Assembly: GCA_963734535.1 (NCBI GenBank)
Contig: CAVTHS010000006.1
Coordinates: 128,001-192,000, forward strand
Origin: an uncultured Chloroflexia bacterium
Lineage (GTDB): Bacteria > Chloroflexota > Limnocylindria > Limnocylindrales > CSP1-4
Direction of reading: 5' to 3'
Length of the DNA: 64,000 nt
The translations under genes and the position numbers were made by a program. Each line of letters starts with the position of its first letter. The first letter of the stretch is position 1. Of the stretch, positions 1 through 64,000 are shown in pieces. The notes below the pieces were generated by a model, which searched no databases, had not been told where the DNA came from, and was given only the letters and a program-made list of their open reading frames with translations.

Positions 1-542
1 CGCCGGTTCATGTCCGACTCCGCGAGCAGCACCCATGTCGCGACCGACGTTGCGTCCCAGCCTCGCTCCCGGCCGATCTGCGGCGCAAGACGTCGATACC
101 GGTCGACCTGCGCGATCGTGCCGGCCGGGTCGGGGATCTCCGTCTTCAGCTCGACCACGAGCAGGACGCGCCGCGCCGCATGCCAGGCGAGGATGTCGAT
201 CACCCCGCGCTCGCCCCAGGACGAGAACGAGACCTCCGTCGCGAACTCCCAGCCCGGCGTGCTCGCAAGATGCGCCGCGAACAGCTCGTGCAGGCGCGAA
301 TGCCGCTCATTGACGATGCGCGCCACCTCGCCGCCCCGCCAGGTGGGCACGATCTCGATCCCGACCTCGAGCACGCCGGCAATCGCTCGCAGGCGCCCGG
401 TCGAGACATCGCGCACCTGGCCGCGTTCGGTCCGCGAGACCCACGACCGGTCGACGCCGGCGGCAGCCGCGACGTCCTCCTGTCGAAGTCGGCGCCGAAT
501 CCGGATCGCCCGCAGGAGCGCGCCAAGGCGCTGGTCGTCCAT
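1..542 (-). CDS. XRE-family HTH protein with C-terminal PD-(D/E)xK nuclease-like domain (runs off window edge)
   Basis: Manual translation (absent from ORF track because there is no stop in the window): MDDQRLGALLRAIRIRRRLRQEDVAAAAGVDRSWVSRTERG (HTH) ... EVSFSSWGERGVIDILAW...LLVVELKTE (D...ExK motif). Confidence 0.8.
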   Translation of the reverse strand, partial: MDDQRLGALLRAIRIRRRLRQEDVAAAAGVDRSWVSRTERGQVRDVSTGRLRAIAGVLEVGIEIVPTWRGGEVARIVNERHSRLHELFAAHLASTPGWEFATEVSFSSWGERGVIDILAWHAARRVLLVVELKTEIPDPAGTIAQVDRYRRLAPQIGRERGWDATSVATWVLLAESDMNR

Positions 543-548
543 TCCACG

Positions 549-580
549 ATCATGCCGATCGGCGCTCACCCGCCGATTAC
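549..580 (-). promoter_or_regulatory. Putative promoter: GTAA-N7-GTGA direct repeat, N11, CATGAT (-10), 6 nt before ATG
   Basis: Same architecture recurs at 42045-42076 and 45191-45222. Confidence 0.5.
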
Positions 581-823
581 CGCGCACCCCGACCGATCGC
601 CCGCCTCCCGCCGACTACCGCGCGCCGCGGCCCGCCTCGGTACCCGGTCCCGCAATGCCGCAGGGACGCGAGGGCCAGGTCGCGCTCCACCCGGCGATCG
701 AACCTGGCACCTCCGTGACGAGCGGCGAACGCGGCCCGACCATGCTCATCACGCCCTCGGCTCCTCTTCCAGGGCGCAGGGACTTTCACAGCCCGTCCTC
801 GTGGCGGATACACTCCCGCCATC

Positions 824-1627
824 GTGAAAGTGGTCATCCTCGCCGGCGGTCTCGGCACACGCCTGTCGGAAGAGACTGCCTCGCGGCCCAAGCCCATGGT
901 GGAGATCGGCGAGCGCCCGATCCTGTGGCACATCATGAAGAGCTACAGCCATTACGGCTTCAACGACTTCGTGGTGTGCCTGGGCTACAAGGGCTACGTC
1001 ATCAAGGAGTACTTCTCGAACTACTTCCTGCACATGTCCGACGTGACGTTCGACATGAGCGACAACTCGATGAAGGTGCACCAGAACGCCGCCGAGCCGT
1101 GGCGCGTGACGCTCGTGGACACCGGGGCCGAGACCCAGACGGGAGGCCGGCTCAAGCGGGTCGGCGAGTACGTCCGCGATGGCACCTTCATGCTGACCTA
1201 CGGGGATGGCGTCGCCGACGTTGACATCGCGAAGCTGCTCGAGTTCCACCGGGCCCACGGGAAGCTCGCGACCATCACGGCCGTCCAGCCGCTGGGGCGT
1301 TTCGGGGCGCTCCTGATCGACGAGGACAAGCCCGATGGACCCGTCTCCGCCCCCGTCGTCCGTGCCTTCCAGGAGAAGCCGGAGGGCGACGGCGCCTGGG
1401 TGAACGGCGGGTTCTTCGTGCTGGAGCCAGCCGTATTGGACCGTCTCGGGGGGGATGACATGCCGTTCGAGCGCGCGCCGCTCGAGGGCCTTTCGGCCGA
1501 CGGCGAGCTGCGGGCCTACCGCCATCGCGGCTTCTGGCAGCCCATGGACGCCCTTCGCGACCTTCGCACGCTCGAGGCGCTGTGGGACGCCGGCGCAGCG
1601 CCCTGGGCGGTCTGGACCAGAACGTGA
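824..1627 (+). CDS. rfbF: Glucose-1-phosphate cytidylyltransferase
   Basis: MKVVILAGGLGTRLSEET..PKPMVEIG, TQTGGRLK, TYGDG, GFWQPMD motifs; TACACT -10 just upstream. Confidence 0.95.
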   Translation: MKVVILAGGLGTRLSEETASRPKPMVEIGERPILWHIMKSYSHYGFNDFVVCLGYKGYVIKEYFSNYFLHMSDVTFDMSDNSMKVHQNAAEPWRVTLVDTGAETQTGGRLKRVGEYVRDGTFMLTYGDGVADVDIAKLLEFHRAHGKLATITAVQPLGRFGALLIDEDKPDGPVSAPVVRAFQEKPEGDGAWVNGGFFVLEPAVLDRLGGDDMPFERAPLEGLSADGELRAYRHRGFWQPMDALRDLRTLEALWDAGAAPWAVWTRT

Positions 1628-2841
1628 CGGGTGCACCGTCCAGGCCAGAGCCGGTGCCGAGCGGGCAGCGGGTCAGGCCCTGCCCGGTCTGCGGGTCCGT
1701 TTCGCAGGATCTTCTCTACCAGCAGCGATTCGAGCACTTCGCCGCAGGCAGCATCACCGACGCCTACGACGTCGTCGCATGTCGAACCTGCGGGATGTGC
1801 TTCGCCTCAGGTCTCCCGGATCAGCAGCGCTTCGCCCAGTACTACGCGGATTCGTCGAAGTACGACCTCACTGCCGAAGGTGCACAGCTGTCGACTCGAG
1901 ATGTCGACAGGTACGCGGACCAGGCTCGATTCGTCGCGACGAACGTCGCCGACCGGACCCTCCCTGTCCTGGATGTCGGCACCGCCACCGGTGGCTTTCT
2001 CCTTGCACTTCGAGACGCGGGATTCGCACGGCCGTTTGGCGTCGATCCTTCGCCGGACGCGGTCCGCGTCGCTCGAGACTCGTTCGGTCTGGACGTCGCC
2101 GTCGGCGGGTTGGCGGAAGCGAAAGCGTGGGGCCAGGAGTTCGGGCTCGTGACCTACGTCGCGGTCCTGGAGCATGTCCTTGAACCACGCGAACAGGTGC
2201 GCGCCGTCAGCCGCCTGCTCCGACGCGACGGGCTCCTCTTCGTCAGCGTTCCCGCCGGGGGGTCGTTCAAGGATCACGTTGACGCCCCATTCCAGGAGTT
2301 CAGCGTCGAGCACATCAACTACTTCACGAGCCGTTCGCTTGCGAACGCGATGGGAGCTGAGGGATTCAGCCCGGCTGCGGAGCGCGTCGTCGTGCTGCCG
2401 CTGGGCACGGACGGCCACGGACCTGCGCTCGAAGCCGTGTACCGCTGGGACGGCATCGTGCGCCCACCGCAGCCCGACCCGTCAGGGGCGGACGACCTCC
2501 GCGAGTACATACGTCGCTGCGGGGGCGTGGAGGCGACGAATCTCGAGCGCATCGCACGCCTGGCTTCCTCAGGAGAGCGAATCTACGTGTGGGGGACCGG
2601 CACCCACACTCTTCACCTGCTCAAGACCTCGCGCTTGGGCGACTGTCGGATCGAAGCCTTCCTCGACTCGAACCCGCACTATGCCGGCGGCGTGCTGGCC
2701 GGTCGCCGCGTGATCGCGCCGTCTGACCTGCCAGTAGCCGATGCGCCCATCCTGGTGTCCTCGGCTGTCAGCCAGTCGGGCATTGCAGATGCTGCACGTG
2801 AACGATTCGGGCCTGACGTGCAGCTCATCCTGCTCTACTGA
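1624..2841 (+). CDS. Class I SAM-dependent methyltransferase with N-terminal Zn ribbon (sugar methyltransferase-like)
   Basis: CPVC/CRTC, VLDVGTATG, VLEHV, EHINYF, C-terminal WGTG Rossmann-like segment; GTG overlaps rfbF stop. Confidence 0.8.
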   Translation: MTGAPSRPEPVPSGQRVRPCPVCGSVSQDLLYQQRFEHFAAGSITDAYDVVACRTCGMCFASGLPDQQRFAQYYADSSKYDLTAEGAQLSTRDVDRYADQARFVATNVADRTLPVLDVGTATGGFLLALRDAGFARPFGVDPSPDAVRVARDSFGLDVAVGGLAEAKAWGQEFGLVTYVAVLEHVLEPREQVRAVSRLLRRDGLLFVSVPAGGSFKDHVDAPFQEFSVEHINYFTSRSLANAMGAEGFSPAAERVVVLPLGTDGHGPALEAVYRWDGIVRPPQPDPSGADDLREYIRRCGGVEATNLERIARLASSGERIYVWGTGTHTLHLLKTSRLGDCRIEAFLDSNPHYAGGVLAGRRVIAPSDLPVADAPILVSSAVSQSGIADAARERFGPDVQLILLY

Positions 2842-2849
2842 CGCGGCAG

Positions 2850-3965
2850 ATGGGCCTGGCTGAGAGCTACGCCGACCGTCGCGTCTTCGTCACCGGCCAC
2901 ACCGGGTTCAAGGGGGCGTGGCTCGCGGAGTGGCTCGGGTCCCTGGGCGCCGAGGTGACCGGCTACGCGTTGGATCCGCCCACCCAGCCGAACCTCTTCG
3001 ACGCGCTCGGCCTCGGTGCACGACTCAAGCACGTGGTCGCCGACATCCGCGATCGTGACCGCGTGGTGGCCGAAGTCCATGCCGCGCAGCCGTCCGTGAT
3101 CTTCCATCTCGCCGCCCGGGCACTCGTCCGCCGCGCGTATGCCGAGCCGCACGAGACCTTCGAGACGAACGTCATGGGAACCGTCAACGTGCTCGAGGCG
3201 GCGCGTGCCTGTCCTTCGGTACGCGCCGTCGTGGTCGTCACGAGCGACAAGTGCTACCAGAACCTGGAGGTCGGGCGGCCCTTCCGCGAGACCGACGCGA
3301 TGGGCGGCCGCGACCCGTACAGCGCGAGCAAGGGATGCGCCGAGCTCGTAACGGCGGCCTACCGCGAGAGCTACTTCACCGAGGGCGCGGCCGTCGCGTC
3401 GGCGCGGGCCGGGAACGTCATCGGCGGCGGCGACTGGGCTGCTGATCGGATCGTCCCCGACTGCGTGCGCGCCCTGGCGGCCGGCGATCCGATCGTCGTT
3501 CGGAATCCCGATGCCGTTCGGCCGTGGCAGCATGTCCTCGAGCCGCTGTCGGGATATCTCTGGCTCGGCGCTCTCATGCTTCGCGAAGGTCACCGATACG
3601 AGGGCCCCTGGAACTTCGGACCCACCGAGGCTGGCGGCGCCCGGCCCGTGCGCTGGGTCGTGGACCGATTCGTGGACGAGTGGGGCTCCGGTTCGTGGAC
3701 GACGCCCGCGGATGCGGGGCGGCAGCCGCACGAAGCCCACCACCTGAGCCTCGACAGCTCCAAGGCACGCGAGCAGCTCGAATGGGCGCCGGTCTGGGAC
3801 CCGCAGACGGCGGTGCACCGGACGGCAGCCTGGTATCGCGAGTACTACCGGGCGCCGGAGACGGCTCGTGAGCTGGTCGAGCACCAACTCCGAGCCTACC
3901 AGGGTGATGCCGTTGCCGCGGGTCTGCCCTGGGCCGGCGCCGGCGAGACAGGGCGGATCGTATGA
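2850..3965 (+). CDS. rfbG: CDP-glucose 4,6-dehydratase
   Basis: VTGHTGFKGAWL, TSDKCY, DPYSASK, RAGNVIGGGDW, RPWQHVLEPLSGY. Confidence 0.95.
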   Translation: MGLAESYADRRVFVTGHTGFKGAWLAEWLGSLGAEVTGYALDPPTQPNLFDALGLGARLKHVVADIRDRDRVVAEVHAAQPSVIFHLAARALVRRAYAEPHETFETNVMGTVNVLEAARACPSVRAVVVVTSDKCYQNLEVGRPFRETDAMGGRDPYSASKGCAELVTAAYRESYFTEGAAVASARAGNVIGGGDWAADRIVPDCVRALAAGDPIVVRNPDAVRPWQHVLEPLSGYLWLGALMLREGHRYEGPWNFGPTEAGGARPVRWVVDRFVDEWGSGSWTTPADAGRQPHEAHHLSLDSSKAREQLEWAPVWDPQTAVHRTAAWYREYYRAPETARELVEHQLRAYQGDAVAAGLPWAGAGETGRIV

Positions 3966-5338
3966 GCCATACGCGCAACGCGGCGGCAGACACCCGCGAC
4001 GAGATCCTGGCGCTCGTGAGCAGGTACTACCAGGAGCGGCACGCGCCCCCGCCGTTCGACCCCGGCCGTGACCCGGTCCGCTATGCCGGGCGCGTGTTCG
4101 GCGAGGAGGAGATGCGCCTCCTCGTTGACTCGAGCCTCGACTTCTACCTCACCGCCAGCCGGTTCACGGAGCAGTTCGAAGCGGGCATCGCCGACTACCT
4201 CGGTCTCTCGGACGCCCTGTTCGTCAACTCCGGCTCGTCGGCGAATCTCGTGGCACTGACGACGCTCACCTCCCCCAGGCTCGGTGATCGGCGCCTCAAG
4301 CCCGGCGACGAGGTCATCACCGTGGCCGCGGGCTTCCCGAGCACCGTGGCGCCGATCGTCCAGAACGGCCTGGTGCCGGTGTTCGTCGACGTCCGCCTCG
4401 GCGACTACAACGCGGATCCCGAGCAGCTCCGCGCGGCAGTCTCGCCGCGGACGCGCGCCATCATGCTGGCGCACACGCTGGGCGTCCCGTTCGACCTCGA
4501 CGCGGTCATGGCGTTGGTCGAGAAGCACGAGCTGTGGCTGGTCGAGGACAACTGCGATGCCCTGGGCTCGCGCTTCCGCGACCGTCTCACCGGGACCTTC
4601 GGCCACCTCGCCACGTCGTCGTTCTATCCGGCGCACCACATCACCACCGGCGAAGGCGGCATGGTGGTCACCGACCACGACGAGCTGGCGCGCATCGCCC
4701 GCTCGATCCGCGACTGGGGCCGCGACTGCTACTGCGCGGGGGGCGAGAACAACACCTGCGGCAAGCGCTTCGGCCAGCAGTTCGGAAGCCTGCCGTACGG
4801 GTACGACCACAAGTACGTGTACAGCCACCTCGGCTACAACCTGAAGGCGACCGACATGCAGGCCGCGATCGGCTGCGCACAGCTGGCGCGCCTCGACGCG
4901 TTCGTCGCGGCCCGGAAGCGCAACCACGCCCGGCTGCTCGAGGCACTGCGCCCGTACGAGGACCGCCTCCTCCTGCCGGTGTCGCCGCCGCACACCGACC
5001 CGTCGTGGTTCTGCTTCGTGATCACCGTGCGCGACGACGCCGGCTTCACGAGGAACGAGCTGACCGGCTTCCTCGAGGCCAACCGCATCGAGACCCGGAC
5101 CCTGTTCAGCGGCAACCTGCTCCGGCATCCGGCGTTCGAGGCGATCGAGCGCCGCGTCGTCGGCGACCTGGCCAACACGGATGTCGTCATGAACCGGACC
5201 TTCTTCGTCGGCGTCTACCCGGGCATCGACGACGCGCGCCTGGACTACGTGATCGACGCGTTCGGACGGTTCATGGCCGGTGGGAGAGCGGCCGCCAGGT
5301 CCACGGACGCTGACACGCCGTCGCCCGCGGAGCGGTGA
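3962..5338 (+). CDS. rfbH: CDP-4-keto-6-deoxy-D-glucose 3-dehydrase (E1, RfbH/DdhC)
   Basis: NSGSSANL, EDNCDALG, SFYPAHHITTGEGG (His at the usual Lys position), RDWGRDCYC..NTC, YDHKY. Confidence 0.95.
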   Translation: MSHTRNAAADTRDEILALVSRYYQERHAPPPFDPGRDPVRYAGRVFGEEEMRLLVDSSLDFYLTASRFTEQFEAGIADYLGLSDALFVNSGSSANLVALTTLTSPRLGDRRLKPGDEVITVAAGFPSTVAPIVQNGLVPVFVDVRLGDYNADPEQLRAAVSPRTRAIMLAHTLGVPFDLDAVMALVEKHELWLVEDNCDALGSRFRDRLTGTFGHLATSSFYPAHHITTGEGGMVVTDHDELARIARSIRDWGRDCYCAGGENNTCGKRFGQQFGSLPYGYDHKYVYSHLGYNLKATDMQAAIGCAQLARLDAFVAARKRNHARLLEALRPYEDRLLLPVSPPHTDPSWFCFVITVRDDAGFTRNELTGFLEANRIETRTLFSGNLLRHPAFEAIERRVVGDLANTDVVMNRTFFVGVYPGIDDARLDYVIDAFGRFMAGGRAAARSTDADTPSPAER

Positions 5339-5345
5339 GGCTCGC

Positions 5346-6039
5346 GTGGCGGTCGTTCGCAAGATCCCCTGCCTGGTGCGCGCGGTGACCGATCATGGCG
5401 AGCATGTCTACACCGTCGAGCTCGAGCCGACCATGGCGGTGCCGAGCTTCAAACCCGGGCAGTTCCTCCACCTTGCCCTCGACGAGCCCCAGCCGGGCGG
5501 CTTCTGGCCGGAATCGCGGGTGTTCTCGATTGCCAGCTCTCCCCGGGATCGGGACCGGCTGGCGATCACGTACGCGGTCAAGGGTGCGTTCACGACGCGG
5601 ATGGAGCGCGAGCTGGCCCCGGGAGGGAGCGCCTGGGTGAAGCTGCCGTACGGCGAGTTCGTGGTCGACTCGACCAGGGACGCCGTGCTGTTCGCAGGCG
5701 GCACGGGCGTCACCGCGTTCACGGCATTCCTGCAATCGCTGCAGGCGGAGCAGGCCACCCGCGTGCTGCTCTTCTACGGCGCACGGAAGCCGGACCTCTT
5801 CGTCTACGGGCCTCTCGCCGAGGCCCGTGCTCGCGAGGTCCCCGCGCTGACGCTGCAGCCTCGTGTGCGAAGAGACCGACGGCCGCCTCCAGGTGGACGC
5901 CGCATGGCCGGCCATCGCGCCGCTGCACGACCCGGTCTTCTACCTGAGCGGGCCGCCGCCGATGCTCGAAGCGCTCACGGCACAGTTGCGGGTCCGCGAG
6001 GTGCCAACGGAGGCCATCCGTACCGATGCCTGGGAGTGA
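5346..6039 (+). CDS. FAD/NAD(P)H ferredoxin-reductase-like protein (DdhD/AscD E3-like partner); apparent frameshift near 5860
   Basis: FKPGQFLHL, RVFSIASS, LPYGEF, FAGGTGVTAF, then FYLSGPP in another frame. Confidence 0.75.
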
Positions 6040-7129
6040 GGATCAGCGGGCGCGAGGGCGGGCCGTCTCTTCCCGAGCGACCTCGACGAAGTCGTCCGGC
6101 AGGACCAGACCCTGTTCGAGGGACTGCGAGGAGCGCGCGCTCTTCATGACCGGTGGCACCGGGTTCGTCGGCCGCTGGATGCTCGAGAGCCTCCTCTGGG
6201 CCGACGCACGCCTTGGCCTCGATGTGCAGGGTGGTAGTTGCTGACTCGAGACCCCGAGGCATTCCGACGACGATTCCCGCATCTGGCTACCGCCCGCCGG
6301 AGTCGAGCTGCTGCCGCGGCGACGTTCGCACCTTTGACTTCCCGGACGGCAGGTTCGACCGGGTCATACACCTGGCCGCGGAGACGAACACACAGCTTCG
6401 CGACCCCGATCCCGAAGAGTATTTCGACGTCATTGTCGGTGGGACCCGACGAGTGCTCGATTTCGCCGGCCATTCAGGAGCTCGCTCGTTCATGCTCGTG
6501 AGTTCCGGTGCCGTGTACGGTCGCCAACCGGAATCGGTGGAGCGTTTGAAGGAGGACGATCCATACGGACCGCTGCCAACCCGTCGGGGTTCAGCCTACG
6601 GAGAGACGAAGCGGTGTGCTGAGATGCTCGCTTATGCTCGTGCCGAACGGGGCGGCCTCCACGGCAACCGTCGCCCGCTGCTTCGCGTTCGTCGGTCCGT
6701 ACCTGCCTCTCGACTCGGGCTTTGCGGTCGGCAACTTCATACGGGATGCGCTAGCCGGTGCAGAGATCGTCGTTAACGGAGACGGGACGCCTCGGCGCAC
6801 GCTCATGTATGCCGGCGACATGGCCACCTGGCTGTGGTCGGTCGCGCTCGCAGGCCGCAGTGGGCGGCCATACAACGTCGGCTCTGACGAAGTGGTGACG
6901 ATCGCCGACCTTGCTCGCCTCGTTGCGGCCTCAACCGGGGGAAGTGTCCCGGTGCGAGATCGTCGGCGACGAGAGCCAAGTGGGAGTGGGCGCCTCCTAC
7001 ATTCCTGACGTGACGCGCGCAACCACCGAGCTGGGCCTCGGTGTGACTGTCAGTCTCGCGGACGCTCTGAAACGGACGCTCGACTGGCACCGGCAGGCAG
7101 TCAGCTCCCACCTAAGTGAGGGACTCTGA
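6036..7129 (+). CDS. NAD-dependent epimerase/dehydratase (SDR; possible CDP-sugar reductase); several apparent frameshifts
   Basis: FMTGGTGFVG, IHLAAE, VSSGAVYG, YGETK, ARCFAFVGPYLP, YNVGS spread over adjacent frames. Confidence 0.8.
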
Positions 7130-8963
7130 GTGAACGTCGCGGATATGGTCGTCGAGTTCCTGGCCCAGCGTGGCGTGCGCGACGTATTCATGGTGAGTGG
7201 CGGGGGGATCATGTACCTCACCGACGCTCTGGGCCGAGCCGGGTCACCTCGCTACTGGTGCAACTACCACGAGCAGGCCTGCGCCATCGCGGCCGAGGGC
7301 TACGCGCGCATCCTTGGGACGCCCGGTGTCTGCCTCGTGACGTCCGGCCCAGGGGCCACCAACGCATTGTCCGGAATCGCGGGTGCATGGGTGGACTCGA
7401 TCCCCGTGATCGTCATCTCCGGCCAGGTTCGGCGCGACCTGATCGCGGACTACTCGCGCTGGCGCCAGCTTGGTCCGCAGGAGATCGACATCGTCGACAT
7501 GGCCAGGCCGGTGACGAAGCTCGCGCTCGAGATCGGCTGCTCCTGAAGAGGTTCCGGACGCTCTCGAGGCTGCGTGGCACGCCGCGACCAGTGGCCGACC
7601 CGGACCCGTGTGGCTGAGCATCCCGCTGGACGTCCAGGGCGCCGAGTCACGTGGCCGAGCGCATGTCAACGCGTCCGACGGCCGGCATCGAGCGCGAGTC
7701 GGGATCACCGCCTCCTCACGCGACGTGGTGTCGGCGCGATGTGCTCGACCGGTTGCGAGCGGCCGAGCCGTCCGTTGATCGTCTGCGGCAACGGCATCCA
7801 TCTCGCCGGGGCAGAGGCGCAGTTCGACGCATTCGTGCGGCGGCTGGGTGTCCCGGTCGTCGCCACCATCGGCGCCATGGACCTGCTCGGTGAGGACCAC
7901 CCGTACTTCGTCGGACGCTTCGGGCCCACCGGCCAGCGTCGGGCGAACTTCGCGCTGCAGAACGCCGACCTGCTGCTCTGTCTGGCGACGGGCATGTCGG
8001 TCGCCGCCGTCGGCTTCGACAGCGCAGGGTTTGCGCCGGGCGCCGCCAAGATCATGGTCAACATCGATGCGAACGAGATGACCCGGCCCCATCTGCGTCT
8101 CGATCTCGCGTTGGCGATGGACGTGCGGGACTTCATGCGAGCGCTGGAGGCGGCGCTGTCTCCCGGCGAGTCGCTTCGAGCGCGACCCGCTGGATCTCGG
8201 CGTGCCGCGACTGGAAGGCCCGCTATCCGCTCGTGACCCGCGAGTACGTCGAGGATCGCGAGCACGTCAACAGCTACTACCTCGCGCACGCGCTCTCGCA
8301 GGTCCTCTCCGCCGATGACGTCGTCCTCACCGGCAACTCGCTCGACGCACACTCGGTGTTCCACTCCTTCGCGGTGAAGCGGGGCCAGCGGTTGGTGACC
8401 AACGTGAACTACGGTGCGATGGGCTGGGATCTGCCGGCGCTGGTCGGCGCCTGTGTCGCGCGCAGAGGGCGCCGGGTCGTTCTGGTGACCGGAGACGGCA
8501 GCATCCAGTTCAACTCCAGGAGCTGCTCACCATCGGCGCGGGTCGGCTCAATGCCCTGATCTTCGTGCTCAACAACGGTGGCGTACCAGTCGATCCGCAG
8601 CACACAGGAACGGTTCTGCGAGGGGCGATTTGTCGGCTGCGACGAATCATCGGGAGTCTTCCAATCCATCATTCGCGGCACTCGCGGAGGCCTACGGCCT
8701 GCGGTACTACCGGCTCGAGAACAACGAGCAGGTTGATGCTCGACTCGCAGAAGTGATTGGCCGCGACCGGGCCGACGATCTGCGAGGTCAACGTCGCCTA
8801 CGGGCAGGAGCGCATCCCCCGGGTCGTCGCGAGGAGGCTCGAGGATGGGACGCTGGTGTCCGGCGCCCTGCACGACCAGTACCCGTTCCTTCCCCAATCG
8901 GAGATCGAGGTCAACATGAGCGTGTCCGCCTCGCACGACGACGTAGCCGACCAAGGAGCCTGA
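7130..8963 (+). CDS. Thiamine-diphosphate-dependent acetolactate-synthase-like enzyme (YerE-like); apparent frameshifts
   Basis: HEQACAIAAEGYAR, VTSGPGATN, ISGQV, GQRRANFALQNADLLL, GAMG, GDGSIQFN..LNN. Confidence 0.85.
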
Positions 8964-9037
8964 AGTTGTCTGAGTCCACCATCGGCCATGTCGCGGCCCG
9001 CGGGATCGGCCAAGCCGAACCAGGAGGTCTGGCACCC

Positions 9038-10043
9038 ATGCTGAACCAGGCCAGAGTGCTTGTGACAGGTGGCACTGGGTCGTTCGGGCAGGCCTTCGTG
9101 CAGCATGTCCTCGCCAACTACGAGGTCGGCGAGATCGTCGTGTTCAGCCGCGACGAGTTCAAGCAGCACGAGATGGCGCAACGGTGGCCGGTGGACTCGC
9201 ACCCGATCCGCTACTTCCTGGGCGACATCCGTGACAAGGAACGTCTGCTGCGGGCGTTCAATGGCATCGACTACGTCGTGCACGCGGCTGCACTCAAGCA
9301 GGTCCCGGCCCTCGAGGAGAACCCGATCGAGGCAGTACGGACCAACATCGTCGGGGCTCAGAACATCGTCGAGGCGGCACTTGAGCGGGGCGTTCGGCGT
9401 GTCGTGGCCATCTCGACCGACAAGGCCGTGAACCCCGTCAATCTCTATGGCGCCACGAAGCTGGTCATGGAGAAGCTGATGCTCGCGGCGAACACATACG
9501 TCCGATATCGCGACGTTCGGTTCTCAGCCGTGCGCTACGGCAACGTGGTTGGCAGTCGCGGCAGCGTCATCCTTCTCTACGCCAATCTGATCGCGCAAGG
9601 TGTGCGGGTTCTGCCGGTCACGGACTCGACCATGACCCGTTTCTGGATCACCCTCGAGCGGGGCGTCTCGCTGGTCCTGAAAGCGCTCGACGAGGCGCAG
9701 GGCGGCGAGGTCTTCGTGCCCAAGATCCCCAGCATGAGCGTGGGCGACTTGCTCGCGGCGATGCCGGTGGAGTGCTCTCCGCGGGTCATCGGCAGAAGGC
9801 CGGGCGAGAAGCTGCATGAGCTGCTGATCGGTGAGAACGAAGGCGTGCGCACTCTCGACTGCGGTGACTTCTTCGTTGTGCATGCCGGATTCCCCGAACT
9901 ACCGACCCGGACCCTGGGCCGAAGACGCCCGTCCCGTGCCGCCTGGATTCAGCTACGCGAGCGACACCAACACCGACTGGGTGACTGTGGAGGAGATGCG
10001 CCAGCTGGTGGCGTCGATGAGCGGCGCATCCGGGGTCACCTAG
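9038..10043 (+). CDS. pseB: UDP-GlcNAc 4,6-dehydratase (inverting); apparent frameshift near C-terminus
   Basis: VTGGTGSFG, SRDEFKQ, HAAALKQVP, STDKAVNPVNLYGATK, RYGNVVGSRGSV, RPGEKLHE, FSYASDTN; GGAGG RBS. Confidence 0.9.
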
Positions 10044-10449
10044 AGAAGCGCACCTCAACGCGCAGGTTGTTCCCCATCCCGATCATTCTGTCGATCGGAA
10101 CCACCCGCAGCAGCTTCAGCGCAACGCTGAGCGCATGGCCAGTTGGGATGCAGTCCACGTCCTCGCCTGAGGTCTCACTCACTAGGCGCAACCACCTTGC
10201 CTCGCCGCAGCGCCGACGATCTTTCCAGCGATAGCGGCGTCCTTCCAGTCGAACGGGAGACGGCTCCCCCAACCGTACACCCGGCCGATGTCTCGCACGG
10301 CCACCATCGTGGCAGCCTAACGCCTCGCCAAACCTCCAACGAACCGCGCTGGAGGAGTTCAGAGGACGCAACCCGAATAGATCAGCCTCGTGGTGAGTGA
10401 CCCGGCAAACAGGAGGTCGCCATGCCACTTGGGCCTCAGGTGCCCGAGT

Positions 10450-11514
10450 TCAGGAGTCGGCGATCGGCGGGATGACATCGTCCTGTCGAATTCCTCTCCC
10501 GCCACGATGTTTCGCGCCGCGTGACGTCCCCGCAACGCGTCGAGGTGGCGCGGGTGCATGCCCACGGAACGCTTGCCTGGTCGGAGGACATCGAAGTTGT
10601 CGCCCTCGACCAGAGGATCGCCGGGCGCGAGGTCCCGAGTTGCCTGGATCATGCGAACGGCGAAGCGTTTCAGTTCCGTTTCGTGAGATCCGACGGCCTT
10701 CATGCCATCGCCGCGTGCCTGTTCGGCGTGCCGGATCGACCTGACCATTGCCGTGAGCTCCTCCGGCTCGACGGCAAAGGGATGGTCCGGACCGGGCAGC
10801 CGGTTGTCCAAGGTGAAGTGCTTCTCGACGACGGTCGCGCCGAGAGCGACAGCGGCGACCGGTCCCACAATCGGATTGCGGCTGTTGATCTGAAAACCCG
10901 ACTGGCACCCCGAACCGTTGGCTGAGATAGGGGATTAACCGTCAGGTTCAAGCTGTCGGGTGGGGCAGGGCGTCCTCGAGGTGCACTGGAGCAGCGTGAT
11001 GTCGCGTGCGCCCCGCCTCCCGCACGGTTCTCAGGCAGAACTCGATGTCGTCCTCAGCGGCAGCCCCCGTGCGAGATGATGAGTGGCTTGCCGGTCGCGG
11101 CGAGCCACTGCAGCAGGCGGACGTGGTTGATCTCGTAGCTGGCCACCTTGTGTCGTCGCACGTCGATCGACGGCCTCTGCATCTGCGACGGAGAATGGCG
11201 TCGACATGAATCGATCCCCCAGTTGCTCACAGTGGGCGGCGATCTCGCCGACCAGGTCATACGGCATCTCGAGATCCGTGAAGATCTCGTTGATCGACCG
11301 ATGGATGCCCAGATCGGCGAGGTAATCGCTGGCGCCGGCGTCGACCACGTAGGTGTCACGCGCTCGGTAGGTCTGGAACTTGACGGCGTCGGCACCAGCC
11401 TCGACCGCGACCTGAACGAGTGCACGTGCCATCTGTCGGTCGCGATCCGGCGTGCCCATCCGCCAGTTGCTACCAGGCCTCGGCAATGACGAATACGTGC
11501 TGGGCGCCGTTCAT
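10450..11514 (-). CDS. pseI: Pseudaminic/sialic acid synthase (NeuB family, SAF domain); multiple apparent frameshifts
   Basis: VFVIAEA, AGADAVKFQTY, FMSTPF, KVASYEI, VGFSD, EKHFTLD..GPDHPFA, RPG. Confidence 0.85.
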
Positions 11515-13030
11515 CCAGGGCCACCCCTTCCGATTGACCTGTCGCGCCCTCGAACGCGGACGCTTGGTACAGGAGCACTCCTCTTCGTTCGCCGACCAGC
11601 CGGAACCCGGCGCCCTCGAACAGCCGCCGCGATGGTTCGTTGTCGATCCTGACTTGGGCGAGCAGACGCGCCTCGGACGTTTGGCGACGGAATCGGCGCA
11701 GCGCCGTTTCAAGGAGGAGCCCGCCAACGGTCCCTCGGTGCTCGGGCGCGACCGAAATCGACACTTCTGCATCGGCCTCGCGACGGTCGAACCGAACCTG
11801 CCCCAGCGCCCCAACGCCGTTCCATCCGATCAACAACAGGCACGACCGGTCGGCCAGTCGAGCTCGTAGCCAGCGTACATGTTCACCGTACGGGATCGGC
11901 GCGCGGTTGAGTGACGCGGCGCGAGTGTCCGGGTCGTTCGCCCAGCGCGCCACAGAAGTCGGGCATCCGCCATCGTTGCGCGGCGAACTCGAACTCCATC
12001 AAGATGATGCGCAACTCGTTCGACTCCTCTGCCGTCGACAAGGTCCCAAGCCACGTCGCTCATCTCCTGACGTCGGGATCGATCGTCTGCCAACCGATCG
12101 GATCAGCACCGCAAGGGCGGCGCGTCGAGTTGTTCCAGCGGGCCGGCGTCCGCCGCGGCTCCGGCCGCATGCAGGCGGCTGGCGATCGTGTCCTGGTTTG
12201 GGGCGAGGCGAGACGATCACCGTCGGCAAGCCGAGAGAACATCGCTCCCAGGACGTTGTGCCACCCGCGCCAATCGCGAGGTCGGCGTCAAGATCAGTCT
12301 GGCCGTGGTTCCTCACCGATGGCGTGATGGACACGAACGCCCGGGCCGTCGACGAGCCTGCCCTGGTAGAGCGGACCGAGGACGACGTCGATCCGCGCAT
12401 TCGGGAGCGCCACTCGCAGCGAGCGGTGACGGCGAGTGTTGTGGCGTCGGCGGGATCACTGCCACCCATTGCGACAAGGACGTTATCGATCGCGCCGGCG
12501 GGCGTCGGCCGGTGAGCGAGTGATCCGGAATGACGGACGCAGGAGGACAAAGCGCGCGCCGAGCAGCATGCGAGTGTTCGGGCTACGAGGCCCCCGTAGT
12601 CGTCGGGCGCCACTCGAGGTTCGGGTTGAGAGGAGTTCGCACGGGAGCCGTCGGTCTGCGAGGTCGTCGATGACAAGTCGTCGCGTCGCGAGATGACGAG
12701 CCTCGGTCAGCCACGCCTGAGCCAAGACCGTAGTGGTCCATGACGAGCGCAGCAAAAGGTCGGCGTCTGGGTGTGCGCGGCATCGCGGTCGTGATGGCCG
12801 CAGCCTCGGAGGAAGTCGGGCCGTTAGGCCGAATCAGCGGATGTCCACTGGCCTCGATCTGGTCCGCGGACTCGCCGGTCACCGAACGGTCGCGAACCAC
12901 GACTCGATGCCGCCTGCCGCTCTTCGAGCTCCGCCGAGAGCGCAAGGCAACGCACGAGGTGGCCCGAACCGATCGAGCTTGATGCGTCAACCCGAGCAGC
13001 GCCCCTGGATGGCCTCGGACGATTGATCGA
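11510..13030 (-). CDS. pseG: PseG-like UDP-sugar hydrolase fused to PseH-like GNAT acetyltransferase; heavily frameshifted, bounds approximate
   Basis: RVDASSSIGSGHLVRCLAL, VMDHY, VIDDLADR, LVAMGGSDP, ADLAIGAGGTTSWER..GLP, VDGRGVERV, then WANDPDTRAAS..GQVRFD..N.PSRRLFE.AGF. Confidence 0.75.
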
Positions 13031-13035
13031 CGGCG

Positions 13036-14192
13036 CTACGCCAGCACCTCCCGCGCGACGGCCGTGACGGCGTCGATGACTCGTGCGACATCACCATCGG
13101 TGAGCCCGGGGAAGATCGGGAGCGACATCGCGCGCGCAGTAGAAGCGCTTCGGCCAGCGGGCATAGACCCTGCCGGGTACCCAGATCCTGGTAGTACGGG
13201 TGGCGATAGACGGGCAGGTAGTGCACCTGCACTCCGATTCCGCGACGCCGTAGAGCCTCAAAGAACGGCCTGCGCCGCGGAGGTTCCGAGACCCGAACCA
13301 CGTAGAGGTGCCACGCTGACTCTGCGCCCTCGCGGCGTCCCGGCAGTTCTAGCCCGGAGATCGACGAGAGGTCCGTTGTCGTACCGTGTCCGCGATGGCT
13401 CGGCGGCGGGCGAGGAAGCGCGGCAGCTTCCTCAGCTGGCTGCGGCCCAAGGCGCATTGGATGTCGCGTCATCCGGTAGTTGAAGCCGAGGCTCCTGCAT
13501 CTCCATGTACCACGGCCCGTCGTCGCGGGTCAGGCGAGACCGCTCGACGGACCATGCCGTGTGAACGGAATTCCGTGACACGAGCATGAACGTCGGCGTC
13601 GTCGGTCAGAACTGCCCCACCCTCGCCCGTCGTGATCAGCTTGACGGGGTGGAACGACAGTGCCGTGACGTCGGCGAGCGTGCCGACCGGCCCGGCCCGG
13701 CATCGGTGGCTCCGAGTGAATGCGCGGCATCGGCTACGACCGGCACGTTGTGCCGCTCGGCGATCCGGTGCAGAGCGTCGTAGTCGGCAGGCTGCCCCGC
13801 GTAGTCGATCGCCACGATGGCGCGGGTGCGGCTGGTGATGGCGCTCTCGACCAATGCGGATCGATCAGGCCGGTCGAAGGGACGATGTCCACGAAGACCG
13901 GCCGCGCCCCGAGATACAGGGCAGCGTTGCCGGTCGCCGCAAACGTCAGGGGCGAGGTGACGATCTCATCCCCGGGACCGACCCCGATCGCTGCGTAGGC
14001 GGCGTGCAATGCCGAGGTGCAGGAGTTCAGGACCGCGGCGTGAGATGCTCCACTCTCAGCGGCTAGATCGGCCTCGAATGCCGCGACCTCCGGTCCGGTC
14101 GTCAGGAAGTCTGACGCCAAGACCCGGATCACGGCCTCGATGTCGTCCGCGTCGAGCGTCTGGTGTCCGTACGGCAGATAGGTGTCAGCCAT
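13036..14192 (-). CDS. pseC: DegT/DnrJ/EryC1/StrS aminotransferase (PseC-type); apparent frameshifts
   Basis: YLPYGHQ..DDIEAV..L.SDFLTTGP, NSCTSALH, TFAATGN, DAAHSLGA, SFHPVK.IT.GEGG, SAWHLY, GIGVQVHY. Confidence 0.85.
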
Positions 14193-14342
14193 TGATGGGT
14201 AGCTCGACGAGGAACGCCGCCAGGAGACTGGAGGCGCGCGGCGAATGTGCCCTGACATTGGGGGCGACCACTTCCTCATCTCCCGAGGCCCGGCGAGACA
14301 TCTTCCGACCACACCGCAATACCCTCGATCATCGTTTGGCGC

Positions 14343-15341
14343 TCACGAGGCGAGGTCGTGGGCGCTGGCCCCTGGGATTCGCAGGCTGTTCAGCGTCCAC
14401 ATCGAAGTTGATGCGCTCCTTCTCCACGACCAGCGGTCGACTTGTGGACCTGTGTGTGAATCGACGCCGATGTACTCGCCGAGCACCCCGATGAAGAAGA
14501 GCTGCACCGCTGCCGAAGAAGTAGACGCCGATGACCAGCGGTGCCGTGCCCGAGCTGGAACGTCGTTCCAGAACATGAGCTTGGCGATGAGGTAGACGAA
14601 GGCGACAAGCAGAGCCAGGACGAAGATGGCGAAGCCGGCCATCGTGGCGAGCCGCAGTGGAACCTTCGAGTGGTTGGTGATGCCCAGCATCGCCATGTCG
14701 TAGAGGCTGAAGAAGTTGTTCTTCGTCTTGCCGCTGACGCGGGCCGGCTGCACGTAGTCGATCTCGGCCCGCTCGTACCCGAAGTCGCTGACGAGCCCGC
14801 GGAAGTATGGGTACTGCTCGTCGGTGTCGCGGAACTGCTCGACGACCTCCCGGTCGTAGAGGCCGAAGCCCGGTGAAGTTCTGGACAAGCTCCACGTCCG
14901 ACGAGAGCCTGGTGACGAGCCAGTAATAGAGCTTCCGCGTGCGCGACATGAGCCAGCGATTCCGGGCTGCCCTGCTTCACGCCGATGACGACCTTGTAGC
15001 CCTCCTCCCACTTCGCGACGAACTGGGGGATCAGCTCCGGGGGGTCCTGCAGGTCGGCGACACAGCTCATGACCGCGTCCCCGCGTGCCTGGAGGAACGC
15101 GTGGTAGGGAGAGCGGACGTGGCCGAAGTTGCGCGTGTTGACGATGACCTTGACCCGCCTGTCCGCCGCACGCGAGCTCGCGCAGGATCTCGACGGTCCG
15201 GTCCTTCGACGCGTTGTCGATGAACAGGTGCTCGTAGTCGTAGCCCGGCAGGGTCTCCATCGCCGCCTTGACCTGCTGGTAGACCTCGCGGACGTTGTCT
15301 TCCTCGTTGAAGCACGGGGTGAGCATGGTCAGCAGAGGCAC
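14343..15341 (-). CDS. GT2 polyprenol-phosphate glycosyltransferase (GtrB/ArnC-like); apparent frameshifts
   Basis: PCFNEEDN, FIDNASKD, RNFG, ADLQDPPELI, C-terminal two TM segments ending GVLGEYIG. Confidence 0.85.
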   Translation of the reverse strand: MPLLTMLTPCFNEEDNVREVYQQVKAAMETLPGYDYEHLFIDNASKDRTVEILRELACGGQAGQGHRQHAQLRPRPLSLPRVPPGTRGRGHELCRRPAGPPGADPPVRREVGGGLQGRHRREAGQPGIAGSCRARGSSITGSSPGSRRTWSLSRTSPGFGLYDREVVEQFRDTDEQYPYFRGLVSDFGYERAEIDYVQPARVSGKTKNNFFSLYDMAMLGITNHSKVPLRLATMAGFAIFVLALLVAFVYLIAKLMFWNDVPARARHRWSSASTSSAAVQLFFIGVLGEYIGVDSHTGPQVDRWSWRRSASTSMWTLNSLRIPGASAHDLAS

Positions 15342-15372
15342 TCACGGGTCTCTTCGGCAGTCCGGGCACCGG

Positions 15373-15917
15373 TCAATCCTTCGGTTCGGCAGTGGGATCG
15401 TAGTCGAGCGCGTCGCGGAGTCTCCGCGAGACCTGCCGCCGAAGCTGAAGTACTTGTGGCTCAGGTAGCTGCAGACGATCACGACCACCGTCAAGGAGCG
15501 CCTGCACGACGTAGATGTTGAACGGCATCACCCGCAAGGCGATGGGCAGCGCACGAGGTTCACGAGGAGCGTCACGACGTAGACGAGCGAGAAACGAGGG
15601 AGCTCTCGGAGCACCGAACCCCGGCTCCGGAACACGACGTAGCGATACCCGAGGTAGGCGTTGAGGACGGCGATCGGCCAGGACAGCACGACGATGACCA
15701 GGTAGTGAAGGTGGTCGCCGAGCAGGTGTTGCAGGAGCGCCCACACGCCGTACCCGAAGACCGTGTTCCAGCCCCCGACCGCGAGGTAGAGCAGCTGCTC
15801 CCGGCGCCGGAAGTAGAACCTGACGGGTCGGCCAAGCACAGGATGATCGCGCAGCCCGTCGAGATGCCGCTCAAACCAATCTGATGTCGCGGGCGCCTCC
15901 GGCTGCATGGGAGCCAT
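15373..15917 (-). CDS. GtrA-family flippase-like membrane protein
   Basis: YLAVGGWNTVFGY, YRYVVFRS, SYLSHKYFSF; adjacent to GtrB-like gene; TAGCAT -10 upstream. Confidence 0.8.
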
Positions 15918-16163
15918 GCTACCCCCCCTCGAGGCTCTCGCCGCTCATGGGAGGGGGCCTTGGGCGCCGGAGGGCGAGAACCTCCTCAGGAGACTGCAGG
16001 GGATTTTGCCCTCCCAGGCAATCACGGACCCCACGTCAGGTCGCCCCCGCAATGGTCCCGAAGAGGCCCCATTCGGTTCCTGGCGCGACTGTGGTCATGT
16101 TGCTCGGATCGATCCCAAGCTCGGTCGGCGAGGTGGTCGCCAGTCCTGGGCCGTGCGGGCCAT

Positions 16164-18150
16164 TTAGAAGGCGGGGAGTAGATGCCGACAAGGGGGCGGC
16201 CGACACGTACAGGCGAGCCGATCCAGCTGCATTGAGACGGCTCCACTCGTCGCGACCATGAAGTCACGGATCTTCCCAAGCAGGGCGTATCCATTGTCCT
16301 CCCAGGCCGACCCGTACTTGAGGTAGTAGAAGTTGTCTTGTGGCGAAATGGAGTACGTGCGGCAGCCGTCGGCCGATGTGGAGGTAGGCGTGGTCGCCCG
16401 TATGGTCTCGACGGCCTTCGCAACCGTCATCATCGGCCCCACGGTGACGCCCGCTTGTCCAGTGAAGAACGGCGGCACGCCACCAACATCCCAGCCGGCT
16501 CAGAGCCGTCGATCACGACGCTGGCGTCCGCTGGTACCCCAGTGAACAGCCCCCTCTCCAAGGCCGCCCGACCATTGCTCGCGGGTACCACACGTTCGCG
16601 TTTCCGGTCTCCACCTGATGCCGTTGTTCGCGTGGTTCACGAAGCCACATATGCCATCCCCACCGCAAGAGCGAGCGTGATCACCGGGACGACGCGACCG
16701 CCCCGAACGCTCCGCGCCGCTTGCAGACGCTGAATAGCCCGTAGATGAGAGCAACCGGGACGAGCGCCACGCCGAGATTTACGCCGGTTCACGTCGCAGC
16801 GCGGCGACGATACCCACCGCAAGCGCGAGCGTGATCACCGTGGCCGACGCGACCGCGCCCGAACGCTCCGCGCTGGCCGCGAGCCTGGAACAACTCCGTA
16901 GATGAGAGCCACGAGGAGGAGGGCGACCCCGAAATAGGAGAGATAGACGGGCAGGTATCCGATGCCCCAGGACGTGTCGGCCTGGTACCTCGGAGACAAC
17001 GAGATCAGCAGCGTTGGGCAGGATCAGCAAGCCCGCACCCCAGCAGGCTGAGAAGGCCCGGCCGAAAGCCGTGCGAGCGTGCCAGGACCTCGCGCCAGAG
17101 CTGCCAGCCGAGCGCAATCGCCATCGCTCCGTATCCGGCGATGAGCACGAGACCGACGCACCGGTTGTGCCGCCAGGTCGGCGGAGAAGCTCGGGAAGAG
17201 CCTGCCGGGGACCCCAAGCTGCTGGAATCCCAGCGGCAGTGCTGCCGACACTTGGTGGGCGAGCGTCGCAAGGACGGCACTCCGGCGCGAGGTTGGGGAT
17301 GTACGCCCCGGCGACTAGAGCCCCCGGAGACCGCCTGGGCGTACTCTGCGGCCGATCCGGAGAGCGCGACCTTGAAGACGAGGCGGAGACCCACGTTCAG
17401 CGCCACCGCGGCTCCCGCGAGCGCCGCGAACGGCCACGAGATCCGTGCCGCATCGAGCGGGGTGCGCCGCTCCGGGTACAGCCAGGCCAGGACGGCGAAC
17501 AGGAGGAAGAAAGGGATCGTGATCTCGTACGTCAGCAGGCTGGCGGCGTAGATGGCCAGCGCTCCCCACGAGGTAGCGACGCTTGGCGGACTTCAGGTAG
17601 AGCAGCAGGAGCACCAGGGAGATCAGCGTGGAGGTGAGGACGACCTGGAGCAGGCCGGCGAAGGCCGCGATCGGGTCGTGGTATACGGCGATCCGAAACT
17701 GGAACAGCAGGGGCGTGATCAGGATCGCCAGGACTCCCAGCCGCCCGGGAGCTTGTGATCTGAGTGGTCAGGTAGCCCAGCAGGCCCAGGTCCACGAGGA
17801 TCAGCGCGAGCACGAAGAGCTTCAGAGCCAGCGCGTGTCCGTCAACGAAGTAGAACAGAACGCGGCTGTACGCCGACAGGGGGAAGAAGCGTCCGGACTG
17901 GGCCCACCCTCGGGACGGCGGCCAGGCTGAGGTGGATGAGGTCGCCAAGCCTAGTGCCTGGGCGTGCAGCACGGACCGGCGGAGCCCCAGAATTGGGCAG
18001 GTCATCGCCATGAACCCGCTCCCGAGCAGAGGGGAGAGCGAGATACCACGGCCAGCGCGAGCGCCGCGCCGCAGAGGAGGAGGTACCGCCCGTTGGCGAC
18101 GGAGGCTATCGCGCGATTCCTGCCCCCAGGTGCTCGGCCTTCGTGTCGCC
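16164..18150 (-). CDS. Multi-pass membrane protein, GT-C-type glycosyltransferase candidate; heavily frameshifted, bounds approximate
   Basis: Hydrophobic fragments across frames incl. GRFFPLS, YHDPIAAF, SLLTYEI; context next to gtrAB-like genes. Confidence 0.55.
16659..16909. repeat. Imperfect ~95 bp direct repeat, two copies (16659-16752, 16813-16909), inside the membrane protein gene
   Basis: CCCACCGCAAG.GCGAGCGTGATCACCG...CGAACGCTCCGCG...CCGTAGATGAGAGC occurs twice. Confidence 0.8.
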
Positions 18151-18166
18151 GGTCGCCCGCCGACGC

Positions 18167-19968
18167 CTAGAGCCGCCAGACCGCGAAGACGCCGTCGCTG
18201 CTCTCCACGGCCGGGGGTACCCAGGAGTCCGTCCAAGGCGGCGAGGACGGAGGTGCCGCCGTCTTCGAACCCGTTCAGCTGAACCCAGATCGCGTTGAAT
18301 CCCGCCGCGCGAAGCCGCTCGACCATCGCGGGGGCCGGCAAAGCGGCGGTGGCTTGCTGCCAGGCCGCGTCGGGCCGGCCCTTCATGGCTGCGTAGCTCC
18401 ACCGCAGTCCCGTGGTGTTCAGGTAGCCGCGGACCGGGTCATAGTCCGTCATGCCGAACACGGGTGGAAACTCCGGAAAAGGTCGGTATGGGAGCTGGAA
18501 GACGTGGCCCCCGACGGCAGCGCGGCCTGGACCTGCTGACCGAACGTCACGTCCGCGGAATATCCGGCCGCCGCGCCCGAACGGGGCCCTCAAGGCTCGA
18601 GGGTGTCTGATCAAGGACGCCGAGGATCACGACGAGTGTGACCGCGATCGGCCCCGCGACGCGCCATGCCGCACCCTTGCGCTGCCCAAGGAAGCGGTCG
18701 GCCAGCACACCCAGGGTGGTAAGTGCGAAAAGCCCGATGAACACGCTGAGGCGGTTGTAGGCTCGTATCTCGGCGAGACGGCGGCGGCGAAGACCGCGCC
18801 GAACCCTGCCACGGTGCCGAGCAGCAGGCCGGCCACCGTCAGGACTCCGAGCAGACGGAGACTCACCGGCTCGATCCTGTCCGGACTCTCACGGCGCTGA
18901 CCTGTCCGCGGCCAGCCGAGGACGAGCGCCGAGATCGACAGAAGGAAGCCGAGCGAGCCCACGATCCCGAGCGCGGCCATGTTGGCCTCGGTGTTGCCGT
19001 CCACGCTCGTGGAACGGTAGGTAGCCCGCATGGCCGCCATTGATGGCAATCCGGTGGTTGTCGATCGGCAGCAGCATCTGCGTGATCCGCAGCCCGTACG
19101 TCTCGGCCTCGAAGGGATTGCGCACGGCGGCTACGGCGTTCTTGCCGTCCTGTGCCGCAGAACACGAAGCTCGGGACCATCTGCGCCGCGAACACGAGCC
19201 CTGTCGCAAGGATGAGCGCCGGCGGCAGCGAGCGCCACGCGGAAGCTATGGCGACGCAGCGTGGCGCGCAGGCCGACTACGGCAAGGAAGAAACAGCCGA
19301 AGAACGTGTAGTAGGAGCCGCACGCCCCGGCAGCAAGACAGATTACCAGCGCTGCGATGGACCGCCGATTGCGCAGGTGAACGGGAACCACCCGCCTGCG
19401 GCGCGTTTGACGAGGGGGGGATCCGGACGAGTCCAGCCACACGAGAACCAGTAGGAGCAGCGGGATGATCCAGTACATCGACAGGAACAGGTGCCCTTCA
19501 CCACGCATGTAGTGGTACGGGAGAAGGGCAAAGAGGACGGCGACTCCCAGGGAGGAGAGGCGAGACACGTGGAGATGCCGCAGGACGAACGCAGTCGCCA
19601 CGCCGACGGCCGAGTATCCCGCCAGGTAGAAGATGTTGACGACGACTTCGGCGTTGATCCCGAAGAGCCCGATGACTCGCATCGGCGAGGAAGTTGAGGC
19701 CGTCCGCGCCGGGCATGTCGTAGAACTGGGCGATGCCCGGCGCTCCGAGGGACGGGTTGGTGAGGTAGGAGCCGGTCTCGATGAGTCCTTTCACCCCCGC
19801 CAGGGCGAACAACCCGTCGCCCCAGTAGGTGAAAGGGACCGAGAGGTCGGCAATCCGCAATCCCATGATCGACGCGATGATGCCGAGCGGCAGGACCGCG
19901 GCGGCCAGATAGAAGGACACATCGGCAAGCAGCTCGACGTCGCCAAGGTTCCTGATGCGCTCCAGCAT
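18167..19968 (-). CDS. Multi-pass membrane protein, GT-C/YfhO-like glycan-modifying transferase candidate; frameshifted
   Basis: [71 protein letters not shown]. Confidence 0.65.
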
Positions 19969-20231
19969 CAGATTCAGGTCTCCAACCGCCGCTGCTAAAC
20001 GGCGCGGGTGTCTGGATACCGCCGCGCCACCGCCAACGCTCGAGATCAGCCGCCCGCTGGCCACGCAGCAACCTCCAACCTCATGGGCCCCGAACGCCAA
20101 CTCTGCTGCGATGCTCTGACGGCTCGTCCTCCAAGTGCGGGCAGGATACTCGCTCTCCACCTCCAGCTTGCGAGGGCCCGGGGCCTCGCGCGGGTCTTGG
20201 CGGCTTGGCGGTCTGCGATATACTCGTCTCG

Positions 20232-22184
<1,953 letters not shown>

Positions 22185-22196
22185 GCGAGTAGCTGG

Positions 22197-23469
22197 GTGT
22201 CCGTCCCCGACGTCACGCGCGCTGAGTCCGTGGCCATCCTCGTCGATGACCTCGCGACGTGGATCGTGACGGGCTACCAGCCGACCGGCATCCAACGGGT
22301 CGTGTCCGAGCTTGTCGACACCGCGACCGCCCGAACTGACATCGACAGCTGGCCAGCCGTCTCGCTGGGCGGCGGCAATCCGGACACCGACGTGCGCCTC
22401 GTGGAGGTGGACCGGGACAGCCTTCGGTGGGAGGCGCCCGCTGCGGGACTACGCCTTCGGCGCCGATACCTCCGGCCGTCCGCCGAACCGTGCGTCGCGC
22501 CCCGCTGCCGCCTTCTCTTCGGCGCGGCGCAAGGCTCGCATATCTGCGCCTGGCCCTCGCGGTCGGTGGGATCCGGGCCTCCACTAAGACGGGCGGCCGA
22601 CGGGCCGACCTCCTCCTCGTTCCGGGCGGATTCTGGAGCGGGGACTCGGCCGCGCGGATCGTGAGGCTCGCGGCACGCGGCACGAAGGTGCGAGTGATCG
22701 TATATGACCTCTTCCCCGTGCGGAACCCGGAATGGTGCGATCCGCGCCTCTGCCGCGACTTTGCCTCGGCCCTGGCTGTGGTCGTCTCCGTGGCCGACCG
22801 GGTCGTCACCCTGAGCGACGAGGTCGCCCGACAACTCATCGCCGACTACCCGATGCTGACCGCCAGGGTCCGCGCGGCCGTTCCCGCTCTCGGAGCGCAC
22901 GCGCCGCGGCGATCGGTCGGTCCCGGCCCGCGTCGCGTCCCAACCCTCGCCAACCCCTTCGTCCTTGCTGTCGGAACCGTTGAGCCGCGCAAGAACTACC
23001 GGGTGATCCTCGATGCCTGGCGGATCGCCCGACAGGATCCAGGAATGGCAACGCGCGTCGCTCGTCGTCGTCGGTCGACTCGGCTGGATGGCGGACGACA
23101 TCGAGGCCGAGATCGCTCGAGACGGCGGACGCAATCGGATCGTCCGGCTCACCCACGCGACCGACGACGAGCTCGAGGCGCTGTACGCTGACTGCCATGC
23201 GACCGTCCACGCCTCCTGGGCCGAAGGCTTCGGTCTTCCGGTCCGGGAGAGCATCGCCCGCGGGATCCCGACGCTCATATCATCGACGATCCCGACAGGA
23301 CGGCCTTGTTGCCGGCTCATACCTGACGTTCGACCCGGCGGACGTGCGCACGCTCGCGTCGCTTATGCTGGACGCCCTCCTCGCCGAGCGGGTGAGAGCA
23401 CCCTGGCAGCCGAGAGCCCGTGACGGCACCGGGTGGGAACCGGTTCTCGCGGCACTCACCGACGATTGA
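22197..23469 (+). CDS. GT4 glycosyltransferase; apparent frameshifts
   Basis: TGIQRVV, IVYDLFP, VGTVEPRKN, EGFGLPVRE. Confidence 0.85.
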
Positions 23470-23647
23470 GGACCACGGTTGATCGCGTGTCAATCGAGGG
23501 AGGACATTCCTGCCGGACCGGGCTCCTGACTCCAGATGGTGCCGGACGCATGCGGTTGTGCCGGGCGTGCGGTTGCCGGGACTCGCGGCGTCAGAGCCGC
23601 GTGCGAGGCAGCAGATGCGGTGATCGCCACCCGGCGCACTCGCGGCG

Positions 23648-25088
23648 GTGAGACGCGTGCGAGGCAGGATGAGCGACGGCATCCCGGACGCCATGTACGC
23701 GGCCTTCGAGGAGCAGTTCAGGGGTTCGCGAGAAGAGGTAGCTCGACGGCTGACCGTGTACCTGTCCGTCCTCGACAAGGCCGGCGTACGTGACGCCGCT
23801 TCGCCGGTGCTCGACCTCGGCTGCGGACGCGGGGAGTGGCTGGGGCTCCTTCTGCAGCATGGATATGCGGCCAGGGGCGTGGACCTCAACGAGGACTTCG
23901 TGGCCCACGGTCAGCAGTTGGGCCTGGACCTCGTGTACGCAGAGGCCGTCGGATACCTGGGATCCCAGCCCGAAGGCTCATGTGCCGCTGTCACCGCGTT
24001 CCACCTGGTGGAGCATCTTCCTCCCGGCCGACTGGTCGACCTCCTTGCCCAGATCCATAGGGTCCTTCGTCCCGGGGGTATCGTCATCCTCGAGACGCCC
24101 AATCCCGAGAACCAGGTCGTGGGCGGCTGCACGTTCTACCTGGATCCCTCACATGTGGCCCCTATTCCGCCTGCGTTACTGCAGTTCCTCACCGAGCAAG
24201 CGGGCTTTGCCGCCACGTGGGTCGCGCGCGTGAATGCGGACACCTTGGAGATCCCGCTCCAATACGTCCCACGTGACGCTCCGCACGCACTGCAGATGAA
24301 TGCCGCGATCCACCTGCTCAACCTGAATCGCTACTCTGCTCCGGACTACGCGATCATCGCCCAGAAGGAAGGCGGGATTGGTGAGCATCGCCGGATCTCC
24401 GGAGCTTGACGCCATCTGTGGTCCCGGACCCATGGACATCACAAGCTTCCGACGACTCGAAGCCGAAGCCAAGGCGCAGGAAGCCGAGGCCCGGGCGCAG
24501 GAAGCCGAGGCCAGGGCGCAGGCGGCCGAGGCCAGCACGAACGAGGCCGAGGCGAGGCCCGGGAAGCCGAAGCCAAGGTGCAGGAAGCCGAGGCAAGGGC
24601 GCACGCGGCCGAGACGCAGTTCGTGGCGGCCGAGTCGTGGGCCCGGGAGTCCGAGGCGCAGTTCGCGGCGGCCGAGGCGCGGGCCCAGGAAGCCGAGGCG
24701 CAGTTCGCGGCGATCCTCCGAGGCGCCTCGTGGCGGATCACGCGACCTCTGCGCTGGGGGAAGCGGACCGCCCTTCGACTACCCAGGTCAATGAGATCCG
24801 GCGGTGGCGCCGGTCCGTGGCTCAAGTCTCGCGCGAAGGTGATCATCGGCCACCCCATGCGGTGGCTCCTGGCTCGCCCGCACGTCGGGCCGTGTCGTCG
24901 ACCGGCAGCTCGCCCATGTCCCGGCGCTCGATCGCCGGGTCAGGGCGGCCGTACGCGAGGTGAGCCGCTCGCCGATTCCGGCCGGGCCGGCCGACGAGAC
25001 GGTACCGACCGACCTCGAACACCTGCCGGTGTCTGCTCGTGAGGTGTTCGCCGATCTCGAGCGAACGTTCGACCGCCGGGACCGGTGA
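23648..25088 (+). CDS. WbdD-like glycan-terminating methyltransferase with coiled coil and amphipathic C-terminus; apparent frameshifts
   Basis: AFEEQFRGS, VLDLGCGRGEWL, FHLVEHL, ETPNPEN, FYLDPSH; AQEAEAR heptads; SWRITRPLR. Confidence 0.8.
24460..24710 (+). repeat. 21-bp (7-aa) imperfect tandem repeats encoding the coiled coil
   Basis: GCGCAGGAAGCCGAGGC-type units; AQEAEAR and EAQFAAA repeats. Confidence 0.8.
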
Positions 25089-28000
25089 AGCCGGCACCGA
25101 TGCGGATCGTCCTCGACCTGCAGGCCTGCCAGACGGAGGACGGCGGCGGCGCGCCGGGTCGTTACTCGCTCTCCCTGGCGCGGGCGATTGCCCGAAATGC
25201 GGGCGAGCACGAGATCGTCATCGCCTTGAACGGCCGGTTTCCGGCGAGCGTCGAACCACTCCGCCTGGCTTTCGACGGACTGCTGTCCCGTGATCGCATC
25301 GCGGTGTTCTCGGTGCCTCGGTCCATCTCGGCGATCGACCCGGCCAATGACTGGCGGCGCCATGCAGCCGAACAGGTCCGTTCGAGCTTCCTGGCCGGCT
25401 TGAGGCCGGACGTCGTCCACGTCTCGAGCCTGTTCACGGGCCTGGAGGATGACGCCGTGGCGTCCGTCGCCGGCGGATACGGGCCGTTCGCCTCGACCGC
25501 GACGCTCTCCGATCTCGATCTCCTGCGACATTCGCCGTCCGTCGAGGGGCGGCGCAGCGACTGGAGTCTCGGCAGGCTGGAGGAGGCAAGGCGCGCAGAC
25601 CTCCTGCTGGTGACCTCGGACCACGCCCGCGACCTGGCCATGGCGATCCTCGAGGTGCCTGAAGAGCGGATCGTGACCGTCCCTGCGGCTGCCGACGAGA
25701 CGCTCGAGCCGCGCGATCTCCTGCCCGCAGAGCTCCGGGCCCTGCGACGCCGCGCGGGGATCCGCAAGCCGTTCCTGCTGTCCCGGGTTGGTGCGGACGA
25801 GACCGGGACGGCCGAAGCGCTGATCCACGCGTTCGCGCTGCTGCCCGAGACGATCAGGACCGAGCACCAGCTTGCCCTCATCGCCGATCTCGGTGACGGC
25901 GAGCGACGGAAGCTGAAAGCAGCCATCCAGCGCTTCGGCCTGCGTGCGGATGACGTGGTCATCGCGAGTGGCGTCAGCGGCGACGAGCTGATGGCGCTCT
26001 ATGGCGACTCGACGCTGGTCGTGTCCGCCTCGGAGAGCGATTGCCTCGGCTCGTCCGCCCTGGCGGCCATGATGTGCGGGGCTCCGGTGGTCGCCTCGAC
26101 CGCCGGGGCGATGCCCGAGGTGATCGGCAGGACAGATGCCCTGTTCGATCCCCGTGATCACCACGCGATGGCCTCCAGGATCGGTGAGGTCCTGACCGAC
26201 GACGGCTTGCGGCGCGACCTGAAGGATCACGGCTCGCTGCAGGCCCGCCGATGCTCCTGGGATGCCAGCGCCGTCCGCGCGCTGGGGGCGTTCGCGCAGC
26301 TTGACGAGCGGGGCCAGGCGAGCAGAGCCACCGCGATCGTGACGAACCGGCCGCGCCCGCGCCTGGCGTTCGTCTCGCCTCTCCCACCGGAACGATCCGG
26401 CATCGCGGACTACAGCGCCGAGCTGCTGCCCGAGCTGGCTCGGCACTACGACATCGACGTCGTGCTCCAGCAGGACTCACTCGACGCTCCGTGGGTCGCC
26501 GCCAATTGCGCGATGCGGTCCGCGGCCTGGTTCGACTCGCACGCTGACGAATACGACCGGATCGTCTACCAATTCGGCAACTCCCCGTACCACGAGCACA
26601 TGTTCGCGCTGTTGGCCCGGCACCCGGGCGTGGTCGTCCTGCATGACTTCTTCCTGAGCGGGGCCGTGCACTACTGCCACGAGACCCGCCGCCTGAAGGG
26701 CGGCTTCGCGCGGGCTCTCTACGAATCGCATGGATATGCGGCGCTCACCGACGAGAGGCAGATCGGCCGAGAGGCCGCGGTCTGGAAGTACCCCTGCAAC
26801 AAGGAGGTACTGGACCGCGCCCAGGGTGTCATCGTCCACTCGCGATTCGCGATGCGACTGGCCGAGACGTGGTACGGGCCGGGTAGCGCAGGAGACTGGA
26901 CGTACATCCCGCTCGCCAGGGCTCAGCCTCCGGCCATCGAACGGCGAGCGGCGCGGGAGCGCCTCGGGATCGCGGATGCGGATTTCCTCGTCTGCTCCCT
27001 GGGCATGCTCTGGCCGTCAAAGCTGAACGACCGCCTGCTGAACGCGTGGCTGAGCTCTCCGCTCGCGGACGACCCGGGATGTCACCTGACCTTCGTCGGG
27101 GAGAACCAGTCCACCGAGTACTGCAAGGACCTGGTCCGCATGATCAGGGGCAGTCGCTCCAGGGAGCGCATCCGGATCACCGGGTTCGTTCCCCGGCAGC
27201 AGTACGAGGACTACCTCGCGGCCGCGGACATGGCCGTCCAGCTGCGCGCGTTGTCTCGCGGGGAGACGTCCGCATCGGTCCTCGATTGCCTCGCGCGTGG
27301 CGTTCCGACGATCGCGAACGTGAACGGCTGGGTTGCTGAGCTGCCCGACGAGACGCTGTCGAAGATCCCGGACGAGTTCTCGCAGGCGGAATTAGTCGAC
27401 GCACTGGTCCGGCTGTGGCGCGATCCCGGCGCACGGGCCGAACTCGCCCGCTGCGGGCGCGCGCACGTCAGGACGGTGCATGCTCCGCCGCGCGCCGGCG
27501 ACCTGTACCGCGACGCGATCGAGAGGTTCGCGGCGGACAGTCCCGATGGGCGATATCGACACCTGGTCCGCTGCCTGGCGGACGGCAGAGATTCGGCTGC
27601 GCCGACCAGGGAGGATCTGATCGACGTGGCCGCAAGCGTCTCCGCGAACCAGACCCCCCGTCCGCCAGGCCAGCTGCTCGTGGACGTCACGGCGCTCGTT
27701 CGCGAGGATCTCAAGACGGGTATCGAGCGCGCATCCCGCGCCGTCCTCCGCTCCCTGATCGGCCGATCGCCTGACGGATACCGCGTGGAACCTGTGTACG
27801 AGGCCGGCGGACACTATGCGTACGCCCGGCGTTTCACGGTAGGGCTACTCGAGGCGAAGGAGTCGGGGCTCGAGGATGCGCCGATGGAGGCGGCTCCCCG
27901 CGACATCTTCCTGGGGCTGAACCTCTCACAGCAGTGGATTCCTGAGAATCGAACCTGTTCATCGATCTCAGGAACCGTGGCACGGGCGTGTTCTTCGTCC

Positions 28001-28935
28001 TGTACGACCTTCTGCCCGTGTTGCGTCCCGAGGTCTTCCCCGACTTTGTGCAGCCGACCTTCACCCGCTGGTTGGACACCGTCGTCCGCATATCGGACGG
28101 CGTCGTGTGCATCTCCCGCGCGGTGGCGGACGAGTTGCTCGGCTGGTTGCAGCGCACGACACCGGTGCGTTGCGGGCAGCTCCAGATCGGGTACTTCCAC
28201 TTGGGCGCTGACCTCGCGGCCAGCGTGCCGACCAGCGGGTTCCGGCCGGACGCCGCGTCCGCACTTGCGCAGTTGCGGACGCGGCCGAGCTTCCTGATGG
28301 TCGGCACCATCGAGCCGCGCAAGGGACATGCGCAGGTGCTCTCCGCATTCGAACGTTTGTGGGCTGCCGGCGTGGACGCGAGCCTTGTCGTCGTCGGCAA
28401 GGAGGGCTGGGGCGTGGAGCGACTCGCGGCGCGCCTGCGCACGCACCCGGAGCGAGGCAAACGCCTGCATCTGCTACCCGGCGTCAGTGACGAAGTACTT
28501 CTGAGTCTCTACGAGTCTGCGTCTGTCCTTCTGGCTGCCTCCGAAGGAGAGGGCTTCGGCCTGCCGCTGATCGAAGCCGCCCGGCATGGCATGCCGATCA
28601 TCGCCCGAAACATACCGGTGTTCCATGAGGTCGCCGGGGAGCACGCCTTCTACTTCACTGGCAAGGCGCCAGAGCACCTTGCCGACGCGATCTCCACCTG
28701 GCTCGCACTGCGCGAGCGCGGCGAGGCGCCCTCTTCGAACAACATGCCGTGGCTGACCTGGGCCCAGAGTGCGACGCAACTGATGGACGTGATCCTCGGT
28801 GGGCGGTGGTATGCGCGCTGGCCCGAGATCCCCGATCCGTTCGATCCGGGGCTGCTGATGCGCACGGGGATCACCCGCCAGGGACGTCCGCCTCTGCCGT
28901 CGCCGGCGGCGCGACGCCGAGTCATCGCCGCATAG
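25085..28935 (+). CDS. Multi-domain GT4 glycosyltransferase (WbdA-like polymerase); apparent frameshift near 27960
   Basis: MRIVLDLQACQT, RLAFVSPLPPERSGIADYS, LLVDVT..DLKTGIER, MVGTIEPRKGH, EGFGLPLIEA. Confidence 0.88.
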
Positions 28936-29630
28936 GTCGCGAGCCCGCTCTGCGATCGAGCCGCGCGCGACCGTCTGTCCGTGGTCGAGGACGATCGACT
29001 CGTCGGCGAGCGACTCCGCGAGGTCGACGCTGTGGGTCACGAACAGGAGCGACGTCCCGGACCGCCGAAGCGTCCGGAAGTGATCGAGGCACGTCGCGAT
29101 GAAGGCGGCGTCGCCCACGGCGAGGATCTCGTCCACGAGGAGGAGCGGTCCGGGATCGGCCAGGGCGGCGGCCATCGCGACGCGCATGCGCATCCCGGTC
29201 GAGTAGGTCCTGATCGGCTCCTCCCAGGCGTCCTCGATCCCGGAGAACTCGCGCGCTTCGGCGAGGCGCAGACTTCAGCGCGCGTCCGCTCAGGCCGCGC
29301 AGGAGAAGCTCGAGCCGTGCGTTCTCGGCACCCGACAGCTCCTCGTCGAAGGCTCGTCCCCACCTGGAAGAGGAGCGTCGGGTCGACGCGCCGGTCCACG
29401 CGACCGACCGTGGGCGCGATCGTCCCGGCCGCGATCCCGAGCAGCGTGGACTTCCCGGACCCGTTCCGGCCGAGGATCGCGACCGACTCGCCCGAGGTGA
29501 CCTCGAGGTCGAGCGGTGCGAGCGCCCAGGGTCGGTCACTCGGTCGGCGGAGCAGGCGGGCCGTCAGCCCGAGCTCCGAGCCACTCGGGTACTGCTTGCC
29601 GACGCCGGCCATGCGGACGAGGAGGGTCAT
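28922..29630 (-). CDS. wzt: Polysaccharide ABC exporter ATP-binding subunit, without a C-terminal CBM; apparent frameshifts
   Basis: GRNGSGKSTLL, YSTGMRMR, LLVDEILAVGDAAF, FVTHS. Confidence 0.85.
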
Positions 29631-29641
29631 CGGGCGACCGG

Positions 29642-30527
29642 TCAGATGTAGTCGGCGAAGTTGGCCGACGTGCGCCGGAACACGATCGCGGCACGCCCAC
29701 AGGGCGACGAACGCCGAGACGAGGCCGACGACCGCGTGGACCGGATGGTCCGGGATCCAGCGCATGCCGTAGAGGATGAGATCCATCGAGATCGTCAGCG
29801 GGTTGAGCTTGAGGGCAGAAGACCGAGGAGCCCGCCGCCCTCGGGGTTCAGGTAGAGGGGCGACACGAAGATCAGCGCCATCGTGATGACCGGTGCGGCA
29901 AGGATCGCGTCGCGCAGGTAGACGCCGAGCGCTGCGAACGCGAGACCCAGGGCGGTGCCCCAGACGATCGCCAGGAGCAGGCCGACCGTGAACGCCAGTG
30001 AGCGTGGCCAGGCCGGCCGCCAGTGCCGTCGCCGATCGCCACGGCGCCCACCCCGAGCAGGCCGCCCGGGATGATCCGGTAGAGCGCGACCCCAACGGCG
30101 GTGGGCGCCAGCAGCTCGAGCGGGAAGAGCGACCCCTTCACCCAGCCAGGCTCGCTCCGCGACCAGCGTGGGACCGCGGCCCACGATCTCGCCCATCCCC
30201 TGCCCGATGATGAACGCCGCGAAGAAGATCCCGAACCCGCCGAGCGGGGACGTGGACTCCGGGACGCGCACGGCACCGCGGGTCGCCGCGAACAGCAGGA
30301 TCGCCTGCGAGCCCGGCTGGATGATGTTCCACGCCCAGCCGAGAACGCTTCGGCGATGCCGGCGCGCGATCTGTGTCCGGACGAGCGTGGACAGGACGAA
30401 CCGCTGGTCCCAGAACAGGTTCCACGGGAACAGGAGGATCGTGAGGCCGCCCAGGCGCCGGAGACGCCACGAGGTCTGCCGCCGGTTCACCGCCGGCGGG
30501 GGAGTCCGTGAGGACGTCAGTTCCCAT
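29642..30527 (-). CDS. wzm: Polysaccharide ABC exporter permease; apparent frameshifts
   Basis: RHRRSVLGWAWNIIQP, FPLELL, GVYLRD, FVSPLY, LNPL, ends FADYI. Confidence 0.8.
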
Positions 30528-31782
30528 CGTTCGAGAGGATAGCCGTCAGCAGGTCGAAGCAGGCGCGGTCCCAGCTCCGAGGCACGAAGCTGTCGCGGAT
30601 CGCCTTCATTCGGGACTCGACGGGCTCGGGGTCGTCCCACCAATGGCGGATGACCCGGTAGAGGGCATCGCCGTCGTTGGCTGGCACGGCCTCCACGAAC
30701 CGCGAGACCTCGTCCGCTGGGATCGCATCGGTGACGATGCTCGGCTTCCCGTATCGCAGCGCCTCCCTGATCGGGAGGCCCCATCCCTCCGCGAGCGATG
30801 GGAAGGCCAGGAATCGGCAGCCCCCGTAGAGAGCCGCGAGCTCTGGGTCACTCGCGTCCGTCACCACGCGGACGCGGCTCTGCAGCGCCGGTTCTGCCGC
30901 GAGGCGCTCGAAGAACGCTCCGTCCTGGGGGTGTCGGCGCCCCCCGATCACCAGCCACGGCACGTTTCCGGCTCCTCGGTCCGAGGCAAGCCAGCGCGAC
31001 CACGCATCGAGCAGGAGGACGTGGTTCTTGCGCGGATGGATCGTCCCGACGCTGAGCACGTACGGTGTCTCCGGGCAGAGGCCCCGCGGGTCGGCGGCCG
31101 CGGGCAGGATCGGATCGGGGGGCAGGACGGCCGTGACGTGTTGGTGGGCGACCTGGGCGACCTCGGCGGCGACCTCGGGCGAGTCTGCCGCCAGCGCATC
31201 CGCCGCACCGAGGAGCAGGGTCAGGTCGGCCGCCGCGGCGACGCCCTGCGCATCGCCGTACCAGCTCGCGCCGGTGATCGGCAGCATGTCGTGCACCAGC
31301 TGTGCCAGCCTTGCCCCCGATCGGGCTCGGGCAGCGACCGCGCCCGCCGCCATCCCCGGCGCGATCCAGGGGGCTCCAAGGACCAGGAGCGTGTCCAGGG
31401 GCCCGATCTCGAGCGGTTGCCCGGTCCTTCCTGCCCGGCGCGCGAGGATGCGCCGACCGACCGAGCGCGCGCGTTCCTGGACACCGCGGGGCGCGTGCGC
31501 GGAGATGCGCAGGGCGAGCTCGGCGCCACGGGCGAATCGCCGCCCACCGGGGGTCGTGGCATCGAGCAGGACCTCACGGACTGCGTCCCGGGTGACCACA
31601 ACCGTCCGCGTCTCGACGCCCACCGTCGCCGCGGCCGCGGGAAGGTGGCGGGCATAGCCGTCGGCGAGCCGCTGGATGCCGGTCGGCTGGGTCGCCGCGG
31701 CCTGGTAGACGAGGAGGTCGTTCACCACGATCAGGAGGCGGCCGGCCACGGCGGCGTCCGCGCGCTCTGTATTGGGGGTCAC
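30517..31782 (-). CDS. GT4 glycosyltransferase
   Basis: TGIQR, VHDMLP, VGTIHPRKN, PSLAEGWGLPIRE. Confidence 0.88.
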   Translation of the reverse strand: MTPNTERADAAVAGRLLIVVNDLLVYQAAATQPTGIQRLADGYARHLPAAAATVGVETRTVVVTRDAVREVLLDATTPGGRRFARGAELALRISAHAPRGVQERARSVGRRILARRAGRTGQPLEIGPLDTLLVLGAPWIAPGMAAGAVAARARSGARLAQLVHDMLPITGASWYGDAQGVAAAADLTLLLGAADALAADSPEVAAEVAQVAHQHVTAVLPPDPILPAAADPRGLCPETPYVLSVGTIHPRKNHVLLLDAWSRWLASDRGAGNVPWLVIGGRRHPQDGAFFERLAAEPALQSRVRVVTDASDPELAALYGGCRFLAFPSLAEGWGLPIREALRYGKPSIVTDAIPADEVSRFVEAVPANDGDALYRVIRHWWDDPEPVESRMKAIRDSFVPRSWDRACFDLLTAILSNDGN

Positions 31783-33023
31783 ACGCCCCTGCCCTGGAAG
31801 ACGACCGGGACCGTCCGGATCGCAATCTCGAGATCCATGAGCAGCGACCAGTGCTCGATGTACTCCAGGTCGTCGGCCATCCGTTGCTCGAAGTCCGCGT
31901 CGACCCGACGACGCACCTGCCAGAGCCCCGTCAGGCCCGGACGGACCGTCAGGCGAATCCGGTGCCGCGGTTCGTAGCGTTCGACCTCGTCGAGGCCGGC
32001 AGGTCGAGGACCGATCAGGCTCATTCGCCCAACGAGCACGTCGAACAGCTGGGGAAGCTCGTCGAGGCTGAAGCGGCGAAGGAACTGCCCAAGCGATGTG
32101 ACGCGTGGATCCTGCTCCAGCTTGAATGCAGGTCCCCTGGTGGAATTCGCCTCCCAGAGCGCCGCGCGCTCCGCGTGGGCCCCTTCGCGCATCGTGCGGA
32201 ACTTGCGAAGCGTGAAGGTTCGCCCATAGAGGCCTGCCCGCTGGTCGGAGTAGATGATGGGTCGACCCTCGAGCACGAGGATCGCCACGGCCGTCACGAG
32301 CATCGGGATGGCTGCCAGCACGATCAGGATGACCGACGAGACGATGTCCGCGATCCGCTTGATCGCGCGATCCGTCGGTGCGAGCACCGAGGGATAGAGG
32401 ATGAGCGAGCTGCCCGAAAGGACGACGATCGGTCGCGTGAGGGACTCGGAGAGGCGGGCGAGGTCCAGCATCACGGGCTCGCCGCGCACGAGGGCGTCCT
32501 CGGCGCCGGCACCGAGGTGGGGAAGCGGCGTCTCCACGACCGTTTCGGCGTTCCCCGCACCGCCCGCGCGTGCGCCGCTGAGGGCGCTGACACCGACGCA
32601 GAGAAGCGCTCCAACGATCACGAGGAGCCTGCTGGCGAGCGTCTTGTCAGCCAGGTACAGGACGCCCGAGCAGGCAACGAGCCAGATCGCGGCGGCCATG
32701 ACCAGTCGGGTCGGACGCCGGGGGAGGGTCGGGTACACGGGGTTCACCGCCCGGAGCGCGAGCGGCCAGAACATGCCGCCGAAGAGCGCCGTGAGCAGCA
32801 GGGCGGGCCTGGTCAGGTCGTCGGATGATCCTGGCTGGGAGGGCAGGAGCAGCTGGCGAACGACGGCCGCAGCCGGAAGCGCCAGGATGCCGGCCACGAC
32901 ATCCACGAGGACGATGCGGTCGCCGAGGGGGCCGAGGACCGGGATTGGTCGCTGGGCCGACGACCGCCGCGATGGGCTGGCCGGTGCGGTTTCGCCCGCC
33001 GGAGGCGCAAGCGGCACGGTCAC
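31779..33023 (-). CDS. Priming polyprenyl-phosphate sugar phosphotransferase (Bac_transf)
   Basis: IKRIADI, KFRTM, DPRVT..G.FLRRFSLDELPQL, MSLIGPRP, RPGLTGLWQV, DLEY; N-terminal TMs. Confidence 0.92.
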   Translation of the reverse strand: MTVPLAPPAGETAPASPSRRSSAQRPIPVLGPLGDRIVLVDVVAGILALPAAAVVRQLLLPSQPGSSDDLTRPALLLTALFGGMFWPLALRAVNPVYPTLPRRPTRLVMAAAIWLVACSGVLYLADKTLASRLLVIVGALLCVGVSALSGARAGGAGNAETVVETPLPHLGAGAEDALVRGEPVMLDLARLSESLTRPIVVLSGSSLILYPSVLAPTDRAIKRIADIVSSVILIVLAAIPMLVTAVAILVLEGRPIIYSDQRAGLYGRTFTLRKFRTMREGAHAERAALWEANSTRGPAFKLEQDPRVTSLGQFLRRFSLDELPQLFDVLVGRMSLIGPRPAGLDEVERYEPRHRIRLTVRPGLTGLWQVRRRVDADFEQRMADDLEYIEHWSLLMDLEIAIRTVPVVFQGRGV

Positions 33024-34585
33024 GCCACGGATCTGGCCGGGCCTGCCGTCCGACCGACCAGCGGCCCGGCGGCCATCCCCAGGGCGAGCCCGCCCATGAC
33101 CGCGGCGTAGCTTCGTACCTGCGGAATGTCCCAGAAGCCGCAGACCAGGAACGTGACGGCGGCGGCGATCAGATAGGGCGCCATCGTGTGCCGGCGCCGC
33201 CAGACCTGCCAGGCGGAGTAGAGGATCACGGTCGCGTTCGTGATCCCCAGCGGAAGGCCCCCCTCGGCGAATCCGTGGAGCAGGATGTCGTGGGCGTACG
33301 AGATCTGGCGCTGCGCGAAATCGCCGAACCGATCGAGGCTGCGCCAGCCGCCACCCACGAGGGGGCTCGCGAGCGTGATCGAGACGGCCGCGATCCAGGT
33401 GTTCACCCGGTTGATGTCGCTCTCGGTGCTGCCGTTGATCGTCTGGACGATTGCGTCGAGGTTCGTCCCGTAGCGGACGGCGACCAGGCCGACGAGCGTG
33501 ACCGCGCCGACTGCGATGCCCGCGATGGACAGGCGCCGATCGACGCGCCCGCTCGCGAGCACCGCGATCACCGATCCAACGCCAACGGCGATCAGTGGGC
33601 CGCGGGACCAGGTGAGGACGATGGTCAGGAGCGCGAGCCCGATGACCCCGAACGGGAGCAGCCGGCCCCGCCGGAGCGCCGCGGCCACCGCGAATGGCAG
33701 GGCCGTCGCGACTCCCATCGCAGTCGGAGTGGGGTAGCCAAGCGCGCCGAGCCGGCCATTGATGATGCCTGGGAACGTGATGAGATCCACGCCGGGGACG
33801 CCGACCCACGCGACGAGGGCGAGCCCACACGCGACGACCGTGGTTGCCAGGACCACGTCCGTGAGGACCCTGTCCCGGCCCGCGACGAGATGCGAGGCAG
33901 CGATCCAGGCCGCCATCAGCGCCATCGGGCCGCCGGCCACCCAGTGCAGGCCGTAGTCGAGGAACGCAGCGTCCTGGCCAACGGCGAAGTAGCCCGTCAC
34001 GGCGGTCCACGCGTAGAGCACCATCGCCGCGATGGCCGCCGCGACGACCCACCAGGGCGGTCCCAGCCGGCGCACGTCACCGAGGCTCGGCCCCAGCACG
34101 AACCGGTCGAGGAGCACCCTCGCCGCGGAGCCGTAGATCGGCACGACACGGAGGACCTCGCCGTACTGCGCGTCGATTGCGCCACCGAGGAACGGGACCA
34201 CCGCGATCGTGAGCAGGAGCCCGAACCACGGCCGGAGGAGGCCGAGCGCCAGGCCGGTGATGATCCAGGCGGGGATCGCCAGCGACGCGGTCGCCGGAAT
34301 GTGCCCGAGCAGCCAGAACGTCGCCGCGAGCGCCGGCAGCAACAGGTCCCATCGAGCGAGAACGCGGCCGAGTCCCGTGGCCGGGGCCGGTGCCTCCCGC
34401 ATCGCGCGCCGCTCGGCTCGCGTGGGCACCCCCGAGCGGGTCGACCGTGTGGCAGCCCCGGCCGGTGCGACCGGGTCGCTCGGCTTCGTCGGTCCGGCGG
34501 CGGGTCCGGCGTGCCCGCCCTTCGACGCGGTCGGCGCCGCGGGTGGACCGACTCCCGGCCGTTTCGCTCGGCTCGCCTTGCCCAT
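33020..34585 (-). CDS. O-antigen ligase / O-oligosaccharyltransferase family (Wzy_C) membrane protein
   Basis: Many TM segments; LTWSRG, R.NTW, SPLVGGG, YAHD.LL...AEGG motifs. Confidence 0.85.
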   Translation of the reverse strand: MGKASRAKRPGVGPPAAPTASKGGHAGPAAGPTKPSDPVAPAGAATRSTRSGVPTRAERRAMREAPAPATGLGRVLARWDLLLPALAATFWLLGHIPATASLAIPAWIITGLALGLLRPWFGLLLTIAVVPFLGGAIDAQYGEVLRVVPIYGSAARVLLDRFVLGPSLGDVRRLGPPWWVVAAAIAAMVLYAWTAVTGYFAVGQDAAFLDYGLHWVAGGPMALMAAWIAASHLVAGRDRVLTDVVLATTVVACGLALVAWVGVPGVDLITFPGIINGRLGALGYPTPTAMGVATALPFAVAAALRRGRLLPFGVIGLALLTIVLTWSRGPLIAVGVGSVIAVLASGRVDRRLSIAGIAVGAVTLVGLVAVRYGTNLDAIVQTINGSTESDINRVNTWIAAVSITLASPLVGGGWRSLDRFGDFAQRQISYAHDILLHGFAEGGLPLGITNATVILYSAWQVWRRRHTMAPYLIAAAVTFLVCGFWDIPQVRSYAAVMGGLALGMAAGPLVGRTAGPARSVA

Positions 34586-34684
34586 CGGGCGCTGGCCCTC
34601 CCACCGGATTCGCCAGGACGGGGCGTTGGCAGCCCCAGCTCACCAGCCGAGAGCATACCGGCGCGCACGAGCCCGTGCGAACGT

Positions 34685-34754
34685 CAACCCCGCCGCGCCG
34701 CTCCGACAACCCCGCCGCGCCGCTCCGACCACGCGCTCCCGCCGCGCCGCTCCG
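34685..34754. repeat. Three copies of CCCGCCGCGCCGCTCCG in a divergent promoter region
   Basis: Two 22-bp tandem copies plus one spaced copy. Confidence 0.75.
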
Positions 34755-34831
34755 TCGTTCGGATGTCGACTCCTTTGCACGAACCCGGATCCCCATCGCG
34801 CCAGGTTCGCATTGGGAGATACATTGACGTC

Positions 34832-35378
34832 GTGAAGCGCCCCTGGCTGCTCGCCGCTCTTCTGCTGGCCGCCTGTACCAGCACGCCGACGCCCCAGCCG
34901 ACGGCGACCCCGACGCCGGAGCCGTCGGTGGCCCCGCCGGCGTTCGCGAGTGTCACGGTCACCGGCATCGGGACGGTCCAGCGCGGCGAGTCGTCGGTTG
35001 CGACGCTCAGCCTGTCCTTCAACGAGGCGAGCGTCGTGGCGATCGGACCGAGGCCCCGGTTCGTTCGAGGTGGCGCTCACGGACAGCGCGGGCTCCGGAA
35101 CCACGGTGTCCTTCGTGGGGACTCCGTCAACCGCGAAGTCGCCGGGATCACTCGGGGCGTCGGCCACCGTGAGCGGAAACGTTCTGACGGTCTCCATCCT
35201 CGACTCCGACACGCTGAACATCGAGCCGGTGATCGTGACCGGCCTCGGGATCGCCGCCTCGTCCACGGCCGCGCTGGGTTCCATCGGGGCCACGATGGGA
35301 GCCTTCACTGGCTCGCTCGCGGGTGGTGCGACCGAGGACGTCCTGGTGTCCCCAGGTTCCGTGGTGGGCACGCCATAG
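34832..35378 (+). CDS. Lipoprotein consisting of a single S-layer-like domain; apparent frameshift near 35050
   Basis: VKRPWLLAALLLAAC lipobox, Pro/Thr linker, domain similar to the N-terminus of 37621..40197; TACATT -10 6 nt before GTG. Confidence 0.7.
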
Positions 35379-35643
35379 GAGTCTCGGGAGCCCAGGTTCG
35401 CCTCGCGTGCGCCCTCGTCGCCTCCGGACGGCGACCCCCGGCAGCCCGGTACCGGGGCCACGCCTGCGCGAACGCGGGCGGGCTGATCCGCCCGGATCTC
35501 CGAACGACCGGCCGGCCCACCTCTGGACTCCGTGTGGCAGACTCTTCCCGAGCCGCCAGTCCGGGTGGCCAATTTGACGTGGGACAGACACCGGGAACCC
35601 GCCCGGTCCGGGGCCGCCGGAACGGCCCGCTCGGAGGGCATGC

Positions 35644-36387
35644 TTGGACGAGTGGGGTCGCGACGAGCAGGAGCTCGTTCGGCGATGCAAGGAGGGATCG
35701 GAGGCCGCGTACGCGGTCCTCGTACGGCTCCACCGACCCCGCCTGTACACGCTCGCCTACCGCCTGCTGCTCGACCGCGAATCTGCCGAGGACGTGGTGC
35801 AGGAGACGTTCATCGCCGCCTTCCGGCAGATGGAACGCTTCGAGCCGCGCCCGTCGCTTGCCGCCTGGCTGAACACGATCGCGCTCCGGACCGCCACCCG
35901 CGCCGCCTCCCGTCAGCGATCCCGCCCGAAGGCCTCGCTCGACACGCCGGCGTTTCGCGACAATGGCCATTCGGCGGCCGACTGGCCGGGTGACCACCTG
36001 GGCCTTGGCGCGCTTGCCGACACGAGCCCCGGAACGGACCCGATCGCCGCGGCCGAGACCGCCGAGCTGCGCCGGGCGCTCGCGGCCGCCATCGTGGAGC
36101 TGCCCTTCAAGTACCGCGCCGCGGTCGTGCTCCGGCACGTGATGGGCCTCGACTACGCCGAGGCTGCCCGCGCGCTCGACCTGCCGCTCAACACGTTCAA
36201 GAGCCATCTGCTGCGCGGCACGAAGCTCCTCCGCGAGGGCCTGGCCCCCGAGCTCGACGCTCCGCGCACCGCCACGAACGGCTCGAACGGGCGCCATCCC
36301 GCCGAGGTGGGCGTGGGCGATCGGGTTGCCGAGGCCGCCGACATGGCCGAGATCCGGCCGGTGCCGGAGCGGATCGCCGGCGGCTGA
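35644..36387 (+). CDS. ECF sigma-70 factor
   Basis: AEDVVQETFIAAF, AWLNTIA (region 2); LP..YRAAVVLR..GLDYAEAA..LDLPLNTFKSHLLRG (region 4). Confidence 0.93.
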   Translation: MDEWGRDEQELVRRCKEGSEAAYAVLVRLHRPRLYTLAYRLLLDRESAEDVVQETFIAAFRQMERFEPRPSLAAWLNTIALRTATRAASRQRSRPKASLDTPAFRDNGHSAADWPGDHLGLGALADTSPGTDPIAAAETAELRRALAAAIVELPFKYRAAVVLRHVMGLDYAEAARALDLPLNTFKSHLLRGTKLLREGLAPELDAPRTATNGSNGRHPAEVGVGDRVAEAADMAEIRPVPERIAGG

Positions 36388-36467
36388 GCGACCGAGCGGG
36401 CGCAACTCGCGGGTGAGGGCGTCGGGGTCCCGTCGGGCGGCGCCGGTTCCGGCACGGATTGGCAGGC

Positions 36468-36547
36468 GTTGCCCGGGGTGCAACAAATCGGTCAGGCGAG
36501 TGTTGACGTGCTGCTGAGCGCCGCCTTGCGTGTCCTGCAACGCCGGC
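36468..36547. repeat. REP-like palindrome pair (GTTGC-N7-GCAAC family)
   Basis: GTTGCCCGGGGTGCAACAAATCGG and TTGCGTGTCCTGCAACGCCGGC resemble the copies at 45305-45504. Confidence 0.55.
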
Positions 36548-36603
36548 GTGCCGGAGCGCGGACCAGCGCCTGGGCGGATCCGCCGTCCTCCCGCCGCTCC
36601 CCC

Positions 36604-36631
36604 TGCAACTTTCCGGCCTCTCCCCGTCATT
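36604..36631 (+). promoter_or_regulatory. Putative ECF-type promoter for the anti-sigma gene
   Basis: TGCAAC-N15-CGTCATT ending 8 nt before GTG at 36640. Confidence 0.45.
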
Positions 36632-36639
36632 CATAGGAT

Positions 36640-37443
36640 GTGAGCCTCACTCCGTCCCCGCGCGAGCCCCTCGATCACGCTGGCGCGCGCCGCCTGATCG
36701 ATGCGTTCCTCGTGGACGACCTGCTCGAGGCGGACGCTTCGCGACTGGCAGCCCACGTCAAGGGATGCCCGGCGTGCGCGGCCGAGATCGGCGGGACCAC
36801 GCGACTGCTCGCGCTGCTCGGCAGCCTGCCGACGCCGCCGCCGGCGCCGGACCTCGACGAGCGGATCTTCGCTGCCGCCATCGCGGACCGGGCCCGACGG
36901 CACGCTCACCGCTCGTGGCTCCAGGACCTCCAGACGCAGGTCTTCCGGGGCGCTGTCCGCACCACCGGCACGCTCGTGGTGGCCATCGTGACCGTTGGAT
37001 TGCTCGGCGGTGCGGCGGTCCTGGCCGCAGCGCTGCTCACGCAACCCGTCCCACCACCGCGTGCTACAGTCGGGCCCAGCATGACGCCGACGCTCGCGCC
37101 GAGCATCGCCCAGCCGGTCGTGTCCGCGGCACCCTCCGTCAAGGAGACCCCGCCGGCCGTGGTCGTGACCCCGGCCCCCACCGCCAGACCGGCGGTCAGC
37201 CCCTCACCAACCCCGCTCCCGTCCGCCAGCCCGGCGGTCTCGGCCGAGCCCAGCGCGACTCCCTCCACGTCGCCGAGCGCGAGTCCCGAACCGTCGCCAA
37301 GCGCGACCGCGGAACCGTCGCCCACCCCTACGCCGTCTCCATCCCCGTCGCCGACGAAGCGGCCCCGGCCATCGCCGTCGCCCAGCCCGTCGCCGACTCC
37401 AACCCCGGTGCCTTCCGAGGCACCGTCCCCCACATTGCCGTAA
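36640..37443 (+). CDS. Zinc-finger (HxxxCxxC) anti-sigma factor with one TM and a Pro/Ser/Thr-rich extracellular tail
   Basis: HVKGCPAC, TM LVVAIVTVGLLGGAAVLAAALL, SPSPTP tail; downstream of the ECF gene. Confidence 0.85.
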   Translation: MSLTPSPREPLDHAGARRLIDAFLVDDLLEADASRLAAHVKGCPACAAEIGGTTRLLALLGSLPTPPPAPDLDERIFAAAIADRARRHAHRSWLQDLQTQVFRGAVRTTGTLVVAIVTVGLLGGAAVLAAALLTQPVPPPRATVGPSMTPTLAPSIAQPVVSAAPSVKETPPAVVVTPAPTARPAVSPSPTPLPSASPAVSAEPSATPSTSPSASPEPSPSATAEPSPTPTPSPSPSPTKRPRPSPSPSPSPTPTPVPSEAPSPTLP

Positions 37444-37620
37444 CAACGGGGCGGGCAGGGCCCGCCACGTCGTTCCGGGCCTTGCGCAAGGCAATGGAAC
37501 AGGACAGACAGCCGGATCGGTCGACACGACGAAAGGAGCCCACCGGACCGACCCGCAGCCGGGAGCCGACAGCCCCGGTCCATGCACAAGATCCAGATAT
37601 CCCCTAAGGGAGGATTTCAC

Positions 37621-40197
37621 TTGAATCTTATGAAGAAGGCGATCAGCGCAGCCACGAGTGCCGCGCTTCTCGCTTCCCTTCTCGCGACGGCCGTTGCGCC
37701 GTCCGCGTTTGCCGCGATTACGGTCGCGGGCATTCGGGACGATCCCCCAGGGTGGCACGTCGGCGACGGCCGCCACCTTCACGTTTACCGAGAACTCGGC
37801 CGCCGCGCTGCTCGACGAACGGCACCATGACGGTGACGATCTCGCCGGCGTCACCGGTTGTCGGCACCGTGTCCTTCGTCGGCACGCCGACCCTCACTGG
37901 CAACACCGCTTCGCTCGGGGCGACGATCACCTCGACGAGCAATTCCTTCACGATTAGCATCACCGGCCACGACAACCTGAACGTCGAGACGCTCGTCGTC
38001 GGTGGCCTGAAGATCGCAGCCTCGGCCACCGCGACCAAGGGCGCCATCGTCGCCACGGTCAGCGACTCCGCTGCTGGCCTGATCTACGGTGCGTTCGTCA
38101 GCTCGACCTCGACCGCGACCGGCAAGGTCAACGGCGCAACCAGCGCCAACACGACGTCCATCGACGTCGCGATCGACACCGGCTCGTGCCCGTTCGTTTC
38201 CGGCACGTTCACGATTGGCACCGAGTCGGTGACCGCTACCACCGCCGGCGCGGTCGCGGGCGTGTACACCCTCCTCATCACCTCGCCCGCAACGGGAACA
38301 ACGCTCGCCCATCCGGCGAATGAGGTCGTGACCGAGTCGGTCGCGAACTGCAGTTCGACGACGCTCGGCTCCCCGGGCACCGTTGGCGGGGCCATCACGT
38401 TCGACACGCCGACCGCGCCGACCGTCTTCCCCGGCGAGAACTTCTCGCCCGCGGGCAACCTCGTCCTCCACACGACTGACGCCAGCACCGGCACCGGCTA
38501 CCTTGCCGCCGCCGCCGTCATCACCGCGAAGATCGCGACCGCCGGGGTCACGTTCTCCGTTGCACCGCTGGCGACCGTCTACACACAGGCGTCGTGGCTC
38601 GCCAACGCCGCGACTCCGTCTCCCCGCGCTTGATCGGGATCCTGTCTTCAAGTTCGTCGCGACACCGTTCGTCTCGAACCCTGCCCTCGGTACCCTGTCG
38701 GCCGACAAGACGTCGGTGAGCTGGACCGTGGACACGGCGTCGGCGCAGCTCGTCGCGCTCCAGATCAGCGGGATCCAGTACAACGTCGCATCCACCGTCG
38801 TCGGTGGCACGGCAGTCAGCGTCGGCGTCACCGTCTCCGGCGCTCTCGTCAATCCGGCGAGCCAGAGCAATGCAATGGTCGCGCGGCCGGTCACGGCCAC
38901 GGCCACGGCCACGACGGTCTACATCGCTGAGACCAACCAGGCCGCCGGCACGATCTCGATCGTGGAGAACGCTGCCGCCACCTTCACCGATGGCACGGGC
39001 AGCTACAACACGTTCGAAGTCTGCCTGACCTCCGGCGAGGCCTTCAGCTCGGCTCCGTCCGCGACCGTCACGGTCGGCAACCTGAACCTCCGCGCCGCCA
39101 ATGCGGCCGTTGCCCCAGGCACTGCCGTCGTCGGCACGCCGTTCACCTCGAACACCGGCAATCCGCAGTGCTACTACTGGACCGTGTGGTCGGCCAGCAC
39201 GGCCGCCTCGACGATCCAGATCAGCGGCATCGCGGTCGACGTGCCGTCGACCCTTGGTATCGGCAGCACGAACGCAGCTGTCGGTATCGGCAGCGTCGCC
39301 GCCTTCGATGTCACGAATGCGATCACCCTGACGATCGCGAACCGCCTGTTCCGCAACCAGGTCGCGGTCACGGCGCTCACCCAGCCGTTCATCGCGGCCG
39401 GTGCGCTTGATGCCGCGGTTGGCGATCTCCAGATCGCCGAGACGGGCATGGGCCAGCTCAAGGCAGGCGAGTTCATCTGCGTCGCGGTCCTGCCGCGCAC
39501 GACAAACGGTGTTCGTACGCAGGACACCTTCCTCACTGGCCTGAACACCGCCGGGCTCCCGAAGCTCACCGGGGCAAACGGCATCGTGGTCGACGCCGTC
39601 ACCACCTCCGCGTGCGACAACAGCTTCCAGGACCTCTACTACGGCGGGTTCCAGCCGGCTCCGCTCGGGTACGCCCGGGCGTTCGGTTTCACCATTCAGC
39701 AGCAGTCGCTGACCGGCAATGGCATGGTCACGATCAGCAACATCCATTACAGCACCACGGCTGACGCTCCCAACGGACCGGTCTCCGTGGCTGTCTGGGG
39801 TTCGGGCGGTTCGCCGACGAACCTCATGTTCCAGTCCACCGTCTCGAATGCCAAGATCGGCATCGCGTCGTCCGCTGCGGTCACGACGTCGGGCACCGCG
39901 CTCGGCGCCACCAAGACCGGGCCCTTCTCGCTGTCCACGAAGGTTGCCAAGCTGGGCAAGTACGTCACCTGGAAGTTCTCGACTGGCTCTGCCCTGGTCG
40001 GCAAGTCCGTCCAGATCTGGGTCGCCACGAAGAACTCCGCTGGAAAGTGGAGCGCCTTCGCCCTGAAGACCGCCCGGACGGTTGACGCCTCCGGAAACGC
40101 GTACTTCTGGTGGAAGACCTCCAGCAAGGCGTGGATCTCCGTCCGCGCCGGCTACCTTGGTACCCTGAGCGTGGCCACCCAGGCACGCTGGCTCTGA
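37621..40197 (+). CDS. Putative S-layer / major surface protein (~860 aa); apparent frameshifts near 37735, 37815 and 38630
   Basis: AAGGGAGG RBS, Sec signal MKKAISAATSAALLASLLATAVAPSAFA, Thr/Ala/Ser/Val/Gly-rich beta-strand composition, Lys/Trp-rich C-terminal domain, own terminator. Confidence 0.7.
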
Positions 40198-40247
40198 GTT
40201 CGTAGCAGTGACGGCACGGACCCCGTGAGGGGTTAGCGCCGAACACG

Positions 40248-40283
40248 GAAGAGGCCGGGACGGTTCGCCGCCCCGGCCTCTTC
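40248..40283 (+). terminator. Intrinsic terminator-like hairpin
   Basis: GAAGAGGCCGGG...CCCGGCCTCTTC inverted repeat after the stop. Confidence 0.7.
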
Positions 40284-40310
40284 GCTATCCCTGGGGGGTA
40301 TCCTCTCGCA

Positions 40311-41936
40311 ATGGCGATGCCCGGGCTCACTCGCGCGCTTGTCGGGGCGGTTCTCGCTGGATCGCTCGCGATCGGTGCCATGGGGAGTCCAGCGCGCGCG
40401 GTGGATGCATCGGACATTCCCGGGATCCCGCTGCCAGGGTCCGTCGCGACCGGGCGGCTGGGCGGCCCGATCTACGATGTCGTCTATCGGTTCACCGTTG
40501 CGCCCGGCTACGTGATCGTCGCAAGCCTCTCCGGCCCGACGGGAACCGACTTCGACCTCTATCTCTTCGATTCCTCGGCCACCACGGTCACGTCGAACGT
40601 GGGGCAGGTGGCAAGATCCGTGGGGCCCACCAGCATCGAGTCGATCTCGGCACCGTCGCCGTACGGAGGGACCTACTACCTCGATCTCAATGGTGCCAGC
40701 GATGCCGGGGGTGACTACCGGCTGACTGTCCAGATGGTGCCGGATCGCACGCCGCCCACCGTCTCGATGGTCATGGCCGGCGGTCGGGCGGCCATGAACC
40801 AGCTGACGGTGCCGGTGACCCTGTCGGCGGCCGATGACCTCTCGGGTGTCGAGGCGATGGCATTCAGCGTGGATGGCTCGATCTACTCGGAATGGACGCC
40901 GTACCAGCGTTCCACGACCTGGACGTTCGCGCCCGGGGACGGCCCCCGGACGCTGTGGGCGAAGGTTCGGAACGGTGCGGGCGTCGAGTCATCGCCGACC
41001 AGCGCCACGGTGACGATCGATACGGTTGAGCCATCGATTGAGACGATCAACCCGGCCCCCGGCATGAGCGTCGTCGGTCTGCGGCCGCAGTTCACGGTCA
41101 CATTCGACGAGCCGATGGACCCCGCATCGTGGAGCGACCTCGGCCTGATCGTGCAGTCAGCCTCCGGGCCTCTCGTCCCGGGTGCCTTTACGTATGACGT
41201 CGCGCGACGCATGGGATCGTTCGTGCCGTCTGCCGCCCTGCAGCCCGGGGCCACGTATGTCGTGACGATCGGCAACGTCATGGACATCGCGGGCAACCGG
41301 CCCGCTTCTCGGGGCTCGTGGACGGTCACGCCGCTCGCCCCGGTGGATCTCGCGGCGCGAGCCGCCCCATCGGTCCTTTCCGTTGGAGGCTCCTCGACCA
41401 TCGTCGTGGTCCTGACCGGGGCGCCGGCGCCCGCGACGGTCACGGTCCTGGCGAACCCCGACTCCACGACCGGTTCCACGGCCCTCACCATGCTCGTGGT
41501 CCGTGATGGACGCGCGACCCTGCAGGTTGCGCCCGACAGGAACACCGTGTACCGGTTGAGATACGAGGGTGCGAGCGGGATTGCATCCGCGCAGGCTGAC
41601 GTTCGCGTCCTCGTTCGGCGCTCGGTCGCGCTTGTCGGCGTGACCACTTCACGCGTGGCGGCGGCGCGGGTTGGACGATCCGTCAAGGTCGTTGCCGCCA
41701 TCATTCCCCGCGCCGCCGGGGTGTCGGTGTCGATGCGGCTGTATCGCTATGACAGCGGCCGGCGCGCCTGGGTCTATGCCGGCAGCCGCGGACGGACCTC
41801 CGACGCCAGTGGCCGTGTCTCGACCACGTGGACACCAACCTCTGCGGGGTCCTACTACTGGCGTGCCGCCGTTGCCTCGACGGTCGAATTCGCGAACAAT
41901 CTCAGCCCGTTCTACCGCTGGTCGGTGACCCGCTGA
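40311..41936 (+). CDS. Secreted protein with PPC-like and Ig-like (Big_5-like) domains and the shared C-terminal domain
   Basis: Signal peptide ending ARA; TDFDLYLF..GTYY; TVTFDEPMD..DIAGN; TATCCT -10 6 nt before ATG. Confidence 0.75.
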   Translation: MAMPGLTRALVGAVLAGSLAIGAMGSPARAVDASDIPGIPLPGSVATGRLGGPIYDVVYRFTVAPGYVIVASLSGPTGTDFDLYLFDSSATTVTSNVGQVARSVGPTSIESISAPSPYGGTYYLDLNGASDAGGDYRLTVQMVPDRTPPTVSMVMAGGRAAMNQLTVPVTLSAADDLSGVEAMAFSVDGSIYSEWTPYQRSTTWTFAPGDGPRTLWAKVRNGAGVESSPTSATVTIDTVEPSIETINPAPGMSVVGLRPQFTVTFDEPMDPASWSDLGLIVQSASGPLVPGAFTYDVARRMGSFVPSAALQPGATYVVTIGNVMDIAGNRPASRGSWTVTPLAPVDLAARAAPSVLSVGGSSTIVVVLTGAPAPATVTVLANPDSTTGSTALTMLVVRDGRATLQVAPDRNTVYRLRYEGASGIASAQADVRVLVRRSVALVGVTTSRVAAARVGRSVKVVAAIIPRAAGVSVSMRLYRYDSGRRAWVYAGSRGRTSDASGRVSTTWTPTSAGSYYWRAAVASTVEFANNLSPFYRWSVTR

Positions 41937-42044
41937 GGCCGGGTGAGTGGGGGCGGCGATCGTCGCGAGGCCGGCCTGGTTAGGTGGCCGATGGGCCATC
42001 CGGCCCTCGTCATGTCGGATGACATGCGCGAATCATGACGCCGC

Positions 42045-42076
42045 GTAATGCCGGGGTAATCCCGAACCGGCATGAT
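42045..42076 (+). promoter_or_regulatory. Putative promoter: GTAA-N7-GTAA direct repeat, N11, CATGAT
   Basis: Spacing identical to the motif at 549-580. Confidence 0.5.
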
Positions 42077-42135
42077 GGATGAATCCGACGGCCCGGAGCC
42101 GAGAACCACATGGGCGTCGAGAGTGGGAGGTGGTC

Positions 42136-44091
42136 ATGAATAGACCCGATCAGAAGTTCCGCAAGCGCTTTGCCGTCCTGGTGACGGGAGGCGTTCTCGT
42201 CGCAGCACTGTTCCCGATGGCCGGAAGCGTGCTGGCAGCCGTGCCGACGGTGCCGACTGGCCTGACGCTCGCCCCGGCGAGTGACAGCGGCACTGCGGGC
42301 GACAACATCACCAACGACACGACGCCGACGATCACGGGCAGCAGGGAAGCCGCCACCACGGTGAGCCTCTTCGCCAACGGGACGCCGAAGGGTTCCGATG
42401 CCGGCGCTGGCACCTCGTGGAGCATCGACGCGACCCCTGCGCTGACCGAGGGGACGTACTCGTTCACGGCCACGGCCTCGAACGTGGACGGTACGAGTGG
42501 CAGTTCGGCACCGCTTTCGATCACGATCCTCACGCCACCGACCGTGACGGTCAAGCCGGCGACAGCCCAGGCGAATCCGACCAGCACCTCGCCGGTCAAC
42601 TTCACCGTCGTCTTCAGCCACGCGGTCACCAACTTCGTGGCGAGTGACGTCACGCTCTCCGCCAGCACGGCCGGCGGTACCCTGATCCCGACTCTCACCG
42701 GGAGCGGCTCGACCTACAACGTCGCGGTCACCGGGATGACGACAGCGGGGACCGTCTTCGCCTCCGTCGCCGCTGGCCTCGCCACCGACGTGGCCGGCAA
42801 CACGAACCAGGCGTCGGCCAATTCGGACAACTCCGTCGTGTGGGATCCGACCCTCGGGCCGACGGTGACCATCAACCAGGCTTCCGGGCAGGCGGACCCG
42901 ACGGCGACAACCCCGATCAACTTCACGGTGGTCTTCAGCGCAGCCGTCACCGGCTTCGACGGGACCGACGTCACGCTGTCTGGCACTGCCGGCGCCACGA
43001 CCACGACGGTCACCGGGAGCGGGACCACCTATAACGTGGCCGTCTCGGGCATGACCGCCAACGGCACTGTCATCGCGACGATCGCAGCCGACCGGGCCCT
43101 CAGCACAGTCGGAAGCCACCCGAACCATGCGTCGACGAGCACCGACAACTCGGTGACCTTCGCGTTCGGTAACAAGTTCCTCGTGACGTCGAGCAGCTAC
43201 ACGCCGGTCCCCGGCGGGGCTGTGACGATCAGCGCCCAGCTGGCGACCGCGGCCGGCGTGGCGGTTGCCACGTCCGGCGTCGTGGTGACGTGGTCGAGCA
43301 CGAACGGTGGCACCTTCTCGTCTGCCACCAGCACGACAAACGCGAGCGGCATCGCGACGGTCACGTTCACCGTCAGCTCCACGAGCGGGACCGTACACAC
43401 GGTCATTGCCACTGGCGGTGGCTTCACCGGGACCAGCTCGAACATCACGGTGGGCGCAAACACGGCCGCGGTGATCACGATCACCACGTCCGCGCCCATG
43501 CCGCCGGGCGCCCATGATCCGGTCATCACCTGGGGCCAGGGCTTCACCCTCGGCATCCAGTTCGCCGCCAGCGGGTCCGGCAAGACGGTCGCGCTCCAGG
43601 GAACCCGCGACGGGACCACCTGGACGACGATCACCAGCCTCACGATGGCCTCGTCGGGAGGCACCACGTACTACTACACCCCGGTCACCAACCTGTGGTA
43701 CCGGGCCGTGTTCGCCGGGACCGCTGACCTCGGCGCCGCGACCAGCAACCAGGTCCGCACGGTCGTCCGCCAGATCGCGATCATGCGACCGACCAACTTC
43801 GGGCACGTCCGGACCATCTCGCACAACACGTCGGTCACGTTCACCACGACGGTTCGCCCGGCTCGGCCGGAGCTCGCGCCGGCGACGGTGAGCTTCTGGT
43901 TCTACCGCCAGTCGGGCGGCTCGTGGGTGCTCGCAGCCAAGCGTGACGTCCTGATCGACGCCGCCGGGCTGGCCCGCACCACGTTCACGTTCACGTCGTC
44001 GGGCCAGTGGTACGTCCGCTCTGCGGCGAACCCGACGCCCTACAACGCGAACAGCGTCATGAGCCCAGTCGAGCGGTACAGCGTCCTCTGA
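42136..44091 (+). CDS. Secreted Thr/Ser-rich multi-Ig-domain surface protein with the shared C-terminal domain
   Basis: GGAGG RBS; signal peptide; SDSG..GDNITNDTTPTITG; two repeats of QADPT..P.NFTVVFS.AVT.F..DVTLS. Confidence 0.85.
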   Translation: MNRPDQKFRKRFAVLVTGGVLVAALFPMAGSVLAAVPTVPTGLTLAPASDSGTAGDNITNDTTPTITGSREAATTVSLFANGTPKGSDAGAGTSWSIDATPALTEGTYSFTATASNVDGTSGSSAPLSITILTPPTVTVKPATAQANPTSTSPVNFTVVFSHAVTNFVASDVTLSASTAGGTLIPTLTGSGSTYNVAVTGMTTAGTVFASVAAGLATDVAGNTNQASANSDNSVVWDPTLGPTVTINQASGQADPTATTPINFTVVFSAAVTGFDGTDVTLSGTAGATTTTVTGSGTTYNVAVSGMTANGTVIATIAADRALSTVGSHPNHASTSTDNSVTFAFGNKFLVTSSSYTPVPGGAVTISAQLATAAGVAVATSGVVVTWSSTNGGTFSSATSTTNASGIATVTFTVSSTSGTVHTVIATGGGFTGTSSNITVGANTAAVITITTSAPMPPGAHDPVITWGQGFTLGIQFAASGSGKTVALQGTRDGTTWTTITSLTMASSGGTTYYYTPVTNLWYRAVFAGTADLGAATSNQVRTVVRQIAIMRPTNFGHVRTISHNTSVTFTTTVRPARPELAPATVSFWFYRQSGGSWVLAAKRDVLIDAAGLARTTFTFTSSGQWYVRSAANPTPYNANSVMSPVERYSVL

Positions 44092-44151
44092 CCACTGGAG
44101 TCCGGCGGCGGTCCGTTGACCGCTGACGGGCCTGCCTCGTAGCACGAGTTC

Positions 44152-44186
44152 AAGGAGCCCGTCCGGGTCACCCGGGCGGGCTCCTT
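44152..44186. terminator. Hairpin between convergent genes (bidirectional terminator candidate)
   Basis: AAGGAGCCCGTCCGGG-TCA-CCCGGGCGGGCTCCTT. Confidence 0.7.
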
Positions 44187-44384
44187 CACGTTCTGCGGTC
44201 GGCGGTTCCCAGGTCGCGGAGGTTCCCAGCTCGCGGATCTGATGCACCCACCCCCATCGCGCGCCTGCGGGGTTGTTGCGGATGAGCGCCAGGTGGCAGC
44301 GCTGCTCCAGCTGCTCGACCGTGTTCACACCGCCACGTACGACGATCGTCGCGTCGGGCCACGTGCTCGGGTCGAGAACGTCAA

Positions 44385-45146
44385 TCATTGGCGCTGCTCC
44401 GATCGAACCCCGTCGTGGGGCTGGACTCCAGCCCCGAGCCACAGGATCCCGTCCCCGGGCCATGGCATGTCGGTGGACGTGAGCGCGCTGCGAATGTCGG
44501 CGGACGAGGCCGGAAACGCCGCCTTGATCGTGCCCGGGTGTTCCGCGACCAGGGAGCGGTGGTGGCGGGTCGGTGGGAGCACGAGCACGACATGCACGCG
44601 CGGCCCGGGTTCCCCGTCGGTTGCTGGGGCGGTGTCCCCCGCGACCGCCGATCGCTTGTCCTCACCCTCGCGGATGATCGCCTCGAGCGCGTGGACATGG
44701 GTCTCGACCTCGAGCAGGACCGTCACGCCCCCGCGATCCAGGCGGAGATCGGTCGACCGGCGGCCCGGCCCGGGTACGGGTGCTTCGACCCTGGCATGCC
44801 AGCTCGGGTGCCGCAGTCGGAGCAGCGCTTCGACCATTCTTGCGTGCGCGGCGTCGTGGATCAGCGGCGCCGCATCCGGGTAGATGCCGAGCCGGAAGTC
44901 GGCTCCAAGGACGGCGACCGCCCGGGCGCGGATCTGATCCGCCACCGTTGCGCGGCCCGCTTCCATTCGGCAGATCGTGGCGCGGTCGACCCCGATTGCC
45001 CGGGCGACTGCAGCCTGGCTCACTCCCGTTCGCAACCTCATGAGCCGGAACTCCTCGCCGAATTTGGTCGCGGCCCGCCGAAGCTGGCGGTCGCCCTCGT
45101 TGATCGCAGCCCGGCTGGTCCCGGCCCGATTGGTCGCGTTGGCCAT
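44385..45146 (-). CDS. XRE-family HTH protein with C-terminal PD-(D/E)xK-like domain
   Basis: RLRTGVSQAAVARAIGVDRATICRMEAG (HTH); VEAPV..STDLRL..VLLEVET; same architecture as 1..542. Confidence 0.8.
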   Translation of the reverse strand: MANATNRAGTSRAAINEGDRQLRRAATKFGEEFRLMRLRTGVSQAAVARAIGVDRATICRMEAGRATVADQIRARAVAVLGADFRLGIYPDAAPLIHDAAHARMVEALLRLRHPSWHARVEAPVPGPGRRSTDLRLDRGGVTVLLEVETHVHALEAIIREGEDKRSAVAGDTAPATDGEPGPRVHVVLVLPPTRHHRSLVAEHPGTIKAAFPASSADIRSALTSTDMPWPGDGILWLGAGVQPHDGVRSEQRQ

Positions 45147-45181
45147 GTGGGTCTCTCGGCTTGTACGCAGGCGCGGCGGGT

Positions 45182-45504
45182 GGTGCACCCAGTTCAACAA
45201 ATGGCACTCACCGGCGGCTTACGTGGCTCGGGGGACGCCTGGCCGGGAGGGCCGGACCTGTGTCGACGCCGCCCGAGCCGGCGCCGGGGCGTCTTGGACC
45301 GCTTGTTGCCGCCGGGGCAGCAAACCGAGGGTGCTGACCTGGGCGCTGGCGCTGTAGCTTCCGCTTCGGGGTGGGCAGCGCCGGTTTGTTGCCGCGTGGG
45401 CAACGGGGGCCGGATACGGGGCTGTGTATGGGTCCCGAACGAGTCGTTGGGCGTCCGCGGGAGCGGCGTCAGGGCCGGTTTGTTGCACCGTGGGCAACGC
45501 CGGC
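45182..45504. repeat. Cluster of REP-like palindromes CCGGTTT-GTTGC-N7-GCAAC
   Basis: Copies at 45305-45327 (reverse), 45381-45404, 45475-45498; degenerate reverse copy at 45182-45204. Confidence 0.65.
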
Positions 45505-45656
45505 CGGGAGCGGGCCTGGGCGCCTCTCGCGGGCTACGCCGGCACGCCGCGCTGCGGGCCCGGGCGCCTCTCGCGGGCTATGGCCGGCCCGATCCGCCGC
45601 GGCTCCCCGCGTCCCGCGTTGGCCCCTCGCCGCCCGCCCTCGGCGCCGCCGCTTCC

Positions 45657-47021
45657 TCAGCTCCCGCCGATCACTGACGTCACCACCAGGATGAGTGACA
45701 AGAGAATCAGGACCGCCGTGGAGGTCCAGCCGATCGCGCCGAGGATGCGGCCGCTTGCGAGGCTGCCCATGATCTCGCGGTCGCGAGCGAGCAGCATCAC
45801 GAAAACCAGGATGAACGGCAGCAGGAGGGCGTTCAGGACCTGCGCCAGGAACATGACCTGGATCAGCGGCAGCCCCGGGATCATGACGAAGAGCGCGGCG
45901 AACCCGATGAAGAACGCCAGCAGGCCGTAGAACGCGGGCGCCTCGCGCCAGTTCCAGTCGACGCCGGTCTCCCAGCCGAATGCCTCGCAGGTCGTGTACG
46001 CGCTCGTCATCGGCACGACGCCGAGGCCCAGGAACGACGCCCCGAGAAGGCCGCCCGCGAACAGGACGGTCGCCCCCGTTCCCGCGAAGGGCTCGAGCGC
46101 CTTTGCCGCGTCGGCCGCGCCGGTGATCGTGATGCCGGCCGTGAACAGGGTCGCCGCGCAGGCCACCACGATGAAGCCGGCGATGACGTTCGTCAGGAGC
46201 GCGCCGGCGAAGACGTCGAGGCGGCTTGCCGCGAGGTCGTCGGGTCGCAGCCCCTTGTCGGCCACGTACGACTGGATGAACGCCTGGCCCCAGGGCGTGA
46301 TCGTCGTCCCCACGGTGCCGACGACCGCGAGCCAGTAGACCGGCGACGCGGTGAGGTGCGGGACCACGAGGTTCCGCGCGGCGAGTCCCCAGTCAGGTCC
46401 GGCGATGAACGCCGAGATGACGTAGGCGCCGGAGACGAGGATCCCGATCCCGACGAAGAGGTACTGGACCCGGCTGTAGTTGCCCAGGGCGATGAACCCG
46501 ACCACGATCACCGCCGCGACCGCGGCGCTGATCTGGGGCGGCACGCCGAACAGGCCGAGGGCGGACCCGATGCCTGCGAACTCCGCGACGGTCGATCCCA
46601 GGTTGGCCGTGAGCATGAGGAGCGCGGCGAACGCGGCCCACCGAACGCCCCATCGCTCGCGGATCAGGCCCATGAGGCCCTTGCCCGTGGCAAGCCCCAG
46701 GCGCGCCCCCACCTCCTGCGTGAAGAACAGGACGACCTGGCTCGCAAGGATCACCCACAGGAGCGCGTAGCCGAGCTGCGCCCCCACGATGGAGTAGGTC
46801 GTGATGCCACCGGCGTCGTTGTCGGCGAAGCCGCTCACGAGGCCCGGTCCCAGGACGGCGAGGACGGCGACGAGCCGCACCCGCCAGGCGGGAATCCGGG
46901 GGAGCGGGCGGGGGACCCGCGGGCGGATGGCGCGCGTGGCCGCGGTGCGCGTACCGGGGCGCCGCTGCTGCGTCACCGGCTGTGCTACCGGCTGAAGACG
47001 CGCGGGAGGCGCTTCTTCCAC
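45657..47021 (-). CDS. NRAMP-family divalent cation transporter (Mg-type subfamily); start probably further downstream
   Basis: LGPGLVSGFADNDAGGITTYS..GA..GY, QEVGARLG..TGKGL, VGTTITPW. Confidence 0.9.
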   Translation of the reverse strand: MEEAPPARLQPVAQPVTQQRRPGTRTAATRAIRPRVPRPLPRIPAWRVRLVAVLAVLGPGLVSGFADNDAGGITTYSIVGAQLGYALLWVILASQVVLFFTQEVGARLGLATGKGLMGLIRERWGVRWAAFAALLMLTANLGSTVAEFAGIGSALGLFGVPPQISAAVAAVIVVGFIALGNYSRVQYLFVGIGILVSGAYVISAFIAGPDWGLAARNLVVPHLTASPVYWLAVVGTVGTTITPWGQAFIQSYVADKGLRPDDLAASRLDVFAGALLTNVIAGFIVVACAATLFTAGITITGAADAAKALEPFAGTGATVLFAGGLLGASFLGLGVVPMTSAYTTCEAFGWETGVDWNWREAPAFYGLLAFFIGFAALFVMIPGLPLIQVMFLAQVLNALLLPFILVFVMLLARDREIMGSLASGRILGAIGWTSTAVLILLSLILVVTSVIGGS

Positions 47022-48241
47022 GCGGTGGGGATGATCGTGTCGAGCGCGTCGTCGACGGTCACGATGCCGACCAGGCGGCCGTCGTCGTCGACCACGGGCA
47101 CCGCCAGCAGGTTGTAGTGCGCGACGACCTCGGCCACCTCGTCCTGGTCCGCGAGGGCTCCGACCGCCACCGGTTCGCGGATCATCACGTCGCCGATGGC
47201 GGCCTCCGGCCGCGCCACGATCAGGTCACGCAGCGACAGCACCCCCACGAGCCGGCGGTCCTCGTCGGTCACGTACACGTAGTAGATCGTCTCCGCGTCG
47301 GGCTCCAGCTCGCGAAGCCGGTTGATCGCCTGGGCCGCCGTGAGGCCCGCCCCGAGGGCGATGTACTCGGTGGTCATGATCCCGCCGGCGGACTCCTCGG
47401 GATAGCCAAGGAGCTCGTTGACCTCCGCGACCTCGTCCTTCTCCATGTGCGAGAGGATCTCGTCGCGGGTGTCCTGGTCCAGGTCGGCCACGAGGTCGGC
47501 CGCATCGTCGGGCGACATCTCCTCGAGGATGTCGGCGGCGCGCTCCGGGGCGAGATCCTCCAGGACGTCGACCTGGGTCTCCGGCTCCATCTCCTCCATC
47601 GCGTCGGCGACCGCTTCGTCATTCAGGGCGGCAAGGACGCCGGCGCGGTCGCGCGGCGCGAGCTGCTCGACGATGGACGCGAGGTCGGCCGGGTGCAGCT
47701 GAAGGAGCTTGCTGTGGGGCACGCGCAGCCGGACGCTCGCGATCGTGCTGTCCAGGGGATCCACGTCCTCCCAGTCGATGTAGCGCTCGGGGACGCCGCG
47801 GCCCAGGTTGCGAGCGAGGACGCGGAACGGCCCCTCGAAGCCGAGACGACGCATCAGCCCGGCCGCACCGACGTCGACTGCCACGACGTGCAGCGCCCCT
47901 TCGATCTCGTCGAGGCTGACGTCGTTGACCCGGATCACCTTGCGTCCCTCGATGTCGACGATCTGCTTGTCCATGAGGTCGCCCTTGAGCAGGATCTCGT
48001 TCGGGCGCTGGCGGAACTTGCCGATGTCGATGGTCAGGACGCGGAGGCGCGCGCCGGTCGCGTCCATCTGGGCGACCGACGCCCAGGGCAGGAAGATGCG
48101 CCGGCGGTCGGTCACCACGACCAGGCCGGTGACGGGCGGATAGCGGTCGCCGATCGCCACGATCAGGTCGGCGACCTTGCCGATCGGCTCGCCCGACGGA
48201 TCGCGGACAGGCCGACCGATGCACTGGCTCAGGAAGAGCAT
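46985..48241 (-). CDS. MgtE cytosolic-domain protein (PRC barrel, MgtE_N, CBS pair; no TM)
   Basis: DKQIVDIEGRKVIRVND, LHPADLA, YPEESAGGIMTTEY, YNLLAVPVVD..LVGIVTVDD. Confidence 0.9.
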   Translation of the reverse strand: MLFLSQCIGRPVRDPSGEPIGKVADLIVAIGDRYPPVTGLVVVTDRRRIFLPWASVAQMDATGARLRVLTIDIGKFRQRPNEILLKGDLMDKQIVDIEGRKVIRVNDVSLDEIEGALHVVAVDVGAAGLMRRLGFEGPFRVLARNLGRGVPERYIDWEDVDPLDSTIASVRLRVPHSKLLQLHPADLASIVEQLAPRDRAGVLAALNDEAVADAMEEMEPETQVDVLEDLAPERAADILEEMSPDDAADLVADLDQDTRDEILSHMEKDEVAEVNELLGYPEESAGGIMTTEYIALGAGLTAAQAINRLRELEPDAETIYYVYVTDEDRRLVGVLSLRDLIVARPEAAIGDVMIREPVAVGALADQDEVAEVVAHYNLLAVPVVDDDGRLVGIVTVDDALDTIIPTAWKKRLPRVFSR

Positions 48242-48476
48242 GGGCCACCTCGGGGGCGGGTCCGTCCCGCCTCTGGGTGGCCGCGGGCCGGGCGCATCGC
48301 GCGCACCGGCACCGCACCGCTCAACGGACGGGGCGGACCTCGTGGGTGATGCCAACGCTGCGCGCGCCGGCGGGACTTGGTCCGGTCTCCACTTGGGGAG
48401 AGGTCCTCCGTGCGGGTCTGGATGCCTGGCCGGCCCCTGTGCGCGTTGACTGCGGGCGTTGTGGTGAGGCAGGCCG

Positions 48477-48506
48477 AGTGTAGTCCCGCGATCGGCGAAG
48501 GGTCAA
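48477..48506 (-). promoter_or_regulatory. Sigma70-type promoter for the MgtE-N/NRAMP operon
   Basis: TTGACC-N18-TACACT, ~235 nt upstream of ATG. Confidence 0.55.
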
Positions 48507-48898
48507 TTCGAGCATGCTCGCGTGTGCATGCTCGCGGCCCCATCGGGCAGGCCTGCTCACATGTCAGGGCGCCCCCGGATGTCCCAGGCGCAGACGGCTG
48601 ACGGGCGCGCGCGCTGGACTGACGCGGCCACGACTGACGCCCGGGGTTGGGCTCCGATCCTCGTCAATGATCGCCGGGCCATCACTGACCACGATGCCGT
48701 CTGGTCGCGACCTTCCGGGTGACCGCACGAGCCCGGCCCGGGCGCCGTTACCCTCGCTATTGCTGCTGGTGCGGCGCACATCCGAGGAATTCCCCGGGCG
48801 CCTTGGTGATCCTGAGCGTCCCGGGCGCCGTGTGGCGCCTGACCATCCAGGTTTGTGATCGCAGGCGAGGCATTGGCGAGGAAAGTCACTCCCACGCG

Positions 48899-49183
48899 GC
48901 CGGCTCGGTGGTCACGCCGCCGGCTCGGTGCCCACGGCCGGCTCGGTGCTCACGCGCCGCCGGCTCGGCGCCCACGGCCGGCTCGGTGCTCACGCGCCGC
49001 CGGCTCGGCGCCCACGGCCGGCTCGGTGCTCACGCGCGGCGGGCTCGGTGCTCACGCGCCGCCGGCTCGGTGCTCACGCGCCGCCGGCTCGGTGCTCACG
49101 CGCCGCCGGCTCGGTGCTCACGCGCCGCCGGCTCGGTGCTCACGCGCCGCCGGCTCGGTGCTCACGCACCGCCGGCTCGGTGC
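48899..49183. repeat. Minisatellite, ~14 units of GCCGGCTCGGTGCTCACGCGCC (22 bp) with 18-20 bp variants
   Basis: Directly visible tandem array without unique spacers. Confidence 0.92.
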
Positions 49184-49371
49184 GGCGGCCGGCGCGGCCC
49201 TGACCGCCGCCGGGTCCTCCGGCGCCCGGCGCGGAGCGCCGACGCGGTCTGATCTCGGTCGCCCCGGACCATCGGAGCATGGACCCGGACGAAGGTACTG
49301 CCCCACAACCGCCGTGAGTACTGCGCCGGGGACTGGCGGGTGCGGGGTGAGCGCGCCATCCTTGGAGCGTC

Positions 49372-50958
49372 GTGAGCTTCCTTCGCCGCATCCGCCCCGA
49401 CTACGACCGCACGAACCCGCTCGCGCGCCGCGTCTGGCGCCTCCGGTGGCTCCTTGCGGCGTTCTCGACCCTGCTCGGGCTCCTGCTGCTCTATCGACTC
49501 GTGACGCTCGACCGGCCCATCGACCTCGTGATCCTTGCCCTCCTCCCGCTCGTGGCCGCGTCCGAGCTCACCAGCTGGTACGCGGTGGAGGCGCGCGAGG
49601 GACGCCGCCGCGCCGTCGCCGAGGACATGGCCCGGATCCTCCACGACTTCTCTCGGGCCGAGTCGCCGGACGGGATCGTGGACGCGATCCTCGCCGAGGT
49701 GGCGCGCGGCACTGGCGCCGACCACCTGGTCGTGGTCCAGCGTCGACCGGGGACCCCGATCCTGGACGCGACGCTCATCGCGACACGACCGGGCGCGCAG
49801 TCGTCGTCGGCGTACCTGCCCGCCGCGGACCTCGAGCCGGATCCGCCGCCGGGGCCGCTGCCCGAGCGGCGCGGACGGCTCCGGAACGGGAGTGATGCGG
49901 GAGAGTCCGTCCCCGTCGGGGTCGGTGTCGTGGTGGAAGGACGCGACCTGGCGCCAGCTCGCGCGATGGCGGACGGCTCCGCGGGGACTGGCACCGGTGT
50001 GGCCGAGTCCGGTCGGGCCGACGCCGGCGAGGTCGTCGCAGCCGGAGGGGATACGCGGCGAACCGATGAGCGCGGCGCCGGTGAGCGAGGCGCGGGCGCC
50101 GGGGGGACGGACACCCTCAACGATGTGACGGTCGGTGTCGCCGTGGGCCCCGGCCGGGGGGCCGCGCTCGCGGCCGACGAGACACCCGAGGAATTGCGTG
50201 CTGCCCGGGCCTCGCTCCGCGGCCAGCCAGACCCGGCCGCGGCTGCGGCGTCGGTGGCTGCCCGCGTCGAGGGTCGCGTCCGGCGCACCTTCGGCATCTC
50301 GCACACGCTGGCCGTCCCACTCGTTGCGCGCGAGGAGATCCTGGGCGTCATCGTGATCTCGCGTCGCCGGCCCGGCAGCTGGCCGGATGGTGCGCGCCGA
50401 ATCCTCGACATCGCTGCCGCGGAGGCCGCCACCGCGCTCGCCCGCGTCCACTCGCTCCGCGACGCGCAGGCGCGTGCGTCCACGGACCCGCTGACCGGGC
50501 TGCCGAACCGGCGCTACTTCGAGGAATACGTCGAGCTGCTGGGGCGCGGCCGTCGTGCCGAGGATGCGCTCGGGATCCTGATGGTGGACGTCGATCGCTT
50601 CAAGGTCGTCAACGATCGACATGGCCACGCGATCGGCGACGTGGTGCTCCGCGCCATCGGCCGGACGATCGCCACGACCGTGCGCGACCTCGACGTTCCG
50701 GCCCGCTTCGGGGGCGAGGAGTTCGTGGTCCTGCTGCGCAACCCGAGCGAGGCGGTCGCGCTTGAGGTCGGGGAGCGGATCCGGGATGCCGTCGCGCGGA
50801 TCGACCTGCACGACATCGGCGTCGGGGCCGTCACGGTCTCCGTGGGTGCGTCCGTCTCGCGCTCGGAAGACGAGGCCGTCGCCACGCTCGTGGAGCGCGC
50901 CGACCATGCCCTCTATCGAGCCAAGCGGCAGGGTCGCAACCGGGTGGAGGCGGCGTAG
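49372..50958 (+). CDS. Membrane-anchored diguanylate cyclase (2 TM, GAF-like domain with low-complexity insert, GGDEF)
   Basis: TDPLTGLPNRRY, DVDRFK.VND.HGH..GD, RDLD I-site, ARFGGEEF, RADHALY.AK..GRN. Confidence 0.92.
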   Translation: MSFLRRIRPDYDRTNPLARRVWRLRWLLAAFSTLLGLLLLYRLVTLDRPIDLVILALLPLVAASELTSWYAVEAREGRRRAVAEDMARILHDFSRAESPDGIVDAILAEVARGTGADHLVVVQRRPGTPILDATLIATRPGAQSSSAYLPAADLEPDPPPGPLPERRGRLRNGSDAGESVPVGVGVVVEGRDLAPARAMADGSAGTGTGVAESGRADAGEVVAAGGDTRRTDERGAGERGAGAGGTDTLNDVTVGVAVGPGRGAALAADETPEELRAARASLRGQPDPAAAAASVAARVEGRVRRTFGISHTLAVPLVAREEILGVIVISRRRPGSWPDGARRILDIAAAEAATALARVHSLRDAQARASTDPLTGLPNRRYFEEYVELLGRGRRAEDALGILMVDVDRFKVVNDRHGHAIGDVVLRAIGRTIATTVRDLDVPARFGGEEFVVLLRNPSEAVALEVGERIRDAVARIDLHDIGVGAVTVSVGASVSRSEDEAVATLVERADHALYRAKRQGRNRVEAA

Positions 50959-51128
50959 CCGCAAGTCGGGGCGAGGCCAAGGCGGGGCGCAGCCGCGAGG
51001 CTGGGCGAGGCCAAAGGCGGGCATGGCCGCGAGGCGACCCCACGTGGCGGCCCGACGCAACGGTGCCCGCACGGCGTCGCTCGCGCCCAAACACCCGACG
51101 CAGGTCCCGCGGCGGGTACCATCGACGG

Positions 51129-52997
51129 ATGGCTGTCGATATGCGTGCCGGAGGGCCGCAACCCCCGAACGAGGTGCCGCTGCTCACGAACGGGGAGATC
51201 GCGCTCGTCTTCCACGAGATCGGGGACCTCCTGGAGATCAAGGGCGAGCTCGTCTTCAAGACCGTCGCGTATCACCGCGCGGCCGACGCGATCGCCCACA
51301 GCCCCGTCGAGATCGCCCGAGCCTACCGGGCCGGCACCCAGCCGCGGATTCCCGGCGTGGGAAAGGCCATCTCGGACAAGATCGCCGAGCTCGCCACGAC
51401 CGGCCGGCTCGCCTTCCTCGACCGGCTCCACGCCGAGGTGCCGGGCTCCCTCGTCGAGGTCCTCGCGATCCCCGGTCTCGGCCCGAAGACGGTCAAGCTC
51501 CTGTGGGAGCGCCTGGGCATCACGACCCTCGACGGGCTGCGGACCGCCCTCGATTCGGGCGCGCTCCGCGACGCGAAGGGGATCAGCGAGAAGGGCGAAC
51601 AGGCCATCCGGTTCGGGCTCGACGCGCTGGAGCAGCGCAGCGTCCGGATGACGCTGGGCGACGCCGAGCGGATCGTCGGGAGCATCATCGAGCTGCTGGG
51701 GGACACGCCCGGGGTCGTGGCGCTGACCCCGGCCGGCTCGTTCCGGCGTCGCCGCGAGACCATCGGCGACCTGGACATCCTCGCCGAGACGTCCGACCCC
51801 GCCGCCCTGATCGATCGCTTCACGGCGCTCCCGCCGGTCGAGCACGTCGTGGGGGCGGGTCCGCAGAAGAAGGCGTCGATCCGGCTGCTGCGCGGACCGC
51901 AGGTGGACCTCATGACGTTCCCACCCGGCGATGCGGGCACCTACCTCGTCCACTTCACCGGCAGCAAGGACCACAACGTCCGGCTCCGCGGGATCGCCCG
52001 CGATCGTGGCTGGAGCCTGTCGGAGAAGGGCTTCCTGCGGCTCGGCGAGGATGGGGAGCCCGCGGCAGGGGCGGCGGCCGAGCTTCGCACCTTCGCGACC
52101 GAAGCCGAGGTGTATGCGTTCCTGGGCCTCGCCGAGGTGCCACCCGAGCTGCGCGAGGATCGCGGCGAGGTCGAGGCCGCCCGCGACGGCCGCCTCCCGC
52201 ACCTCATCGTGGAGGCCGACCTGCGCGGCGACTGCCACGCCCACTCCAGCTGGTCGGACGGGGTCCACACGATCGAGCAGATGGCGGAGACGGCCCGCGC
52301 GCGCGGCTACGCCTACCTCGTCCTGACGGACCACTCGCACGGGCTCGCGATCGCGCGCGGGCTGACGCCCGAACGGGTGCTCGCGCAGCGCGAGATCGTG
52401 CGCGACCTGAACCGCCGGTTCGCCACCGAGGAGGACGCCGGGACCGCCCCCGCGGCCACGCCACCAGGAGGGTTCCGGCTGCTCCACGGCTGCGAGCTGG
52501 AGATACGCGCGGACGGCGCGCTCGACTTCGACGACGAGATCCTCGCGGCCTTCGACGTTGTGGTCGCGGCGCTCCACCAGGGCCGCCGGCAGCCGCGCGC
52601 CCAGCTGACCGAGCGGGTGCTCGGCGCGATCCGCAGCCCGCACGTCGACGTCATCGCGCACCCCGCCGGCCGCATGCTCGGCGAGCGGGCACGCGACGAC
52701 CTCGACCTCGCCTGGGACGAGATCTTCGCGGCCGCCGCGGCGAACGGGACGCTCATGGAGATCGACGGCTCGGATCACCGCCTCGACCTGGCGCCCGAAC
52801 GGGCGCGACGGGCCGTCGAAGCCGGCTGCCTGCTGACCATCGACTCCGACGCCCATCGAACCGACGAGCTGGCCGGGATCCGCTGGGGCGTCGCGCAGGC
52901 CCGGCGCGCGTGGGTCGAGCCGGCGGTCGTGGCGAACACGTGGCCGCGGGACGCGCTCCTCGCGTGGGTGGCCGCCAAGCCGGGCCGCCTCCGATGA
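51129..52997 (+). CDS. polX: DNA polymerase X with PHP 3'-5' exonuclease domain
   Basis: IPGVGKAI, IPGLGPKT, AGSFRR..ETIGDLDIL, FTGSKDHN, PPELRE, HAHSSWSDG, TDHS, DSDAH; TACCAT -10 6 nt before ATG. Confidence 0.95.
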   Translation: MAVDMRAGGPQPPNEVPLLTNGEIALVFHEIGDLLEIKGELVFKTVAYHRAADAIAHSPVEIARAYRAGTQPRIPGVGKAISDKIAELATTGRLAFLDRLHAEVPGSLVEVLAIPGLGPKTVKLLWERLGITTLDGLRTALDSGALRDAKGISEKGEQAIRFGLDALEQRSVRMTLGDAERIVGSIIELLGDTPGVVALTPAGSFRRRRETIGDLDILAETSDPAALIDRFTALPPVEHVVGAGPQKKASIRLLRGPQVDLMTFPPGDAGTYLVHFTGSKDHNVRLRGIARDRGWSLSEKGFLRLGEDGEPAAGAAAELRTFATEAEVYAFLGLAEVPPELREDRGEVEAARDGRLPHLIVEADLRGDCHAHSSWSDGVHTIEQMAETARARGYAYLVLTDHSHGLAIARGLTPERVLAQREIVRDLNRRFATEEDAGTAPAATPPGGFRLLHGCELEIRADGALDFDDEILAAFDVVVAALHQGRRQPRAQLTERVLGAIRSPHVDVIAHPAGRMLGERARDDLDLAWDEIFAAAAANGTLMEIDGSDHRLDLAPERARRAVEAGCLLTIDSDAHRTDELAGIRWGVAQARRAWVEPAVVANTWPRDALLAWVAAKPGRLR

Positions 52998-53060
52998 GCG
53001 GGACCCTGAGCGGGACCCGATGAGCGCGACCCGATGAGCGCGAACCGATGAGCGCGAACC
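52991..53060 (+). repeat. Tandem repeats of the polX stop / next-gene start junction (CCGATGAGCG...), forming three mini-ORFs
   Basis: ATGA at 52994, 53020, 53034, 53048. Confidence 0.85.
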
Positions 53061-54175
53061 GCCCGCGCGTACCCCGCTTCGGAAGATTTCCGCGGTTCGG
53101 GCGGCTTCCGTCGCTGCGGGGCCTGCTGGGCCGGCGCCGTCCGCCCCTCGCGATGGGCCGGCCGGGCGTCCCCGTGGCGCCGCAGACGCGCGGAGGGCGC
53201 GCTCGCGACCCGCACGCGGGCGGTCGTCCCTCGGGTCCCGGGGTTGTCGGCCGAGCGCTCCCGAGGGACGTCTCCGGGCCGGGATCGGCCGCGGGCGGCG
53301 CGGCGGCGGATGCGGGCGTCGCCTTCATGGGGGTGGGCGAAGCCGGTTCGAGCGGCCCAGCCGGCGCGAGCGCCTGGAAGGAGATGGTCACGCTCACCGT
53401 GGTCCTGGTCGGGCTGAGCCGCCTGGTCGAGGGGCCCGCACTCTGGGCGATGGCCGTGCTCGCGCTCGTCGTGCACGTGCTCGCGACCCTCGAGGTGCTG
53501 GGAACCGACGCCGCGGCCCAGGAGGAGGGCGTCCCGGTCGAGGCCCTTCTCGTCCCCGGGGTCGCCGCCGTCGCGGCGATCGGGGCGCTCCGGCTCGTCC
53601 CGGTCGGGCTCCTGCTCGTGCCGGCGCTCTTCGCGGCCGGCTGCCTGGTGCTCGCGTCCGTTGCCCTGGAGCGGCGGATCCTCGGCCGCGCCAACGGGCC
53701 GACGGCCGACGACCGTGCCGGCCTGCTCAGCCTCGTGCTGATCGTCGCGTTCGTCGCCTTCTCCGGGATCGCGGCCGCCATCCCGGGCGCGCTCGCGGAA
53801 CCGGTCGGGGGAAGCGTGGCGGCGCGTCCCGGGCTGCCCATGGAGGGCATGATCCTGCTCGCGGCCGCCGACGGGCTGCTCGCGGCGCTCCTCGGGTATC
53901 GGCTGGCGGCCCTTCGAGCCCCGGACCTGCGGGGTGCCGCGATCTCGGCGCTGTCGTACGCGGCGGTCGTGGCGATCGCTGCTGCCAGCCTCCGGGCCAT
54001 GGCGATCCCGCGCCTGCTCGGCCCCGCCCTCCTGACCCTCGTCGTGTACCTGTGGGGCGCCTACCGCGGAGCGCCGCGGCCTGCTCGCGCGGACGCCCGC
54101 TGGGCATGGGAGCTGCTGCTCCTGCTCGGGCTCGGCGCGATCGTGATCGCCTGGAACCTCCTCGCCCAGGGCTGA
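53048..54175 (+). CDS. Hypothetical multi-pass membrane protein
   Basis: Long hydrophobic ORF after a low-complexity N-terminus; ATGA-coupled start. Confidence 0.7.
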   Translation: MSANRPRVPRFGRFPRFGRLPSLRGLLGRRRPPLAMGRPGVPVAPQTRGGRARDPHAGGRPSGPGVVGRALPRDVSGPGSAAGGAAADAGVAFMGVGEAGSSGPAGASAWKEMVTLTVVLVGLSRLVEGPALWAMAVLALVVHVLATLEVLGTDAAAQEEGVPVEALLVPGVAAVAAIGALRLVPVGLLLVPALFAAGCLVLASVALERRILGRANGPTADDRAGLLSLVLIVAFVAFSGIAAAIPGALAEPVGGSVAARPGLPMEGMILLAAADGLLAALLGYRLAALRAPDLRGAAISALSYAAVVAIAAASLRAMAIPRLLGPALLTLVVYLWGAYRGAPRPARADARWAWELLLLLGLGAIVIAWNLLAQG

Positions 54176-54480
54176 CCCGCGGCCCGGCGTGCGGAGGACG
54201 GCGGGCGGGCGGGAGCGGCGGGAGCGGGCGGGAGCGGGCGTGGCGCCGTAGCCCGACGCGGGCATCGCGGCCACGATGCCGGCGTCCAGCCGACGGGGGC
54301 ACGTCGCCAGAAATCGGCTCCACCGATGAGATTCGGGTGCCTCGAGCGTGGACGTACAACGAATGTCGGCTTCGGCTGCGTCCAGGAGCGTGGACCAGGC
54401 GATTCCGATCGGCAGGGCCGATATTCGTCGCGGTGTGAACGGCGCCGACGGGCGGCGGCCCTGCACCGTATCTCCACACG

Positions 54481-54618
54481 ACGCCCGCCGTTTGACGCCC
54501 GCCGTCTGACCCGGGCGTTTGACGCCGGGGCGTTTGACGCCGGGCGTTTGACGCCGGGCGTTTGACGCCCTCCGTTTGATGCCCTCCGTTTGACGCCCGC
54601 GGCTGCCGGTGCTACAAA
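54481..54618 (+). promoter_or_regulatory. Array of ~8 14-bp units carrying TTGACG; the last unit forms a sigma70 promoter
   Basis: Six exact TTGACG plus two variants; last TTGACG(54590)-N17-TACAAA with a TG extended -10. Confidence 0.7.
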
Positions 54619-54687
54619 CGTGAGTCGCACCCCTAACGCGACCCGCTTCGGCGCGCCCCGCGCCGCCCCGAAAGGATCCAACCCTCC

Positions 54688-55545
54688 GTGACGTTTCCCG
54701 AGCTCGAGCAGACGACGCAGAGCGCACCCAGCCTCTCCCGGATCAAGCGGACCCTGACCGAGCAGGCGATCGCCGAGGCAGCCGCGGCCCAGTGGGCAGC
54801 CGCCGCCGACGTGAACCGGAAGCTCCTCGAATACGGTCCCGATGCAGAGGCGGAGAATCGCCTCGCCAAGTCCCTCTGGGAGCTGGGCGACCTCGCCGGC
54901 GCACGCGAGCACTACCAGAAGGCGCTCGCCCTGGACCCGACGAACCGGATCGCCGAGCGGAACATCGACCGGCTCAAGATCCTGCTCGTGGAGGCCGGCG
55001 ATCGAACCAACCCTGCCGAGGTCGGCAGCAAGGCACCGATCTCGATCTTCGTCGAGGAGACCGGCAAGACCGGGTTCGCGCACCTGATGGAGCTCGCCCG
55101 CCCGAAGGTCCTCGCCCAGGTCAACCCGGGCGACCTCGTGGAGCTCTTCGCCGAGGGCAAGCACCTCGTCGCGATGTCGAACGGCATCCGGATCGGCGTG
55201 GTGGAGCCCCGCGTCGCGGCCCGCCTCCTGAAGCTGATCGCGAACGGCAACCGCTACGCCGCCGGCGTGACGTCGCTCGGTGCCCAGGACGTCCGGATCA
55301 TCATCCGCGAGATCTTCCAGGACCCGCGCAACTACGGCAAGGTCAGCTTCCCGACGGCCGCGAAGTCCACGGACCTGCGCCCCTACACGAAGGGCACGCT
55401 GGTCCGCGAGGACGAGGAGCTCGAGGACGAGCTCGAGGACGACATCGAGGACGACGAGATCGAGGACCTGGACCGCGTCCTGCCGGCCGACGTGACGCCC
55501 GACGAGGCCTTCGAAGAGGAGCCCGACGAGCTCGACGAGCCATAG
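54688..55545 (+). CDS. TPR-repeat protein with beta-rich middle domain and acidic tail
   Basis: AEAENRLAKSLWELG..A.EHYQKALALDPTN.IA; FVEETGKT; EDEELEDELEDDIEDDEIEDLD. Confidence 0.85.
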   Translation: MTFPELEQTTQSAPSLSRIKRTLTEQAIAEAAAAQWAAAADVNRKLLEYGPDAEAENRLAKSLWELGDLAGAREHYQKALALDPTNRIAERNIDRLKILLVEAGDRTNPAEVGSKAPISIFVEETGKTGFAHLMELARPKVLAQVNPGDLVELFAEGKHLVAMSNGIRIGVVEPRVAARLLKLIANGNRYAAGVTSLGAQDVRIIIREIFQDPRNYGKVSFPTAAKSTDLRPYTKGTLVREDEELEDELEDDIEDDEIEDLDRVLPADVTPDEAFEEEPDELDEP

Positions 55546-55695
55546 GCTGGGGGTCACCGGCGCGCCCGTCCGGATACTCGAGCCACTGCCCAGACGGCCT
55601 TCGGCGCCTGACAGCCGCGCCTCGCGACGCGGATGCCTCACGATCCGCGCCGGGGCCCGCCGAACCCGCGCGGGAGCGTCTGGCAGAATCGCGCA

Positions 55696-58426
55696 ATGGC
55701 CGGTCGTGACTTGCCCGCGCGGATGGCGGCGACGTTGACGCTGCCCGTCTTCGAGCGGCTCGCTCCGCCGCACGCGAACGCGGCGCTCCACGCCGTGATC
55801 GAGGCGAGAAGCGAGCCGGATGACGTCGTGGTCGACCTCGCCGGGCGGGGCGGCTGGGTAGCCCGGTCCGCGCTCGTGCTGGGGCGCCGCGCGCTCTCGA
55901 TCGAGACCTCACCCCTGACCCGGCTCCTCGCGGATGTCGTGGTGCGGCCCCCGGACCTCCGGCACCTCGACGCGGCATTCCAGGGGGTCGGGTCGGCGCC
56001 GCTCGGGACGACCAGCCTGCGCGCCTGGATCAACGAGCGCTTCGCAACAGCCTGCCCGACGTGCGGCCGGACGCTCGCCGCCGAGGAGATCGTCTGGGAG
56101 CCGCCGGCCGGCGGTGGGAGCCCGGTTCCCGTCCGGCGTGCCTTTCGCTGCGCCGCCTGCCTGGATCGCCGCGGACGGGGCAACGAGCTGCGCCACGCGC
56201 CTCCCGAACCCGACGACATCAACCTGGCCGGCGCGTTCAGCCTCGATCCGGCCGTGCGCGACGAGCTCCGGCGGCGCTTTCCCGTCCGCGGCACCGGGGC
56301 GGAGTCGCTGCCCGACGCGATCCTGGACCTCCACTCCGGGCGACAGCTCGGGGGCCTCCACGCGATCCTCGCTCGAATCGACGGCGACCTCCGCGCCTCC
56401 CAGGTGACGTCCGCGCTGCGGCTCGCCTTCCTCCACGCGATCTTCCCGGCGTCGCGCCTCAACGCGTATCCCGGCCGGGCGAGCTCGATCCGGATCACCG
56501 GCGGACGCCTGCGGCGCGCCCGGCTCGCCGGGCTGGCGCGAGCGCAACCCGTGGCTCGCCTTCGAGGAGGGGTATGCCTTCGTCCGGGGCTTCGTGCAGG
56601 CGCTCGACAACGGCCCGCTGGCGGCCGTGCAGGCGCGCCTCGTGGATCGCCTCGACGGACTCGTCGAGGGCGCACCGATGATCTCGCTCCGGGTGGAGGC
56701 CCCGCAGGCGCTCGCGCGGCTGGCGGCAGAGGGCGCCGCCCTGGACCCGGACGAGCGAGCCCGCGTACGGCTCGTCGTGGGGCAGTCGCCGCTGGAGTGG
56801 ACCCCGCCGCGTCTGTCCGAGGCCTATGCGCTCACCGGCTGGTCCCTGGGCAGCGAGGCGGCACGGCTCCTGCCCCTCGACCCGCTCTTCGATGCCGACG
56901 TCCGGCCACCCGCCCGGATCGAGCTGCTCCGCGCGGGCCTGGAGGCCGTCGCCCCGGCGCTCGCCGCCGACGGGCGGGCCGTCATCCTGCTGGAGCCCGA
57001 CGGTCCTCCCGGCCTCGCCGGCGCCGCGCTCGCGGCCGCCTCCGCGGGCTGGCGCGTGGTCGACGCGCGACTCGCCGAGCCCGGCGCCCGGACCGGCGGA
57101 AGCATCGAGCTTGTCGCCCCCACCGGCCGGCTGGCCGCGGGCCCGCGGACGCGCGCGAACCGGGCGCTGCCGCCATCGCCCGGCGGCGGGGGCGACCCGC
57201 GCTCGATCGCCGGCAGGGGCGTGTTCGGCGCGCCGGAGGCGATCGACGGCCGGTTCTCTCCCGCCGAGGCGGCCCGCGCGGTGACCGAGGCGGCGGTCGC
57301 GGTCCTCCAGGCGCGCGGTGAGCCCGCCGAGCGCGATCGGCTCCTGGGGCCGGTGATGGTCGCCCTCGACCAGTGCGGCCAGCTTCGACGGTTCGCGACC
57401 GCGAGCGGTTCGAACCGGGCGCCGGGCTTCGGAGTGGGGACCGCATCGGCCGCGGGCTCCGAGCCGTCGGACGCGGCCCAGGGCCCTGCGCCGTCGAGCA
57501 CCCCACCCCGCGAATCGTCGCCACGCTTCGTCGCGGGGCCGGCCGCGGTTCGCGCCCTGCTCGAGCTGGTGGACGGGGAGCTGCAGCGTCCCGACCACCG
57601 GCGCCTCGCGCCGTCGGACGAAGGTCGCTTCTGGCTGGCCGACCCGCGCGACGAGGCCGCCGCCGCCGCCCCGCTCGCCGATCGCCTGGAATGGGCCCTC
57701 TTCAGCCTCCTCGGCACCGAGGCCGCGGCGTCCGAGGCGGCGCTCCGCGAGGGGATCGGGACCATGTTCGCCGGGCCCGACGCGCCGGACCCATGGCTGG
57801 TCGACGCGTGCCTGAAGAGCTACGCGAAGCCGGGCATCGGCCGGCCAGGGCTGGCCGAGGTCGACCAGCTCCAGCGCCGGACGGAGGAGCACACGGCGAC
57901 GATCGGGCTCCTCGCCGACCTGGGCCATCGGCTGGGACTCCACATCTCGATCGCGCCCCGGGAGCAGGGCCGTCGCGCCGCCGGCCATCCACTGTCCGCT
58001 CATCTGGCGCCCGACGAGCGCGGCCCGGGCCTGGCCTTCCTGGGCCGTGCGGGCGCCGATGCCGTCCAGCAGGTGGACTGCCTGTGGTACGCACGTCCCC
58101 GGTTCGCCTTCCTGTTCGAGGTGGAGTGGACGGCGATGCTCGGCGAACCGGTCCTCCGCCGCGGCCGGCTGATCGCGCCCGACGATCGGATCGTCCGGTT
58201 CCTGGTCACCGTGCCCGAGCGAACGGAGCTCCTGCGCGCGAAGCTGCGCCACGCCCCGGTCCTCCGACGTGCCATGGACGAGGGCAACTGGCACATCCTC
58301 CGGCTGGACGCGCTGCGGCGCTTCGCAGCCCTTCCGACGCCTTCCCTGGAGGATCTCCAGCCGTACCTGGGGCTGGACCCGGCAGCCGATGGCCCCGGCG
58401 ACCAGCTGCCGCTCTTCGAGGGCTGA
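55696..58426 (+). CDS. Degenerate DNA-methyltransferase-like protein with Zn ribbon and C-terminal restriction-endonuclease-like domain; apparent frameshift near 56520
   Basis: DVVVDLAGRGG (motif-I-like), CPTC/CAAC, no DPPY/NPPY seen, C-terminal VDCLWY..FLFEVEWT. Confidence 0.6.
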
Positions 58427-58466
58427 CCGCTCGCGGTCACACGCGCTTCGACCCGGTCGCGGCGCC

Positions 58467-58565
58467 GGGGCAGCCGGGGCCACGCGCGGACCCGCCGATC
58501 GAGTCCCAGGGGCAGCCGGGGCCACGCGCGGACCCGCCGATCGAGTCCCAGGGGGCAGCCGGGCC
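58467..58565. repeat. 42-bp tandem duplication (two copies plus a partial)
   Basis: GGGGCAGCCGGGGCCACGCGCGGACCCGCCGATCGAGTCCCA twice. Confidence 0.85.
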
Positions 58566-58614
58566 GCCCCGCGATCCGGCGGCTGCCCCTGCCAACGGCT
58601 ACGCTACGAGGTGC

Positions 58615-60264
58615 ATGACCGCCTCCTCCGACCTCGGTGTCCTCGCCGCGCGCACCTGGGAACGCACCCTCGAGCTCAACCCGACGCTCGCCACGATCTA
58701 CGGCGATGAGCGCTACGACGACCGGTTGGACGACCCGGGGCCGGTGGGTCGGGCCGCCCGTCGCGCCCTGGCCGACGAGACGCTCGCCGCGGCCGCCGCC
58801 ATCCCTGCCGCCTCGCTCGACGAGGAGGAGCGCATCACGCGCGATCTGCTTCGGCTCACGGCCGCCACGGAGATCGCGGACGACGAGGCACGGATGGACC
58901 TGGTCGGCGCCGTCCAGCAACATGGCCACCAGTCGCTCCTGCCCGAGCTCGTCCAGTTCCAGAAGGCCGACACGCCGGAACGGCTCGAGCGGCTGGTCGC
59001 CCGCCTGGCGGCCTACCCGGCGATGGCCGACTCGGTCATCGACCTCCTCGACGAGGGAAGGGCGGCCGGCCTGACCGCGGCCCGGGTGGTCGCGGAACGG
59101 ACGCTCGCCCAGCTGGAACGGTTGCTGGGCGCTCCCGCGGCGGCCTCGCCGATCGTCACGATCCCGGACGTCGCGCGGGATGAGGACCGCGCGCGGATCC
59201 TCGACGCCGTCGAGCGGCACGTCCGGCCGGCCGACGCGCGCTACCTCGAGGCGCTCCGCGCCTACCTCCCGGCCACGCGCGAGGTTCCCGGGCTGTGCTC
59301 CACGCCGGGCGGCGACGAGCGCTACGCGGCGCGCATCCGTGCCTACACGAGCCTGGATATCTCCGCCGAGGAGCTCCACCGGATCGGGCTCGAGGAGCTC
59401 GAGACGATCGAGGCGGCGCGGCGGGTCATCGCCGGTGCTGCCGGCTTCGGCGACGACACGACGGCATACCGGGCCGCCCTCAACGCGGATCCCGCCGAGA
59501 TCCCGGCCACGCCCGCGGCGCTCGTCGCGCGCTGCTCGGAGGACGTCCAGCGGGCCTTCGATGTTGCGCCTGCCTGGTTCTCCCGGACCCCGAAGGCCGG
59601 CTGCGAGGTCCGCGCGGTCGATCCGCTGCTGGAGAAGGACGCCGCCGGCGCCTACTACTACGCGCCAACGGTGGACGGCTCCCGGAACGGGATCTACTTC
59701 GTCAACACCTACGACCTGCCCAGCCGGACCTACTGGACGGCCGCGTCCACCACCTATCACGAGGCGGTGCCGGGCCACCACTTCCAGCTGGCGCTCGAGA
59801 TGGAGCTTGAGGGCCTGCCGCTCTTCCGAACCCTCGGCTTCTGGCCGCAGGGGACCGCGTTCGTCGAGGGCTGGGCGTTGTACGCGGAGCTCGTGGCCGA
59901 TGAGGCCGGCCTCTTCCGGAACGAGGGCGAGCGCTTCGGGATGCTGGACGGCCAGGCGCTTCGCGCGGTCCGCCTCGTCGTCGACACGGGCCTCCATGCC
60001 TTCGGCTGGACCCGCGAGAGGGCGTTCCAGGCGATGGTCGCCGCCGGCATCCACCCGACCGACGCCTCGAGCGAGACGGATCGCTACATCGCCTGGCCGG
60101 GCCAGGCCCTGGCCTACCTCATGGGCCGGCGCGAGATCCAGCGCCTGCGCCGCGAGCGGGAACGCCGGGAGGGCTCCGCCTTCGACATCCGGCGGTTCCA
60201 CGAGGACGTGCTGCGGCACGGCAAGCTGCCACTCGCCATCCTCGCCGAGGTCGTCCTCGGCTGA
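58615..60264 (+). CDS. DUF885 family protein (putative metallopeptidase)
   Basis: YHEAVPGHHFQ, AFVEGWALYAE, RLVVDTGLH, RY..WPGQALAY. Confidence 0.92.
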   Translation: MTASSDLGVLAARTWERTLELNPTLATIYGDERYDDRLDDPGPVGRAARRALADETLAAAAAIPAASLDEEERITRDLLRLTAATEIADDEARMDLVGAVQQHGHQSLLPELVQFQKADTPERLERLVARLAAYPAMADSVIDLLDEGRAAGLTAARVVAERTLAQLERLLGAPAAASPIVTIPDVARDEDRARILDAVERHVRPADARYLEALRAYLPATREVPGLCSTPGGDERYAARIRAYTSLDISAEELHRIGLEELETIEAARRVIAGAAGFGDDTTAYRAALNADPAEIPATPAALVARCSEDVQRAFDVAPAWFSRTPKAGCEVRAVDPLLEKDAAGAYYYAPTVDGSRNGIYFVNTYDLPSRTYWTAASTTYHEAVPGHHFQLALEMELEGLPLFRTLGFWPQGTAFVEGWALYAELVADEAGLFRNEGERFGMLDGQALRAVRLVVDTGLHAFGWTRERAFQAMVAAGIHPTDASSETDRYIAWPGQALAYLMGRREIQRLRRERERREGSAFDIRRFHEDVLRHGKLPLAILAEVVLG

Positions 60265-60299
60265 TCCATCCGGCTGGTCGCACCAGGAGATCGATTCGC

Positions 60300-61985
60300 A
60301 TGCCCACGCCCGACACCGCCGTGAACGCGATCGCCGACCGCTTCTGGGAAGGCCTGCTGCGCGAGTCGCCGACGACCGCGACGGTCTACGGGGACGAGCG
60401 CTACGACGAGCTGCTGGACGATCCGGGCCCGGCCGGCCGTGCAGCGGCCCGTGCGCTCCGCGAGCGGACGCTCGCGGAGATCGCTGCGACCCCGAACGAC
60501 GGCCTCCCCGTGGAGGAGCGCATCACCCGCGACATGCTGGAGGTCGTCTGCAGGCTGGGGATCGAGCAGGCAGATGCCCGGATGGACCTGCTTGCCGCGG
60601 TCGACCAGATGGGCGGGCCGCAGACCCTCCTGCCCCAGCTGGTCCAGTTCCAGCGCGCCGACACGCCCGAGCGGCTCGATCGGCTGGTCGCTCGCCTGGA
60701 GGCGTACGGGCCGTTCATGGACGCCTACGTGGCCCTGCTTGCCGAGGGTCGCGCCACGGGGCTTACGGCACCGCGAATCGCGGTGGACCGGACGATCGCG
60801 CAGACGGGGCGCCTCCTCGCGATCCCTGCTGCGGAGTCGCCGATCGTCGCCTCGGCCCAGGTTGCCGACGGCGACGCGCGCGGGCGCGAACGTCTCGCTG
60901 CCGCCGTCGAGACGCACGTCCGGCCCGCCCTTGCACGCTACCTCGAGGCGCTCGGCGGCGACTACCTCGCCGCGGCCCGCGACGACCCCGGCCTGTGGTC
61001 CGCCCCGGATGGCGATTCGCTCTACCGGCTGGCGATGCGGGCGTGGACCACGCTGGACCTCGACCCGGCCGATGTCCACCAGGTCGGCCTCGACGAGCTC
61101 GACGAGATCGATGCCGAGCGCCGGACGATCGCGAGCCGGGCCGGCTTCGGGAGCGACGTCGACGCCTATCGACGCCACCTCCAGGCTGATCCCTCGAACG
61201 TCGCCGCGACCAGCGACGCGCTCGTGGCGCGGGCTCGCGAGGACATCGAGCGGGCGCTCGCCGCGGCGCCGGCATGGTTCGGCCGCCTCCCGGTTGCCGC
61301 CTGCGACGTCCGGCCCGTCGATGCGTTCATGGAGAAGGACGCACCGTTCGCGTACTACTACCCGCCGGCGATCGACGGCTCGCGGCCGGGGATCTACTAC
61401 GTGAACACGTACGACCTCCCGCACCGCTACTTCTCGAGCCTCGGCACGACGACCTACCACGAGGCGGTGCCGGGGCACCACTTCCAGATCGCGCTCGAGA
61501 TGGAGCACCCGGACCTGCCGGCATTCCGCCGCCTCGGCTCGCGGCTCGTTGGCGGGGCGTACGCCGAGGGCTGGGGGCTCTACTCGGAGCGGCTCGCCGA
61601 CGAGATGGGTCTGTTCCGGAACGAAGCCGAGCGCTTCGGGATGCTGACCGCGCAGGCGTGGCGCGCCGCCCGCCTGATCGTGGACACCGGCATCCACGCG
61701 CTGCGCAAGGATCGCGAGTGGGGCGTCCGGACCCTGCTGGATGCCGGCCTGACCGAGACCGACGCCTCGATCGAGACGGACCGCTACATCACCTGGCCCG
61801 GCCAGGCCCTCACCTACAAGGTCGGCCAGCGCGAGATCGAGCGCCTGCGCCGCGAGCTGTCGGCCCGCGACGGGACCGCGTTCGACATCCGCGCCTTCCA
61901 CGACGAGGTCCTCGGACACGGCTCGCTTCCGCTCGCCACGCTCGCCCGCGAGCTGCCCACCTGGCTGGCCGTGCCCGCGAGGTAG
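60300..61985 (+). CDS. DUF885 family protein, tandem paralog
   Basis: YHEAVPGHHFQ, YAEGWGLYSE, RLIVDTGIH, PGQALTYKVG, FDIRAFHD. Confidence 0.93.
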   Translation: MPTPDTAVNAIADRFWEGLLRESPTTATVYGDERYDELLDDPGPAGRAAARALRERTLAEIAATPNDGLPVEERITRDMLEVVCRLGIEQADARMDLLAAVDQMGGPQTLLPQLVQFQRADTPERLDRLVARLEAYGPFMDAYVALLAEGRATGLTAPRIAVDRTIAQTGRLLAIPAAESPIVASAQVADGDARGRERLAAAVETHVRPALARYLEALGGDYLAAARDDPGLWSAPDGDSLYRLAMRAWTTLDLDPADVHQVGLDELDEIDAERRTIASRAGFGSDVDAYRRHLQADPSNVAATSDALVARAREDIERALAAAPAWFGRLPVAACDVRPVDAFMEKDAPFAYYYPPAIDGSRPGIYYVNTYDLPHRYFSSLGTTTYHEAVPGHHFQIALEMEHPDLPAFRRLGSRLVGGAYAEGWGLYSERLADEMGLFRNEAERFGMLTAQAWRAARLIVDTGIHALRKDREWGVRTLLDAGLTETDASIETDRYITWPGQALTYKVGQREIERLRRELSARDGTAFDIRAFHDEVLGHGSLPLATLARELPTWLAVPAR

Positions 61986-62053
61986 GGGAGCGGGCCTGCC
62001 CGGCGGCGGCCCGAACCCGGGCGTTCAGCGGACGTGCGACGCCACGACCTGGC

Positions 62054-62788
62054 TCAGCGGCGGCGGGCGAGCACCCGCCAGCTGATGCCGAACGCGATCG
62101 CGCACCATGCCCCGAGGAGCACGAACGAGCCGGCGGAGACCGGGAACTCGGCCGGCGCGAGCGTCCCGCGCATGACCTCGCCCATCGCCTGGATCGGGAG
62201 GACCCGGTGGATCGCCGCGAGCCAGTCGGGCAGGCGGTCGGCCGGGAACTGGAGGGGGCTGAACATGAACACGAGGACGACCAGCACCTGGCTCATCAGG
62301 TTGGCGATGAGCGGCGGCAGCAGCGAGGCCATCGCGTAGCCCGCGGACGTGGCCGTCAGGACGACGAGGATCACGGCCGGGACCACCCACGGTGAGACCT
62401 CGATGGGGAGGTTGAAGCGCCACGTCGCCACGACGACGCCGAACACGACCCCCGGGAGCACGATCAGGAGCTGGACGGTCAGGTCCGCGAGGAGATAGAC
62501 GACCCGCGGGATCGGCAGCGAGCGCATGTAGTCCAGCGTGCCCTCGGTCCGCGCCTGGGCAACCTGCTGCGGAACCGCGACGAGGCCCATCGTGATGAGC
62601 GTGATCGAGGGTGCCGCGGTCGCGATGAAGAGGATCGTCCGGGCGTCGATCTGGGGGAAGAGGAGCGGGTAGCCGATCACGATCCCCAGCGAGAAGAGGC
62701 CCTGGATGATGACCGCGAAGGGCAGGAAGGTCTTCTGGCGAAGGCCGGTCCAGCGAACCAGCAGGGCGTAGCTACGCAGCGCCGACAT
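62054..62788 (-). CDS. ABC-2 type exporter permease
   Basis: Hydrophobic; EGTLDYMRSLP, FSPLQFP.DRLPDWL. Confidence 0.85.
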   Translation of the reverse strand: MSALRSYALLVRWTGLRQKTFLPFAVIIQGLFSLGIVIGYPLLFPQIDARTILFIATAAPSITLITMGLVAVPQQVAQARTEGTLDYMRSLPIPRVVYLLADLTVQLLIVLPGVVFGVVVATWRFNLPIEVSPWVVPAVILVVLTATSAGYAMASLLPPLIANLMSQVLVVLVFMFSPLQFPADRLPDWLAAIHRVLPIQAMGEVMRGTLAPAEFPVSAGSFVLLGAWCAIAFGISWRVLARRR

Positions 62789-63803
62789 GTGCGGACTCCT
62801 CCGTGTTTCGGCGAGCCTTCGCCGCCCTGTCGGATCCGGCAGCGCCATGACCGCCGTTCCCGTTCTGCAGCGCGTCCGCCCGCCCAACGAGCTCGACGTA
62901 GACGTCCTCGAGGGTCGCGGGAGCGAGCGAGAACTCCTCGACCTCGCCAGCTCGCTTGAGGGCGTCGGCCCAGCCGACGGCCTCTGCCGCGGCGGTGGAC
63001 GGGACCGTGGCGAGGATCCGCTGGCCCGTCGCGACCGTGTGCAGCACGAACGGAGCGGGCGTCGGCGGCTCGGCTCCCGGTTCGAGGACCAGCTCCAGGC
63101 GGAGGTCGTCGGCAACGCGCTCCTTGAGCTGCGCCGGCGACCCCTCCACGATCACGCGGCCGTGGTCGAGGATCGCGAGCCGGTCCACCGACCGCTCCGC
63201 TTCCACGACGTTGTGCGTGACGAGGAGGACGGCGGAGCCCTCGTCGCCGAGGGCCCGCACCTGGGCCCAGAGGAGCCGCCGCCGAACCGGGTCGACATCG
63301 TTGGTCGGCTCGTCGAGGATGACGAGACCGCCCGGGGCCACCGCGGCCATGGCGAACGAGACAAGGCGCTTCACGCCACCCGACAGGCGCCGGCCGTCCT
63401 GGTCCAGCCACTCCCCGATGTCGAGCCCGTCGACCAGCCGGGCGCGGCGGGCCCGCACGTCGACCGCCGAGGAGCCGCGGATCCGGCCCACGAGCTCGAT
63501 CGCCTGCCGCGGCGTGAGGCCGTCGATCGGCAACGTGGCCTGCGGCTGGATGGAGCAGGCACGGCGGGCATAGCCGGGGTCGGCCACGACGTCGCGGCCA
63601 CCGATCAGGATCCGGCCCGCATCGGGCCGCAGGAGCCCGATGACCTGGTTGACGAGCGTCGTCTTCCCCGCGCCGTTGTGGCCGAGGAGCCCGTAGACCT
63701 CACCCGCCTCGACGGAGAGCGAGATCCCGTCGTTCGCGCGGACCCCCTTCCGGTAGGCCTTGGCGAGGCCGTCGATCTCGAGCAGCATGTGCGTCCCTTT
63801 CAT
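62772..63803 (-). CDS. ABC exporter ATP-binding protein (DrrA-like)
   Basis: GHNGAGKT, LSGGVKR, ILDEPT, VTH, TLEDVY. Confidence 0.92.
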   Translation of the reverse strand: MKGTHMLLEIDGLAKAYRKGVRANDGISLSVEAGEVYGLLGHNGAGKTTLVNQVIGLLRPDAGRILIGGRDVVADPGYARRACSIQPQATLPIDGLTPRQAIELVGRIRGSSAVDVRARRARLVDGLDIGEWLDQDGRRLSGGVKRLVSFAMAAVAPGGLVILDEPTNDVDPVRRRLLWAQVRALGDEGSAVLLVTHNVVEAERSVDRLAILDHGRVIVEGSPAQLKERVADDLRLELVLEPGAEPPTPAPFVLHTVATGQRILATVPSTAAAEAVGWADALKRAGEVEEFSLAPATLEDVYVELVGRADALQNGNGGHGAAGSDRAAKARRNTEESAHVGAA

Positions 63804-63831
63804 CGCGTCCCCGCCGGGGTCGTGTGGTTCA

Positions 63832-63903
63832 GGTACCGAACAGTATCACAATACCTACAGGTATTGCAATACCCGAGAGGACCGCGATACCGCGTGGTAT
63901 GAT
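63832..63903. promoter_or_regulatory. Divergent promoter region with putative TetR operator
   Basis: Palindrome CAATACCT-AC-AGGTATTG (63849-63866), related TACC..GGTA sites, TATGAT -10 before tetR. Confidence 0.65.
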
Positions 63904-63910
63904 CGTGGAC

Positions 63911-64000
63911 ATGGACCAGGTGCAGGCACCGGCGCATCGCCTCAGCCGGGACGAACGCCGGAACCAGACGCGCGATCGACTCATCGACGCAGCGGTCGAG
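63911..64000 (+). CDS. TetR/AcrR family regulator (5' partial)
   Basis: MDQVQAPAHRLSRDERRNQTRDRLIDAAVE; divergent from the ABC exporter. Confidence 0.75.
   Translation, partial: MDQVQAPAHRLSRDERRNQTRDRLIDAAVE

Follow-up and report, generated by a model that had tools for sequence, protein, structure and literature searches.

The locus considered here raises the question of why a small membrane-anchored lipoprotein and a large secreted protein should carry the same domain, and whether the sigma/anti-sigma gene pair standing between their genes connects the two. It lies in a stretch of 64,000 nucleotides (hereafter, the window) of contig CAVTHS010000006.1 from an uncultured member of the Chloroflexota (Limnocylindrales), in which the small lipoprotein gene (34832..35378) is followed by genes for an ECF sigma factor and a ZAS anti-sigma factor and then by the large gene (37621..40197).

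A domain common to the small and the large protein

The small gene (plus strand, GTG start) encodes a signal peptide with a lipobox (LAAC), a Pro/Thr linker and a single cohesin-like beta-sandwich (about 34925..35375), while the large gene (plus strand, TTG start) encodes a secreted all-beta surface protein of about 857 amino acids, allowing for three extra bases, whose signal peptide ends in AFA. BLASTP of in-frame pieces of the two proteins gave 34 identities over 65 positions (E 3e-15), and a six-frame search of the organism's own 3.2-Mb genome with the piece of the large protein retrieved nothing beyond that piece and the small gene (E 6e-12). In the relative G029 the large protein is intact and matched both frames of the small gene (34925-35062 and 35058-35300, joint E 3.3e-20), and profile-profile comparison of the two families (hhalign) yielded a probability of 99.9 and an E value of 3.3e-33 over 127 columns, covering residues 28-154 of the large protein. 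The duplication proposed by eye in the original prediction is therefore real: the domain of the small protein (~130-140 amino acids) is an ancient paralogue of the N-terminal domain of the large protein (domain 1; 37705..38170, plus strand), and the copy extends N-terminally as far as the signal-peptidase site (AFA) of the latter. Four of the five matching stretches listed at that time are genuine, but the fifth, LVSPGSV versus LGSPGTV after an insertion, is unsupported; the hhalign alignment stops earlier, and MAFFT pairs the last strand of the small protein with the directly following segment of the large one, without an insertion.

In a tree with 14 rows of small proteins and 10 rows of domain 1, the two families separate into distinct clades (support 92/91), which indicates a single ancient duplication; the lipobox-containing members form a subclade of their own (98/94). 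The small proteins represent a separate and more slowly evolving family, with end branches mostly of 0.04-0.46 as compared to 0.39-1.99 for domain 1, and the loop PGSLGA is conserved in both. No Pfam family covers the shared domain, and a search among 1.84 billion (1.84e9) representative proteins recovered 164 relatives with two architectures; the large protein, which belongs to this family of 164, likewise gave no Pfam match. The AF2 model of the small-protein orthologue from G010 (pLDDT 90.6) was matched by Foldseek to about 20 cohesins (E 7e-5 to 1e-3), with the best hit to 9ifr (E 1.4e-5), and by VIA-align to 9ifr with a Z score of 10.2 (122 of 123 residues aligned) and to cohesins with Z scores of 8-10. 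The shared domain is a new cohesin-like beta-sandwich.

Both genes are interrupted in the window, the small one by one frameshift (~35048-35057) and the large one by three (~37735, ~37811 and ~38620). All four are single extra bases of this assembly, and the genes are intact in relatives. That the two genes are real pseudogenes is quite improbable, even though the four frameshifts fall within their 3.1 kb and none within the ~5.2 kb of four neighbouring genes, because each consists of one extra base, RNA contigs of relatives lack these bases (across 37696-37902, one contig has 205 letters and 2 gaps where the window has 207, and another is net -1 around 38614-38636), orthologues are open in G007, G029, G030 and G001, those of the small gene are intact, further window genes look cut short in the same manner (e.g., the GDP-mannose dehydratase fragments at 20329-22184), and the same type of break occurs in many genes of several relatives assembled into few contigs.

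The conserved module and its large surface protein

The assignments of the two regulators between the genes were confirmed. The ECF-type sigma factor (35644..36387, plus strand) matches Pfam Sigma70_r2 (2.1e-17) and Sigma70_r4_2 (1.8e-12) as well as NCBIfam TIGR02937 sigma70-ECF (78.8 bits, cut-off 42.9), and the ZAS anti-sigma factor (36640..37443, plus strand) exceeds the cut-off for Pfam zf-HC2 (24.6 versus 22.2 bits). The latter has its zf-HC2 domain (H-x3-C-x2-C) in the cytoplasm and crosses the membrane with one helix; its outer tail of ~130 amino acids is rich in Pro, Thr and Ser, looks of low complexity by eye and contains no domain found by a Pfam search. About 110 nt 5' of the ECF start, an alignment of 11 loci revealed a conserved block with a hairpin (35515..35580, plus strand) containing GTGTGGCAGACT, which occurs once in the genome (C6:163532, equivalent to window position 35532); this block is probably the promoter and leader of the ECF gene.

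A near-invariant leader of ~180 nt (37444..37620, plus strand) extends from the anti-sigma stop codon to the TTG of the large gene and includes the ribosome-binding site GGGAGGA. Its alignment columns are on average 83% identical in 10 loci, and it is present in 17 of 41 genomes of the genus at 77-95% nucleotide identity; hairpins are predicted (z-score -1.68; 39 predicted pairs, 1 of them compensatory), and a search of Rfam returned no family. Anti-sigma orthologues of at least 65% identity occur in 16 of the 41 genomes, always immediately 5' of the leader, which amounts to all 16 assessable cases, the contig of the 17th leader-containing genome ending 272 nt past the leader. The gene order ECF, anti-sigma, large protein, PPC/Big_5 protein is the same in all 10 loci with upstream DNA, the unit of anti-sigma and large gene is block-duplicated in G001, and the large gene that follows this leader and anti-sigma gene in G018 and G020 has no detectable domain 1 and retains the C-terminal module only. 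In some relatives, mobile elements lie between the genes for the sigma and anti-sigma factors. The conserved unit consists of the ECF sigma factor, the anti-sigma factor, the ~180-nt leader and an acidic all-beta secreted protein of ~860 amino acids; the synteny of lipoprotein, ECF, anti-sigma and large genes suggested by the window is not generally conserved in relatives. As judged from the gene order of the conserved unit, the sigma/anti-sigma pair may control the large gene. Two secreted surface proteins with Ig-like domains are encoded downstream on the plus strand, a PPC + Big_5 protein (40311..41936) and a Big_13/Big_12 protein (42079..44091; all by Pfam), and both keep their synteny with the large gene in relatives. 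Their C-termini are related to each other (E 5e-11).

Several features make it plausible that the large protein is the main, S-layer-like coat protein, as had been proposed. The orthologue from G007 (AF2 model with pLDDT 90.4) has in its mature form 80.8 kDa, a pI of 4.78, 6 Cys and a composition rich in T, A, V, G and S, which falls within the ranges given for S-layer proteins in PMC4232325. In two metatranscriptomes of the same study, RNA-derived contigs reach summed word depths of 4110 and 8357 over 37505-37691, 17-520 over the body of the large gene, at most 31 over the ECF gene and 0-26 over the small gene, compared to 0 to 33 for two DNA runs, but contig depth cannot rank genes, and these values are a hint only. 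The C-terminal beta module of ~105 amino acids (39865..40194, plus strand) recurs at the end of a 5'-nucleotidase-like protein (PF02872) encoded elsewhere in the genome (53% identity, E 5e-33) and ends other large proteins of relatives, and its presence on an exoenzyme suggests that it serves surface attachment. No SLH domain was found in a search of the genome, so another anchor would be needed if the large protein forms the coat. Finally, the upstream part of the window is occupied by a surface-glycan cluster, whose initiating enzyme is a WbaP-like polyprenyl-phosphate sugar-1-phosphate transferase (31779..32999, minus strand; Pfam Bac_transf 7e-60, NCBIfam EPS_sugtrans 2e-75, under its cut-off). 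It is accompanied by a membrane protein of the Wzy_C/O-antigen-ligase type (33020..34585, minus strand; Pfam Wzy_C 2e-11, 44.3 bits versus a cut-off of 31.7), a candidate O-oligosaccharyl transferase with weak NCBIfam matches to O-glycosylation ligase and TfpM, both under cut-off. Both correspond in enzyme type to proteins known from S-layer glycosylation clusters, namely WsaP and WsaB (PMC2943079).

Alternatively, the large protein may form no lattice at all but serve at the surface in another way, for example as a sheath or fibrillar adhesin, in which case the small protein would be related to its tip or base domain but bound to the membrane. The whole-model fold matches are generic Ig arrays, among them adhesins, pilins and one archaeal S-layer protein; the adhesin PrgB ranks first (E 2e-13), with antigen I/II and further Ig arrays behind it. 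The structures similar to domain 1 (Z 8-10) include pilin domains and the stalk domain of an adhesin (9ifr); codon usage is ordinary (72nd and 33rd percentile of a ribosomal-protein-trained score, with ribosomal genes at the 97th-99th) and gives no signal of high expression; and two further Ig-domain proteins stand in the cluster. We consider this reading possible but on the unlikely side, given the S-layer-typical composition and pI, the near-invariant leader with very deep RNA contigs over it, and a single-copy gene whose body varies in a cassette-like manner behind a constant leader and C-terminal module. An LPXTG-type sorting signal was also not seen on reading the C-terminus.

Placement and possible role of the small protein

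Every member of the small-protein family has the domain joined to a membrane anchor by a Pro/Thr linker, 13-40 residues long. The anchor is a transmembrane helix in most members, 10 of 13 orthologues carrying it at the N-terminus without a lipobox, and a lipobox in one subclade; the predicted lipobox of the window's protein is plausible because genes for Lgt and LspA are present in the genome. The small gene occurs in 13 other genomes of the genus. Its neighbour is the ECF gene in only two of them (G010, G029) and mazG-rph-rdgB in seven; in two it lies elsewhere near the cluster (G005, G064), and in two its contig is too short for placement. Six of the seven genomes with the mazG-rph-rdgB location have the module on a different contig; in the seventh, G003, no module was found. 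The idea of lipoprotein, ECF and anti-sigma as a conserved sensing triad is not supported by this distribution. The 24 metagenome loci include 11 of the rdgB type and 4 of the ECF type. The module is present in 11 of the 13 genomes and 22 of the 41 have neither small gene nor module, a co-occurrence counted across kin that does not constitute independent evidence. As to exceptions, a profile search found no small gene in G030 (95% complete, 140 contigs), which has domain 1, and no module was found in G017 (94% complete), which has the small gene. The family is confined to the module-bearing lineage, with its gene usually elsewhere in the genome; it is an older, separate family, and the lipobox form beside the ECF gene is the state of a sublineage.

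Tentatively, and with the chances still somewhat against it, we favor a role of the small protein in fastening the coat to the membrane or giving it a place to dock. It would present the binding surface of domain 1, including the loop PGSLGA, close to the membrane, and might thereby tether the coat there or provide a site for its docking or nucleation, either by taking the place of domain 1 in a contact between such domains or by holding the same wall ligand; it would not be a component of the sigma/anti-sigma switch. The restriction to the module-bearing lineage argues for such a role, as does the decay of the gene in G001 to a remnant of 46 amino acids beside rdgB, where domain 1 has become very divergent. 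Against it stand the lack of linkage to the module in most genomes, the exceptions G030 and G017, the linker of only ~13 residues in G010, which is short for reaching an outer layer, and the shallow RNA contigs over the small gene, with the above limit on contig depths.

A doubtful but serious alternative is that the small protein binds a glycan or other envelope ligand in the wall zone independently, sharing only ancestry with domain 1, and that its adjacency to the module is incidental. Its usual unlinked location fits, as do a promoter-like upstream motif of its own (common to 7 of 12 aligned small-gene upstream regions and absent near the ECF and large genes), its slower evolution compared to domain 1 and a fold common to many binding modules. 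This reading accounts less well for the lineage restriction and the decay in G001, for a linkage to the module that arose repeatedly in different forms (G000, G010, G029, G005, G064 and metagenome loci L056-L058 and L060), and for the retention of PGSLGA in both families despite the fast evolution of domain 1.

A surveillance role, in which the lipoprotein within the lattice reports its integrity to the anti-sigma factor, which then releases the sigma factor, is unlikely. It draws on G000, G010, G029 and four metagenome contigs, where the small gene adjoins the module and points in the same direction, on the strict tie of the regulator pair to the large gene and on the lineage restriction. Against it speak the frequent mazG-rph-rdgB location off the module, the separate upstream motif of the transmembrane-anchored form, the module-bearing genomes G030 and G001 with no detectable small gene or only a remnant, and an anti-sigma outer part offering no Pfam domain as docking site.

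Comparison with known systems

The best structural match of the small protein's domain, 9ifr, comes from a fibrillar adhesin of a Gram-negative bacterium, in which it forms the CLIPPER domain (bioRxiv 10.1101/2025.04.25.650565, entitled "A global survey of intramolecular isopeptide bonds"). The identity is 13%, and the family of the small protein and domain 1 has no conserved lysine. The cohesins of cellulosomal anchoring scaffoldins (OlpA/OlpC, ScaB, ScaE) have the same nine-strand beta-sandwich (Z 8-10 over 116-129 aligned residues) and are likewise single surface-held modules attached by a Pro/Thr linker. In contrast to cohesins, the shared domain has no Pfam match, no dockerin was found in this genome, attachment is through a lipid or transmembrane helix and not through SLH or sortase, and the paralogue is the N-terminus of a coat-like protein instead of a part of a scaffoldin.

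The regulators resemble ECF sigma/class I (ZAS) pairs as well as the sigmaI/RsgI pairs, which control cellulosome genes (PMC6056542), in combining a sigma factor of regions 2 and 4 with a membrane anti-sigma factor (H-x3-C-x2-C) and in being encoded directly 5' of the presumed target surface-protein gene. They differ by the ~130-aa Pro/Thr/Ser tail of the anti-sigma factor without a recognizable sensor domain.

With the SLH-type S-layer systems of monoderm bacteria such as Geobacillus, Thermoanaerobacterium and C. thermocellum (Olp), in which S-layer proteins and exoenzymes have a cell-wall anchoring module in common (PMC4232325, PMC2943079), the locus shares a secreted acidic 80-kDa protein rich in T, A, V, G and S, a variable body between constant ends, a terminal module also found on an exoenzyme and a neighbouring glycan cluster that encodes WbaP-like and Wzy_C enzymes. 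It differs in having no SLH domain found in the genome and a shared module that is C-terminal and without a Pfam family, and its large protein is a candidate coat protein. To our knowledge, SLH-type systems lack an ECF/anti-sigma pair dedicated to the S-layer gene and placed 5' of it.

In the archaeal Sulfolobales, the outer lattice protein SlaA is combined with the membrane-anchored stalk protein SlaB, which is not a paralogue of any SlaA domain. The idea of a separate membrane-anchored protein holding the coat is the same as in the putative contact proposed here, but the host is bacterial and the domain of the small protein is paralogous to domain 1 of the large one.

Genes of the locus and their reading frames

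The genome from which the window is taken consists of 3.2 Mb in 14 contigs with about 70% G+C (89.9% complete, 7.1% contamination), and close homologues of its proteins carry the source labels 'Candidatus Limnocylindrales bacterium' or 'Chloroflexi bacterium'. The segment 34832-44091 contains six genes, all on the + strand, which code for a small lipoprotein (34832..35378), an ECF sigma factor (35644..36387), a ZAS anti-sigma factor (36640..37443), a large secreted protein (37621..40197) and two secreted Ig-domain proteins, one with PPC and Big_5 domains (40311..41936) and one with Big_13/Big_12 domains (42079..44091). The 177-nt spacer between the anti-sigma and large genes (37444-37620, + strand) is referred to as the leader. 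The two Ig-domain proteins share a related C-terminal region of about 75 amino acids (E 5e-11), and the pair lies 3' of the large gene in every relative with downstream DNA. Upstream of the small gene, a Wzy_C protein and a WbaP-like sugar transferase are encoded on the - strand at the end of a long surface-glycan cluster (700-34600), which also codes for GDP-mannose dehydratase-type enzymes, epimerases, a DegT aminotransferase and several GT4 glycosyltransferases.

As judged from family scores, the assignments of the original prediction are correct for the sigma and anti-sigma factors. The sigma factor contains only sigma-70 regions 2 and 4 (PF04542, 63.1 bits; PF08281, 47.2 bits) and scores 78.8 bits with TIGR02937 (cut-off 42.9), which identifies it as an ECF member, and the anti-sigma factor scores 24.6 bits with PF13490 (cut-off 22.2) and shows the H-x3-C-x2-C motif of ZAS class I as HVKGCPAC, followed by a hydrophobic stretch recognized by reading the sequence. 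The lipobox LAAC assigned to the small protein also stands, matching the pattern [LVI][ASTVI][GAS]C in a genome that codes for Lgt (PF01790, four matches above cut-off) and LspA (PF01252, one match).

Four frameshifts, each caused by one extra base in the window, interrupt the small gene (around 35048-35057) and the large gene (around 37735, 37811 and 38620), and are very probably assembly errors. A relative's RNA contig across 37696-37902 is two letters shorter than the window, with two gaps, a second RNA contig around 38614-38636 is shorter by a net one letter, and orthologues of both genes elsewhere have open frames. DNA contigs of run X1 over the small-gene frameshift record 684 letters against 686 in the window, with 2 gaps at unlisted positions. 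Other genes of the window also look cut by frameshifts, such as the GDP_Man_Dehyd fragments at 20329-21441 and 21477-22184.

Synteny and leader of the sigma/anti-sigma module

A view on the 41 other genomes of the genus and on metagenomic loci shows that the gene order ECF sigma, anti-sigma, large gene and PPC/Big_5 gene is kept in all ten loci with upstream DNA. The synteny anticipated in the original prediction thus holds for the sigma, anti-sigma and large genes and fails for the small gene, which adjoins the ECF gene in only 2 of the 13 genomes containing it (G010 and G029). The leader is found with 77-95% nucleotide identity in 17 of the 41 genomes and reaches a mean column identity of 83% over ten loci, while the large proteins encoded behind this near-invariant element are only about 31-68% identical. 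Anti-sigma orthologues (65-93% identity) are confined to genomes with the leader, being present in 16 of these 17 and lying each time a few hundred bases upstream of it; in the seventeenth, the contig ends in this region. Genome G001 contains the block of anti-sigma gene, leader and large gene in tandem (locus L030, 4700-12000), with 95% nucleotide identity over about 3.6 kb. The second anti-sigma gene of this genome has no sigma gene of its own. In two further genomes (G018, locus L036; G020, locus L037), the usual anti-sigma gene and leader precede a large gene in which neither the N-terminal domain (domain 1) nor any similarity to the usual body is detectable, the C-terminal module (39865..40194 in the window) being the sole part in common with the usual large protein; as judged from these gene sequences, the body of the coat gene has been replaced in the manner of a cassette. 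In four relatives (G029, G013, G002 and G021), an insert parts the ECF gene from the anti-sigma gene. The inserts of G029 and G013 contain mobile or toxin-antitoxin genes: that of G029 (L026, 8080-13658) codes for an IS1595 transposase, an AAA_14/DUF4143 protein, a Fic/RhuM protein and a DUF4160 protein, and that of G013 (L031, 2967-4779) for a HigBA-like pair of a Gp49 (HigB-like) and an HTH_3 protein.

The large gene probably starts at an invariant TTG rather than at the ATG three codons further on, because the latter is TGG in five of ten aligned loci. Hairpins are predicted in the leader, one of them overlapping the ribosome-binding site; covariation is seen in 1 of 39 predicted pairs, and the fold has a z-score of -1.68, with 7 of 200 shuffled sequences folding as well. 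No Rfam family matches the window at gathering scores, and none matches 35350-37700 at E <= 1. The spacer could combine a promoter with a stabilising or regulatory 5' leader. A 33-nt piece of it (positions 95-127) occurs a second time in the genome, on contig C9 (59571-59604), with 94% identity. A second stretch, at 35515-35580, is conserved in 11 of 11 aligned loci; it contains GTGTGGCAGACT, which occurs only once in the genome, followed by a hairpin, and precedes the start of the ECF gene by about 110 nt. The leader motif GGAAC-N17-CGGTC was discarded as a promoter candidate for lack of specificity (78 matches in the genome), and motif scans of 21 sequences and of the window's genome yielded neither a promoter assignable to the large gene nor a derivable regulon. 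The synteny nevertheless argues strongly for control of the large gene by the sigma/anti-sigma pair, which we consider quite likely. The anti-sigma factor, whose gene accompanies the sigma gene in 10 of 10 loci, is a putative binding partner and inhibitor of this sigma factor.

The domain common to the small and large proteins

The resemblance of the lipoprotein to the N-terminus of the large protein, initially noticed by eye, is borne out by BLASTP of the in-frame pieces (34/65 identities, E 3e-15) and by comparison of the two family profiles (79 and 84 sequences; probability 99.9, E 3.3e-33, 127 columns). The profile alignment spans residues 28-154 of the large protein, starting at the signal-peptidase site and ending with the first domain, and the rest of the large protein shows no match to the small one. 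Only the last of the matches listed originally, placed after an insertion in the large copy, finds no support in the profile and multiple alignments. Searched against the whole genome, the large-protein piece matches solely its own gene and the small gene, and the unbroken large protein of G029 aligns with the small gene both before and after the frameshift (joint E 3.3e-20). The loop PGSLGA and the N-x-E/G-L-x-I strands are conserved in the small proteins and in domain 1 alike. With the subfamilies combined in one profile, just 164 proteins were recovered from 1.84 billion representatives, almost all in two architectures, either of about 200 amino acids with the domain last or of 830-1290 amino acids with the domain first. 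The tree separates the small proteins from domain 1 as two clades (92/91 support), with shorter branches for the small proteins, indicating one old duplication after which the tethered copy evolved slowly and the exposed copy fast. The copied region starts at AFA, the end of the large protein's signal peptide, which fits derivation of the small gene from the large gene's 5' end.

The fold was modelled with AlphaFold2 on the intact orthologue of G010 (79-row alignment), which is 82% identical to the window copy over the C-terminal 105 residues. The model (pLDDT 90.6, pTM 0.81) is a sandwich of nine to ten strands with a cohesin fold: the best Foldseek match is 9ifr, the CLIPPER domain of an adhesin (E 1.4e-5), some 20 cohesins come next (E 7e-5 to 1e-3), and a scan independent of Foldseek gives Z 10.2 for 9ifr, Z 8-10 for cohesins (8.2-10.1; 116-129 residues aligned) and Z 8-9 for pilin domains, over a background of Z 7-8. 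The cohesin sequence family PF00963 is not matched, nor is any Pfam family at E <= 0.01 by the small-protein pieces or the large protein, nor any NCBIfam family by the domain, and the dockerin partner of cohesins (PF00404) was not found in the genome. A CLIPPER-like isopeptide stalk domain, which combines a conserved Lys with Asn/Asp and a catalytic acid, was rejected because no conserved isopeptide lysine occurs among the invariant or near-invariant columns of 79 and 16 sequences.

Orthologues of the small gene occur in 13 of the 41 other genomes and share one plan, in which a Pro/Thr linker of about 13-40 residues precedes the domain. In ten, the N-terminal part is a transmembrane anchor (MSERTFRAVVAAV...) without a recognizable lipobox; besides the window's own genome, the lipobox occurs only in G010 (LAAC, as in the window) and G017 (LVAC), and the copy of G024 is ended by a contig boundary. 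The lipobox forms constitute a subclade of the small proteins (98/94 support). Apart from the two genomes with ECF adjacency, the gene lies downstream of the cluster in G005, about 10 kb off on the other strand in G064, convergent to mazG-rph-rdgB in seven genomes, and on contigs too short for placement in two. Of the seven rdgB-type genomes, six contain the module on a contig other than that of the small gene, and none was found in the seventh, G003. Small-type genes are present in 24 of 30 metagenome loci, with rdgB alongside in 11, ECF downstream in 4 (in two of these Wzy_C lies upstream, as it does in the window), an anti-sigma gene immediately downstream in 1, an SL-type C-terminal module in front in 1, and no informative neighbours in 7. 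The metagenome contig L062 (1-1100) is either rearranged or chimeric: the last 67 residues of its small-type gene extend a frame that starts, by eye, like a cyclic-nucleotide-binding regulator, and the next gene codes for an anti-sigma factor, without an intervening ECF gene. The transmembrane forms have a motif of their own, TGTACYSTG, in 7 of the 12 upstream regions aligned; the window and 20 loci, scanned as 21 sequences, contain it nowhere else, not even near the ECF and large genes. A promoter common to the small gene and the ECF/large genes was rejected on the confinement of the motif, in these sequences, to transmembrane-form small genes.

A candidate coat protein and its tethered paralogue

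S-layer proteins are described in PMC4232325 as secreted, weakly acidic proteins of 40-170 kDa with few sulphur-containing amino acids. The large protein lies inside these ranges, with a Sec-type signal peptide (by eye), a mass of 80.8 kDa, a pI of 4.78, a composition rich in T/A/V/G/S and few Cys (6) and Met residues, and its model is confidently all-beta and multi-domain (pLDDT 90.4). The enzyme types of the neighbouring glycan cluster also occur in S-layer glycosylation clusters (PMC2943079). The C-terminal module (about 105 amino acids) also ends a 5'-nucleotidase-like protein (PF02872) encoded on the - strand of contig C10 (118889-120631; locus L038, 1390-3132; 53% identity, E 5e-33) as well as other large proteins of relatives, and looks portable from these sequences. 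The C-terminal ends of the PPC/Big_5 and Big_13 proteins give no BLASTP match to it, though they appear alike by eye. SLH domains (PF00395), a known S-layer anchor, were not found in the 90% complete genome. An S-layer protein should rank among the most abundant proteins of its cell. In two metatranscriptomes from one study, the depths of RNA contigs sum to 4110 and 8357 where the leader and the gene start lie, and to 17-520 along the large gene, 0-31 for the ECF gene and 0-26 for the small gene (0-33 in two DNA runs), but contig depth is a poor measure of abundance and cannot rank genes. Codon usage of the large gene, taken as a proxy for expression, is ordinary, and a whole-protein fold search returns only generic Ig-array matches, adhesins among them. 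Taken together, we regard the large protein as probably the major coat protein and as a candidate S-layer protein, which would self-assemble into a 2-D lattice over the cell.

The small gene and the module occur together in 11 of the 13 small-gene genomes and are both missing from 22 of the 41. Six genomes contain the module without a detectable small gene, including G030 (95% complete) and G001, which retains a 46-amino-acid remnant beside rdgB and has the most divergent domain 1. This co-occurrence is only suggestive, because kin are not independent. Complex prediction for the small domain of G007 (residues 62-208) with the mature large protein (30-827) gave 'no answer' (0.00 against a mark of 0.32), which speaks neither for nor against binding. 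Our preferred, still tentative reading is that the small protein would present a copy of the domain-1 binding surface near the membrane and thereby tie or seed the coat, either by direct contact or via a common wall ligand. As an explanation of how cells could retain a coat that has no SLH domains, this would be simple and testable.

A wider proposal, which we consider improbable, adds a dedicated coat-homeostasis circuit: the mucin-like tail of the anti-sigma factor (about 130 amino acids) would extend into wall and coat, absence of or damage to the coat would cause the tail to be cut, the sigma factor so released would switch on the large gene by way of the invariant leader, and the tethered paralogue would seed or anchor the first row of coat subunits. 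If true, this would represent a self-monitoring S-layer assembly system in Chloroflexota. The original notion of a sensing triad, in which the lipoprotein signals via the anti-sigma and sigma factors, is unlikely, because the small gene is usually unlinked to the module and has an upstream motif of its own, and the outer part of the anti-sigma factor is a low-complexity Pro/Thr/Ser tail (by eye) without a Pfam domain.

To our knowledge, the cell envelopes of Limnocylindria are undescribed, and we know of no S-layer gene characterised in Chloroflexota outside Dehalococcoidia. A full-text literature search returned nothing that links Limnocylindria to an S-layer protein, no ECF/anti-sigma pair tied to an S-layer gene in Chloroflexota, and nothing comparable to the whole arrangement for the class Limnocylindria; where both 'Limnocylindria' and 'S-layer' are named, the S-layer text concerns Dehalococcoides only. 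What the locus provides is a candidate for the major coat protein, whose domain family is new and modelled with confidence, and a sigma/anti-sigma pair, never separated from the large gene, on which dedicated control of coat-gene transcription can be tested. Taken singly, the ECF/ZAS pair, the beta-sandwich surface proteins and the lipoprotein are of known kinds; new in their combination are the invariant leader that fixes a dedicated sigma/anti-sigma pair to a candidate coat gene, the cohesin-like domain family and the membrane-tethered paralogue of the coat's first domain.
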